Below, one piece after another: positions 1-64,000 of a stretch of DNA of 64,000 nt; position 1 is the stretch's first letter; each line of letters opens with the position of its first letter. The stretch comes from a virus: IMG/VR virus record IMGVR_UViG_3300043436_003324; one strand, written 5' to 3'. Made by a program: the position numbers and the translations under genes. A model generated the notes under the pieces. It did not search any database and was not told the origin of the DNA. It saw only the letters and a program-made list of their open reading frames with translations.

Positions 1-1
1 T

Positions 2-394
2 TATTTTAGTTATAATGAAGTACAAGATGGGTTTGGTTATGGAGCATCTGCACTACAAGGTAATAGAATCGGGAATAATTTTTACAATAATATCATTGGC
101 GAATATTTCTACAATAATATTATTCCTGATAACTTTTACAATAACACAATTGGCGATTCATTCCAATGGAATATTGTTAATACTGAAGTTAATAATGTTT
201 GTTTAAGTACAGGTATGTTATATGATATCACAACAGTTAATGTATTCAAAAATAAAAATGGAGATAATAGATTATCGTATTACGATGAAGTGGATGTTCT
301 AACAATAGAAACATTAACTGAAGCTCCTTGTTTAGGTGGGTTAAACGTATTAGACATACCAGAAAATGATTTAAATTTCGGATTAATATTATAA
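2..394 (+). CDS. 3' end (partial) of an Asn-rich beta-helix tail fibre/spike protein, paralogous to 3008..6229
   Basis: Frame 2 is open from base 2 to TAA at 392-394 and is not in the ORF track. It reads YFSYNEVQDGFGYG..NRIGNNFYNNIIGEYFYNNIIPDNFYNNTIGDSF..VFKNKNGDNRLSYYDEVDVLTIE. It has the same IGxxFxxN repeats and the same C-terminal F-K-x5-RLSYY-x3-DVL motif as 3008..6229. Confidence 0.85.
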   Translation, partial: YFSYNEVQDGFGYGASALQGNRIGNNFYNNIIGEYFYNNIIPDNFYNNTIGDSFQWNIVNTEVNNVCLSTGMLYDITTVNVFKNKNGDNRLSYYDEVDVLTIETLTEAPCLGGLNVLDIPENDLNFGLIL

Positions 395-421
395 ATAAAT
401 AAAAAATAAAAAAACAAAAAA

Positions 422-1498
422 ATGATACAAGGAATTAGAATAACAAGCACAAATTTATCAGGACTAACGGCAAACGTTACTTTTTATCCCACAACTGGTG
501 GGTCAGAAAATTTAGGATCTGAAGTAATACCATTTAACAATATTTCGGATTATCCTTACGGAACATACGAATTAGACGTTCCGTTATATGATAGAATGTA
601 TGAAATAAATGTTCCAGCACCATTAACAGGTCAGAGCGCATATACTCAAACAGTAAGATCGGTTACCGTTGACGGAGGATACCAACCATTCTCAGGAGCG
701 GTATTATCTGAAGTATGGGGAACATATACAACACAATATATTACAGATGAAGGAATACCATCAACTGATATTGTTTTAGCTGAAGGTATTTGTTCTGATG
801 ACGTTGATGCGTCAAAAGTACCTGGAAATATTGGTGGATGGCCAAATAGTATTAATTCATTTTTAGGACCATTTATGTCAGGTGGATTGGCGGGTTATCC
901 GTTTGTTGGTAGTGTTGGGTTTGGAGCCTTTTCAAGTCACGTAGCAACAACTCTTGATGGAACCTTGTTTGTAACGAGTATGCCACACATTGGTGTTACT
1001 GAAGATGGTCGTTCAGGTAGAATGTTACGTAGAGGTAAAGCCGATAGTAGTACAGATAATACTTGTGGTGCCGTTGCGGGAGCAATTGACCAAGTTGTAA
1101 ATGTATTATCTAATGCTCCAAATCAAAATAATGCACCTTTTAATAATGGTAATTATTCTTTTTGGAAATTAACTGATATTTTATGGCCACACAAATATTC
1201 ATTATCAAATTTTACAGGTACTACTGAAGAAGTATATAATAAACAAATGATTTTAGCAACTGAAATAATTAGAGATTCTGCTTATGATTATATTATTGCA
1301 AATTTACCTGCAGCAACCGAAGCAAACACTGAGAATGACGTATATTTTTTAAGTGGTATTTTTATTAATAGTGATGTTAGTTCGGGTACAACACAATTTG
1401 AATCATATGTTGTTGTTGATAAAGTTATGAAATATGTGTTTGATGATCAGTGGTATGATATAACGGTTGATTATATGGCTGGATTACCAATTGACTAA
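422..1498 (+). CDS. LCIB/LCIC-family (theta / beta-fold) carbonic anhydrase with an N-terminal ~80-aa extra module
   Basis: Motifs in family order: GICSDD (C124, D126), GPFMSGGLAGYPFVGSVGFGAFSSH, MPHIGVTEDGRSGRMLRRGK (H189), NTCGAV (C215), then YFLSGIFIN. These parallel the LCIB motifs CRDE / GLGG..GxTG..A..SH / PHIAI..G..G...R.GR / CACGA as recalled from the family. Confidence 0.85.
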   Translation: MIQGIRITSTNLSGLTANVTFYPTTGGSENLGSEVIPFNNISDYPYGTYELDVPLYDRMYEINVPAPLTGQSAYTQTVRSVTVDGGYQPFSGAVLSEVWGTYTTQYITDEGIPSTDIVLAEGICSDDVDASKVPGNIGGWPNSINSFLGPFMSGGLAGYPFVGSVGFGAFSSHVATTLDGTLFVTSMPHIGVTEDGRSGRMLRRGKADSSTDNTCGAVAGAIDQVVNVLSNAPNQNNAPFNNGNYSFWKLTDILWPHKYSLSNFTGTTEEVYNKQMILATEIIRDSAYDYIIANLPAATEANTENDVYFLSGIFINSDVSSGTTQFESYVVVDKVMKYVFDDQWYDITVDYMAGLPID

Positions 1499-1518
1499 AT
1501 AAATTAAAAAAAAGAAAA

Positions 1519-2733
1519 ATGGCAACAAAATATATAGTAAATAACTTATCAGGTCAAACAATAGATGGTGATATAACTATCAACGGAAATTTAAGTGTTA
1601 CCGGGGTTACAACAGGAAGTTTATCAACTTACAAAGCACTATTAACTCAGTTAGGGGTTCAGACAGGTACCGAATTAATTGATTTTAATGATGGTTTAAT
1701 TATAGGTGAAACCTATACAATAACTGATTATGTTAGTGATGATGATTTTAGTAATATTGCTAATGTAATTAGTGGTGGTGTTCTTACATATAGTTATAGT
1801 GGAACGTCAGTAACCGGATTTACTAGCACATATGATTCTGGTGGTGCCACAAGTGGTGAAGGTTCTGGTGTTGAGTTTGAAATTTATATAAACAATGATG
1901 TTTATGAATCAATCAGTATCGTTAACCTTGGTTATGGATATGCAAGTGGTGATACAATAACGATATTGGGTACAAATGTTGGGGGTATCAGTCCAGATAA
2001 CGACATAACAATAACAGTTGATAGTGTGACTACCAATAACCCTAACGTAACAGGTTGTGCATTCATTGCAACAGGAGAAATACCAACAAATTGGAGTAAC
2101 GGTTCTACTTTAGTATCTAGCGGTAATTTAGTGGTGACAGTATTAGAAAACAATTTGGGATTTGACATTGAGTGGGTTGAGGAAATTTTTGGGTCAGGAA
2201 TTTATTTCGGATATAATTCAACCACAGGACCATTGTATAATACTTTTAATAGAAACACAACATTTGTTTTAAATGGTTCAAATCCAAATCCGTATTTTGG
2301 TCCTAACCTATTAGAAACTTTTGTAGGTCCTATAAGTTTATCCGAGAAAGATGAAACAATTGTTGTTGCGGTTTTTGATACGGATATACTTGAACCAGTT
2401 GGTGATAGTTTGTATTATTTTCCTATAGAGATTCAACAACAAAATACCGACACAACACCAATTGTAATAAGTGGAACTGTAGAATCATCATTTCCTATTA
2501 ATTTTACTAGTATTGCTTTGTTTTGTAATGGAAATTACATTCAAGCACTTTACGGGGATGGTACAGTAAATGATATGTCAGAACTTATAACTTACTTAAA
2601 CTCTTTACCAAATATGAGTTATTTAGGTACATACTCTAATGATGGAGATGGAGTTCTTTTAGAAATGTCAACCAATTTAGTAAATCAATTCTGTTCTAGT
2701 GGAACATTAACTTTTGAGGTCTTCAACGACTAA
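1519..2733 (+). CDS. Putative tail fibre / virion structural protein
   Basis: 404 aa, rich in Gly/Thr/Ser/Asn. It starts with a short beta-repeat (IDGDITINGNLSVTG), has YKALLTQ...VTVLENNLG motifs and a GSGxEFxI..I.N.GYGY..GDTITI module typical of phage structural proteins. It lies in an operon with fibre genes. Confidence 0.6.
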   Translation: MATKYIVNNLSGQTIDGDITINGNLSVTGVTTGSLSTYKALLTQLGVQTGTELIDFNDGLIIGETYTITDYVSDDDFSNIANVISGGVLTYSYSGTSVTGFTSTYDSGGATSGEGSGVEFEIYINNDVYESISIVNLGYGYASGDTITILGTNVGGISPDNDITITVDSVTTNNPNVTGCAFIATGEIPTNWSNGSTLVSSGNLVVTVLENNLGFDIEWVEEIFGSGIYFGYNSTTGPLYNTFNRNTTFVLNGSNPNPYFGPNLLETFVGPISLSEKDETIVVAVFDTDILEPVGDSLYYFPIEIQQQNTDTTPIVISGTVESSFPINFTSIALFCNGNYIQALYGDGTVNDMSELITYLNSLPNMSYLGTYSNDGDGVLLEMSTNLVNQFCSSGTLTFEVFND

Positions 2734-2752
2734 CTTTATAAAAATTAAAAAA

Positions 2753-2992
2753 ATGATAAAATATATTAAAAGAAAAAGTGATAATAAGTTTCTACAATCT
2801 TTAGAAAATGATGTTTGGGTTGATAACGCAAAGGATGCTTATGAAATGACATATAGAGAATGTGAGAATACAAAAACCACATTACTTAACACATATACTT
2901 CTGAAGAAATAACTGAAGTTTTTAATATGTTTAAGAGTAAACCAATGTCAAGAGAAGAAAAAAAAGAACTACTTAATTTACTAAAAAAATAA
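2753..2992 (+). CDS. Hypothetical protein (79 aa)
   Basis: ORF track gives 2714..2992. The in-frame ATG at 2753 follows the same A-rich leader as neighbouring genes and avoids overlap with the upstream gene. Confidence 0.6.
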   Translation: MIKYIKRKSDNKFLQSLENDVWVDNAKDAYEMTYRECENTKTTLLNTYTSEEITEVFNMFKSKPMSREEKKELLNLLKK

Positions 2993-3007
2993 ATAATAAA
3001 ATAAAAA

Positions 3008-6000
3008 ATGGCAAATAAAAAAATATCAGACTTACCTTACGTTGGTAATACGGGGTACACCTCAATAGACATAATACCTATTGTAAATTATGATGTACCC
3101 ACAGGAACAACTAAACACACACCTATTTTAGATTTTGCAAGTTACATTTTAAGTGCAACACCTGTAAGTTACTCAAGTTTATTTACTTTAATGTTCACTA
3201 GTAACCTAACTCAAGGTTCTTATTATCTAATAGAAGATTTTAAAACATGTTATGATCAACCTGATTTTGATTATAATGGAAACCCAATTACTTCTGGAAA
3301 TTATAAACAAGGTCCTGTTGAGCCAATTGTAGTATTGGCCACAAGTATTAATACAATTAGTCCTGTTGCTTATCAACCAATACACCCTAACGACTTTATA
3401 CGTTATGATATAATGTATAATACAACTGAAGTTACTAATGGTGTTGCCTTTGGTAGGATTACTGAAAGAATTGATGAGTTTAATAATAGGACTGATTATG
3501 ATCATAGAAATATTTTATTTAAAAGATATAAATTATTTACATATAGAGACGAGTTAAGATTAAATGGTACAATTGAGTTATTAAGTAATGGTACAGTTAA
3601 TGGTGTTGATACTTCTTTCACTTCTCTGTCGGTAGGTGATGTTATTTATATACCTAATACTTACCCTAGTTATTATGAAATAACAGGAATTACCGACAAT
3701 GTAACTATGAACGTGTCAGGTGACACTATAACGGCGATTGGTGCGGGTCAAAGTTTTTATCTTACAATAGAAGAAACTAACGGTAATGGTTACTTTAGTC
3801 ATAAAAGAACAAACGTTAGATCAAACGATTACGAACAGTACACCACTTTTGGGGATGCAATATTAAATGATTATGCAAAAAATAACTATATAGGTAATTA
3901 CACAAATAACTATACAAATGTTAGTAGTGGAACATTCTTACTACCAAACAATGTATTTTTAGAAGGACAATACGAAAGTAATAAATTTGGTGATTACTGT
4001 TACAATAATACGTTTGGAACTGACAATCAAAATAACGTTTGGGGTGATTTGTGTTACAATAACGTTTCAACAAATGATATTGATGATAATATAATTGGTA
4101 ACAATTTTCATGATAACCTAATAAACGCAAATTTAATCTCTAACCATATTGGTAATGATTTTAATAATAACCAATTATTGGGTGAGAATAGTAATGTCAA
4201 TGATTTTCAAGACAACATTATTGGAAATGGGTTTAGTAACAATCTTATTTATTCTGAGTTTTATAAAAATGAAATATTAGATGACTTTCAAGATAATTTA
4301 ATTGGTGACTTTGGTAACTTAGATAATTTTGAATTTTATAGAAATTATATTCGTAACGGATTTGGAAAAAATACAGTAAGACAAAATTTCCAAAATAATC
4401 AAATCGGTACAAACTACCAAGAGAATACTATTAATGGGTCATCTCAAGGAAACACAATACTTAATGGGTTTAATAAAAATAAAATTGGGTCTGACTTTAA
4501 TGTCAATCTTATTGGTAATGGTTTTAATTATAATACAGTTAATGATAGTTTTTATAATAATGAAACTAAATATTATTTTAATGGGAATATAATCCCTAAT
4601 CAATTTTTCAACAATAAAATAGGGCAGTACTTTGAAAATAATCAACCAATTAATACTCTTTTTGGTTGGGGTGATTTATCTAATATCACGGGTAGAACTT
4701 ATGATATTTTTAATGATTCTTTAGGTGGCTCTATTGATTATAGAATCTTAGGTAAAGAATTGGTAATGAAAGTTACATCCACATCTCAGTATTTTAAAAT
4801 TAAATTTAATCAATGGACATTAGATGGTAACGGAGGAGGTTTCCAATACGAAAGAACTGAAATGGATTCACTTGGTAATAACATAGGACCTACAGTTACA
4901 TTTACAAAAAGAAATGGTGTTAATGATATTGATATTATTATACCAGGAGTCTTGGAAATCGCTAGAGATAATAGTGGGGCAATTTATAATATTGCAACAG
5001 AAGGATCGTGGAATAGTTCTGTAAGTCCACAAGACACAGAATGGAATTCAGTATATACCGAACCTAATAGCGGTGTCAGATTTTCAAGTAATAAAATAGG
5101 TGATTTTTTCATAGAAAATAAATTTGATAATGATTTTGGTTATGGTGCTTCACAAAATCAGGGTAACGTAATAAATGATTCTTTTCAGAAAAATTTGATT
5201 GGTCAATTTATGTACAATAATGTTATAGGTAATTACTTTACCAACAATATTATCGGTGATAACTTTGAGGCTAACTCAATTAACAATTATTTTAATAGTA
5301 ACTCTATTGGAAATGCATTTGAAAATAACACCATTAAAAATTATTTTATAGGAAACTCTATATTAAATGGTTTTGAAAGTAATGAAATTGGTAACTACTT
5401 TGGGAATGATGGTTCGGGTCCTGGTTCACCAGTTCAAAATATTATTTTTAGTGATTTTAAATACAACAAGATTGGTAATTTCTTTGGTAATGACACTAAT
5501 TTCCCTTCAGTTGGTGGTGGTACAAACGGTGACGGTGGAAACATCATAAACACTGGCTTCCAATTTAACGTGATTGGTGATAATGTGTTATTTAACGCAT
5601 TAAACCTAAACTTCACTAATAATAAAATTGGTAACGACTTTTGGTTTAACGTATTTGGTCAAAACACATCAGATAATACAATAGGTAATTTATTTGTCGG
5701 TAACTCAGGTATCGGTGGATTCCCAACTGAAATTGGTGGTAACTTTATATCTAATAACTTGGGTAACTACTCATCATTTAACGAAATTGATACAAACTTC
5801 CAATATAACAAAATAGGTAATTTCTTTGGTAACGCTGGTGGTGGAACACAAAATATTATTTCTACTGGATTTAACAATAACAATATCGGTAATTACTTTG
5901 GTGATGACGGTTCTCAAATTAGTGGGGGTAATAATATTGGGATTAACTTTACATTGAATGAAATTGTTTCTCTTTTCTATTCCAACACTATTGGTGATGA

Positions 6001-6229
6001 CTTTAACAACAACACATTGAGTAATGGCTTCTTAGAAAACACAGTGGGAAATGACTTCAAAAGAAATCAAATAGACTACTCACCAAATAGTATAGATTTC
6101 ACAACGGGACCAGCAACTCACGTATACGGTGATTATAACTGTACAATATTCAAAAGACCTGATAGTACATTAAGATTATCTTACTACAATAACTCAGATG
6201 TATTAAACATAACAAACATTGACGCATAA
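3008..6229 (+). CDS. Asn-rich beta-helix tail fibre / tailspike-like protein
   Basis: 1073 aa. N-terminal MANKKISDLP attachment-type start, then dozens of ~9-10-aa (I/V)GxxFxxNx repeats consistent with a parallel beta-helix, interrupted by a non-repeat domain at about aa 545-690. Confidence 0.7.
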   Translation: MANKKISDLPYVGNTGYTSIDIIPIVNYDVPTGTTKHTPILDFASYILSATPVSYSSLFTLMFTSNLTQGSYYLIEDFKTCYDQPDFDYNGNPITSGNYKQGPVEPIVVLATSINTISPVAYQPIHPNDFIRYDIMYNTTEVTNGVAFGRITERIDEFNNRTDYDHRNILFKRYKLFTYRDELRLNGTIELLSNGTVNGVDTSFTSLSVGDVIYIPNTYPSYYEITGITDNVTMNVSGDTITAIGAGQSFYLTIEETNGNGYFSHKRTNVRSNDYEQYTTFGDAILNDYAKNNYIGNYTNNYTNVSSGTFLLPNNVFLEGQYESNKFGDYCYNNTFGTDNQNNVWGDLCYNNVSTNDIDDNIIGNNFHDNLINANLISNHIGNDFNNNQLLGENSNVNDFQDNIIGNGFSNNLIYSEFYKNEILDDFQDNLIGDFGNLDNFEFYRNYIRNGFGKNTVRQNFQNNQIGTNYQENTINGSSQGNTILNGFNKNKIGSDFNVNLIGNGFNYNTVNDSFYNNETKYYFNGNIIPNQFFNNKIGQYFENNQPINTLFGWGDLSNITGRTYDIFNDSLGGSIDYRILGKELVMKVTSTSQYFKIKFNQWTLDGNGGGFQYERTEMDSLGNNIGPTVTFTKRNGVNDIDIIIPGVLEIARDNSGAIYNIATEGSWNSSVSPQDTEWNSVYTEPNSGVRFSSNKIGDFFIENKFDNDFGYGASQNQGNVINDSFQKNLIGQFMYNNVIGNYFTNNIIGDNFEANSINNYFNSNSIGNAFENNTIKNYFIGNSILNGFESNEIGNYFGNDGSGPGSPVQNIIFSDFKYNKIGNFFGNDTNFPSVGGGTNGDGGNIINTGFQFNVIGDNVLFNALNLNFTNNKIGNDFWFNVFGQNTSDNTIGNLFVGNSGIGGFPTEIGGNFISNNLGNYSSFNEIDTNFQYNKIGNFFGNAGGGTQNIISTGFNNNNIGNYFGDDGSQISGGNNIGINFTLNEIVSLFYSNTIGDDFNNNTLSNGFLENTVGNDFKRNQIDYSPNSIDFTTGPATHVYGDYNCTIFKRPDSTLRLSYYNNSDVLNITNIDA

Positions 6230-6258
6230 TAATAAAAAAATTAAAAAATAAAAATAAA

Positions 6259-6645
6259 ATGGCAAGTGCAAATTTTAATAAACAAATACTTTCATCAAAT
6301 TATAAAAAACAAAATACTGAATATTTTTTAGATGATGTAATAACAAAAGATTTTAACGGTCCTTATTCGTATCGTTTTACTAATGAAGTCCCTAATGGTG
6401 TAACATTATTTAAAGATAAATTAACAATAGCGGAAAGATTAACTTTTGTTTTGTCAATAACAGTAAATGCTGGAGATAAAAATAACCCTACATCTGCTAT
6501 AGCAACAACAAACGTAACTATTGACACCACAAAAGATTATGCTAAAGAGGTGGAAATTCTATTGGACAATCCAGGAATAACTCAAAAAGTAACTGACACT
6601 AAAAATAAATGGACTTCAATAATTAATGGTCAAGAACCTGCTTAA
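6259..6645 (+). CDS. Hypothetical protein (128 aa), last gene of the fibre operon
   Basis: ORF with an A-rich leader and typical codon usage; no motif recognised. Confidence 0.6.
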   Translation: MASANFNKQILSSNYKKQNTEYFLDDVITKDFNGPYSYRFTNEVPNGVTLFKDKLTIAERLTFVLSITVNAGDKNNPTSAIATTNVTIDTTKDYAKEVEILLDNPGITQKVTDTKNKWTSIINGQEPA

Positions 6646-6714
6646 ATTATTTTGAAACATTAAAAAATGATTCGGAAATAGTTGGTCCAGTAACTCCTCG
6701 TGGTTAAAATTTAA

Positions 6715-6746
6715 TTGACTTAGACGGATAAAAAATATATATTTAT
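6715..6746 (+). promoter_or_regulatory. Sigma70-like promoter of the DNA polymerase gene, overlapping a TATTTAT motif
   Basis: TTGACT (6715-6720), 17 nt, TATATT (6738-6743). The hexamers and spacing are identical to those upstream of the SSB gene. TATTTAT lies at 6740-6746. Confidence 0.65.
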
Positions 6747-6807
6747 TAATGTAAGGTAAATGTCATCTTTGTATGATAGATAATAAACCAAACTTTAAAA
6801 AAAATAT

Positions 6808-9741
6808 ATGATATCACAAGAAGAAATTAAGTCATTTCTAGAAGGAAATGATTCGGAAGAGCACATCGTTGCGATTGAGTTTGACTACGTGTCGGACCAT
6901 ATTTATAAAATCAAAGAAATACCGGGAAAAGGAAAATCTATTGTAAGAGATAGTTTGATCGCATTTGCTTGGGTAGGAGACCTAAAAGGGTTAAACTTTT
7001 ATCAAGGATCTAAAGCACTACAAAAAGAGGCGATGTCTAAGTACGGAATTGTAATAGATAAATTAAGAACTGATGGAAATGAAAGATTAGAAAATGGTCT
7101 AACATTTATGGTTAAGTCAATGAAAGGTTATCGATCTCTAACACAATTTTTTCGTGATGGAGGTATTGATCCTTGGGGTGAAAATACAAAAAATAAATTT
7201 TTAATGTTACCCCCTGTCGAACAGTACCTCATCTCAAAAGAAAAAAGATTGTTCAAAGGATTTGAGGAATATAATGATATCACTAGATTTGGATTTGACC
7301 TTGAGACAACCGCATTAGAACCAAAAGACGGTCGTATCTTTATGATTGGAATGAAAACCAATAAAGGATTCCTAAAAGTTATTGAATGTAAAGATGAAGA
7401 TGATGAAAGAAGTGGTCTTGTTGAGTTCTTCAGAACAATAGACGAACTTAAACCATCAATTATTTCAGGATACAATTCAGCAAATTTTGACTGGTTTTGG
7501 ATATTCGAAAGATGTAAGGCTTTAAATCTTGATATTAAAAAAATAGCAAAGTCCCTTAACCCAAAAAGAACAATATCCCAAAAGGAATCAATGTTAAAAT
7601 TAGCAAATGAGGTTGAGAAATTTAATCAGGTTCAGTTGTGGGGATATAATGTGATTGATATTATCCACTCTGTTCGTAGAGCTCAAGCAATCAATTCAAA
7701 TATTAAAGAGGCGGGATTGAAGTACATTACCAAATTTATAGATGGTGAGGCTAAAGATCGTATATATATTGACCACACAAAGATTGGTCCTATGTACGCT
7801 GAAAAAGACGAGTATTGGTTAAACACTGAAAATGGTAAGTATAAGAAAGTTGGTATTGATTCTAAAATTGATGAGGTTTGTTTTAGACGAGGAGACATTT
7901 ATATAAAAACAACTGGGGACGATATAGTTGAGCGTTATCTTGACGATGACCTTGAGGAAACCTTGATAGTGGATGACGAGTTCAATCAAGGAACTTTCCT
8001 ACTTGCGTCTTTAGTTCCAACAACATATGAAAGGGTCTCAACAATGGGGACCGCAACATTATGGAAAATGATAATGCTTGCTTGGTCATATAAGTTTGGT
8101 TTGGCAATTCCTAAAAAAGAAGAACAAAGAAGATTTGTTGGTGGGTTATCACGATTACTTAAAGTGGGTTATTCAAAAGACGTGTTAAAACTTGACTACT
8201 CATCACTATATCCGTCTATTCAGTTGGTACACGATGTATTTCCTGAATGTGATATTACGGGGGCGATGAAAGGTTTATTAACATTTTTCCGTAATTCTCG
8301 TATTATGTATAAGAATTTGGCTTCGGAATATAAGGGTATTGATAAAAAGAAATCATTGTCATTCGATAGAAAACAATTACCAATTAAGATTTTTATTAAT
8401 GCATTCTTTGGTTCCTTATCGGCACCTCAAGTATTCCCGTGGGGGGATATAAATATGGGCGAACAGATCACTTGTACAGGAAGACAATATCTTCGTCAGA
8501 TGTTAAAGTTCTTTGTTAAAAGAGGATATACCCCACTTGTATGCGATACGGACGGTATGAACTTTTCATTACCTGAAGGTGGTGTGGATCATAAAGTTTA
8601 TATCGGTAAAGGATTAAATTGGTTGGTTAAAGTAGGTGAAGAATATAGAGGTTATAATGCTGATGTTGCAGAATTTAATGATACATTCATGAAAGGTGAA
8701 ATGGGTCTTGATTGTGATGGTACGTGGGACTCTTGTATAAACTTAGCACGTAAGAACTACGCAACTATGGAACATAACGGTAAAATTAAATTAACGGGTA
8801 ATTCAATCAAATCTAAAAAAATGCCAAAGTATATTGAGGTTTTCTTAGATAAGGGGATAAGACAACTTTTAGAGGGAGATGGTCAATCTTTTGTGGAATA
8901 CTATTATGAATACGTACAAAAGATATTCGACCAAAAAATTCCATTAATGCAAATTGCGTCTAAATCAAGAATAAAACAATCAATTGATGATTACATTAAA
9001 CGAAGTAAACAAACAACTAAAGCCGGATCACTTATGTCAAGACAGGCTCATATGGAACTTGCAATACGTGACAATCTTAATGTAAATTTGGGTGATATAA
9101 TCTACTACGTAAATAACGGAACTAAGGCCTCACACGGAGATGTTCAAAAAGTTAATAAACCAAAGGCCGGTTGGAATGATGATCAGATAAATTTATTTTA
9201 CTCTGATTCTACAAAATCTAAAGTATCTTATAAAGAAAAGGAAACTTTACTACTTAATAATGGTTGGGAAAAATCTTGGTCTGAAGATAATTGGGTACGT
9301 AGTAATTCTAAAAATAAAGAAGCAAATACCGGAATACCAACAGATATGGCATATAAACTTGCTACAACAGATTCTGTTGTCCAGTTAAACTCATACATGT
9401 TAAACCCATCAGACATTGAAAATAATCCTGATATGTTAGGGGAATACAATATCCAAAGGGCGATTGCAACATTTAATAAAAGGGTCGAACCTTTATTAAT
9501 AGTTTTTAAAGAAGAAGTGAGAGATGGATTATTAGTTAAGAATCCTGAAGAAAGAGGGTTCTTTACAAAAACACAATGTGAGTTAATTAATGGTGTTCCG
9601 TTTGAAGAAAAGGACCAAGATGATATTGAAGAACATTTAATTAAACTGGAAGATGGTGAAATAGAGTTTTGGGAAAAGGTTGGTATTGACCCTAACTATA
9701 TGTATGAATTGGCAGAACCTGGATGGGAAGAGTTGGTTTAA
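6808..9741 (+). CDS. Family-B DNA polymerase with 3'-5' exonuclease
   Basis: ExoI FDLETT, ExoII GYNSANFD, ExoIII YLDDD, motif A LDYSSLYPSI, motif B QLPIKIFINAFFG, motif C CDTDG. No intein. Confidence 0.97.
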   Translation: MISQEEIKSFLEGNDSEEHIVAIEFDYVSDHIYKIKEIPGKGKSIVRDSLIAFAWVGDLKGLNFYQGSKALQKEAMSKYGIVIDKLRTDGNERLENGLTFMVKSMKGYRSLTQFFRDGGIDPWGENTKNKFLMLPPVEQYLISKEKRLFKGFEEYNDITRFGFDLETTALEPKDGRIFMIGMKTNKGFLKVIECKDEDDERSGLVEFFRTIDELKPSIISGYNSANFDWFWIFERCKALNLDIKKIAKSLNPKRTISQKESMLKLANEVEKFNQVQLWGYNVIDIIHSVRRAQAINSNIKEAGLKYITKFIDGEAKDRIYIDHTKIGPMYAEKDEYWLNTENGKYKKVGIDSKIDEVCFRRGDIYIKTTGDDIVERYLDDDLEETLIVDDEFNQGTFLLASLVPTTYERVSTMGTATLWKMIMLAWSYKFGLAIPKKEEQRRFVGGLSRLLKVGYSKDVLKLDYSSLYPSIQLVHDVFPECDITGAMKGLLTFFRNSRIMYKNLASEYKGIDKKKSLSFDRKQLPIKIFINAFFGSLSAPQVFPWGDINMGEQITCTGRQYLRQMLKFFVKRGYTPLVCDTDGMNFSLPEGGVDHKVYIGKGLNWLVKVGEEYRGYNADVAEFNDTFMKGEMGLDCDGTWDSCINLARKNYATMEHNGKIKLTGNSIKSKKMPKYIEVFLDKGIRQLLEGDGQSFVEYYYEYVQKIFDQKIPLMQIASKSRIKQSIDDYIKRSKQTTKAGSLMSRQAHMELAIRDNLNVNLGDIIYYVNNGTKASHGDVQKVNKPKAGWNDDQINLFYSDSTKSKVSYKEKETLLLNNGWEKSWSEDNWVRSNSKNKEANTGIPTDMAYKLATTDSVVQLNSYMLNPSDIENNPDMLGEYNIQRAIATFNKRVEPLLIVFKEEVRDGLLVKNPEERGFFTKTQCELINGVPFEEKDQDDIEEHLIKLEDGEIEFWEKVGIDPNYMYELAEPGWEELV

Positions 9742-10082
9742 GATATTTTTAAACCATCTGAAGATAAGATATACCAATTACCTTGAACAAATTGGAATTG
9801 GACACAAGATCCTTTTTCTAAAAGTAATTCATCCCACTCTTCATCTATCATACCCATATCAGGTTTTACTAAAACTGAAGTTAATGATTTAACAACAATT
9901 CTTTTTGTAACCGTAGAATTTAAAGTTACCTCAGAATTTGAAACTCCTCTTACTATTAAGAGGGTTTCATCGTTTGTGGTGTACTTATCTTTAGAAATGA
10001 TTAACGACTTGTCTTGTTCTTTTGGTGGATCAATAGACGTTTGATATTTAATAACATTTTTTCTTTGTGGTGTATTTGTCAT
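9738..10082 (-). CDS. Hypothetical beta-rich protein (114 aa), possibly structural
   Basis: Coupled to the neck gene by an ATGA overlap. Its stop shares the palindrome TTAA (9738-9741) with the polymerase stop. It ends in GNWYILSSDG. Confidence 0.65.
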   Translation of the reverse strand: MTNTPQRKNVIKYQTSIDPPKEQDKSLIISKDKYTTNDETLLIVRGVSNSEVTLNSTVTKRIVVKSLTSVLVKPDMGMIDEEWDELLLEKGSCVQFQFVQGNWYILSSDGLKIS

Positions 10083-11206
10083 ATTACATAAATTTGTCTT
10101 GGCATGGCTCTAAATTTAAGAGTCTTGTTTAAGTTTTCCGCAATTAACGCTTCTCTTTCCATTACCTTTTCCGGTTTTAATCTTGTGAGTCTACCTTCAG
10201 TACCAATCAATTCGTCAAGTAATTTAGTTTTTTCATCTTTACCTTCCGTAGCCAATGACTGATAATCCATAGTAAGATCACCATCAGGAGCCTTTAAATT
10301 ACCACTAAACTTACCTCTTACTTTTGATAATAATTCTTTCGCCGACGCCACAAACCACCTTCTAACCCAAATTTGTGACGGGTTATTTAGTTCGGTCCAA
10401 CTTACTCTTTCAAAGGGAACATCAGAAGGCATTTTAATTATATCTGGATTCTCTTTTAAACATCTGTCTCTATCGTTTTCGTTTGTTGGATAATACCAAT
10501 ACCAAACCTTACCTTTTGCTAATGTTGAGTTACCAAAATCAAATTTACTACCGGGAGTATTCATTAAGTGAATTGCCTTTTTACCTCCAGGTAATGCGGT
10601 AATCCTATACGTCAAATCCCCAACAATAATTCTTCTTTGTATATTAATTTCTTGCATTCTTAATAACATATCAAAAGCCGGCATCATAAAGTAACTACCT
10701 GCCATATTACCCATTTGAGCAAGACCTCCACCACCTCCAAGTCCACCACCGACACCTAAAGAACCAAAAGACCATGGATCAAACATTGTATTGTTTAAGG
10801 TTGCAGGACTGAACCATAAAAGTTCATTAATTTCTCTACCTGCAGGTATTTCATATATTTGTTGATTAGGAACTAATTGGATGTAATCTTTTTTCATTAC
10901 AGAATCTCCTCCTGCCTGTAGTCCTACAATTTTAGAATATGCGTAAGTGTATCTTGTTTCATAATCTAAACTTTTTGTCATAAATGCGTTAGACAATGAT
11001 TGGGTCTCAACATTAAGACCCCAAAGACTTGTCCACTGACTCTCAATTAACCAATCTTGGATGTACTGAGAGTAGTCCTCAATAGAGAACTCTAATAAAG
11101 TGTCTAACTGTTCATCCTCAAGTTCAACAGATCTTAAAGGTGCTCCCAAGACATGTCGTACTCTCGTATATAGTCTTTCTCTTTCTTCATTACTTATTAT
11201 CGACAT
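10079..11206 (-). CDS. Neck / head-tail adaptor, T4 gp13-like
   Basis: N-terminal RHVLGAPLRSVELEDEQLDTLLE parallels T4 gp13 RRLGAPIINVELTPDQIYD. C-terminal ..GKF.G.L..P.G..T.D..L..EG..E motif. Confidence 0.8.
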   Translation of the reverse strand: MSIISNEERERLYTRVRHVLGAPLRSVELEDEQLDTLLEFSIEDYSQYIQDWLIESQWTSLWGLNVETQSLSNAFMTKSLDYETRYTYAYSKIVGLQAGGDSVMKKDYIQLVPNQQIYEIPAGREINELLWFSPATLNNTMFDPWSFGSLGVGGGLGGGGGLAQMGNMAGSYFMMPAFDMLLRMQEINIQRRIIVGDLTYRITALPGGKKAIHLMNTPGSKFDFGNSTLAKGKVWYWYYPTNENDRDRCLKENPDIIKMPSDVPFERVSWTELNNPSQIWVRRWFVASAKELLSKVRGKFSGNLKAPDGDLTMDYQSLATEGKDEKTKLLDELIGTEGRLTRLKPEKVMEREALIAENLNKTLKFRAMPRQIYVI

Positions 11207-11236
11207 AATGGTTGTTTTTATATAAATATCTTTATA

Positions 11237-13363
11237 TTAATTAATAAGTTGATATAACTCTTCATTGTAATACTTGATCATTTCAGTTATATTTTCAGAA
11301 TCGCCAAGTTCACGTAATTTATCTTTATAATATTGTATCCTTTCTCTATAGTACTCAATTTCTGTTTGGGTGTCTCTTGTAAGTTTAAGTTTTGATTCTA
11401 CCTTATCAGGCTCGACTATAACCTCAAAATCCATATTTGTTTTTAAAGGATTCTCGTAATATATTACAAAAAATTTAGGGAATGTTGTTGGGTTCGCAAC
11501 TGTTTGAATTCTCGCAAAATCATTTCTAAACATAACAAATTTTTCTTTTGGTCTATCAACATATAAAATAACATCAACGTTACTTTCAGTATATTTAGAA
11601 TGGTAATGCCAAGAAGGTACCTTATAATAGTATCCCCTCTCTGACCCAATCTTTTCAATTTTTTTATAATCAATTGGCTTTACCTGAATGTAATATGAGA
11701 CATTATCAATAACAACATCAAAGTCTTGACCTAATTTTCTATCCCTAACATCCCCAGCACACCTTTCTATAATATTCCAAGTAAGACCTTCCTCTTCAGG
11801 GTTTAACTTAAATGAAGTAACTAAAACTGACTTTGCATAATTCTCATTTGCTCTACCGTCAACTATTGTTTTTACGTTTAGATTCACCAATCTTTCAGTA
11901 AATCTTCCTTCATCCCCAACCAGTTCTCCCATGTTATTTGTAATCCATGTTCTAAAATTTTCTACGGAATTAGTTTCCTCTGACCAAATTTTTTGAATCT
12001 CTTTATGTACGGAACTATTCGTATCAAATCTATTTATAATAGACCAATTACCAATACCTCCATAATTTTGCTCAGTATATTTACCACCAATGATCCCTTC
12101 ATCAGTTTTACATTGTTCTGTCTCAATTTTTCCTAAACAACCGTTTGTGTGTTTTAAACCATCACATTTAGGGTAAGCATCGTTTATTAAACCTCTAAAA
12201 GATTTTGAGGTTAATGGGAAGACCTCTTTAGCTTCAGATAAAATAGAATCCTCAGTTAATGACTCATTTATGTTTTTTGTCCTACTTAAGTACAATTCAT
12301 TAACAAATTCCCAATTAACACTATTCCAAAAATTTTTAATGTATTCATCCCTTTTATTTTGATATTTTAAATAATACGAATGCTCCCAAAGATCAAGACC
12401 AAGTAGTGGATAACCACCGTCTTTTATAACGTTCATTAATGGATTATCTTGATTTGGTGTAGACATAATTTTTAATCTATTTGTCTTTGTTAAGAATAAC
12501 CAAACCCAACCAGAACCAAACCTTTTCTTTGCAACATCATTAAACTCATCTTTCATTTTTTTAATGTTACCGTATTGTTTGTTGATCTTTTCAAATACCT
12601 CTCCTTTAGGTATCTGTTTCTTTGGGGACAACATTTTCCAAAATAATGCGTGGTTAAATGCACCTCCGGCATTATTTCTTATGGTGTCATCATATTTACC
12701 AATTGATTTAATAATATCTTCTAACTCTAAATCACCATATTTTTTTTTAGATAAAGCGTCATTAAGTTTTTTTACATATCCTTTATAATGTTTATTATAG
12801 TGGATATCCATAGTTTTTGGATCAACAAATTGTTTTATTGCCGAATATGAATAAGGTAATTTATCAATACCAATCTTTTTCATTTCCATAATAAAGTTAT
12901 TTTTTATATTAACTTTATCGTAGATAATAATTTCCTCTTTTAGTAAATCAATTCTTTTATAGATTGTGCCGTACCCTTCATATATTATATTATCTAAATC
13001 AGGATTTTCTTTTTCAAAAGATTTAACTAAAGATCCTGACAATGAATTTGCTTCATCTTCATTTTGACCTCCGATATCTGGTCCCCTATCTCTGCCAATA
13101 ACATTTCTTTGATATGAATGAACCCATTCGTGAGCCAAAGTTCTTAAGATATCCCTATTCATTCTATTATTTATTAATACCTTAATACCCTTTTCTTTAT
13201 GTTGACTACCTGTTGTCATTCTGCCAATTTTTTCACCCATAAGATGGATAGTAATATCCTCTTTTAATTTGTGATTTTTTTGTAAAAATTTACAAAACTT
13301 CTTTAATAGATCGTTTTTCTTATCATCTATATTTGCCCCTATGTTTTTAAAAGTAACTTTCAT
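11237..13363 (-). CDS. Three-domain fusion: HExxH metalloprotease-like domain + Fe/Mn superoxide dismutase (Mn-type signature) + PD-(D/E)xK-like domain
   Basis: RTLAHEWVH at aa 78-82. The SOD domain at about aa 168-357 has TMDIHYNKHYKGY, NNAGGAFNHALFW, FGSGWVWL, NQDNP and LDLWEHSYY (all four metal ligands present). The C-terminal domain has DRKLGQD-x11-IQVK. Confidence 0.85.
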   Translation of the reverse strand: MKVTFKNIGANIDDKKNDLLKKFCKFLQKNHKLKEDITIHLMGEKIGRMTTGSQHKEKGIKVLINNRMNRDILRTLAHEWVHSYQRNVIGRDRGPDIGGQNEDEANSLSGSLVKSFEKENPDLDNIIYEGYGTIYKRIDLLKEEIIIYDKVNIKNNFIMEMKKIGIDKLPYSYSAIKQFVDPKTMDIHYNKHYKGYVKKLNDALSKKKYGDLELEDIIKSIGKYDDTIRNNAGGAFNHALFWKMLSPKKQIPKGEVFEKINKQYGNIKKMKDEFNDVAKKRFGSGWVWLFLTKTNRLKIMSTPNQDNPLMNVIKDGGYPLLGLDLWEHSYYLKYQNKRDEYIKNFWNSVNWEFVNELYLSRTKNINESLTEDSILSEAKEVFPLTSKSFRGLINDAYPKCDGLKHTNGCLGKIETEQCKTDEGIIGGKYTEQNYGGIGNWSIINRFDTNSSVHKEIQKIWSEETNSVENFRTWITNNMGELVGDEGRFTERLVNLNVKTIVDGRANENYAKSVLVTSFKLNPEEEGLTWNIIERCAGDVRDRKLGQDFDVVIDNVSYYIQVKPIDYKKIEKIGSERGYYYKVPSWHYHSKYTESNVDVILYVDRPKEKFVMFRNDFARIQTVANPTTFPKFFVIYYENPLKTNMDFEVIVEPDKVESKLKLTRDTQTEIEYYRERIQYYKDKLRELGDSENITEMIKYYNEELYQLIN

Positions 13364-13386
13364 TAAAAATAAATATCAAAAGAAAT

Positions 13387-13413
13387 AAAAAACCCCACCG
13401 TTATGGTAGGGTT
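13387..13413 (-). terminator. Rho-independent terminator of the 123-aa membrane-protein gene
   Basis: Minus strand reads AACCCTACC-ATAAC-GGTGGGGTT followed by a U tract (one G:U pair). Confidence 0.75.
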
Positions 13414-13845
13414 ATAAGATGAGAATATATTTTTTATTGTTTTTTTTCTTTAATTTTTGAATCTAATTTATCACAACGAGAATCTAAATTCCTTTGTAAT
13501 AGTGATAATTCATTTTGAAGTACTCTTTCGGTTTCCATAAACCTATAGTTTACCTGATCACCGTGATCATTTAAATTTGTTGATAATTCTTTATGCAATC
13601 TTTCAACATGATTGTTTAATTCAGAGATAGAGTTTACTCTTTCCCTTTCAATGTGGTCAATATAATCATGAAATGATTTAACCTCTGTAAAAAATGTGTC
13701 TTTACCAACCTTACCTTTTAACTTTAAAAACATAACCACAACTGAAGTAACAACTGCAACTACACCCAAAGTAGATAAAACTGATAGTAAAATAACTATT
13801 CCCATAATTTCTTTTTTTTTTAATGTTTATTAATTCTCATCTTAT
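13414..13845. repeat. Perfect 13-bp inverted repeat flanking the 13434..13805 gene
   Basis: ATAAGATGAGAAT at 13414-13426 and its exact reverse complement ATTCTCATCTTAT at 13833-13845. Confidence 0.85.
13434..13805 (-). CDS. Membrane-anchored coiled-coil protein (123 aa)
   Basis: One N-terminal hydrophobic segment (GIVILLSVLSTLGVVAVVTSVVVMFL) followed by KLKGK and a heptad-rich helical tail. Confidence 0.7.
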   Translation of the reverse strand: MGIVILLSVLSTLGVVAVVTSVVVMFLKLKGKVGKDTFFTEVKSFHDYIDHIERERVNSISELNNHVERLHKELSTNLNDHGDQVNYRFMETERVLQNELSLLQRNLDSRCDKLDSKIKEKKQ

Positions 13846-13849
13846 TAAT

Positions 13850-13858
13850 ATGATAACA
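13850..13858 (-). promoter_or_regulatory. Extended -10 promoter candidate for the 123-aa gene
   Basis: Minus strand TG-T-TATCAT. The predicted start site at about 13843-13845 coincides with the upstream inverted-repeat arm. Confidence 0.4.
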
Positions 13859-13878
13859 TATTAATTATTTTAATAAAC

Positions 13879-13904
13879 AAAAAACCCCACCTGTTAAGAT
13901 GGGG
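13879..13904 (-). terminator. Rho-independent terminator of the 101-aa gene
   Basis: Minus strand reads CCCCATCT-TAAC-AGGTGGGG then TTTTTT. It shares GGTGGGGTTTT with the terminator at 13387-13413. Confidence 0.75.
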
Positions 13905-13928
13905 AATATTAAATATTTTTTATTTTAT

Positions 13929-14234
13929 TTAGTATCTTCTTCTATTTAAAGATCTTCTTCTTGATTCTGCTTGTATTCCTTTTTCGTCCATAAGACCTTT
14001 TAATGCATTTGCAATATCCATTACTTGTTGATTTGCCTTTTGAAATTCATCAAAACACGATTTAATATTAGATGAAATTTCTCCTGTTGAGGTGTCTGTA
14101 CTTGGTTTACATGCTTCAGGAATATTTGAATATCCTTTTTCTTTAAAGATTGAGGTTAGTTCACTTTCTTCTTCCTCTTCTCTTAAAATTCTTCTTAAGA
14201 TATTCTCTATTTTTTTTGTACTATATCTATCCAT
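13929..14234 (-). CDS. Hypothetical protein (101 aa)
   Basis: ORF with an upstream TATTTAT motif (14250-14256) and its own terminator. The N-terminus contains RRILREEEEE. Confidence 0.7.
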   Translation of the reverse strand: MDRYSTKKIENILRRILREEEEESELTSIFKEKGYSNIPEACKPSTDTSTGEISSNIKSCFDEFQKANQQVMDIANALKGLMDEKGIQAESRRRSLNRRRY

Positions 14235-14274
14235 AATTAATTTTTTATTATAAATATCACATACATTTAAAATA

Positions 14275-16038
14275 TTAACGACGTTTGTTTATTAAAGATA
14301 AAATTTCTTCCACAACATCCCCTACGTTTTCCGATATCTCATCTCCCATCACAGTACTAATAATTTTTTTCTTATGATTTAAAATATCATAAACCGCACC
14401 CTCTATTGTATTTTCAAATAACGGGTAGTAGACTAATACATTATTTTTTTGACCGTATCTATATGCCCTATCTTCCGCTTGAGCGTGTTCCGCAGGTACA
14501 AAAGATAAGTCATTCATTATTACCGCCTCGGCTGAAGTCAAAGTTAACCCAACCCCCGCGGCCTTTAAGTTCCCAACAAATACGGTTATTTTTTCATTGT
14601 CTTGAAATTGGTCAACCGCAAATTGTCTTTGGACTTTGTTACAACTACCATCAAGATAAACCGCTTGTTTACCAAAATGTTGATATATTGTTTGTAGAGT
14701 GTCGGTAAAGTTTGTGAATATAATAACTTTTTTTCCCTGATCAATAATGTTTTCCACAAATTCTATAGTTTGTTTTACTTTTTCGTTTGAGATCACTTTT
14801 CTGACTTTCATTAATTTAGAAAACTGAACAGTTAATGAAGAAGACTCATTTGAGTTTTTATCAAACCATTCATAATATTCTCCCATTAAATCTTCATATT
14901 CTTTTGATTTTAATCTTAAATAAACAGGAGTAATAATTTTATCAGGTAAGTCTAACACTTCTTCCTTTAGTCTTCTTAAAATTTGTTTTGAGGTTCTATC
15001 CCTTAATTCCTCCAAATTGGATGCTCCCGTTACGTTCCAAACTTTTCTTTTTCCCGCAGTAAATTGGTATCCTTGACAATAACGAATAGCATAAGCCATC
15101 CAATTTTGTGCGACGGGACTTTCAATTATATTTAAAAGGTTATAGTAATTCATAGGTCTTGATGTCATCGGGGTTCCAGTTAACAACCAAACTCTTTTTA
15201 TAGTTTTAACGTAACTATTAATAATTTTAGTTCTTTGTGCTTGAGCGTTAGAAACCATATGTGCCTCATCTAAAATAACCAACTCAAATTCAGATTTAAA
15301 TAACAAAGAATTGTCCTTCTCCTTTGGATCGTGGAAATTTTTTAATATATCATAGTTTACAATTACAAAATCAGATTCAGTTGAAAACTTTTTTCCTTCC
15401 GCAATATAAACGGACCTGTCTGTATAATTTGCAATTTCTCTTTCCCAATTTATCTTAAGTGATGCGGGACAAATAATTAAAATCTTTTTTGCTCCCGTTT
15501 CTAATGCTGCGATAATAGTCGAGGTTGTTTTACCAAGTCCCATATCATCCGCTAATATAAACCTTCTTGATCCTGTTAATTTTTCAATAGCTTCTTTTTG
15601 ATGAGTTAATGGAGGCCTGTGGTCGTACTTTGAATAATCTATTGTTACCTCCTCAATAATGTGAGTTTTAATTAACGCCGATTTAGGAACCCAAAATTCA
15701 GATAAAGAATCAGTCTCAAAAAACTTACCCCATATATGGTAAGATTTTTCTTTCTCAACCAATAACTTCTCAACATATATTTTTTCAGGAACATTTAATA
15801 GGTATCGTTCTTCTGAAAACTTTTTTGCAAAGTAAGTATCTAAATCAACCCATTTCCTTGCTACCTTTGGTTTTACATTTTCATAATTAATTATGTAATC
15901 GGATTGAGACCTTGTTGGGTAGAATTTTTTATTAGTTTCTTTTTTTGTTTTAAGATACAATATATGGTTATTGGACCCACTATATGTATCCAAAATGTCC
16001 AAAGCTTGGTGTTCAATAATTTGTTTAATATTAGACAA
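14275..16038 (-). CDS. SNF2/SWI2-family (HARP/SMARCAL1-like) DEAH helicase
   Basis: Motif I LADDMGLGKT, II ILDEAH, III LTGTP, V AAGVGLTL, VI QAEDRAYRYGQ. TTG start. Confidence 0.93.
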   Translation of the reverse strand: MSNIKQIIEHQALDILDTYSGSNNHILYLKTKKETNKKFYPTRSQSDYIINYENVKPKVARKWVDLDTYFAKKFSEERYLLNVPEKIYVEKLLVEKEKSYHIWGKFFETDSLSEFWVPKSALIKTHIIEEVTIDYSKYDHRPPLTHQKEAIEKLTGSRRFILADDMGLGKTTSTIIAALETGAKKILIICPASLKINWEREIANYTDRSVYIAEGKKFSTESDFVIVNYDILKNFHDPKEKDNSLLFKSEFELVILDEAHMVSNAQAQRTKIINSYVKTIKRVWLLTGTPMTSRPMNYYNLLNIIESPVAQNWMAYAIRYCQGYQFTAGKRKVWNVTGASNLEELRDRTSKQILRRLKEEVLDLPDKIITPVYLRLKSKEYEDLMGEYYEWFDKNSNESSSLTVQFSKLMKVRKVISNEKVKQTIEFVENIIDQGKKVIIFTNFTDTLQTIYQHFGKQAVYLDGSCNKVQRQFAVDQFQDNEKITVFVGNLKAAGVGLTLTSAEAVIMNDLSFVPAEHAQAEDRAYRYGQKNNVLVYYPLFENTIEGAVYDILNHKKKIISTVMGDEISENVGDVVEEILSLINKRR

Positions 16039-16093
16039 AACTTTTTTTATAAAAAATAAACAAAAAAAAGATATTTATCAATAAAAGATTTAA

Positions 16094-16606
16094 ATGGATA
16101 ATAAAATTCCAATAACAAGGTTAGGTAAATTTTTTGGGGAAAAGGATTTTTCTCTTGAAATTTCTATGGGACAAGAATGGTTATATGGAGATATGAACTA
16201 TACTTGTGTTTTATATCGTGTTGATAGAATCAAAACAAAAATTGATGATGTTTACGGTGAAACTACTTCGGATAGTATTAATTTTTTACCTCCCGTTGAG
16301 TTTAATGCTTATGTTGGAATCGCAGCCCCTGAAAACAAACTTATGGGGTCAACTAAAATTGATCAGTTTGAACCAGGTAATATTACAATATCTGTTTATT
16401 TAAAAACTTTAGAAGAATTAAATATTGATATTAGTTTTGGTGATTATATTGGGTATTACGATACTGAGAATTTTGTGAGATATTATACAGTTGCTAATGA
16501 TGGACGTGTAATTTCCGACATAAAACACACATATAAAGGATTTAAACCTTTTTATAGAACAATAATTGCATCACCAGTAACGTCTAATGAATTTAGAGGA
16601 TTATAA
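16094..16606 (+). CDS. Head closure / neck protein, T4 gp14-like
   Basis: LYRVD..IDDVYGE..F.PPVEFNAYV..GDYIGY parallels gp14 YYVPR..DLIFGE..FAAYL..GDLIYF. It precedes a gp15-like gene and the sheath. Confidence 0.7.
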   Translation: MDNKIPITRLGKFFGEKDFSLEISMGQEWLYGDMNYTCVLYRVDRIKTKIDDVYGETTSDSINFLPPVEFNAYVGIAAPENKLMGSTKIDQFEPGNITISVYLKTLEELNIDISFGDYIGYYDTENFVRYYTVANDGRVISDIKHTYKGFKPFYRTIIASPVTSNEFRGL

Positions 16607-16615
16607 TAAAGAATT

Positions 16616-17647
16616 ATGGGATTACCAAAGAAAATAAAAAAACACATACCATTAGAATTTGGGGTTAGTCCTTTAGAAAGGAGACAACAACTTGCTGATA
16701 TGATTGGGGAACATGGTACTTTTTTACCTAAAGGTCTTTTACATGCGGATTTAGATAAAGGATTTTTAGAATTTGTTAAAGAAAACTTTTCAATAACAAT
16801 AGACGGTAAAAAAATATCTATGGTTGATATTTTAATAACAACCCAAAATTGGTCTCAGTTTACTGAAACTTGGAATTTTCAAAACATAGATAAAAATGCC
16901 GAACCTCCATTTGTAACTGTAGTAAGACAACCTGAAGTAAAGTTTGGGGACCCTCAAATAAAATATAACATTCCTAATAGAAGACTTTATCATTATGCTC
17001 AAGTACCAACATGGGACGGACAAAGACATGGTATGGATGTTTATAAAATACCACAACCAATTCCCGTACAAATAAATTATACTGTTATAATAATATGTAA
17101 CAGAATGAGGGAGATTAATGAATTTAATAAAGTGGTCATGCAAGTCTTTGCCTCAAGACAGGCATATCAAAAAATAAAAGGACACTATATTCCTATAATT
17201 ATGGGAGATGTTGCCGATGAATCGGTTTTGGATTTGGAGAAAAGAAAATACTATATTCAAAAATACCCAATGACGTTACAAGGGTTTCTTTTAGATGAGA
17301 ATGATTTTGTTGTGGAACCTGCGATTGTAAGAACAATGCAAGTTTATGAAACCGACACATCAATTAAAAAACGTAAACCTAAAAAAAATGATTTATTACC
17401 ACTTGATTTGACCTTTAACTATAAAGTGGGATCTGAATCATTTACGGATAAAATATTTTTTACAACGGATATGAAAGTTTCTAACACAGATAACGTTGAT
17501 TCGTATAGTATTTTTATTAATGGTGATTTTTATGGTAATAATATTACTGAGATACAAATCAATACGGGCGACATAATTAAAATTGATATTGTTAAGGACG
17601 ATATAACAAAGGATTCTAATTTAATTTTACAACAAAAGTTAATATAA
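16616..17647 (+). CDS. Tail terminator / sheath stabiliser, T4 gp15-like
   Basis: PQPIPVQINYTVIIICNRMREINEF..F..YIPI resembles the gp15 core. Synteny with the gp14-like gene and the sheath supports this. Confidence 0.65.
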   Translation: MGLPKKIKKHIPLEFGVSPLERRQQLADMIGEHGTFLPKGLLHADLDKGFLEFVKENFSITIDGKKISMVDILITTQNWSQFTETWNFQNIDKNAEPPFVTVVRQPEVKFGDPQIKYNIPNRRLYHYAQVPTWDGQRHGMDVYKIPQPIPVQINYTVIIICNRMREINEFNKVVMQVFASRQAYQKIKGHYIPIIMGDVADESVLDLEKRKYYIQKYPMTLQGFLLDENDFVVEPAIVRTMQVYETDTSIKKRKPKKNDLLPLDLTFNYKVGSESFTDKIFFTTDMKVSNTDNVDSYSIFINGDFYGNNITEIQINTGDIIKIDIVKDDITKDSNLILQQKLI

Positions 17648-17809
17648 TTATTCTCCGTAAACGTCTTTCTTTTCCTTACATTTTTCTATAATTAGATTCT
17701 CTAAAAACCTATACATTTTAATACCTCTTTTGTCACAATATTTTTTTAAAATTTCGTGAGCATCCTTATCAATTTTTAAATTTTTTATTTTTTTTGGTTC
17801 TTTATCCAT
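17648..17809 (-). CDS. Small ribbon-helix-helix (CopG/Arc-like) DNA-binding protein (53 aa)
   Basis: KNLKIDKDAHEILKKYCDKRGIKMYRFLENLI has a beta-strand with alternating basic/hydrophobic residues, then helix-G-helix. Start moved to the second Met (17809). Confidence 0.65.
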   Translation of the reverse strand: MDKEPKKIKNLKIDKDAHEILKKYCDKRGIKMYRFLENLIIEKCKEKKDVYGE

Positions 17810-17845
17810 AGGTAGAAAAAAGGCAGAAAAAAATCTTACCAAGAT

Positions 17846-17897
17846 ATAAATAGTTTGATATAAGTAAAGTTTTTGCGGAAAACACCGGTATTTATAT
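17846..17897. promoter_or_regulatory. Back-to-back TATTTAT motifs driving the RHH gene (-) and the sheath gene (+)
   Basis: TATTTAT on the minus strand at 17846-17852 and on the plus strand at 17891-17897, each 36-37 nt from its start codon. Confidence 0.5.
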
Positions 17898-17934
17898 ATA
17901 AAAATAAATTATAATAAATTAATATTAAAAAAAT

Positions 17935-28800: not shown

Positions 28801-30727
28801 TGATGATGTTACTTCGACTGACCCTACAAATCAAAATAACGTAAATCAAAGTTCTCCTGACCAAGTTAATTCTCAAGCAGTTAAACCACAACCAAATACA
28901 GACATTCAAGATAAACTTAAACAGGCTATAGGTAAAAAATTAATAAGAAGATTATTAACTGAATGTGATTATTTTGAATTATTGAAAGAAAGTGACCCAA
29001 TGGTCCTTGAAACTTTAAAAGATAAATTAAAGTTCTTCAACCCGGCATTTCACTCAATGACACCTGAAGGATTAAATTCAAGACTTACGTTTTTAAATCA
29101 ATGTGTTAGACCTGGTCAAACAATTCCTGTTATTGGAAGTGATGGTAGACCAAAATATGATGATGCGTTAAATACAACATTTGGGGCCCCACCTGTTTTA
29201 GTAATTAGAGTTGGAGATTTCTACCATACTAAGGCAATACCCGGAAGTTTATCTATAACTTATGAAGCACCATTTTTTGATATAAACCCTGAAGGTATTG
29301 GTATACAACCAATGGTTGTTAAGGTTAGTTTGGATCTTAAATTTATTGGAGGACACGGATTGGCAAGACCAATAGAAAGTTTACAAAATGCATTGTCGTT
29401 TAATTTTTATGCAAATACAGAAATGTATGATGAAAGGGCGGAAGAAACTGAACTTAACTACGCTTTAGTGGAGTTGGTTGATAAGGCTATTGCAAATGCA
29501 ACAGTTAATAATGAACAAACTAATGATGGTGGAGATACTATAGGTTCGGTATTAACAACAATTAAAAGTGGGGATACTGAAAGTGGGGATATTGATTATA
29601 CAAAAATTTACACACAATTGGCAGATCAAACTAGAGATTATATTAATGTTAGTACAAACCAATATAATACTATTGTAGATCAATTTAATTATAGTATGTT
29701 ACAGTTAGTAACTTTTGAAAGGAATTATTCTTCAGGGAATACAATAATTAATACCGCAAGTAAAATTGATACAAAACTTTATGGGAAACCAAATGAGTTT
29801 GAAAAAAGAATAAATAAACTAAGTTCTAAAATAAAAGAAGATATAGATAATGAAACAAATTCGTTAATAAGCTCTTTTAAAGAAATTTTATCTTTATCTG
29901 GTCAAGAAAATATAATTAGAGACACTAAAAGGAAATTAAAGGCCTATGTAGAAAGTGTTGAAAAAGAAATTATAAGAGATTTAGCACAACCAATAAATAC
30001 TATAACCGATAATGAACAAAACCTAATAAAGACTTTTAACAAACTTAATGTTGTCACAACAAAAAAATTAGGAAACGTAGAACCAATAACAGGTATTGAT
30101 GGTAAAATTTTACCTGACGGTAATGTTAAGATATATAACTTAACAGGTGATACTACAGTATTTGAGAAAATGATAACAGATTATTTAACAGTCGCCAAAA
30201 AATTAAATGATTATGCGATTGAAAAAAGTGATTTAAAAATAATACCATTACCTAATGAAAAATTTTATGATAATGAAAATTGTTTTGAAATAACAGACTA
30301 TTCCCTTTCTGAATTAGATAAAGACGAAGATAAACGTTTATACACATTATTATCACAAACATTTACAAATAAAGATAAATATGAACTATTGTTTATAGAA
30401 TTTGTCTCAACCCCCGAAATAGAAGCCATATCAGGAGCAAAGGCCGATCTAACAAAAAAATATGACGCTTTAAGGGTGAATTTTGAGGAGGCTTACGGTA
30501 GGGATAAAGAAAAAATGACACAAGATTCTAACGATAATATTCTTAAAGAATTAAAAACTTTTAAATTTGAGGATAATGTGAATAGAAGATTAAAATATGA
30601 AACACAACCATTAGATAGTAATGATAGTTTATCTAAAGATAAGAAAACTCAAATCACTCAAATATATGGTCAAACAAATTGGGACAATAAAAAAGATACC
30701 TTTGATGGTAAAGTTAAATTAAATTAA
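25883..30727 (+). CDS. Large baseplate/tube-initiator protein (two tube-fold, gp48/gp54-like segments)
   Basis: 1614 aa. Segments RIMWFPPYD..F......F..LGRPEPIYTY..T.R...L.FKIVVD and FFNPAFHS..LNSRLTFL..APPVLVIRVGDF..SLSITYE..P....V.L....IGG resemble tube-initiator domains. It sits after the tape measure. Confidence 0.55.
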   Translation: MPESSLSFNNSSDFRNSLVSRTLPPYNVSGAFSAPLGPQNFEETLSDYSNVNLPNIGSTNVADEFYTLNKYGPNGGFVNTIGLQQDPIIPATNAGEYNPSETNLDIVNEFFIDSAYSKNKYGPIGGFNEMFDVTEFLLANQVHQPYFDPIFFTPSKYDPYLLYTQSNPIGSDGSLSSDSYLMRLSATKLETNFNANVAAEEQRQLFRETNTNLTSPSALAGSGLGGSRDYRITIPSSTITFLDRLRGDFSPGSPLVGPLFIDEDSNRNPSTGNQIANVLQNTAAGSFNLLADGSSRFLQPSKRLLEQTGAGQISTLYSLLNKNLYRPSYEIGGLGNVAIAGVNSILRAVGATVSGGYYIGSDINNPEYITSPVNAVPVNSYGKLTNAIVFGPDEMGNQFEGNGMEEAKFGLNSIASENGGKPDGGFVWTSPRFKEAAGYKVKQGGDLVSQDGDFNQISSSYLFNESTNFGLKQGSILDNTQRLVNSADNLLGKRRLKHAGNAINQVSKVFHDGYKEITKGSKVMSYVDNSTGEEAGIEYCRIFTKDTPYYTFNDLQKSEGITTENRRFSYSVLDKTYNLNIAPIKGIGSTNVTSKGAKKYMISIENLAWRTSDRPGFTVDELPLCERGPNGGRIMWFPPYDVEFSDGSTANFDEIPFLGRPEPIYTYKNTTRTGKLGFKIVVDHPSIMNLLVNKQLEKLGKEKFDNVVKSFIAGCTKYDLYELAAKFNTLPLRELEMYQNLLNDPRLTPEELAQIQNEIPAENTSPENANTIGNTPEEEKNFSLNYEGLGFYFGPETTNFNFEQQVTKYISDVSTITALSPVECLIQGNTNATYLKSNTESFIKTIVQTNYDSINNDFISGIRSIVSNKNIVDIKIEGKTIEFAESAKTFLSEKLKSEIDNKKLTISASGGLSKITIKNYFDSNQPQNGQDFNTNQTIVAPLSSTINLTQKEILYSYPNLAVNAAIVSKITIVDDVTSTDPTNQNNVNQSSPDQVNSQAVKPQPNTDIQDKLKQAIGKKLIRRLLTECDYFELLKESDPMVLETLKDKLKFFNPAFHSMTPEGLNSRLTFLNQCVRPGQTIPVIGSDGRPKYDDALNTTFGAPPVLVIRVGDFYHTKAIPGSLSITYEAPFFDINPEGIGIQPMVVKVSLDLKFIGGHGLARPIESLQNALSFNFYANTEMYDERAEETELNYALVELVDKAIANATVNNEQTNDGGDTIGSVLTTIKSGDTESGDIDYTKIYTQLADQTRDYINVSTNQYNTIVDQFNYSMLQLVTFERNYSSGNTIINTASKIDTKLYGKPNEFEKRINKLSSKIKEDIDNETNSLISSFKEILSLSGQENIIRDTKRKLKAYVESVEKEIIRDLAQPINTITDNEQNLIKTFNKLNVVTTKKLGNVEPITGIDGKILPDGNVKIYNLTGDTTVFEKMITDYLTVAKKLNDYAIEKSDLKIIPLPNEKFYDNENCFEITDYSLSELDKDEDKRLYTLLSQTFTNKDKYELLFIEFVSTPEIEAISGAKADLTKKYDALRVNFEEAYGRDKEKMTQDSNDNILKELKTFKFEDNVNRRLKYETQPLDSNDSLSKDKKTQITQIYGQTNWDNKKDTFDGKVKLN

Positions 30728-30728
30728 T

Positions 30729-31052
30729 ATGGGATTACAATATTATAATAGGTATAACCAATTTTTAATTAATGGAGAACAAAATATTGTTCCTTTTGTA
30801 AAATTAGATACAAAACCGTCAGATAAGAACTATATTTATAAAGTCGGACAATCTAGACTTGACAAGATATCACAACAATATTATGGAACACCATTTTTTG
30901 GTTGGTTGGTATTAGCAGCAAATCCTCAGTTTGGGGGTGAAGAATGGAATATTCCTGACGGATCAATTTTACGTGTACCTTTCCCTTTAGTTGGTTCACT
31001 ACAAGATTATAAAAATACGATAGAAAATTATTACTTTTATTATGGCGATTGA
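30729..31052 (+). CDS. LysM-like baseplate protein (P2 gpX / T4 gp53-like)
   Basis: YKVGQSRLDKISQQYYGTPFFGWLVLAANP...IPDGSILRVP. Confidence 0.8.
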   Translation: MGLQYYNRYNQFLINGEQNIVPFVKLDTKPSDKNYIYKVGQSRLDKISQQYYGTPFFGWLVLAANPQFGGEEWNIPDGSILRVPFPLVGSLQDYKNTIENYYFYYGD

Positions 31053-34000
31053 AAATGAAAATATTTTAGTAGACTTTGATTACCAGAATATAATAATTAT
31101 AGATCCCAATAAAATTATAGATAACGACGGTAATGTAAAAGAACGTGCAGTTAAACATGAAAATTTGGTAATGTATGCAAATTTAGAGTGTAAGGTTTTA
31201 CCAAGAACAAAATTAATTATTGGGACAACACCTGACACAACAGACTTACAAAACTTATCAATAGCAACTATTAATTTTTTAAACCCTGGAAATAAAAAAT
31301 TTTTAGATAATTCATATACAGATCAAATTACAGGTAAAGGGGCTTTACAAGGACAAGGAGTTAACCAAGCAAATCAAACTGCGGTAAAAAACCCTAAAAA
31401 CTCAAATGAGTTTTATTTAAATCAAACTTTTTTAAGTGAAGGTAAAAATCAAACAACAGACACTGGTTTATTAGGGATTAGAAGTATTAAAGTTAGTACT
31501 GAAACAAGTTTAAGAACTGAAGTGTCAATTTCACTAATTGATGTTAGAGGAAGAGCATTATTTGAATTAGCAGATAATTCGCCCTATGCGGTCTTTTTCC
31601 AATTTCCATACCCACCATTTACCTTAACTTTAAAAGGGTGGTATGGAAAGGCAATTAGATATAAATTACAGTTATCCGATTTTAAAAGTAGATTTGATGC
31701 CGAATCAGGAAGTTTTAATATAGACCTAAAATTTCAACCATATCAATTTACAGTATTAAATGAGATTAAACTTTCCGATACATTAGCATTACCTCACATG
31801 TATGAGGCAAATGCAACTGTAACCTCAACACCAAATGTTGCTACCCAAAATAGTGTTGCATCAAGTGCAAAATTAACAAGAGGATATCAAAAGATAAGGG
31901 AGGTTTACAAAGAGTATAAAAAGAAAAAATTGATGGATGAAAATATGCCTGAATATACTGTTTATGAGTTTAAAGAAAAACTTAAAACGTTTATTACGGA
32001 CATATTAAATAACTATCAAAATCAAGAATCTTTAAGTGCTTTAACTAATTCTGAATTATATCTTAACCAATTAACAGAGTTTAAAAATGAAATATATTAT
32101 AACAAAGATTCTTGGTATAATCAAAATTTATATATACAAGGACCGTTAGTATTAACATCTTATACTTCTAATAACACTGTTAGTTTTGTAAAAAATTATA
32201 AATTTAAGAAAGAAATAGTGACAGGTGGATTAACGGCCACGACTTTAAATAAATTACAAAGTATAATATCCGATAATTTAAAAAAATTAGGAGATAACCC
32301 CACCTTTGGTTCTAGTGCTACCGCAAATTATACTATTGCGGGAAAAACAACAGTATCGACAATACCACTTAATATTAAATTAGAAGATTTTTATTATGAC
32401 AAAAACGATAGTATATTAACAACTAGTGATCCTATAGATTATAAACAATCCTACCAATTTATCTATAATACCTCACCAACAGGAGATACCGATCCTAATT
32501 TTGTTAAATATAAGACAGAAATCGCGGCTCAATTACCGACAGAAAATTATTTTATTTTTGATGGTATAAGTGAGGGAGATAAAAGTTTTATTGAAAAAAT
32601 TAATGATTTAGAAAAACAGTTAAAAACTAAAAAAACTGAAATAGAACAAGAATTAACAAACGCACTTAAAGATACTTTAGAATTAAATCTTGGGTTTAAA
32701 CCGACCATAAAAAACATGGCCGGAGTTTTGTTAGCCAATTCAGAAGCGTTTTTAAGAATTTTGGATGAGGTCCATAAAAGTGCTTGGAACAAAAGAGACG
32801 ACCCAACAAGGAGAAGGGCGATAATAGATAGTGTATCTAACAGTACTTCAGTTGATAGACCTAAGATTGCAAGATCTAACTCCCCTGTTTTTCCTTGGCC
32901 ACAATTTATCGTGGAAGACAATTCTAATCCGAGTAAAACAACTTATCAATTAAAATACCCCGGAGACTATCCCGCAGAAACAGGATCAAACGATTATAAT
33001 ATTTGGCCCGAAGTTGAATTTGTGGAAGAGTACCTTTATGGGTTCACACAAAGGAATGCTCAAACTAATTTTATAACAACACAGAACCAAAAAGTTAATT
33101 TACCATACACAACTTTAAACTCTATTGAGTATCCGATAACTTTTGAAATATTCTCAAGTACTGAAGATGTTAAATTTATATATGAAATATATGAAAGAGT
33201 TTTAACCTACGCCTTTTATTCTAAATTAAATAGGGGTGGTAGTAATGAAAATAGTATCTATAAAGTTATAATAGATATGGAAGCCGAGAATATAAAAAAT
33301 TCTTTAGGTACAGACAATCCATTTTTAATTGAACTTTTAAAGAACTATAATTTTAATGCAAGAAACTTTGAATTAATATTAAAACACATCTCAAATGAGG
33401 GTAATGGGGAAAGTTGGCAAAATTTTAGAAGAGGGATTTATAATACTTCATATCTTAAAAGTGTAACTGAAACCCCATTCTATTTATCTTCATATGAACC
33501 ACCATCACAACCTGTTCTTGGAAATTCAACAGACGTTGGTAACTTTCTAAACTCAACAAAAAATAATGAGTTTGATAGAACAGACATTTATCCGTATGTT
33601 AACGTTGATTGGGTAAATAAAAATTTAGCAAACTCACTTAGTGTTAGTGGAGACACTAAATTAGCATTTAATACTAATAAATCAATTTTTTATAATACGA
33701 CAATAGTCCAAACTGCCAACTTTAAAGATAATAGCGATTCTAATTTTGTTAGACCATTTACATATTTTAACAATAATGGAGTTACAGACCCAACAATAAA
33801 TTTAACCACAAAACAAAGTTTATATAATTTTTATGAAGAAAGAAGTAAAAAATATGAAAAACAATTTTTAACGGAAGGAACAGTAAATTATGTTGAGTAT
33901 GATAACGAATTGTTATATAACCAAACAACATCAATGTTAAATACCCCATATTTTGTTAACTCAATTTCAAAAGGGGTTGAAAATTTTAGAAATAATAATT

Positions 34001-37000
34001 TATATCCTTATAAAGAAGCGGCATATTTGTTTTTAAATTCATTACCACTAACAACTTTAAGGGAAAAATATAAAAAACTTGACGGTACCGCAACAACTGA
34101 TTTGGATTATATGTTTGCCACTTTTAAAAAATTTGGGTCAGTACATAGATTACCATACGCTTGGGTTTTAAAGTACGGATCAATATGGCACAGATATAAA
34201 AGTTGGATTGATAATGGATTTGATTTTATGACAACCCCTTGGGATAATTTTGACTACACAACAAATTTTGACCCAATAACTCAAAACGTATCAAAGATAT
34301 ATAACTTATCTGGATACACCACAGTTACAACCGCTAATACCGAAGTATCGTTACAAAGAGATATTACATCAGGATTTTTAACTGCAACTCAAATGAATGT
34401 AGGGTTTTACCCAAAACTTATTAATGATTTGAATGTTTTTTATAATGGGTTAACCCTATTTGAAAACTATACTGATTTAGAAATACAAGAAAATATTGAC
34501 AGTAAAAAATTGTATTTAAATTTATCCGATAACTCATTAATGAATTATGATTTTGGGTTTGATGATGCGGACCCTAATAGAGCTTTAAAGATTTCTACGT
34601 TATCAACAATGATTAAGGAGGATTCAGGATCAAATTATTTTATTACCCCATCATTTGGATCTAGTTTTAATCAAACAAAATATGAATGTTTTAGTGGTCC
34701 ACAAGGTCAAGAAAAATTAAAAGTTGAGGTAAAAAATAATCCTGCGGTTTTTAACGGATCTGTTAGAATGTTTTGGGCGTTACCAAATTACGGGTATTTT
34801 GATAATAATAGATTAGGAATTAATTCACCAGATGAGTACCTAAAAAGTATTATTCTTGATGAGTCAAAACAACAAAACTTTTTAATAGACGGAGACGTTA
34901 CAAAATATACAAAAATAGACGAAATATTTTCTATTTTTGAAAAGAGAGTTTTAGATTTATTCGAAGAACACTTTTTAAATTTTTCTAAATCAAAATATGA
35001 CTATACCAACATAATAAAAACACCACAGGGAACCCCATCAGCTGAAGATTCGGTTTTAATAAAGTATAGGAACTTTCAATTATTAGCAACTGAATTATTT
35101 AAAGTACCTGAATCGGTTTTTATAAGTGAAAATATAAGTGACAACGCAATTACCGCAATTAAAGATAAACAATTAGAATTAGTTTATGATTTACTTAATA
35201 AATTTATAAATTACGATCTATTGTTTGATAATGGTAATCCTTCTTTTTACAATAAAAGAGTATTTTATAGTTTAACTAGTTTACCTTTGGTGGACAAGAT
35301 AGTACCTAAATCCTATAATTTAGATACCCCATATTCTTTACCGTCATTAAACGGTACGACTACTTTAGCCCAATCACAGAATGCCTATCCTGATGAGTGG
35401 AGAGCTTTAGAGACCTATGTTGGGTTCTCAACAATACCTCAGTTAGAATATACAAATATAGGATCATTTATCACCGATTTCTTTATTGATCTTGATATAT
35501 CATTTTCTGTTGATAACATTAGAGATTTTGCCCCATTAATTAAAATATACGCAACACAAAAATTAAATGATAATACGTTTAATGAGTTTAAATTTAGAGA
35601 ATTATTAAATAGTCATTTTGAAAGTTGTAATTTGTTTAAGAATGATATTATAAACACATTAATGCCTGAAGTCCTTAAAAACTTACCTTCACAGGTTATT
35701 ACCCCACAACCAAATAGGGCGAATTATACTGGAAATATTGGTAGAATTGAGACTTGGGAAAAAATGAAGGCATTTAACGATAAATGGATTGCGGGAAATG
35801 ATTATAAAGAAAATTCTCTTTTTGAAGACTTTTTATTTATAGATAGGGCATCAAGAAATATTGCAGGTGAAGTTTATTGTGATGTAGTTGCTTGGAAAGA
35901 TAAACTTGAAGAATCTATTTTAAAAACCCCTGATAGACCACTTTGGCAAATATTAAGAGAACTAATAGAGGCGAGTGGATTTACCGTTTTGGATTACGCC
36001 GGATATGTTAATTATTATGATGTAAATGATATATCAGTAAGACCAAACCCATCTAATCAAGGATCAACGTCAATTGCTAATGATATTTTTGGTACATTCT
36101 TAAATGTTGATTTTAGAAATTCTAAAAGTAAAATGGTTTGTACTTTTGCAAATGAATCAAGTAAGAATTTAGATATCCCTAATAGTGACTTTAGAAACGA
36201 CGTATTCCAAATTAATAGACAATCCGAAAACCCATTATTGGAAAATCAAAGTAAAAAACAAGATTGGGGTCAGTCTAATAAATTAGTTGCTTTTAATATG
36301 GATGTTGGTAGATTTAATCAAGGTATATTTACAAGTTTTGACATTAATATGAATTCAGGTCAAAAAACCGCAGAAGAAATAAGAATGTTAGAATATACCG
36401 CAAATCAGGCGGGAGGTATTAATGTTACTCCACAAAGTCAATCAATGTATAATTTTTACAAATATAGAGTATATACTTGTGATGTCTCAATGTTAGGTAA
36501 TGCTTTAATACAACCAAAAATGTATTTTAACCTAAGAAATGTCCCCATGTTCTCAGGACCATACCAAATACAAAGTGTTTCACACTCTATTGGACCTGGA
36601 AGTTTTACAACATCTTTTTCAGGAACAAGACAACCCGTTTATGAGATATCGGCTCAAGATTCATATCTACAAACAATATATAAGAATTTTGTTACACCAC
36701 TTTTAAATAAAGTTAAAAATACAACAAGTGCAAATATAACAACAAACATAATTGGACAACAAAATAGTAAAATGAATACTGTTAACGGACCTAATACCCC
36801 AAGTTCAAATCAATGTGGTCAATTCTTAGTTTCTCCGTTTGATGTATTTAACTACTCCGCATCAACCCAAACAGTAATTTCTGAAGCAAGTATTGTTGAC
36901 ACAATTAAAACAACCGTAAATAGTAAATTACCATTAGGTAACCAAAATACTGCATTAAGATATTATATATTCATAATCGGATATATTGCTAATTATGATG

Positions 37001-37437
37001 GAACCACATTTAAAGTGAACTCAAATAATTTTGGAAATATACCTTTAAATCAATCACATTTAGGTGATAATGATTTATATATATCAGGAGTAACAAATAG
37101 TTACTATTGTCAAAGTAGTGGTAATGGGCAAATAATACCAACCGCGGCGTTTAGCTCGGTAACAAATCCAATTACAGTTTTAGTTAATAAATTTTTAAGT
37201 TTGGCTAAAAATCCTAATGGAGATACTTTCCTTTCTAATTTAACTACCGCCCAATTAACCACAAATCCAGCATTATTACCAATCGCCCAAGGGTTTGGTA
37301 AATTATATATTACCACATGGCCTAATCTTGTTGATGATAATGTGTACTTACAATTACAACCATCTGATCAAACATCATTAAACAATAAAATAATAAGTGC
37401 GATTAATAGGGCTAATGGATTAGGATTAGGTGCATAA
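31042..37437 (+). CDS. Giant baseplate hub protein (gp27 / gpD / VgrG-like scaffold with large insertions)
   Basis: 2131 aa. N-terminal LLGIRSI.V..ISLIDVRG.ALF..FTLTLKGWYG and late MLGNALIQP.MYFNL.NVPMFSGPYQI.SVSHSI...F.T.FSG.R motifs are typical of hub proteins. It follows the LysM gene. Confidence 0.6.
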   Translation: MAIENENILVDFDYQNIIIIDPNKIIDNDGNVKERAVKHENLVMYANLECKVLPRTKLIIGTTPDTTDLQNLSIATINFLNPGNKKFLDNSYTDQITGKGALQGQGVNQANQTAVKNPKNSNEFYLNQTFLSEGKNQTTDTGLLGIRSIKVSTETSLRTEVSISLIDVRGRALFELADNSPYAVFFQFPYPPFTLTLKGWYGKAIRYKLQLSDFKSRFDAESGSFNIDLKFQPYQFTVLNEIKLSDTLALPHMYEANATVTSTPNVATQNSVASSAKLTRGYQKIREVYKEYKKKKLMDENMPEYTVYEFKEKLKTFITDILNNYQNQESLSALTNSELYLNQLTEFKNEIYYNKDSWYNQNLYIQGPLVLTSYTSNNTVSFVKNYKFKKEIVTGGLTATTLNKLQSIISDNLKKLGDNPTFGSSATANYTIAGKTTVSTIPLNIKLEDFYYDKNDSILTTSDPIDYKQSYQFIYNTSPTGDTDPNFVKYKTEIAAQLPTENYFIFDGISEGDKSFIEKINDLEKQLKTKKTEIEQELTNALKDTLELNLGFKPTIKNMAGVLLANSEAFLRILDEVHKSAWNKRDDPTRRRAIIDSVSNSTSVDRPKIARSNSPVFPWPQFIVEDNSNPSKTTYQLKYPGDYPAETGSNDYNIWPEVEFVEEYLYGFTQRNAQTNFITTQNQKVNLPYTTLNSIEYPITFEIFSSTEDVKFIYEIYERVLTYAFYSKLNRGGSNENSIYKVIIDMEAENIKNSLGTDNPFLIELLKNYNFNARNFELILKHISNEGNGESWQNFRRGIYNTSYLKSVTETPFYLSSYEPPSQPVLGNSTDVGNFLNSTKNNEFDRTDIYPYVNVDWVNKNLANSLSVSGDTKLAFNTNKSIFYNTTIVQTANFKDNSDSNFVRPFTYFNNNGVTDPTINLTTKQSLYNFYEERSKKYEKQFLTEGTVNYVEYDNELLYNQTTSMLNTPYFVNSISKGVENFRNNNLYPYKEAAYLFLNSLPLTTLREKYKKLDGTATTDLDYMFATFKKFGSVHRLPYAWVLKYGSIWHRYKSWIDNGFDFMTTPWDNFDYTTNFDPITQNVSKIYNLSGYTTVTTANTEVSLQRDITSGFLTATQMNVGFYPKLINDLNVFYNGLTLFENYTDLEIQENIDSKKLYLNLSDNSLMNYDFGFDDADPNRALKISTLSTMIKEDSGSNYFITPSFGSSFNQTKYECFSGPQGQEKLKVEVKNNPAVFNGSVRMFWALPNYGYFDNNRLGINSPDEYLKSIILDESKQQNFLIDGDVTKYTKIDEIFSIFEKRVLDLFEEHFLNFSKSKYDYTNIIKTPQGTPSAEDSVLIKYRNFQLLATELFKVPESVFISENISDNAITAIKDKQLELVYDLLNKFINYDLLFDNGNPSFYNKRVFYSLTSLPLVDKIVPKSYNLDTPYSLPSLNGTTTLAQSQNAYPDEWRALETYVGFSTIPQLEYTNIGSFITDFFIDLDISFSVDNIRDFAPLIKIYATQKLNDNTFNEFKFRELLNSHFESCNLFKNDIINTLMPEVLKNLPSQVITPQPNRANYTGNIGRIETWEKMKAFNDKWIAGNDYKENSLFEDFLFIDRASRNIAGEVYCDVVAWKDKLEESILKTPDRPLWQILRELIEASGFTVLDYAGYVNYYDVNDISVRPNPSNQGSTSIANDIFGTFLNVDFRNSKSKMVCTFANESSKNLDIPNSDFRNDVFQINRQSENPLLENQSKKQDWGQSNKLVAFNMDVGRFNQGIFTSFDINMNSGQKTAEEIRMLEYTANQAGGINVTPQSQSMYNFYKYRVYTCDVSMLGNALIQPKMYFNLRNVPMFSGPYQIQSVSHSIGPGSFTTSFSGTRQPVYEISAQDSYLQTIYKNFVTPLLNKVKNTTSANITTNIIGQQNSKMNTVNGPNTPSSNQCGQFLVSPFDVFNYSASTQTVISEASIVDTIKTTVNSKLPLGNQNTALRYYIFIIGYIANYDGTTFKVNSNNFGNIPLNQSHLGDNDLYISGVTNSYYCQSSGNGQIIPTAAFSSVTNPITVLVNKFLSLAKNPNGDTFLSNLTTAQLTTNPALLPIAQGFGKLYITTWPNLVDDNVYLQLQPSDQTSLNNKIISAINRANGLGLGA

Positions 37438-37484
37438 TTTAAAACATTTACACCTAACGATATATTTATAATAAAATAATAACT

Positions 37485-37709
37485 ATGAATACAAAATTAA
37501 TTTTAGACAATTATTTGGGTAAAAACACCAAGATTTCTGAAAAAGATATGGGTGACGGAACCAAACAAGTTTGTGATTTAGAGACAAACGAATGTTATGT
37601 TGTAAGAATGAAAGATGGTCTTATAGAAAGAGTAGACAATACTATGAATAAATTTAAAAAAATCCAGGTAGAAACTAAAACTGGTATAAAAACATTATTA
37701 AACGGATAA
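37485..37709 (+). CDS. Hypothetical protein (74 aa)
   Basis: ORF with an upstream TATTTAT motif (37463-37469), coupled to the next gene. Confidence 0.7.
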   Translation: MNTKLILDNYLGKNTKISEKDMGDGTKQVCDLETNECYVVRMKDGLIERVDNTMNKFKKIQVETKTGIKTLLNG

Positions 37710-37710
37710 A

Positions 37711-38412
37711 ATGAGTATAGACAGAAAAATTTTAGAAGAAATTAGAAGGGTGAATTTTATCACTAATTATATAACAGAACAAGGGGCACCTGAAGATCCT
37801 TTGGCGGGTTTAGGTGGAGCACCGGAACCTGAAGATCCTTTGGCGGGTTTAGGTGGAGCACCTGCACCTGACGCAGGAGGATTACCCACACCTGACGCAG
37901 GAGCACCGGCACCTGACGCAGGAGGAGCACCGGCACCTGACGCAGGAGGAGCACCGGCACCTATTGATGTTGCGACAGATCCTGACGTTGAAGAAGTTGG
38001 TAAAGAAGGAGAAGAAGAAGGAGAAGAATTAGATATTACTGATTTAGTTACCGCACAAAAAAATATTGAGGATAAACAAGAAGAATATTTCCAAAACTTG
38101 TTTAAACAATTAGAGGGTATGGACTCTAAACTTAAAGAAATGGATGGACTAACAAATAGATTAACATCTATTGAAGATAAAATTGAAAAGTACAGACCTA
38201 AAACTCCACAAGAAAAATTAGAATTAAGAAGTTTAGATTCAGGACCATTCAAACAAAAACTATCTGATTTCTTTGTTGATAAACAACAAGAAATGGAACA
38301 ATCAGGAAAAAATGAATATATTTTAACTACAGATGAAGTAAAACAATATTCACCAAATCAAATCGAGGACACGTTTAATCAGTACGGCCAAGATGAAGAT
38401 GATATGATGTAA
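37711..38412 (+). CDS. Acidic protein with Pro/Ala/Gly repeat linker and coiled coil (233 aa)
   Basis: N-terminal RKILEEIRR, tandem repeats, then a coiled coil (LFKQLEGMDSKLKEMDGLTNRLTSIEDKIE). Confidence 0.75.
   Translation: MSIDRKILEEIRRVNFITNYITEQGAPEDPLAGLGGAPEPEDPLAGLGGAPAPDAGGLPTPDAGAPAPDAGGAPAPDAGGAPAPIDVATDPDVEEVGKEGEEEGEELDITDLVTAQKNIEDKQEEYFQNLFKQLEGMDSKLKEMDGLTNRLTSIEDKIEKYRPKTPQEKLELRSLDSGPFKQKLSDFFVDKQQEMEQSGKNEYILTTDEVKQYSPNQIEDTFNQYGQDEDDMM
37788..37960 (+). repeat. In-frame tandem repeats
   Basis: A 36-nt unit ACCTGAAGATCCTTTGGCGGGTTTAGGTGGAGCACC at 37788 and 37827 (39-nt period), plus a 24-nt unit GCACCTGACGCAGGAGGAGCACCG at 37909 and 37933 and partial copies. They encode (PEDPLAGLGGAP) x2 and (APDAGGAP)n. 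Confidence 0.9.
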
Positions 38413-38416
38413 CATT

Positions 38417-38453
38417 TTTGAGAGGGACATCAGTGTCTCTCTCAAATTTTTTT
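38417..38453 (+). terminator. Terminator ending the late cluster before the SSB gene
   Basis: TTTGAGAGGGACA-TCAG-TGTCTCTCTCAAA followed by TTTTTTT (13-bp stem, one G:U). Confidence 0.85.
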
Positions 38454-38463
38454 AAATACTTTA

Positions 38464-38492
38464 TTGACTACCCTATTTTTTATAACTATATT
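38464..38492 (+). promoter_or_regulatory. Sigma70-like promoter of the SSB-recombinase operon
   Basis: TTGACT (38464-38469), 17 nt, TATATT (38487-38492); same elements as at 6715-6743. Confidence 0.7.
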
Positions 38493-38524
38493 TTCTACGT
38501 AAACCTTTAATAAATATATACACA

Positions 38525-39388
38525 ATGGCGACAAACAATGTTTTAGATGCAGTTTTGGCTCAATACGAGACCTCAAAACAAGGTGGTTCTTCTTCCACCT
38601 CAAAATTTACACAAGAAGAGAGAATGAAAAAGTATTTCGCGGCAATCCTTAAGGATAACGAAAAACAAGGACAAAAAAGAGTCCGTATCTTACCTACACC
38701 AGATGGTTCTTCACCATTTAAAGAAGTATGGTTCCATGAAATTTTTATCGACGGAAAATGGCAAAAGTTTTATGATCCTGCCAAGAATGACAATGAGCGT
38801 TCACCATTAAGTGAAGTTTATGACGAACTAATGTCAACAGGTAAGGATTCTGATAAAGAACTTGCAAAACAATACAAACCTCGTAAGTTTTATATTGTTA
38901 AAGTTATTGACCGAGACAGAGAAGAAGATGGAGTTAAATTTTGGAGATTTAAGCACAACTACAAACAAGAAGGTATTTTTGATAAAATTATTCCTATCTA
39001 TAAGGCAAAAGGAGACGTTGCTGATTCCGAAAAAGGAAGAGACCTTATCCTTGAGTTGACAAAGGCAAAAACTCCAAAAGGAGCATTCTATACCGTAATT
39101 CAAACGGTTATGTATGATGATCCTACATCTGTTCATGAAGATGAAAACACTATGAATGAGTGGGTTTCTGACAAACTTACTTGGGAGGATGTTTATTCTA
39201 AAAAACCTATCGAATACCTTGAGTCAATCGCAAGAGGAGAAACACCAAGATGGGATTCTGATGCGGGAAAATACGCTTACTCAAATAACGAAGTATCAAA
39301 TGTTACAATGGGTGGAGGTAAAAAATCAATTAATGATGTAAAGGATCCACAGTCTAACGACCAAGTGGATGAAGAATTACCATTCTAA
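38525..39388 (+). CDS. Single-stranded DNA-binding protein, T4 gp32-like
   Basis: RVRILP..PFKEVWFH..KPRKFYIVKVIDR..VKFWRF..G.DL.L; acidic tail ending DEELPF; upstream of the recombinase. Confidence 0.85.
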   Translation: MATNNVLDAVLAQYETSKQGGSSSTSKFTQEERMKKYFAAILKDNEKQGQKRVRILPTPDGSSPFKEVWFHEIFIDGKWQKFYDPAKNDNERSPLSEVYDELMSTGKDSDKELAKQYKPRKFYIVKVIDRDREEDGVKFWRFKHNYKQEGIFDKIIPIYKAKGDVADSEKGRDLILELTKAKTPKGAFYTVIQTVMYDDPTSVHEDENTMNEWVSDKLTWEDVYSKKPIEYLESIARGETPRWDSDAGKYAYSNNEVSNVTMGGGKKSINDVKDPQSNDQVDEELPF

Positions 39389-39394
39389 TTTATT

Positions 39395-39440
39395 GAACTT
39401 GGACATCTACTTAGACAAGGTGTCCAAGTTCTTACTTTTT
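39395..39440 (+). terminator. Stem-loop after the SSB gene (terminator/attenuator or RNA-stability hairpin)
   Basis: GAACTTGGACATC, 11-nt loop, GGTGTCCAAGTTC, then TTACTTTTT. Confidence 0.6.
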
Positions 39441-39454
39441 AAAATCAAAAATAT

Positions 39455-39745
39455 ATGAATAAAATAATTGAAAAAATGTATGAGGCACTATGCTTAAAGT
39501 ATAGGTCTGAAATGGCGGAAGCCGAAGCGACTATTTTAATCTATTTCAACAATCCCGTTGCTATTGGAGAACACCCACAACATTTAGAAGAAATAGATAA
39601 AGTGATAGAAAAAATGTCAAATGCTAAAGGTAAACTTGAAATGTTGGAAATTATTTACAAGTACAACATTAAAAGGGAAGAAAAGTTTGAAATAACTGAG
39701 GAAATGTTAAACGTATTAAAAGAACAAAACAAAGATGGCAATTAA
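39455..39745 (+). CDS. Conserved-type phage hypothetical protein (VAIGEHP motif)
   Basis: 96 aa helical protein with NPVAIGEHPQHLEEIDK; overlaps the start of the recombinase gene. Confidence 0.65.
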   Translation: MNKIIEKMYEALCLKYRSEMAEAEATILIYFNNPVAIGEHPQHLEEIDKVIEKMSNAKGKLEMLEIIYKYNIKREEKFEITEEMLNVLKEQNKDGN

Positions 39746-40739
39746 AAAAACAGATTTCGGTTTATTAAAGAAGAAATTTTCCACGTCTGCAAAATATAAA
39801 CCACAAAGATTTTTTGATCTTGGAGAGTCATTTTTAGACGCAGTTGGATTACCAGGTCCGGCGATGGGACATATTAATATGTTCTTGGGACATTCTGATA
39901 CTGGTAAGACAACTGCCTTAGTTAAAACCGCAGTAGATGCACAAAAGAAAGGTATTCTTCCTGTGTTTATTATTACAGAACAAAAATGGAGTTTTGAACA
40001 CGCAAAACTTATGGGATTTGAATGTGAAGAAGTTGTTGATGAAGAGACAGGAGAATTAGATTGGGACGGGTTTTACATATTCAATAATAACTTTAGTTAT
40101 ATAGAACAAATTACCGATTACATAAATTCTTTATTAGATGCACAAGAAAAAGGAGAATTAGATTATAGTTTATGTTTTATGTGGGATTCAGTTGGTTCTG
40201 TTCCTTGTAAAATGACTTTTGAAGGTAAAGGAGGTAAACAACATAATGCGTCTACTTTAGCTGACAAAATTGGTATGGGTATTAACCAACGTATTTCAGG
40301 ATCACGTAAATCTGATTCTAAATTCGAAAATACATTAATCATTGTAAACCAACCTTGGGTTGAATTACCTGATAATCCTTTTGGACAACCAAAAATTAAA
40401 GCAAAAGGTGGTGAAGCAATTTGGTTAAACTCATCATTGGTATTCTTATTTGGAAATCAAAAAGGGGCTGGAACAACTAAAATCACGGCAACCAAAGACA
40501 AACGAACAATTAAATTTGCGTCGAGAACAAAGGTATCTGTTATGAAAAACCACATCAACGGACTTGGGTTTGAAGATGGGAAAATAATTATAACACCACA
40601 TGGATTTTTACCTGGAAAAGAGGCTTCTGAAGAGAAGGCTTCAATTGAACAATACAAAAAAGAATACGCTGAGTATTGGAAAGAAATTATCGGAGTTGAT
40701 GGTGATTTTGATTTGAAAACAGAAAAAGAAGAATCATAG
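39735..40739 (+). CDS. RecA/UvsX-family recombinase
   Basis: Walker A GHSDTGKT, IITEQK, Walker B FMWDSVG, IIVNQ, KGGEAI. Confidence 0.9.
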   Translation: MAIKKTDFGLLKKKFSTSAKYKPQRFFDLGESFLDAVGLPGPAMGHINMFLGHSDTGKTTALVKTAVDAQKKGILPVFIITEQKWSFEHAKLMGFECEEVVDEETGELDWDGFYIFNNNFSYIEQITDYINSLLDAQEKGELDYSLCFMWDSVGSVPCKMTFEGKGGKQHNASTLADKIGMGINQRISGSRKSDSKFENTLIIVNQPWVELPDNPFGQPKIKAKGGEAIWLNSSLVFLFGNQKGAGTTKITATKDKRTIKFASRTKVSVMKNHINGLGFEDGKIIITPHGFLPGKEASEEKASIEQYKKEYAEYWKEIIGVDGDFDLKTEKEES

Positions 40740-40762
40740 TAAGAACCCTGTAATTAACAGAA

Positions 40763-41779
40763 ATGACAAAAACGTTATTGGTTGACGGAAACAACCTATT
40801 AAAAATTGGATTTCACGGAGTAAAAGATTTCTTTAATAAAGGAGAACACGTTGGCGGTATTTGGCACTTTCTAAATACCGTAAGACGTTTCCTTGAAGAA
40901 AATAACTACAATAAAGTGGTTGTATTTTGGGACGGAGAAACAAGTTCTTCACAAAGAAGATTGTTATACCCAAAATATAAATTAAACCGTAAATCCGTTA
41001 AACCCGAAGAATTTAGAGAAGAGTCCTTCTCAAACCAAAAACAAAGGGTTAAACAATATCTTGAAGAAATGTTTGTAAGACAATTAGATGTTGAGAATTC
41101 GGAAGCCGATGATCTAATTGCTTATTATTGTCAGATTTCTGAAGACGAGGATAAAACAATTTTTTCGTCAGATAGAGACCTCACACAACTTATTTCTGAA
41201 AAGGTAAGTATCTATTCGCCACAAGCAAAGAAGTACTTTAAAAATGGGGATACAATCAAAATTGATCAAACAGAGATCCCACATTATAATGTTAAAACTT
41301 ATAAGATATTAACCGGTGATAGTTCGGATAATATTGATGGTATCTTTTATCTTGGTGAAAAAACTTTTATAAAATTATTTCCTGAAATACTTGAAAAGGA
41401 AATTAGTTTTACCGATATTTTAACAAAGGGTGAAGAGTTACTTAAAGAACAAAAAGATAATATGGTTTTAAAAAATCTTTTAAGTGGAAAAACAAAGGAA
41501 GGGATATTTGGAGATGAGTTTTTTGTAATAAACGAAAAATTAATTGATTTATCAAAACCTTTAATTTCCGAAGAAGGAAAAGAATTAGTTCAGTCGTATT
41601 ACTCAGAGTCATTGGATCCTGATGGAAGGGGTCACAGGAACTTAATTAGAATGATGATGGATGACGGATTCTTTAAATATTTACCAAAGGGTGATGATGC
41701 TTGGGTTAATTTTTTAAAGCCATTTTTAAAACTATCAAGAAAAGAAAAAACAAATTTTAGAAACAGAACAAAAAAGTAA
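40763..41779 (+). CDS. 5'-3' exonuclease / flap endonuclease (T4 RNase H / PolI N-terminal family)
   Basis: LLVDGNN, VVFWDG, YK.NR, EADDLIA, SSDRDLTQL, GDSSDNIDG (H3TH). Confidence 0.93.
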   Translation: MTKTLLVDGNNLLKIGFHGVKDFFNKGEHVGGIWHFLNTVRRFLEENNYNKVVVFWDGETSSSQRRLLYPKYKLNRKSVKPEEFREESFSNQKQRVKQYLEEMFVRQLDVENSEADDLIAYYCQISEDEDKTIFSSDRDLTQLISEKVSIYSPQAKKYFKNGDTIKIDQTEIPHYNVKTYKILTGDSSDNIDGIFYLGEKTFIKLFPEILEKEISFTDILTKGEELLKEQKDNMVLKNLLSGKTKEGIFGDEFFVINEKLIDLSKPLISEEGKELVQSYYSESLDPDGRGHRNLIRMMMDDGFFKYLPKGDDAWVNFLKPFLKLSRKEKTNFRNRTKK

Positions 41780-41781
41780 AA

Positions 41782-42231
41782 ATGAAAGAACAAGACGTAA
41801 CTAAGTTAGAATTTTTGTTGATGTGTAATGACAACATCGTAGTACAAAGATTTTTTAATGTAAAAGGGTTTAATAAACACGCCCACAAATCGGAAGAGTT
41901 TTATGAGTATATAAGGACATTTTGTAATGACCTTAAGTATGATTTAAAAATGAGATCGGTAGTTTATATGTTGGAAAACAGATATGAGATTACTGAAAAT
42001 CCAGATGTATTGAACACTTCAATTACAGAAGGACTTGAAAACTTTAACCTTTATGTTAAAGTTGATAACATGATAATTTGTCAGAGATCATTTGACGCTA
42101 AAGTGTACCCACCAAAGGTAAGATATACCGTAGATCTACGGCCAAAGTTAAAACAGGTACTTACAGACCTAACTGACATTTTTTCAGGCAAAAAATTTAA
42201 TTATTTCTACCCACAATTTATTCAAAAGTAA
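41782..42231 (+). CDS. Hypothetical protein (149 aa)
   Basis: ORF tightly packed between the exonuclease and helicase genes; no motif recognised. Confidence 0.7.
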   Translation: MKEQDVTKLEFLLMCNDNIVVQRFFNVKGFNKHAHKSEEFYEYIRTFCNDLKYDLKMRSVVYMLENRYEITENPDVLNTSITEGLENFNLYVKVDNMIICQRSFDAKVYPPKVRYTVDLRPKLKQVLTDLTDIFSGKKFNYFYPQFIQK

Positions 42232-42264
42232 GAGTATTTATCATTACTAACAGAAAGAAAAACT

Positions 42265-43650
42265 ATGGCGACTAATAAAAATTTTGAATATCTCGGTAAC
42301 AATTTTCAGATACAATTACTTAATCAAATCATTTTAGATAAAGAATTTTCTCACTCAATTATTGACGTTATTGAAAATAATTATTTTGAGAATAAGTACT
42401 TTAAGATTATCATTCAGATGGTAAAAGAGTATTATACAAAATACGAGCATACACCATCGTTTGATACCTTAGAACAAGTCGCAAAATCCGAATTACAACA
42501 AGAAACCGCAGTTAAAGTAGTTCTTGACACAATTAAAAAAATCAAGGACGCACCTATCGATGGTGTAGATTTCGTACAAGAAAAGGCACTTAAATTCTGT
42601 AAACAACAAGAGTTACAGAAAGTAATGAAAAAGGCACAAAAAATCATAGACGGTGGTGAGTTTGAAAACTATGACACACTAGAAGAACTGGTTAGAGAAG
42701 CCCTACTTGTTGGGTCAAAAGACACTACAACAATGGATGTCTTCTCAAATTTAGACCAAGTCTTGGACGAGGATTACAGACACCCTATCCCAATGGGAAT
42801 TCCAGGAATTGATAGGTTGTTAAAAGGAGGATTAGCAAAAGGTGAGATCGGTGTTATATTGGCACCAACAGGAGTAGGTAAGTCTACCATCCTCACAAAG
42901 ATTTCAAATCACGCATTTAACTTAGGATTTAACGTTCTTCAAATATTTTTTGAAGACAACCCAAAAGTGATACAAAGGAAACATTTTACCCTTTGGACAA
43001 AGATTCACCCTGATGAATTATCAGAAAAAAAAGAAGAGGTGATGAATAAGGTAAAAGAAATCAAAGAAAAAATGCCAAACACATTAGATTTGAAAAAACT
43101 ACCTTCAGATACTAAAACAATGACACAAATAAAGAACGAAATCAGAAAAATGATTGCGGACGGAATTAAGATAGACATGATTGTTTTGGATTATATTGAC
43201 TGTATCGTTCCTGATAAAAATTTGGGTGACGAATGGAAAAGTGAAGGTTCGGTTATGAGAGGATTTGAGGCTATGTGTCATGAATTAAATCTTGTTGGTT
43301 GGACCGCAACACAAGGTAATAGAGCATCTATATCTTCTCAAGTTGTTACAACCGATCAAATGGGAGGATCAATCAAAAAGGCTCAAGTAGGTCACGTTAT
43401 TATTACAGTAGCAAAAACGTTACAACAAAAAGAAATGAAATTAGCCACAATTGCAATTACCAAGTCTCGTGTCGGAGATGACGGTGTGGTTTTTGAAAAT
43501 TGTAAATTTGATAACGCTATGATTGACATTGATACCGAATCTACAACCACATTCTTAGGTCTTGAAGAACAAAAAGAAGAAAGACAAAGACAAAGGGTTA
43601 AAGAATTGTTAGAAAAAAGAAAAGAACGAGAGAATCAAAAAACTGAATAA
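42265..43650 (+). CDS. DnaB/gp41-like replicative helicase
   Basis: Walker A APTGVGKS, FFED, Walker B VLDYID, TATQGNR, arginine-finger region KSR. Confidence 0.92.
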   Translation: MATNKNFEYLGNNFQIQLLNQIILDKEFSHSIIDVIENNYFENKYFKIIIQMVKEYYTKYEHTPSFDTLEQVAKSELQQETAVKVVLDTIKKIKDAPIDGVDFVQEKALKFCKQQELQKVMKKAQKIIDGGEFENYDTLEELVREALLVGSKDTTTMDVFSNLDQVLDEDYRHPIPMGIPGIDRLLKGGLAKGEIGVILAPTGVGKSTILTKISNHAFNLGFNVLQIFFEDNPKVIQRKHFTLWTKIHPDELSEKKEEVMNKVKEIKEKMPNTLDLKKLPSDTKTMTQIKNEIRKMIADGIKIDMIVLDYIDCIVPDKNLGDEWKSEGSVMRGFEAMCHELNLVGWTATQGNRASISSQVVTTDQMGGSIKKAQVGHVIITVAKTLQQKEMKLATIAITKSRVGDDGVVFENCKFDNAMIDIDTESTTTFLGLEEQKEERQRQRVKELLEKRKERENQKTE

Positions 43651-43676
43651 AAATAAAATAATTAAATTTAAATAAT

Positions 43677-45536
43677 ATGGATATTTCACAAAAAATATTG
43701 AGTGATATTACAGTGTATATGAAATACGCTAAATTTGTTCCTGAATTAAATAGAAGGGAATCGTGGGAAGAATTGGTAACAAGAAACAAAGAAATGCACC
43801 AAAAAAAATACCCACAAATTAAAGAAGAAATTGAAAACGTATACAAAATGGTATATGATAAAAAAATTCTTCCATCAATGAGATCATTACAATTTGGAGG
43901 TAAACCGATTGAGATTTCACCAAATAGAGTTTATAACTGTGCTTACCTACCTATTGACCATACGGATGCATTTTCGGAGACAATGTTCTTACTTTTAGGA
44001 GGTACAGGTGTAGGATTCTCGGTACAAAGACACCACGTAGATAAACTACCAGAAATTAAAAAACCAAATCCAACAAGAACAAGAAGGTACTTAATTGGAG
44101 ATTCAATTGAAGGATGGGCAGACGCAATTAAAGTACTTATTGAGTCATATATGGGTACAAAAGCGTCAACCCCTGTGTTTGATTTTTCGGATATCCGACA
44201 TAAAGGAGCCTTATTGGTTACTTCTGGAGGAAAAGCACCAGGACCTCAACCGTTAAAAGATTGTATCCACCACATAACAAAAGTTTTAAATAACAAAAAA
44301 GATGGTGAAAAATTAACATCAATTGAAACTCACGATATTATATGTCATATTGCAGACGCAGTACTTGCAGGTGGTATTAGAAGAGCGGCACTTATCTCAT
44401 TATTCTCGGCTGATGATGAAGAAATGATTTCTTGTAAGTCAGGTAATTGGTGGGAACAAAATGCACAAAGAGGTAGAGCAAATAACTCGGCAGTACTTCT
44501 TCGTCACAAAATTACAAAAGAATTCTTTATGGGTCTTTGGAAACGTATTGAGTTATCAGGAGCAGGAGAACCAGGAATCTATTTGTCAAACGATAAAGAT
44601 TGGGGAACTAATCCTTGTTGTGAGATTGCACTTCGTCCTAACCAGTTTTGTAACTTATGTGAAGTAAATGCGTCTGATATTGAATCACAAGAAGATTTTG
44701 AACAAAGAGTTAAAGGGGCCGCATTCATTGGAACATTACAAGCAGGTTATACTGACTTCCATTACCTAAGAGACGTTTGGAAAAGAACAACTGAAAAAGA
44801 CGCACTTATTGGTGTTGGAATGACAGGAATCGGTTCGGGTGTTGTTTTAGGATATGATATGAAAGCGGCGGCTCAAGCCGTTAAAGAAGAAAATGAAAGG
44901 GTTGCAGGTCTTATTGGAATTAACAAATCTGCAAGATCAACGACAGTTAAACCATCCGGAACCTCATCATTGGTATTGGGTACATCGTCAGGAATCCACG
45001 CTTGGCATAACGATTATTACCTAAGAAGAATCCGTGTAGGTAAAAATGAATCAATCTATAATTACTTGGCGATTAATCACCCTGAGTTGATTGAAGATGA
45101 GTTTTTCCGTCCTCACGATACTGCAGTTATTGGTATACCACAAAAAGCTCCTGAAGGTGCTATCATAAGACACGAGTCAGTATTCCAAATGTTGGAAAGA
45201 GTTAAAAAAGTTGCACAAGAATGGATTAAACCAGGTCATAGAACAGGACAAAATACCCATAACGTATCGGCAACAGTTTCAATTAAAGAAGACGAATGGG
45301 AATTAGTTGGTGAATGGATGTGGGATAACCGTAAGTTTTATAATGGACTATCTGTATTACCTTATAACGGAGGAACTTATACCCAAGCACCTTTTGAAGA
45401 TTGTACAAAAGAAGATTTTGATAGATTATTAAACACATTAAAAGATGTGGATCTTACAAAAGTTATTGAGTTACAAGATAATACCGACCTTAGAGGGGAA
45501 GCCGCTTGTGCTGGTGGGGCTTGTGAAATAGTATAA
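43677..45536 (+). CDS. nrdJ: Class II (adenosylcobalamin-dependent, monomeric type) ribonucleotide reductase
   Basis: PSMRSLQFGG, YNCAY, LLLGGTGVGFS, radical site NPCCEI, FCNL, TVKPSGT, C-terminal ACAGGACEIV. No ATP cone, no intein, and no small-subunit gene adjacent. Confidence 0.92.
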   Translation: MDISQKILSDITVYMKYAKFVPELNRRESWEELVTRNKEMHQKKYPQIKEEIENVYKMVYDKKILPSMRSLQFGGKPIEISPNRVYNCAYLPIDHTDAFSETMFLLLGGTGVGFSVQRHHVDKLPEIKKPNPTRTRRYLIGDSIEGWADAIKVLIESYMGTKASTPVFDFSDIRHKGALLVTSGGKAPGPQPLKDCIHHITKVLNNKKDGEKLTSIETHDIICHIADAVLAGGIRRAALISLFSADDEEMISCKSGNWWEQNAQRGRANNSAVLLRHKITKEFFMGLWKRIELSGAGEPGIYLSNDKDWGTNPCCEIALRPNQFCNLCEVNASDIESQEDFEQRVKGAAFIGTLQAGYTDFHYLRDVWKRTTEKDALIGVGMTGIGSGVVLGYDMKAAAQAVKEENERVAGLIGINKSARSTTVKPSGTSSLVLGTSSGIHAWHNDYYLRRIRVGKNESIYNYLAINHPELIEDEFFRPHDTAVIGIPQKAPEGAIIRHESVFQMLERVKKVAQEWIKPGHRTGQNTHNVSATVSIKEDEWELVGEWMWDNRKFYNGLSVLPYNGGTYTQAPFEDCTKEDFDRLLNTLKDVDLTKVIELQDNTDLRGEAACAGGACEIV

Positions 45537-45546
45537 TAAAATTAAA

Positions 45547-45765
45547 ATGACAGTAAGTGCATCTAAAGATTGGATACAACAGTTATATGTTCGGGAGATA
45601 ACAAAAAAATCTCCTGAACCTGACTTTTATAAGGATAAAAACGGTAATATAGTAATGACAGAATCTTTTCATATGAAAAGGGGTAGATGTTGTGGAAACG
45701 GATGTTTACATTGTCCCTATGAACCTATGTCTGAAAGAGGAAACACAAGATTAAAGAATCACTGA
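45547..45765 (+). CDS. DUF5522-like small Cys-rich protein
   Basis: FYKDKNGNIVMTESFHMKRGRCCGNGCLHCPY matches the RG.CC..GC.HCPY signature as recalled for DUF5522. Confidence 0.75.
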   Translation: MTVSASKDWIQQLYVREITKKSPEPDFYKDKNGNIVMTESFHMKRGRCCGNGCLHCPYEPMSERGNTRLKNH

Positions 45766-45783
45766 GAAATCAGTGATTTTTTT
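45757..45783 (+). terminator. Terminator of the replication/RNR operon
   Basis: AATCACTGA-GAAA-TCAGTGATT followed by TTTTT; a GNRA-type tetraloop overlapping the TGA stop. Confidence 0.85.
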
Positions 45784-45820
45784 ATTTATATAAAATATCC
45801 GAATACTATATTTATTAGAT

Positions 45821-46279
45821 ATGGCAAATGGTATAACTTACGGGATTACTTTCCCTTTTAGGGATTCCTTTAACGGTAAATATTTAGATTTAACAGATTA
45901 CGCTTCTGAAGAAGTTAGAACTAATCTTATACATTTATTATTAACAAGAAAAGGAAGTAGATATTATTTACCTGATTTTGGATCAAGATTATATGAATAT
46001 ATTTTTGAACCATTAGACGGACCAACATTTGCCGAAATAGAGGCTGAAATTAGAGATTCCGTTGAGGAATTCATGCCTGGGGTTTTAATTACTAATGTGT
46101 TAATTACAGACGCCTCAACAGAGTATGAAGACAAAGGTACTTTTATAAACGGTGAGGATCAAAGAGAGTTTACCGTACCAAACATTTCACAAAAAGAACA
46201 TACTGCAAGAGTTAGGATTGATTATAAAATAACTTCCGACGCATTTAACAGTAGTGATTTCATTATTTTAAATATTTAA
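45821..46279 (+). CDS. Baseplate wedge protein, gp25/GpW-like
   Basis: VRTNLIHLLLTRKGSRYYLPDFGSRLYEYIFEP..I...V..FMP.V. Confidence 0.92.
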   Translation: MANGITYGITFPFRDSFNGKYLDLTDYASEEVRTNLIHLLLTRKGSRYYLPDFGSRLYEYIFEPLDGPTFAEIEAEIRDSVEEFMPGVLITNVLITDASTEYEDKGTFINGEDQREFTVPNISQKEHTARVRIDYKITSDAFNSSDFIILNI

Positions 46280-46283
46280 TAGT

Positions 46284-48125
46284 ATGGCAGATAAAAAAAT
46301 ATCATATACAACAAGGGATTTTCAAGGAGTTAGAACAGAATTAGTTAATTACGTAAAAACTTATTATCCTGAATTAATACAAAATTTTAATGATGCTTCG
46401 GTATTTTCCGTTTTAATGGATTTAAATGCCGCAGTTGCCGACAACCTTAATTTTCAAATTGATAGAAGTATACAAGAGACTGTATTACAATACGCACAAC
46501 AAAAGACTTCATTATTTAACATTGCAAGAACATACGGTTTAAAAATACCTGGACAAAGACCATCAATATCATTAGTTGATTTTTCTATTGTTGTACCTGC
46601 GTTTGGAGATAAGGAAGATATAAGATATTGTGGTATATTAAGAAGAGGTACTCAAGTAAATGGTGCAGGACAATCATATGAAACTGTGTATGATATAGAT
46701 TTTTCATCTCAATATAATGGAGAAGGACAACCAAATTCAAGAATAGTAAGGCCAAATATAGATTCAAATGGTACAATACAAAATTACACAGTAACCAAAA
46801 GAGAAGTAGTTCTTAATGGTTTAACTAAAGTTTTTAAAAGAGTTATAACACCTAACGATGTTAAACCATTTTTTGAGTTATTTTTACCTGAAAGAAATGT
46901 GTTGGGAGTAACTAGTGTCATTGTAAAAGACGGATCACAATATAGTAACGTACCTTCAGATCAAGATTTTTTATCCCCTAATAACAGATTTTATGAAGTA
47001 AGGGCCTTAGTTGAAGACAGAGTTTTTGTTGAAGATCCAACAAAACCTTCGGATGCTCCTGGCATTAAAATCGGTAGATACATTACAACAAGTGATAAAT
47101 TTATTACAGAATATACCCCACAAGGTTTTATGAAATTAACTTTTGGTGGTGGTAATAATTCTGCGGAAGAACAATTAAGGGAATTTGCAAGGAATGGACA
47201 ATCAATTAACATAAACAAATACGTTAATAATTTAGGTTTAGGAAGTACACTTAAATCAAACTCAACATTGTTTATTCAGTATAGAATTGGTGGGGGAATA
47301 TCAAGTAATGTCGGTGTTGGGGTTATTACTCAAGTACAGAAAAGTAATTTCTTTGTTAACGGTCCTTCTGAGAGTCTTAATACAAGTACGTCAAACTCAT
47401 TAAGTTGTACAAACCCGATTGCTGCGGTTGGTGGAGCGGCGGCACCAACATTAGAGGAGATTAGAAATTTTGTTTCTTTCAATTTCTCATCACAAAATAG
47501 AGCGGTAACGGTTAATGACTATGATTCATTATTAAGAAATATGCCTTCACAATTTGGGGCACCATCTAAAGTATCGATAGTAGAGGAAAATAACAAAATA
47601 AAAATAAAATTACTTTCTTATGACTCAAGTGGAACACTTACATCAGTAGTTCCAAACGCATTAAAAACTAATATTGCAAATTATTTATCAAACTATAGAA
47701 TGATAAATGATTACATATCTGTAGAAAGTGCTAATGTTATTGACTTAGGGTTTGATATTGCGGTGGTTTTAGATTCTTCACAAAGCCAGGGATCTATAAT
47801 TGCAAAAATCATAGATATTGTATCTACATATATGTCACCAACGTCAAGACAATTAGGTCAAAATGTTAATATTTCTGAATTAAGAAGACTAATACAAGCG
47901 GAAAACGGAGTATTGTCAATATCGGATATACAGGTCTTTAACAAAGTTGGGGGGCAGTATTCTTCATCACAAACATCACAACCATATTCTAATCAATCAA
48001 CAAAAGAAATTCAGTTGATATCTGACACTATTTTTGCCGACCCAACACAAATATACCAAGTTAGATTTGGAAACAAAGATATTAGAGTAAGTGTTGTTAA
48101 TTTATCTTCAGTAACATATTCTTGA
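46284..48125 (+). CDS. Baseplate wedge protein, gp6/baseplate-J-like
   Basis: YTTRDFQGVR..L..Y....DF..S....L....A...D.L.F.ID..., YRIGGG..SN, A.GG...T.EEIR, QNRAVT..DY. Follows the gp25-like gene. Confidence 0.9.
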   Translation: MADKKISYTTRDFQGVRTELVNYVKTYYPELIQNFNDASVFSVLMDLNAAVADNLNFQIDRSIQETVLQYAQQKTSLFNIARTYGLKIPGQRPSISLVDFSIVVPAFGDKEDIRYCGILRRGTQVNGAGQSYETVYDIDFSSQYNGEGQPNSRIVRPNIDSNGTIQNYTVTKREVVLNGLTKVFKRVITPNDVKPFFELFLPERNVLGVTSVIVKDGSQYSNVPSDQDFLSPNNRFYEVRALVEDRVFVEDPTKPSDAPGIKIGRYITTSDKFITEYTPQGFMKLTFGGGNNSAEEQLREFARNGQSININKYVNNLGLGSTLKSNSTLFIQYRIGGGISSNVGVGVITQVQKSNFFVNGPSESLNTSTSNSLSCTNPIAAVGGAAAPTLEEIRNFVSFNFSSQNRAVTVNDYDSLLRNMPSQFGAPSKVSIVEENNKIKIKLLSYDSSGTLTSVVPNALKTNIANYLSNYRMINDYISVESANVIDLGFDIAVVLDSSQSQGSIIAKIIDIVSTYMSPTSRQLGQNVNISELRRLIQAENGVLSISDIQVFNKVGGQYSSSQTSQPYSNQSTKEIQLISDTIFADPTQIYQVRFGNKDIRVSVVNLSSVTYS

Positions 48126-48197
48126 TAATTTCCTTTTTTTATAAAAGGGTTATCCTTTTAAAATAGGAAATAAACTATTTATCAAGAAAAGAAATTA

Positions 48198-51100
48198 ATG
48201 CCACATTCATATAGAATACGAACTAATATAGGTGTAGATAAATCTGTAAATTTAAAGTTTGATCAAGATTTTGACTTTATAGAAATACTATCACTTAAAT
48301 TAACACAAGCAGAAATATACGAAAGAAGATGTGCCGATTATGGTGTTATTGCAGGTAGAGTTTCAGTTAATGGAGGATTCGGACTTGCAAACGCAAAGTT
48401 ATCTGTTTTTATACCGTTAACAAATGAGGATGAGTTAAACCCAATTATAAGTGAATTATATCCTTACAAAACATTAAATAATAAAAATGAAGATGGGTAT
48501 AAATATAATTTATTACCTAAATCTCCTGAGTATTTAGGTCACGTACCAACGGGTAGTTTCTTTGATAGAGACGAAGCAATTCTTGAAAGATCGGTAATAG
48601 AAGTTTATGACAAATATTATAAGTACACAGTAACAACAAACGATAGTGGTGACTTTATGATTTTTGGGGTACCGACAGGACAACAAACCCTTGTCATGAA
48701 CCTTGACCTTTCAAACATAGGATGTTTTTCATTAACACCACAAGATTTAATAGATAGTGGATTTGCGGTTGAAAGTCAATTTAACGGTTCTAAGTTTAAA
48801 TCATCAAACAATTTAAGTGAGTTACCACAAATTATAACATTAGTTAAACAAGTTAATGTTGAACCATTATGGGGAGAACCTGATATTTGTTTCATTGGAA
48901 TTACAAGACAAGATTTTGACTTGTCTGAAGAGATAAATTTAACCATAAAACCAACTGCGGTATTTATGGGGTCAATCGCAACTACTCAAGACGAACAGGC
49001 ATTAAAAACAAATTGTAGAGTCCCATTGGCGGCAGGTACATTCTGTTCGTTAAACGCAGGACAAGGTAGAGTATCGGCAATAAGACAAACAATAAATATT
49101 GATGGAAATGGATACCCAGTACTCGAAGAGTATGAAATAGAACAAGGGGGTAAAATAATTGACGGTGACGGAACGTACCTATTAAAAGTCCCAATGAACT
49201 TAGATTATATTGTTACCGATGAGTTTGGTAATCAAGTTATTTCTTTGGACCCTACGGTAGGGATTCCAACAAAAGGCAAATACAGATTTAAAGTTAGTTG
49301 GCAAAATGACGGAGGAATCCAAAGCGAAATATTGAGAGCAAATTTCTTAGTTCCAAATATTAAAGAATATGGTTGGGCATCAACAACACCAACTGCGGAT
49401 CCAACATTAGGAGTTCCTTTAAATTATTCGGTTTCAGTTCCTGGTACCACAACAAGTTTAAACCCGGCAATAGTATTACCCGCACAAACAGGTGGATTAA
49501 TTTTACAATCTTATGTTAACTCTCAGGACGTTACTATAACAATAAACGGTGTACCATATACAGGAAGTTTAAGTAGTATACCAATTAACACACCTGGGGC
49601 CAACATAGGAATAAACTCAAATGCGGTAGACACAACTCAAACACAAAATTTTGAATTTACATTCTACGATCAAGCGGCGTACGATTCTTTTAGATCATAC
49701 GCATTTAGTTTAGATTGGGACGATTATGGGGATTCCACAATGATTCAAGAGGCAATCAATTGTGAGGATAGATTTTTTGAACTTAATTATAATAAGGTTT
49801 ATACTACCGCAATGTTTTTAGACCGTTATAAGAACGGTATATCTAGAGCAAGACATTTAGGGATTAAAGAGATTGATGATAGGGAGTGTATTTCTAAAAA
49901 TAATCCATTCCCTGTTAATGATGCAGTACAAAAATTTGATTTTATATATTTCTTGGCGATGTTACTATTAAACATATTAACATTCCCAATATTAGTGGTA
50001 TTATTTGTGGCTCACTTTGTCGCTTGGGCTTGGCCTGTTTTAAAATGGGTTTTAATTATATTATGTTTGTATTTTTTATACATACAAGTTAGAGAAACAA
50101 TAGACGCGATACAATCAGCACTTGAAAGTGCGGCAACGGCAATTCCAGGAGGTCCCGTATTTAATATTGGGGTAATACTTAGAACCGCTTGGCAAATATT
50201 ACAGGCGGTATTTAAATTAGCCTTATATTTAGTTTTCTTTGCTTTTGTAATTGTGTTCATAATAAGATTAAAAGGTTTTCCTAGAATTGGATTACCTATG
50301 TTATCTTACCCTGAATGTAATGCCTGTTCATGTGACTGTGGAAGTGCGGAAATTGATGATGATTTTGATATTAGTTCCGTAACCCAACAAGTAAATAATG
50401 AATATAATAACCAACAGTCAGAAGCCGGTAATCCCGCAACAACAACAACAGATAATACATTTTTAGCACCATTAAGTAGTCCCGCAACTTATTCGTTATC
50501 GGAACACCCTAACTACCCACAAATAAGTGAAAACGACGATATTGGTGAAAATGATAAAGGTAATTTTTATTGTGGTGGATCATTACAATATAAATCTTTA
50601 ATAAATAGGGTTAGTGATCAAGAAATTGTTGGAGATGTCTTAACCCAAGCTTTATTAGATTATCAAAGAATATTTTCAGGTTATGATTTAATAGATTCTG
50701 TTAATCTTTATAAGTTACATGCCCCACAACCATTTCTATTTGCTGCCGAAAAAAGTGTCGGTAGTGATGAAAGATGGTTTGCGTATCCCACTAAAGAAAC
50801 ATACCCACAAAAGTTAAATGAATTTAATACAAGAGATAAATACTTTAAAAACTCGCCTTCTGGAGGTGCAAACTCAGGGGTTAATAAAGTTCGTATTACG
50901 GTAAACCCAACCACAACCGCACCATTGGTTAGTCAACCATATGAGGATCAAGTTTTGGTTGTTATTGCAAAGGCAGGAATGATACAACAATTAGGGATTG
51001 GGGAAGTTATATCATTCCAAGACCCTAAATTATCTGGAGGGTGGGTTAACTTAACAGGGGCCACTGAAAATCAATTTAATAATACCGCAATAACGGGTAC

Positions 51101-53678
51101 AACAGTTACGGGGGATTCTGTTACACCAATAGTAAGGACAATAGAATACGCCGATCCAGCATCCAACGGGGATGTTTTAGCTAACTCAACAATTTATGTG
51201 ATTAACACAGGTCAAACTGATTATTATTTAGAATATCCTACAGACATTGAGTATTTTCAAGTAGTAACAGGATATACGGTTAACTCATTCACGGGAAATA
51301 CAAATTTTAGTATTACTGATTTAAATAAATTTCCTAAAAAATACTTATTACATGAAATTGGTTTTGTTTATGAAGACCAATGTAATCCATATACAAATAC
51401 TTCTCCTTTATTGTACTCTTCAGGTGCCGCAATAGACGCAATTGAATCTAGTGTTAGGAATTCTTTGGAAATTATAATATTGACAAGAGGGGTAGACCCA
51501 TTTACCCCAAAACAAGAGATTGAATACGATTTATCAATAATATTTGGTAATTCTTCATATGGAGTTGGACCTATAATTACTGGTAACTATTATTTAAATT
51601 ATCCTATACAACCATTATTAACAAACAATATTAAACCATTATCTCACGATACGGTTGATAATACTACAAATAATTTATATTTCCCGTCATTAACTTTTGA
51701 CCTAACACCAGGACAATACACAGGTTATACCTCAACATTACCGTATTATTATTTATCTACAGACGATAATTCAGGAACATATACCCCAAATGGTACATTA
51801 CAACAAGTTTCTGTAATATCTTCATCACCGTACAATTTATTTACAACCTCTCCATATAATTGGGTCATTCCAAAATACGTACAAGATTATTTTGTTGGGG
51901 GTACCTTTATTGGGTCACAGTCTCAAGATGGGCCGTCAACTAACCCAACCGTGTATACATTTTTTGATTCAGGTGCTGCGTATGATGAAACTAGTTATGG
52001 AACACCACCAAGTGGATATAATGCACTGTACTCAAGATCATATTATAGATATCTTTCATCTTCCGTTAACTTTAGTGATGAAACAAGGTTAGTAATGAGA
52101 AGTGATAGGATACCAACATCAACAAGAACTCAAGATGGTAACGATACTCAAACAGGGTATGGTCTACATCAAAATAATAACTTTTATTTCTTTAAGGGTA
52201 GTGGGGTTCAGTCAAACCCTAGTATTGGTGGGCCAGGAACACTACCAACAGGTAATTATGCTGATTCGACAGGGTTAGTTACGGGATTAACATCAACATT
52301 AACTTGTGAAGGTTTGGTTTCGTTACAATGTTACTCAGGAACAGGAACAGGAATTACCGTAAACCCAAATTGTGATGTACCAAGTGATAGAGTTGTTAAA
52401 GGATGTTATTGTCTTCTAAATAAAAAATATATTTCACAATACGATGAAGATGTAAAATTATTTTTAGAATGGAAAGTTAGATACTTGTTAATGTTAGCGG
52501 CATGTAGAGGAGTATTTGCAAGAGTATTCCAAAACAATTGGATAAATGGATTTTTATATATGCCTTCATTTAATAAGACATCCACATATGCAAATAATTC
52601 AGTTACTGACCCAACATACAATTACTGTAAAGACACTGTAGTTTTTGATGACGCACAAAATACTTTCTATTATAGATCATCTCCTTGGGATAGATTTGTT
52701 AACCAATTCATTGGTAAACCATCACCAACACCACCAAATAACTTGGCGGCATTATTTATCAATAATCCAGGGTATAACGACAAACAAATACAAAGTCCAA
52801 CAACAATTGTAGATTTAGGACCAAGAGATGAATTCATTAATCAAATATGTAATAATGAAAATTTAGAGGGTTATTTTGCAAACCAATTAAAATCAACTTC
52901 ATATAGTGATGACTCTGATATTATGCAAATGGGATTCATTTCTAGATTACTGAATCAAACTATAATACAACAAATGTTTCCGGTATCTACAAACGGAAAT
53001 CAAGGGGAAGGTATAGGTGTTGTTCAGTTCTTTAATAGTACGAGAGGTGGTGATAGAATTGACGGAGATTTTGCACAAGCAATCTCAACAAATAGTGAAT
53101 TTAAAGTAAATCCTTATTTAGAACAGAACTACCCAAATAACTACTTATTCATTGGAGACGACACCCAATCACCATCAAGACCTATTTTTGGTATTTTCTT
53201 TCAAGACAATAACGAGGAAAAAATAACAAGAAAAAAATTAACACCTGGAATACAAACATATAACATTTCACCATTTGTTGGTTATAATTATGGGTACCCA
53301 TCCACACAAGAAGTTCCATTCTATAAATGGCAAATTACTTCCCCATCAAATTACATTTTTGGAACGGAGAATAATAATTGGTATACATCCCCATTTATAA
53401 CAAGTGGAGGGTTCTATAAAAACAAATACCAAAGTTTAGATTTCCAAACCTCAGATTATTTTAAAACCACAACAACACAAGAAGGTCATATTGCAAACTT
53501 TACCCCAGGACCTAACCCAACAACAGTTAACGTTACTTATGGAGCACCAAACACACCTGGTTTAGACCCTGTTCTTGTTGGGGCACCGTTCCATTTTTAT
53601 TTTGGATTGAATAACGGTTTTACCGCACTTGATAGATTTATTAAACTTTATGTAAATAACGCAGAGACAAATGGGTAA
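48198..53678 (+). CDS. Giant baseplate-associated protein with N-terminal carboxypeptidase-regulatory-like beta domains and a central hydrophobic (transmembrane-like) block
   Basis: 1826 aa. GRVSVNGGFGLANAKLSVFIP and TTNDSGDFMIFGVP.G..TL; strongly hydrophobic segments at about aa 580-690 followed by CNACSCDCG. Confidence 0.55.
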   Translation: MPHSYRIRTNIGVDKSVNLKFDQDFDFIEILSLKLTQAEIYERRCADYGVIAGRVSVNGGFGLANAKLSVFIPLTNEDELNPIISELYPYKTLNNKNEDGYKYNLLPKSPEYLGHVPTGSFFDRDEAILERSVIEVYDKYYKYTVTTNDSGDFMIFGVPTGQQTLVMNLDLSNIGCFSLTPQDLIDSGFAVESQFNGSKFKSSNNLSELPQIITLVKQVNVEPLWGEPDICFIGITRQDFDLSEEINLTIKPTAVFMGSIATTQDEQALKTNCRVPLAAGTFCSLNAGQGRVSAIRQTINIDGNGYPVLEEYEIEQGGKIIDGDGTYLLKVPMNLDYIVTDEFGNQVISLDPTVGIPTKGKYRFKVSWQNDGGIQSEILRANFLVPNIKEYGWASTTPTADPTLGVPLNYSVSVPGTTTSLNPAIVLPAQTGGLILQSYVNSQDVTITINGVPYTGSLSSIPINTPGANIGINSNAVDTTQTQNFEFTFYDQAAYDSFRSYAFSLDWDDYGDSTMIQEAINCEDRFFELNYNKVYTTAMFLDRYKNGISRARHLGIKEIDDRECISKNNPFPVNDAVQKFDFIYFLAMLLLNILTFPILVVLFVAHFVAWAWPVLKWVLIILCLYFLYIQVRETIDAIQSALESAATAIPGGPVFNIGVILRTAWQILQAVFKLALYLVFFAFVIVFIIRLKGFPRIGLPMLSYPECNACSCDCGSAEIDDDFDISSVTQQVNNEYNNQQSEAGNPATTTTDNTFLAPLSSPATYSLSEHPNYPQISENDDIGENDKGNFYCGGSLQYKSLINRVSDQEIVGDVLTQALLDYQRIFSGYDLIDSVNLYKLHAPQPFLFAAEKSVGSDERWFAYPTKETYPQKLNEFNTRDKYFKNSPSGGANSGVNKVRITVNPTTTAPLVSQPYEDQVLVVIAKAGMIQQLGIGEVISFQDPKLSGGWVNLTGATENQFNNTAITGTTVTGDSVTPIVRTIEYADPASNGDVLANSTIYVINTGQTDYYLEYPTDIEYFQVVTGYTVNSFTGNTNFSITDLNKFPKKYLLHEIGFVYEDQCNPYTNTSPLLYSSGAAIDAIESSVRNSLEIIILTRGVDPFTPKQEIEYDLSIIFGNSSYGVGPIITGNYYLNYPIQPLLTNNIKPLSHDTVDNTTNNLYFPSLTFDLTPGQYTGYTSTLPYYYLSTDDNSGTYTPNGTLQQVSVISSSPYNLFTTSPYNWVIPKYVQDYFVGGTFIGSQSQDGPSTNPTVYTFFDSGAAYDETSYGTPPSGYNALYSRSYYRYLSSSVNFSDETRLVMRSDRIPTSTRTQDGNDTQTGYGLHQNNNFYFFKGSGVQSNPSIGGPGTLPTGNYADSTGLVTGLTSTLTCEGLVSLQCYSGTGTGITVNPNCDVPSDRVVKGCYCLLNKKYISQYDEDVKLFLEWKVRYLLMLAACRGVFARVFQNNWINGFLYMPSFNKTSTYANNSVTDPTYNYCKDTVVFDDAQNTFYYRSSPWDRFVNQFIGKPSPTPPNNLAALFINNPGYNDKQIQSPTTIVDLGPRDEFINQICNNENLEGYFANQLKSTSYSDDSDIMQMGFISRLLNQTIIQQMFPVSTNGNQGEGIGVVQFFNSTRGGDRIDGDFAQAISTNSEFKVNPYLEQNYPNNYLFIGDDTQSPSRPIFGIFFQDNNEEKITRKKLTPGIQTYNISPFVGYNYGYPSTQEVPFYKWQITSPSNYIFGTENNNWYTSPFITSGGFYKNKYQSLDFQTSDYFKTTTTQEGHIANFTPGPNPTTVNVTYGAPNTPGLDPVLVGAPFHFYFGLNNGFTALDRFIKLYVNNAETNG

Positions 53679-55404
53679 TAATGAAACTATACAAATATTA
53701 TTAGGATCTAAAAAGAATAAAATATCCTCAAATGTTGATGAAGCGGTAAGAGTTCCTCTAAATCAAACGTTTAAACAACAAGTTGAATATGATAGAACCG
53801 AAGAAATAAATTTGGCTGAGTTGTTTCAAAAAGAAAGAGGAGAATCTACAATATTTAGACCAACAACAAAGATAGTATTTTTATTTAAAAACCAATACAG
53901 TGGAGGAACGTCTTATGTTCCATATAGAAATAATTTATATTACACAAACGCTATATCAAATGCGGTTACATCAATAGGTAATCCATCGGCACCTTGGGAT
54001 GGATTTCCACAATATTATGAATTTGATCTTATTAGAACAGATAATAACGTAAATGGATACACAACAGGTGTGGGTAATCATGTGAGTTTTATTAATAAAA
54101 GTGCAACAACATATAATTGGATGTATTATTTAACGTACCCACATTTAAATGTTGATCGACAATTATATGCTGATGATCAAGATACAACAAACACATGGTC
54201 TTGGCAGGCTTTTGATGGAATACCGTTTATTATTGAAAACAACACTTTATATGGTGACGATGTAATATCATTTAGATGTCCTATGAATCATGGTTTATCT
54301 GTTGGAGAATCAGTTAAACTTAACTTTAATTATAATGGAACAGACACCTTTCAAGTGACTTCTTTGGGTAATGAAAATTATGATTCTGAAGATTACATTT
54401 TTAACATACAAAATATAGGGTATTTAGGTACCACTTTCAGTGTGAACACAACAGGGACATTTAAAAGAATTATAAACGCAACTAATGAAATAGACACAAC
54501 CTCAAACTATTATGTTAGGGTTCACAAAATATTAACTAGTATTGAAGATTCTGTTTTAGTTAATGCCGGATTTGAAAAAAATATTTTTAGTAAAGCCGTT
54601 AAATTTGAAAAAGCGGTCTTAACACCAAATGGGGTTGATAGATCTTCCATTAAAGAAGGTAATGACAGTTACAATTTAATGTTTAATAATAACATTGATA
54701 TTGACGGTTTAAGGGATAACCTTAACAGACCTGTAAGCGAGTTATTTTTTAGTTTTATTTGGAAAGGATATTTTGGATGGACATTAGGTCCGAATACAAA
54801 TCTTAAAGAGGGTTACGAATTTAATTTACCTTTAGAGAATAACCAACCTAGTGTTTGGTGGGATCAAACAAATACACAATCGGATACAGGGTTTTTAACA
54901 AACAATTACACATCTAATGGTAATGTTTTTTATTATGTCGATAATTTAAATATTGGAGATAACATAAATGGAGACTTTTGTGAATTTAATCCTTATGAAC
55001 AAAAAGAACGAGTTATATCAAGTACCTATCAAAAATTCACATTTAATCCTAACTACTTTACATCAACAAGTTTGTTAACACCATCAAATCAATTAGGGTA
55101 TTACTATAAAGTACACCACCCAATGACAATTAAAGTTTTCTCAACATCTGTAAATGAAGAAGGATATCAAAATATAGATTTAGTTCCTGACTACTCATAT
55201 TTCTCAATAACAAGTCAAACTTTTAGATGGAGAGATATTTACCCATATGGGTACAAAGATAGTGAAGGATTCGGAGTTGATTACCCATTTTTAAATGGTA
55301 GTCATTACCCTTACGATCAAATTATATTCAGATTAATTGGAGACGGAAGTAATATAAATAATCCAAACGTAATTGCAGAACCTATTATAGATGATTGTGA
55401 ATAA
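53671..55404 (+). CDS. Putative baseplate/tail structural protein (577 aa)
   Basis: Overlap-coupled in the baseplate operon; rich in Asn/Thr/Tyr; no catalytic motif. Confidence 0.55.
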   Translation: MGNNETIQILLGSKKNKISSNVDEAVRVPLNQTFKQQVEYDRTEEINLAELFQKERGESTIFRPTTKIVFLFKNQYSGGTSYVPYRNNLYYTNAISNAVTSIGNPSAPWDGFPQYYEFDLIRTDNNVNGYTTGVGNHVSFINKSATTYNWMYYLTYPHLNVDRQLYADDQDTTNTWSWQAFDGIPFIIENNTLYGDDVISFRCPMNHGLSVGESVKLNFNYNGTDTFQVTSLGNENYDSEDYIFNIQNIGYLGTTFSVNTTGTFKRIINATNEIDTTSNYYVRVHKILTSIEDSVLVNAGFEKNIFSKAVKFEKAVLTPNGVDRSSIKEGNDSYNLMFNNNIDIDGLRDNLNRPVSELFFSFIWKGYFGWTLGPNTNLKEGYEFNLPLENNQPSVWWDQTNTQSDTGFLTNNYTSNGNVFYYVDNLNIGDNINGDFCEFNPYEQKERVISSTYQKFTFNPNYFTSTSLLTPSNQLGYYYKVHHPMTIKVFSTSVNEEGYQNIDLVPDYSYFSITSQTFRWRDIYPYGYKDSEGFGVDYPFLNGSHYPYDQIIFRLIGDGSNINNPNVIAEPIIDDCE

Positions 55405-56173
55405 TTATAAAATATTGAAAAAACCAACAGACGTTTATATTAATATACCTGTTGAAGTTAAGTGGGACATAGATGGTAATGATGATGCCATTGATGAATT
55501 TGTTCTTAAAACTATTGATGAGGTTATTGGTAAAGAAAATGATTTTGAGGTTGCAAGATTCTCACATAAAAAACATGATAATACCGATAAGACCGATATA
55601 AATTACGATTTTGGATTTTTTGATCAATCTCTTAATTTATGGAACTCTTCTTATTTAACCGAAGGATTTTCCGTTAATGAAGTCTATTATTACACAAAAC
55701 CATTCACAAAAAGTTTCTTCAAGTTAGACCTATATGATACTAAAGATTCTGCAACACAAAGAAATTATTTAACAATAATTTTACCAGTACAACAAGGGGG
55801 AATAGAAAACGGTTTAGTTTTAAGTCCGTCCATCCCTACTGTTAACATAAAAAAACCTGAATTTAAGTTAGACTTTGTTGGAGATAAAGAAGGGTTTTTT
55901 ATTTATTGGGTTAGAAGTAGAGATTTTATTGATATAGATACTTTTTATATGAGGGCCAAATTCTTTAACGGTAAAACGGGAAGTTATGTTATTATGACAA
56001 ACACTCCACAAACAAGTATTTTACCTACACAATATAATTTTGATCCCGCTGAGTATTTTTATTATGAAGTTAATTTAGATTACAGTGATTTTACATATAC
56101 TATTAAAGACAACAATAATAATAGAGTTGGAACAACAACACCAATAAACTGGTATGAATATATGAACCCATAA
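55391..56173 (+). CDS. Putative structural protein (260 aa)
   Basis: Overlap-coupled in the baseplate operon. Confidence 0.55.
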   Translation: MIVNNYKILKKPTDVYINIPVEVKWDIDGNDDAIDEFVLKTIDEVIGKENDFEVARFSHKKHDNTDKTDINYDFGFFDQSLNLWNSSYLTEGFSVNEVYYYTKPFTKSFFKLDLYDTKDSATQRNYLTIILPVQQGGIENGLVLSPSIPTVNIKKPEFKLDFVGDKEGFFIYWVRSRDFIDIDTFYMRAKFFNGKTGSYVIMTNTPQTSILPTQYNFDPAEYFYYEVNLDYSDFTYTIKDNNNNRVGTTTPINWYEYMNP

Positions 56174-57315
56174 TGGAAGAACAAAGATATTATATACAGA
56201 TTGGTCTTGAAGATATAAAGAATAAAATATTTCCTATTAATTGGACAGGAGATTGTGAAGAAATATATGTGGAAGATCCTTGTTGTCCTACAGGGGTAAC
56301 TTACGTTAATTGTGAAACAGGGACAACATATGTTTATTCTTCCATGACCCAATTATTATCAGGGGGAACAAACGGAGACTCAACCTTAACAGGGTTAACT
56401 ATTCCAATCATGTTAACACAGACAACATACGATATGGGATGGTATTCTGTGTTTGATGGTTTAATTTACCAAAAAGAAACTTTAAATAACTTTATTTTTT
56501 CATCTGACACTATTAATCCATATACATTTTATGTTTTTAATACATCAAATAATGTAACTCAATCGGTATTTGAAATAGATTGGGGGGATGGATCGCCGAT
56601 AGTCCCTATTAATATTTTTTCACCCTCATCATTAAACCATACGTACCCCGCATCTAATGGTATTTATACAATAAAAATTAAAGGAACTACACCTTGGGGG
56701 ATAACTGAAGTTACAAAAACCATAAACGTACCTTACCAAAATATAGTACCAATTAATCCAAATGGAACGGTAGTATTTTACCAACAAGGGGGTAATTGGG
56801 CAAACATTCCTGTAAGTTATGATTTCTTATTTACAGGAGACTCGAACCCAAATATTATAGATTATATAAGTTCAAGTTATGTTGGAGTACCATTCTTGGT
56901 AACAGGAACAACAAATTCTACATTATCTGACTTAGAACAGTATGGCCCAGTACCATACCCATTAGGAATACAAGTAACAGGAGAAACAGGAGTTGTTGGT
57001 ATCTATTACGGATCAGTACCAAATGGATCGTATTCTGCGTATACAATAAATGGTGTGGATTATTGGGACCTAAGTGGAGGTACAACATTATATTTTGTTC
57101 AATCTTCGGGATTAACACAAAATGATTTGGTTTTATCTGCGATGACAAAAGAAGAAGCATTAATTGGGGTGGCTTATGAACCTGAAATAAGATCTGATTT
57201 ATTTATTGAAAGGGGGAAAAATTCGGCGTTAGAATCTATCGAAAGATTAGGAGAAGTTGATAACATAGGAGATTTAGTCAAATATGGTTATGGTTTTTTT
57301 AACGTGGAAACTTAA
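56173..57315 (+). CDS. Structural protein with a PKD/Ig-like domain (380 aa)
   Basis: FEIDWGDGS......LNHTYP...G.YTIKI is the PKD-domain signature. Confidence 0.7.
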   Translation: MEEQRYYIQIGLEDIKNKIFPINWTGDCEEIYVEDPCCPTGVTYVNCETGTTYVYSSMTQLLSGGTNGDSTLTGLTIPIMLTQTTYDMGWYSVFDGLIYQKETLNNFIFSSDTINPYTFYVFNTSNNVTQSVFEIDWGDGSPIVPINIFSPSSLNHTYPASNGIYTIKIKGTTPWGITEVTKTINVPYQNIVPINPNGTVVFYQQGGNWANIPVSYDFLFTGDSNPNIIDYISSSYVGVPFLVTGTTNSTLSDLEQYGPVPYPLGIQVTGETGVVGIYYGSVPNGSYSAYTINGVDYWDLSGGTTLYFVQSSGLTQNDLVLSAMTKEEALIGVAYEPEIRSDLFIERGKNSALESIERLGEVDNIGDLVKYGYGFFNVET

Positions 57316-57350
57316 TTATTAATATTTATAAAATAACAAAGTAAAATTAC

Positions 57351-58259
57351 ATGGCAACAGGAACATATGGAACAATAAGACCGGCGGACGTAAGTCCAAC
57401 TGACGTTGATATTATATTAAATTATACGGAGTCAAGAGACGTTACAAACAACTTTCAGTTGACAAAATTAAATTCTTCTGCGGTTTTGACCCCTTATTTT
57501 CACAACACAAATACTGGAGGTAATTCAGGTGTAGAAATCTTAGGTGGACTATATAATTTAAGACTACCATCAAATATTTTTAATCAATTAGGGATTTATA
57601 CATTATATATAAGACCCGCAGAAATTAGAACTAGAATAACTGATTGTGGTATATTAGCAGCACTACCAAACATAAAAGGGATAGTGATAGATATAAGTAA
57701 CGTTCCCGTTTCATTCAGAGATAAATTTGTTAATCAAGGTTTAATTGGTTATAGGGTTGAATACTTACAGACAAGTGGGGCTAAAATACCAAATTTTTTC
57801 AGAATAGTTACCTCATCTTTTTACTGCGAACCCGTGGTCCAAAATACCACAAACACCTCAACAAGCACTGTTAGATATCAATATGTGAATGGGGTTACAA
57901 ATTTAATATTTTGTACATTATCACCTTCTTCATCACCATCTAACAAACCAAACGCAACACCATTTATTGGTCAACCAGATCAAGAAATAATAATAAGTAA
58001 TACATTCTTTAATCCTGTTACTATGGAGATTGAAATGGTTGAACACGACATTTCCACATTGGCAATTTCCTTGTTTGGTAATCAGACTAAGTCTCTTAAT
58101 GATGGAATTTATACACTTTACGATACTCAGAATAACATTTACAAACAATACAATTTATTTGAAATTAGAGATCAATATAACGAACTTTTATATGAAGTAA
58201 AACAAGATAGAGGTGATAACATAGATTTTAGTAAAAACTTTGCAAATATAACACAATAA
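57351..58259 (+). CDS. Putative structural protein (302 aa)
   Basis: Upstream TATTTAT motif (57323-57329); stop overlaps the next start. Confidence 0.55.
   Translation: MATGTYGTIRPADVSPTDVDIILNYTESRDVTNNFQLTKLNSSAVLTPYFHNTNTGGNSGVEILGGLYNLRLPSNIFNQLGIYTLYIRPAEIRTRITDCGILAALPNIKGIVIDISNVPVSFRDKFVNQGLIGYRVEYLQTSGAKIPNFFRIVTSSFYCEPVVQNTTNTSTSTVRYQYVNGVTNLIFCTLSPSSSPSNKPNATPFIGQPDQEIIISNTFFNPVTMEIEMVEHDISTLAISLFGNQTKSLNDGIYTLYDTQNNIYKQYNLFEIRDQYNELLYEVKQDRGDNIDFSKNFANITQ

Positions 58260-64000: not shown

What the first reader, a model, noticed from the sequence alone, without database searches (positions are those of the whole stretch)
422..1498. Phage LCIB/theta-type carbonic anhydrase fused to an N-terminal module inside a tail-fibre operon
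Seen in sequence: aa ~85-358 carry, in order, GICSDD, GGLAGYPFVGSVGFGAFSSH, PHIGVTEDGRSGRMLRRG and TCGA. That is a Cys124/His189/Cys215 triad plus Asp126 and a downstream Arg. Established: this motif set defines the LCIB/LCIC beta-fold (theta) carbonic anhydrases of algal CO2-concentrating mechanisms, where Cys-His-Cys binds Zn. Also seen: the first ~80 aa are a separate Thr/Ser/Gly beta-rich module, and the gene is flanked on both sides by fibre/spike-type genes with no promoter or terminator apparent between them. Inference: the enzyme is made late and may be docked on the virion, to alter local pH/HCO3-, act as an esterase, or serve as a repurposed binding domain. The alternative is a carbon-related auxiliary metabolic gene. 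I do not know of a described phage theta-CA, let alone a virion-displayed one.
Basis: partly seen in the sequence, partly recalled or inferred. Interest (0 to 1): 0.88.

Follow-up and report, generated by a model that had tools for sequence, protein, structure and literature searches.

The report
Phage LCIB-type carbonic anhydrase on Ig-like module
An uncultured large tailed phage encodes a carbonic anhydrase of the algal LCIB (theta) type with its catalytic residues intact. It is fused to a small Ig-like N-terminal module that the same phage group puts on many other proteins, so it is probably a virion-attached enzyme, a kind not yet described for phages.

Summary

Residues 1-68 form a separate six-strand Ig/FN3-like sandwich. 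It begins many other proteins, including LamG-bearing, DUF285 and about 690-aa proteins. It occupies the same genomic slot in sister phages and occurs several times within one locus.

"Tail-fibre operon" is not shown. The neighbours are repeat proteins with no family match, and in diverged relatives the gene sits directly before PolB. In other phage lineages, however, the CA gene lies between the neck-adaptor and sheath genes, or just after the portal and major head genes.

Best reading: an active zinc enzyme carried as cargo on a docking or adhesion module, probably virion-associated. Its location and substrate are untested. The scan had noted this stretch once before (e1-5832206).

The parts
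422..1498 (+). Whole gene, 358 aa plus stop: N-terminal Ig-like module fused to an LCIB/theta-type carbonic anhydrase domain
   Evidence: ORF list and translation. More than 268 homologues, of which the 120 best are 78% identical or more. dN/dS 0.20 over 19 distinct alleles.
422..625 (+). N-terminal module, aa 1-68: six-strand Ig/FN3-like beta-sandwich that starts at Met1
626..631 (+). Short junction (aa 69-70) between the module and the CA domain
   Evidence: All fusion partners in the viral clade join just before the conserved QSAYT..TV motif.
632..1495 (+). LCIB_C_CA / theta-type beta-carbonic anhydrase domain, aa 71-358
791..799 (+). C124-S125-D126: first Zn ligand, the Ser seen in active PtLCIB4, and the catalytic Asp
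   Evidence: Aligned to LCSDEV of PtLCIB4. The S47R mutant chain reads LCRDEV at this place. C124 and D126 are invariant in 121 close and 22 diverged homologues.
938..940 (+). H173: active-site His, equivalent to PtLCIB4 H88
   Evidence: The H88A mutant chain has Ala at the aligned column. Invariant.
986..988 (+). H189: second Zn ligand (PHIGV), equivalent to PtLCIB4 H102
   Evidence: Alignments. Invariant.
1028..1033 (+). R203-R204 (RRG motif), equivalent to the PtLCIB4 RRG
   Evidence: Alignments. R203 is invariant across the diverged clade.
1064..1066 (+). C215: third Zn ligand (TCGA), equivalent to PtLCIB4 C126
   Evidence: Alignments. Invariant. C124 and C215 are the only two Cys in the domain.
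2..394 (+). Context: C-terminal end of an upstream repeat protein (NNxIGNxF repeats), same strand, 27 nt before the CA gene
   Evidence: Translation. 73% identical to the end of the 802-aa gene that precedes the CA gene in L002/L003. Its end is paralogous to the end of the 1073-aa gene. No family match.
1519..2733 (+). Context: 404-aa gene 20 nt downstream; function unknown; not conserved at this place in relatives
   Evidence: Relatives carry other genes here.
3008..6229 (+). Context: 1073-aa repeat protein whose N-terminus matches that of the 802-aa gene upstream of the CA gene in relatives
   Evidence: 58% identity over 139 aa. No significant Pfam, PHROG or PDB match.
6808..9741 (+). Context: family B DNA polymerase; lies directly downstream of the CA gene in relatives at ~50% identity
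   Evidence: L042, L052 and L054.
10079..11206 (-). Context: head-tail adaptor-like gene, linked to the CA gene in 30 of 50 N-module loci
   Evidence: phrog_211 E 2e-10. Linkage counts.

Best explanation
The gene encodes a two-part protein. Residues 71-358 are a true member of the LCIB/theta group of beta-fold carbonic anhydrases. They most likely bind Zn through C124, H189 and C215, with D126, H173 and R203 completing the active site, and interconvert CO2 and bicarbonate. Residues 1-68 are an Ig/FN3-like sandwich that this group of large low-GC myoviruses places at the very N-terminus of a set of proteins with interchangeable C-terminal cargo domains: the CA, a ~690-aa domain of unknown kind, LamG lectin-like domains, DUF285 repeats, and small stand-alone copies. 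I read the module as a common docking or adhesion handle and the CA as one of its cargoes. The most likely site is the virion surface or a virion appendage, so that the phage particle carries the enzyme. Shown: family membership, fold, conservation of the catalytic set, the modular architecture, slot-swapping and purifying selection. Inferred: catalytic activity (about 0.7), the module acting as a docking handle (about 0.65), and virion location (about 0.5). The physiological purpose is not known. My guess is faster CO2/HCO3-/H+ equilibration in the boundary layer at the host surface or right at infection.
For: Family and fold:
- PF18599 E 2.6e-29.
- phmmer vs 6kfs 2e-12 and PtLCIB4 3e-9.
- A profile built from the phage CA homologues (with N-module-only sequences in the same alignment) vs PtLCIB4: E 2.4e-46 over the whole domain.
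- Foldseek E 4e-15, TM by target ~0.8.

Active site:
- C124, D126, H173, H189, R203 and C215 are invariant in 22 representatives at 29-47% identity and, with R200 and R204, in 121 close homologues.
- The residue after the first Cys is Ser, as in active PtLCIB4, and not Arg as in the S47R mutant.
- dN/dS is 0.19 in the CA domain and 0.23 in the module.

Module:
- Residues 3-80 alone match the N-termini of dozens of 50%-identity cluster representatives of 83-702 aa.
- One carrier has Laminin_G_3. Another begins a DUF285 protein.
- In L005/L006 the same slot, with the same left flank, holds a 691-aa module protein instead of the CA.
- L003 has four module-bearing ORFs within 10 kb.
- The fusion is kept down to 45% identity.

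Virion link:
- In L071/L073 the CA gene lies in the order adaptor-170-303-(307)-CA-82-sheath-tube-hub.
- In L079 the order is portal-396-major head-337-CA.
- 18 of 31 non-module loci have head or tail hallmark genes within 6 kb.

Other:
- There is no signal peptide or TM segment, so Sec export is unlikely.
- From my own knowledge, not tested here: Ig-like domains in phages are found almost only on virion proteins (Fraser et al. 2006).
Against: - No direct evidence that the protein is in virions.
- The flanking genes have no recognisable fibre family.
- In relatives the gene abuts PolB on the same strand, which would also fit middle-gene expression.
- One lineage carries tandem CA genes among HNH, ATPase, RNA ligase, lysozyme and phosphoesterase genes.
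- No second module copy was found in this 64-kb window or in the 91-kb nearest record.
- Chlamydomonas LCIB/LCIC keep the Zn site yet showed no activity in vitro (review PMC5876011), so conserved ligands do not prove catalysis.
- No obvious benefit of an equilibrium-only enzyme on a virion is established.
Confidence: 0.55

Rival explanations
1. Intracellular auxiliary metabolic enzyme. The CA works inside the infected cell, for example supplying bicarbonate for carbamoyl-phosphate, purine and fatty-acid carboxylations during the replication burst, or dissipating a host inorganic-carbon pool. The N-module only mediates oligomerisation or targeting to an intracellular partner.
For: The active site is intact and under purifying selection. 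The gene lies on the same strand directly upstream of PolB in L042, L052 and L054. Tandem CA genes sit in a non-structural neighbourhood in L010/L082. Viral alpha/beta/gamma CAs have been proposed as auxiliary genes in viromes (bioRxiv 10.64898/2026.01.21.700432). No signal peptide.
Against: The module is shared with lectin-like (LamG), DUF285 repeat and Pro/Thr-linker proteins, which look extracellular or structural. The CA gene is embedded in head or neck-tail modules in two other lineages. In different phages the CA domain carries many different N- and C-terminal extensions, one up to 776 aa, which is unusual for a metabolic enzyme.
Confidence: 0.28
2. Non-catalytic structural or binding domain. 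The LCIB fold is kept as a scaffold or ligand-binding head, as with the inactive CA-like domain of a poxvirus attachment protein or the inactive recombinant Chlamydomonas LCIB/LCIC. The Zn site would then be structural only.
For: The domain sits in modular proteins next to adhesin-like genes. Recombinant CrLCIB/LCIC lacked activity despite a complete Zn site (PMC5876011).
Confidence: 0.1
3. A beta-CA-fold hydrolase of another small molecule (carbonyl sulfide or carbon disulfide type) rather than a carbonic anhydrase, wherever it is located.
Confidence: 0.05

Closest known systems
PtLCIB4 and related theta-type CAs of diatoms (PDB 5b5y; also 6kfs, 9vzj)
   Different: Only ~20% identity. The viral clade is monophyletic with a long stem (0.62 substitutions per site). 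It has an extra NIGQxP loop after the CSDD motif and carries phage-type N- or C-terminal modules instead of plastid targeting peptides. No link to a CO2-concentrating mechanism.
Chlamydomonas LCIB/LCIC (PDB 5k5w, 5b5x)
   Different: More distant than PtLCIB4. Those proteins were inactive as recombinant proteins and act around the pyrenoid (PMC5876011).
Bacterial LCIB_C_CA proteins (mostly Bacteroidota and Planctomycetota MAGs)
   Same: Same domain. They are the nearest cellular relatives, and the sister tips in the tree are a Chitinophagaceae MAG sequence and one uncharacterised cluster.
   Different: At most ~31% identity and outside the viral clade, so no recent donor is visible.
Viral alpha/beta/gamma carbonic anhydrases reported as auxiliary genes in viromes
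   Same: A virus-encoded CA with conserved active-site residues (bioRxiv 10.64898/2026.01.21.700432).
   Different: Those belong to other CA classes, are unfused, and cluster with CAs of bacterial MAGs. The LCIB type, the N-terminal module and the structural-module context are not described there. BFVD holds no LCIB-like viral structure.
Ig-like domain-bearing phage virion proteins, and modular tail-fibre or depolymerase sets with a shared N-terminal anchor
   Same: A conserved N-terminal part with swapped C-terminal functional domains, several carriers per genome, and slot replacement between related phages.
   Different: In the known sets the anchor is usually a trimeric fibre stem and the cargo is a receptor-binding or glycan-cutting domain. 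Here the handle is a 68-aa Ig-like sandwich and the cargo is a small-molecule metalloenzyme. The comparison rests on my own knowledge, and no homology to a known anchor was found.
Poxvirus D8 attachment protein (alpha-CA-like domain)
   Same: A virus surface protein built on a CA fold (from my own knowledge, not tested here).
   Different: Different CA class, catalytic residues lost, and an animal virus. The phage protein keeps the full catalytic set.

Membership tests
LCIB_C_CA (PF18599) / theta-type beta-carbonic anhydrases | Match to the family HMM above the curated cut-off | tested here: met
   102.5 bits against a cut-off of 25, E 2.6e-29, aa 104-334 on profile positions 12-218 of 223.
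LCIB_C_CA (PF18599) / theta-type beta-carbonic anhydrases | Beta-CA-like alpha/beta fold closest to solved LCIB-family structures | tested here: met
LCIB_C_CA (PF18599) / theta-type beta-carbonic anhydrases | Cys-His-Cys zinc ligands at the aligned positions | tested here: met
   C124, H189 and C215 align to the CSD, SHVGV and CCG positions of PtLCIB4. Invariant in 143 sequences.
LCIB_C_CA (PF18599) / theta-type beta-carbonic anhydrases | Ligands co-located in three dimensions around a metal | not testable with these tools
   Model coordinates are not exposed to scripts, and complex prediction with Zn was unavailable. Co-location is only implied by the 2.2 A superposition on PtLCIB4.
LCIB_C_CA (PF18599) / theta-type beta-carbonic anhydrases | Catalytic Asp, active-site His (PtLCIB4 H88) and Arg | tested here: met
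   D126, H173 and R203 align and are invariant. The H88A and S47R mutant chains fix the register.
LCIB_C_CA (PF18599) / theta-type beta-carbonic anhydrases | CO2 hydration activity and homodimer | not testable with these tools
   Needs an enzyme assay.
Phage tail fibre / receptor-binding protein | Homology to a known fibre, spike or baseplate family | tested here: not met
   No PHROG family for the protein. No significant Pfam, PHROG or PDB match for its neighbours; only two weak sub-threshold hits, on the small ORFs 2714-2992 and 6259-6645. No significant BFVD match.
Phage tail fibre / receptor-binding protein | Conserved N-terminal anchor with exchangeable C-terminal domains at one locus | tested here: met
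Phage tail fibre / receptor-binding protein | Presence in the virion | not testable with these tools
   Needs virion proteomics or imaging. Only gene-context support exists.
Ig/FN3-like beta-sandwich domains | Six- to seven-strand sandwich superposable on known Ig/FN3 domains | tested here: inconclusive
Auxiliary metabolic gene (soluble host-metabolism enzyme) | Recent cellular origin and a place outside structural modules | tested here: inconclusive
   No close cellular donor: at most 31% identity and a separate clade. Context is structural in two lineages, non-structural in one, and ambiguous here.

The most novel reading that the evidence does not exclude
A phage-specific, ancient clade of catalytically intact theta/LCIB-type carbonic anhydrases are virion-borne enzymes. 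They are mounted through interchangeable N-terminal handles on heads, necks or tail appendages of several lineages of aquatic tailed phages. The phage particle itself would then speed CO2/bicarbonate/proton equilibration at the host surface or at the moment of infection. This would be the first carbonic anhydrase shown on a virus particle and a new class of virion enzyme that acts on a small molecule rather than on a polymer.
Probability: 0.4. Interest if true: 0.85.

Novelty: new variant of a known kind. Interest (0 to 1): 0.72.

Why it matters
Theta/LCIB carbonic anhydrases are known from algal and cyanobacterial carbon-concentrating systems. This work shows a well-separated clade that lives in phages, with at least 150 IMG/VR contigs and hundreds of metagenomic protein clusters. 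Its catalytic set is invariant, and it is almost always fused to phage-type extensions and often encoded inside head, neck or tail modules.

If the enzyme rides on virions, it would extend the list of virion enzymes from polymer-cutting depolymerases and lysins to a diffusion-limited small-molecule enzyme. That would raise the question of what local CO2/bicarbonate/pH chemistry does for adsorption or early infection in aquatic hosts. If it instead works inside the cell, it is a new and abundant type of carbon-related auxiliary gene.

The 68-aa N-terminal handle is a clean, testable example of a plug-in system for phage proteins. The protein is small, soluble-looking and easy to express, so activity, metal content and partner binding are directly testable.

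Tried and rejected
- INPHARED phage genomes: tblastn with the protein and megablast with 20 kb of the window found nothing. PolB has only 23-28% identical relatives, in Salinibacter and Nostoc phages, so no cultured relative could be used.
- PHROGs: no family for the protein or its neighbours.
- N-module paralogues: none in the window or in the nearest 91-kb virus record.
- Shared C-terminal module between P0126 and the downstream 404-aa gene: rejected; BLASTP found nothing.
- PDB sequence search with the module profile hit only Pro/Thr low-complexity linkers. PDB searches with the two neighbours gave nothing.
- Protein Atlas feature search with aa 1-70 gave no usable hit.
- BFVD fold search: no significant viral match. 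The best CA there is a giant-virus beta-CA at E 0.06.
- Promoter motifs: TATTTAT and TATAAATA are not enriched over shuffles. The CA gene has no sense-strand TATTTAT, so expression timing could not be inferred.
- A 'longer' homologue search with the module alone was swamped by CA fusions.
- Recent capture from an alga or a sequenced bacterium: rejected. Cellular relatives are at most 31% identical and fall outside the viral clade.
- Host and habitat could not be determined.

Full report
**What is there.** The window is a 31% G+C stretch of a large tailed phage. It carries a tail sheath (17935-21264), tube, baseplate hub and wedge, a head-tail adaptor-like gene, family B DNA polymerase, DnaB, UvsX-like recombinase and ribonucleotide reductase. 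The nearest held record is a 91-kb IMG/VR fragment rated 31% complete. Close homologues of the gene sit on contigs of 250-330 kb. It is therefore a jumbo-size myovirus known only from metagenomes. There is no near match among 50,697 deposited phage genomes, and its PolB is only 23-28% identical to those of Salinibacter and Nostoc phages.

**The observation.** ORF 422-1498 (+) is open, starts with ATG and gives 358 aa.

**The family call.**
- Pfam LCIB_C_CA matches at 102.5 bits against a cut-off of 25.
- The single sequence finds solved LCIB-family chains at E 2e-12 to 1e-8.
- A profile built from the phage CA homologues (with N-module-only sequences in the same alignment) finds PtLCIB4 at E 2.4e-46 over the whole domain.

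The PDB holds the S47R and H88A mutants of PtLCIB4. Their aligned sequences fix the register: P0001 C124-S125-D126 corresponds to C46-S47-D48, and H173 to H88. Counting along the chain, H189 corresponds to H102, R203/R204 to R116/R117, and C215 to C126. The protein therefore keeps the three metal ligands, the catalytic Asp, the active-site His and Arg, and the Ser of the active diatom enzyme. I could not measure ligand distances because model coordinates are not exposed.

**Conservation and distribution.**
- The first search gave 268 proteins with E at or below 0.001; the 120 best are 78-94% identical.
- C124, D126, H189, C215, R200, R203 and R204 are invariant in the 121 sequences compared (the window protein and its 120 best matches), and the H173 column is also fully conserved.
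- An exhaustive search of 50%-identity representatives gave 795 hits, 19 of them below 1e-30.
- In 22 representatives at 29-47% identity, the invariant columns include C124, D126, D127, H173, H189, R203, C215, G216 and A217.
- Pairwise dN/dS among 19 distinct alleles is 0.19 in the CA domain and 0.23 in the N-terminal module.
- IMG/VR holds at least 150 viral contigs with a relative. The ESM Atlas has a cluster of 358-aa LCIB_C_CA proteins labelled 100% viral.
- In a tree of 199 LCIB domains, all 40 phage-labelled sequences fall in one clade of 42 tips (SH-like support 0.997, stem 0.62 substitutions per site). The two extra tips are an uncharacterised 549-aa cluster and a 1.5-kb MAG contig.
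- Cellular relatives, mostly Bacteroidota and Planctomycetota MAGs, are at most about 31% identical.

This is an old, phage-resident branch of the family, not a recent capture from an alga or a sequenced bacterium.

The sequence evidence is much stronger. Residues 3-80 alone match the N-termini of dozens of other cluster representatives of 83-702 aa. Thirteen positions are invariant, including Met1, so the module always starts the protein. In most carriers it is followed by a Pro/Thr linker and an unrelated C-terminal part. One carrier has a Laminin_G_3 lectin-like domain. Another begins a DUF285 repeat protein. A large family of about 690 aa has no known domain.

In the related contigs L005/L006 the left flank is the same: six small minus-strand genes and a 1332-aa protein. 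There a 691-aa module protein follows, where L002/L003 have an 802-aa repeat protein and then the module-CA gene. L003 carries four module-bearing ORFs within 10 kb: the CA, an 87-aa stand-alone copy, a 150-aa ORF and a DUF285 protein. L018, L037, L057, L059/L060 and L062 also have extra copies next to the CA gene. The module-CA fusion persists down to 45% identity. This is the pattern of a shared handle with exchangeable cargo. No second copy lies in this window or in the 91-kb nearest record.

**The surroundings.** The gene is packed between same-strand genes, with gaps of 27 and 20 nt and no terminator-like site. The upstream ORF and the 1073-aa gene are paralogous repeat proteins that share ends and N-termini with genes of related contigs. 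None of them matches a known fibre, spike or any other family, so 'tail-fibre operon' is not established.

The content around the CA gene varies between relatives. In L042, L052 and L054 (about 50% identity) the gene lies directly upstream of PolB, followed by the adaptor-like gene on the other strand. In 35 of 50 module-type loci, PolB lies within 6 kb, together with the adaptor gene in 30 of them.

**Other lineages** were the most informative.
- In L071/L073, whose sheath, tube, hub and adaptor are 21-38% identical to those of the window, a CA gene without the module lies in the order adaptor-170-303-(307)-CA-82-sheath-tube-hub.
- In L079-type phages it lies in the order portal-396-major head protein-337-CA, followed by a virion structural protein.
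- Overall, 18 of 31 loci without the module have head or tail hallmark genes within 6 kb.
- In the L010/L082 type, two tandem CA genes sit among HNH, ATPase, RNA ligase, lysozyme and phosphoesterase genes.
- Across the clade the CA domain carries many different extensions: a second conserved N-terminal motif, fibre-like N-termini, a 110-aa C-terminal tail, and a 776-aa protein with the CA in the middle. All fusions join just before a conserved QSAYT..TV motif.

**Interpretation.** I am confident that this is a real LCIB/theta-type CA domain. I think it probably is an active zinc enzyme. The invariance extends to residues that serve catalysis rather than metal binding, and the protein is closer to the active diatom enzyme than to Chlamydomonas LCIB, which was inactive in vitro (PMC5876011). 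Conserved ligands do not prove activity.

The module is best read as a common docking or adhesion handle. A virion location is the most likely, for four reasons:
- the company the module keeps (lectin-like, repeat and Pro/Thr-linker proteins);
- the structural-module position of the CA gene in two other lineages;
- the absence of an export signal;
- the general rule, from my own knowledge, that Ig-like domains in phages occur on virion proteins.

The main rival is a soluble intracellular auxiliary enzyme. It is supported by the PolB adjacency and the non-structural context in one lineage. What a carbonic anhydrase would achieve on a phage particle is unknown. Faster CO2/bicarbonate/proton equilibration at the host surface is a guess.

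**Novelty.** Papers holding both LCIB and phage, or theta carbonic anhydrase and virus, gave nothing relevant. Viral alpha, beta and gamma CAs have been reported as auxiliary genes. BFVD has no LCIB-like viral structure, and PHROGs has no family for it. The scan's own notes contain a second first-stage reading of this same stretch (e1-5832206) and a note on anchor-body shuffling in the neighbouring genes (e1-5832210). I could confirm the latter in part.

**Limits.** Homodimer prediction, a model of the module alone and a look-up of sequencing runs were not available. Host and habitat remain unknown.

Noticed in passing
window 11237-13363 (-): A 708-aa ORF next to the head-tail adaptor-like gene contains a complete Fe/Mn superoxide dismutase (Sod_Fe_N 1.7e-20, Sod_Fe_C 1.4e-38, aa 166-356) embedded in a larger protein. 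This is a second small-molecule metalloenzyme fused into a possibly structural protein of the same phage.
   Followed up: partly
window, many intergenic regions (e.g. 6740, 11222-, 13369-, 16072, 17889, 22280, 23817, 25860, 42235, 45783, 48176, 57323): Sense-strand TATTTAT lies 16-70 nt upstream of many gene starts, both structural and replication genes, although its total count is not above shuffles. The CA gene has none; only TATAAATA at 390-397.
   Followed up: partly
L077, L079, L080, L085 (CA genes near 5830-6800); P0133, P0138, P0140, P0143: A second conserved N-terminal motif (LKxY...G..VPGSL......P..G.W, about 45 aa) heads the CA proteins of the lineage in which the gene follows portal and major head protein. 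It may be another docking handle.
   Followed up: no
L064:5692-8022, L065, L076: A 776-aa protein has the CA domain in the middle (aa 131-385), between a 130-aa N-terminal part and a 390-aa C-terminal part of unknown kind.
   Followed up: no
L010:8001-10067, L078, L082, L083: Two LCIB-type CA genes in tandem (about 401 and 285 aa), 4 nt apart, in a phage region with HNH, dCMP deaminase, RNA ligase and lysozyme genes. They might form a hetero-oligomer like LCIB/LCIC.
   Followed up: no
L005:8001-10076 and 62 relatives (P0175, P0280-P0339): A conserved family of about 690 aa carries the same N-terminal module and has no Pfam domain. It occupies the CA slot in sister jumbo phages on contigs up to 332 kb.
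   Followed up: partly
L002/L003:1-3369 (-) and L042:188-1435: Glycosyltransferase genes (phrog_7162, phrog_24687) lie close to the module and repeat-protein cluster.
   Followed up: no
window 2-394 and 3008-6229; L003:7531-9939: The large repeat proteins around the CA gene exchange N-terminal and C-terminal ends between paralogues and between phages (58% and 73% identity in the shared parts, unrelated elsewhere).
   Followed up: partly
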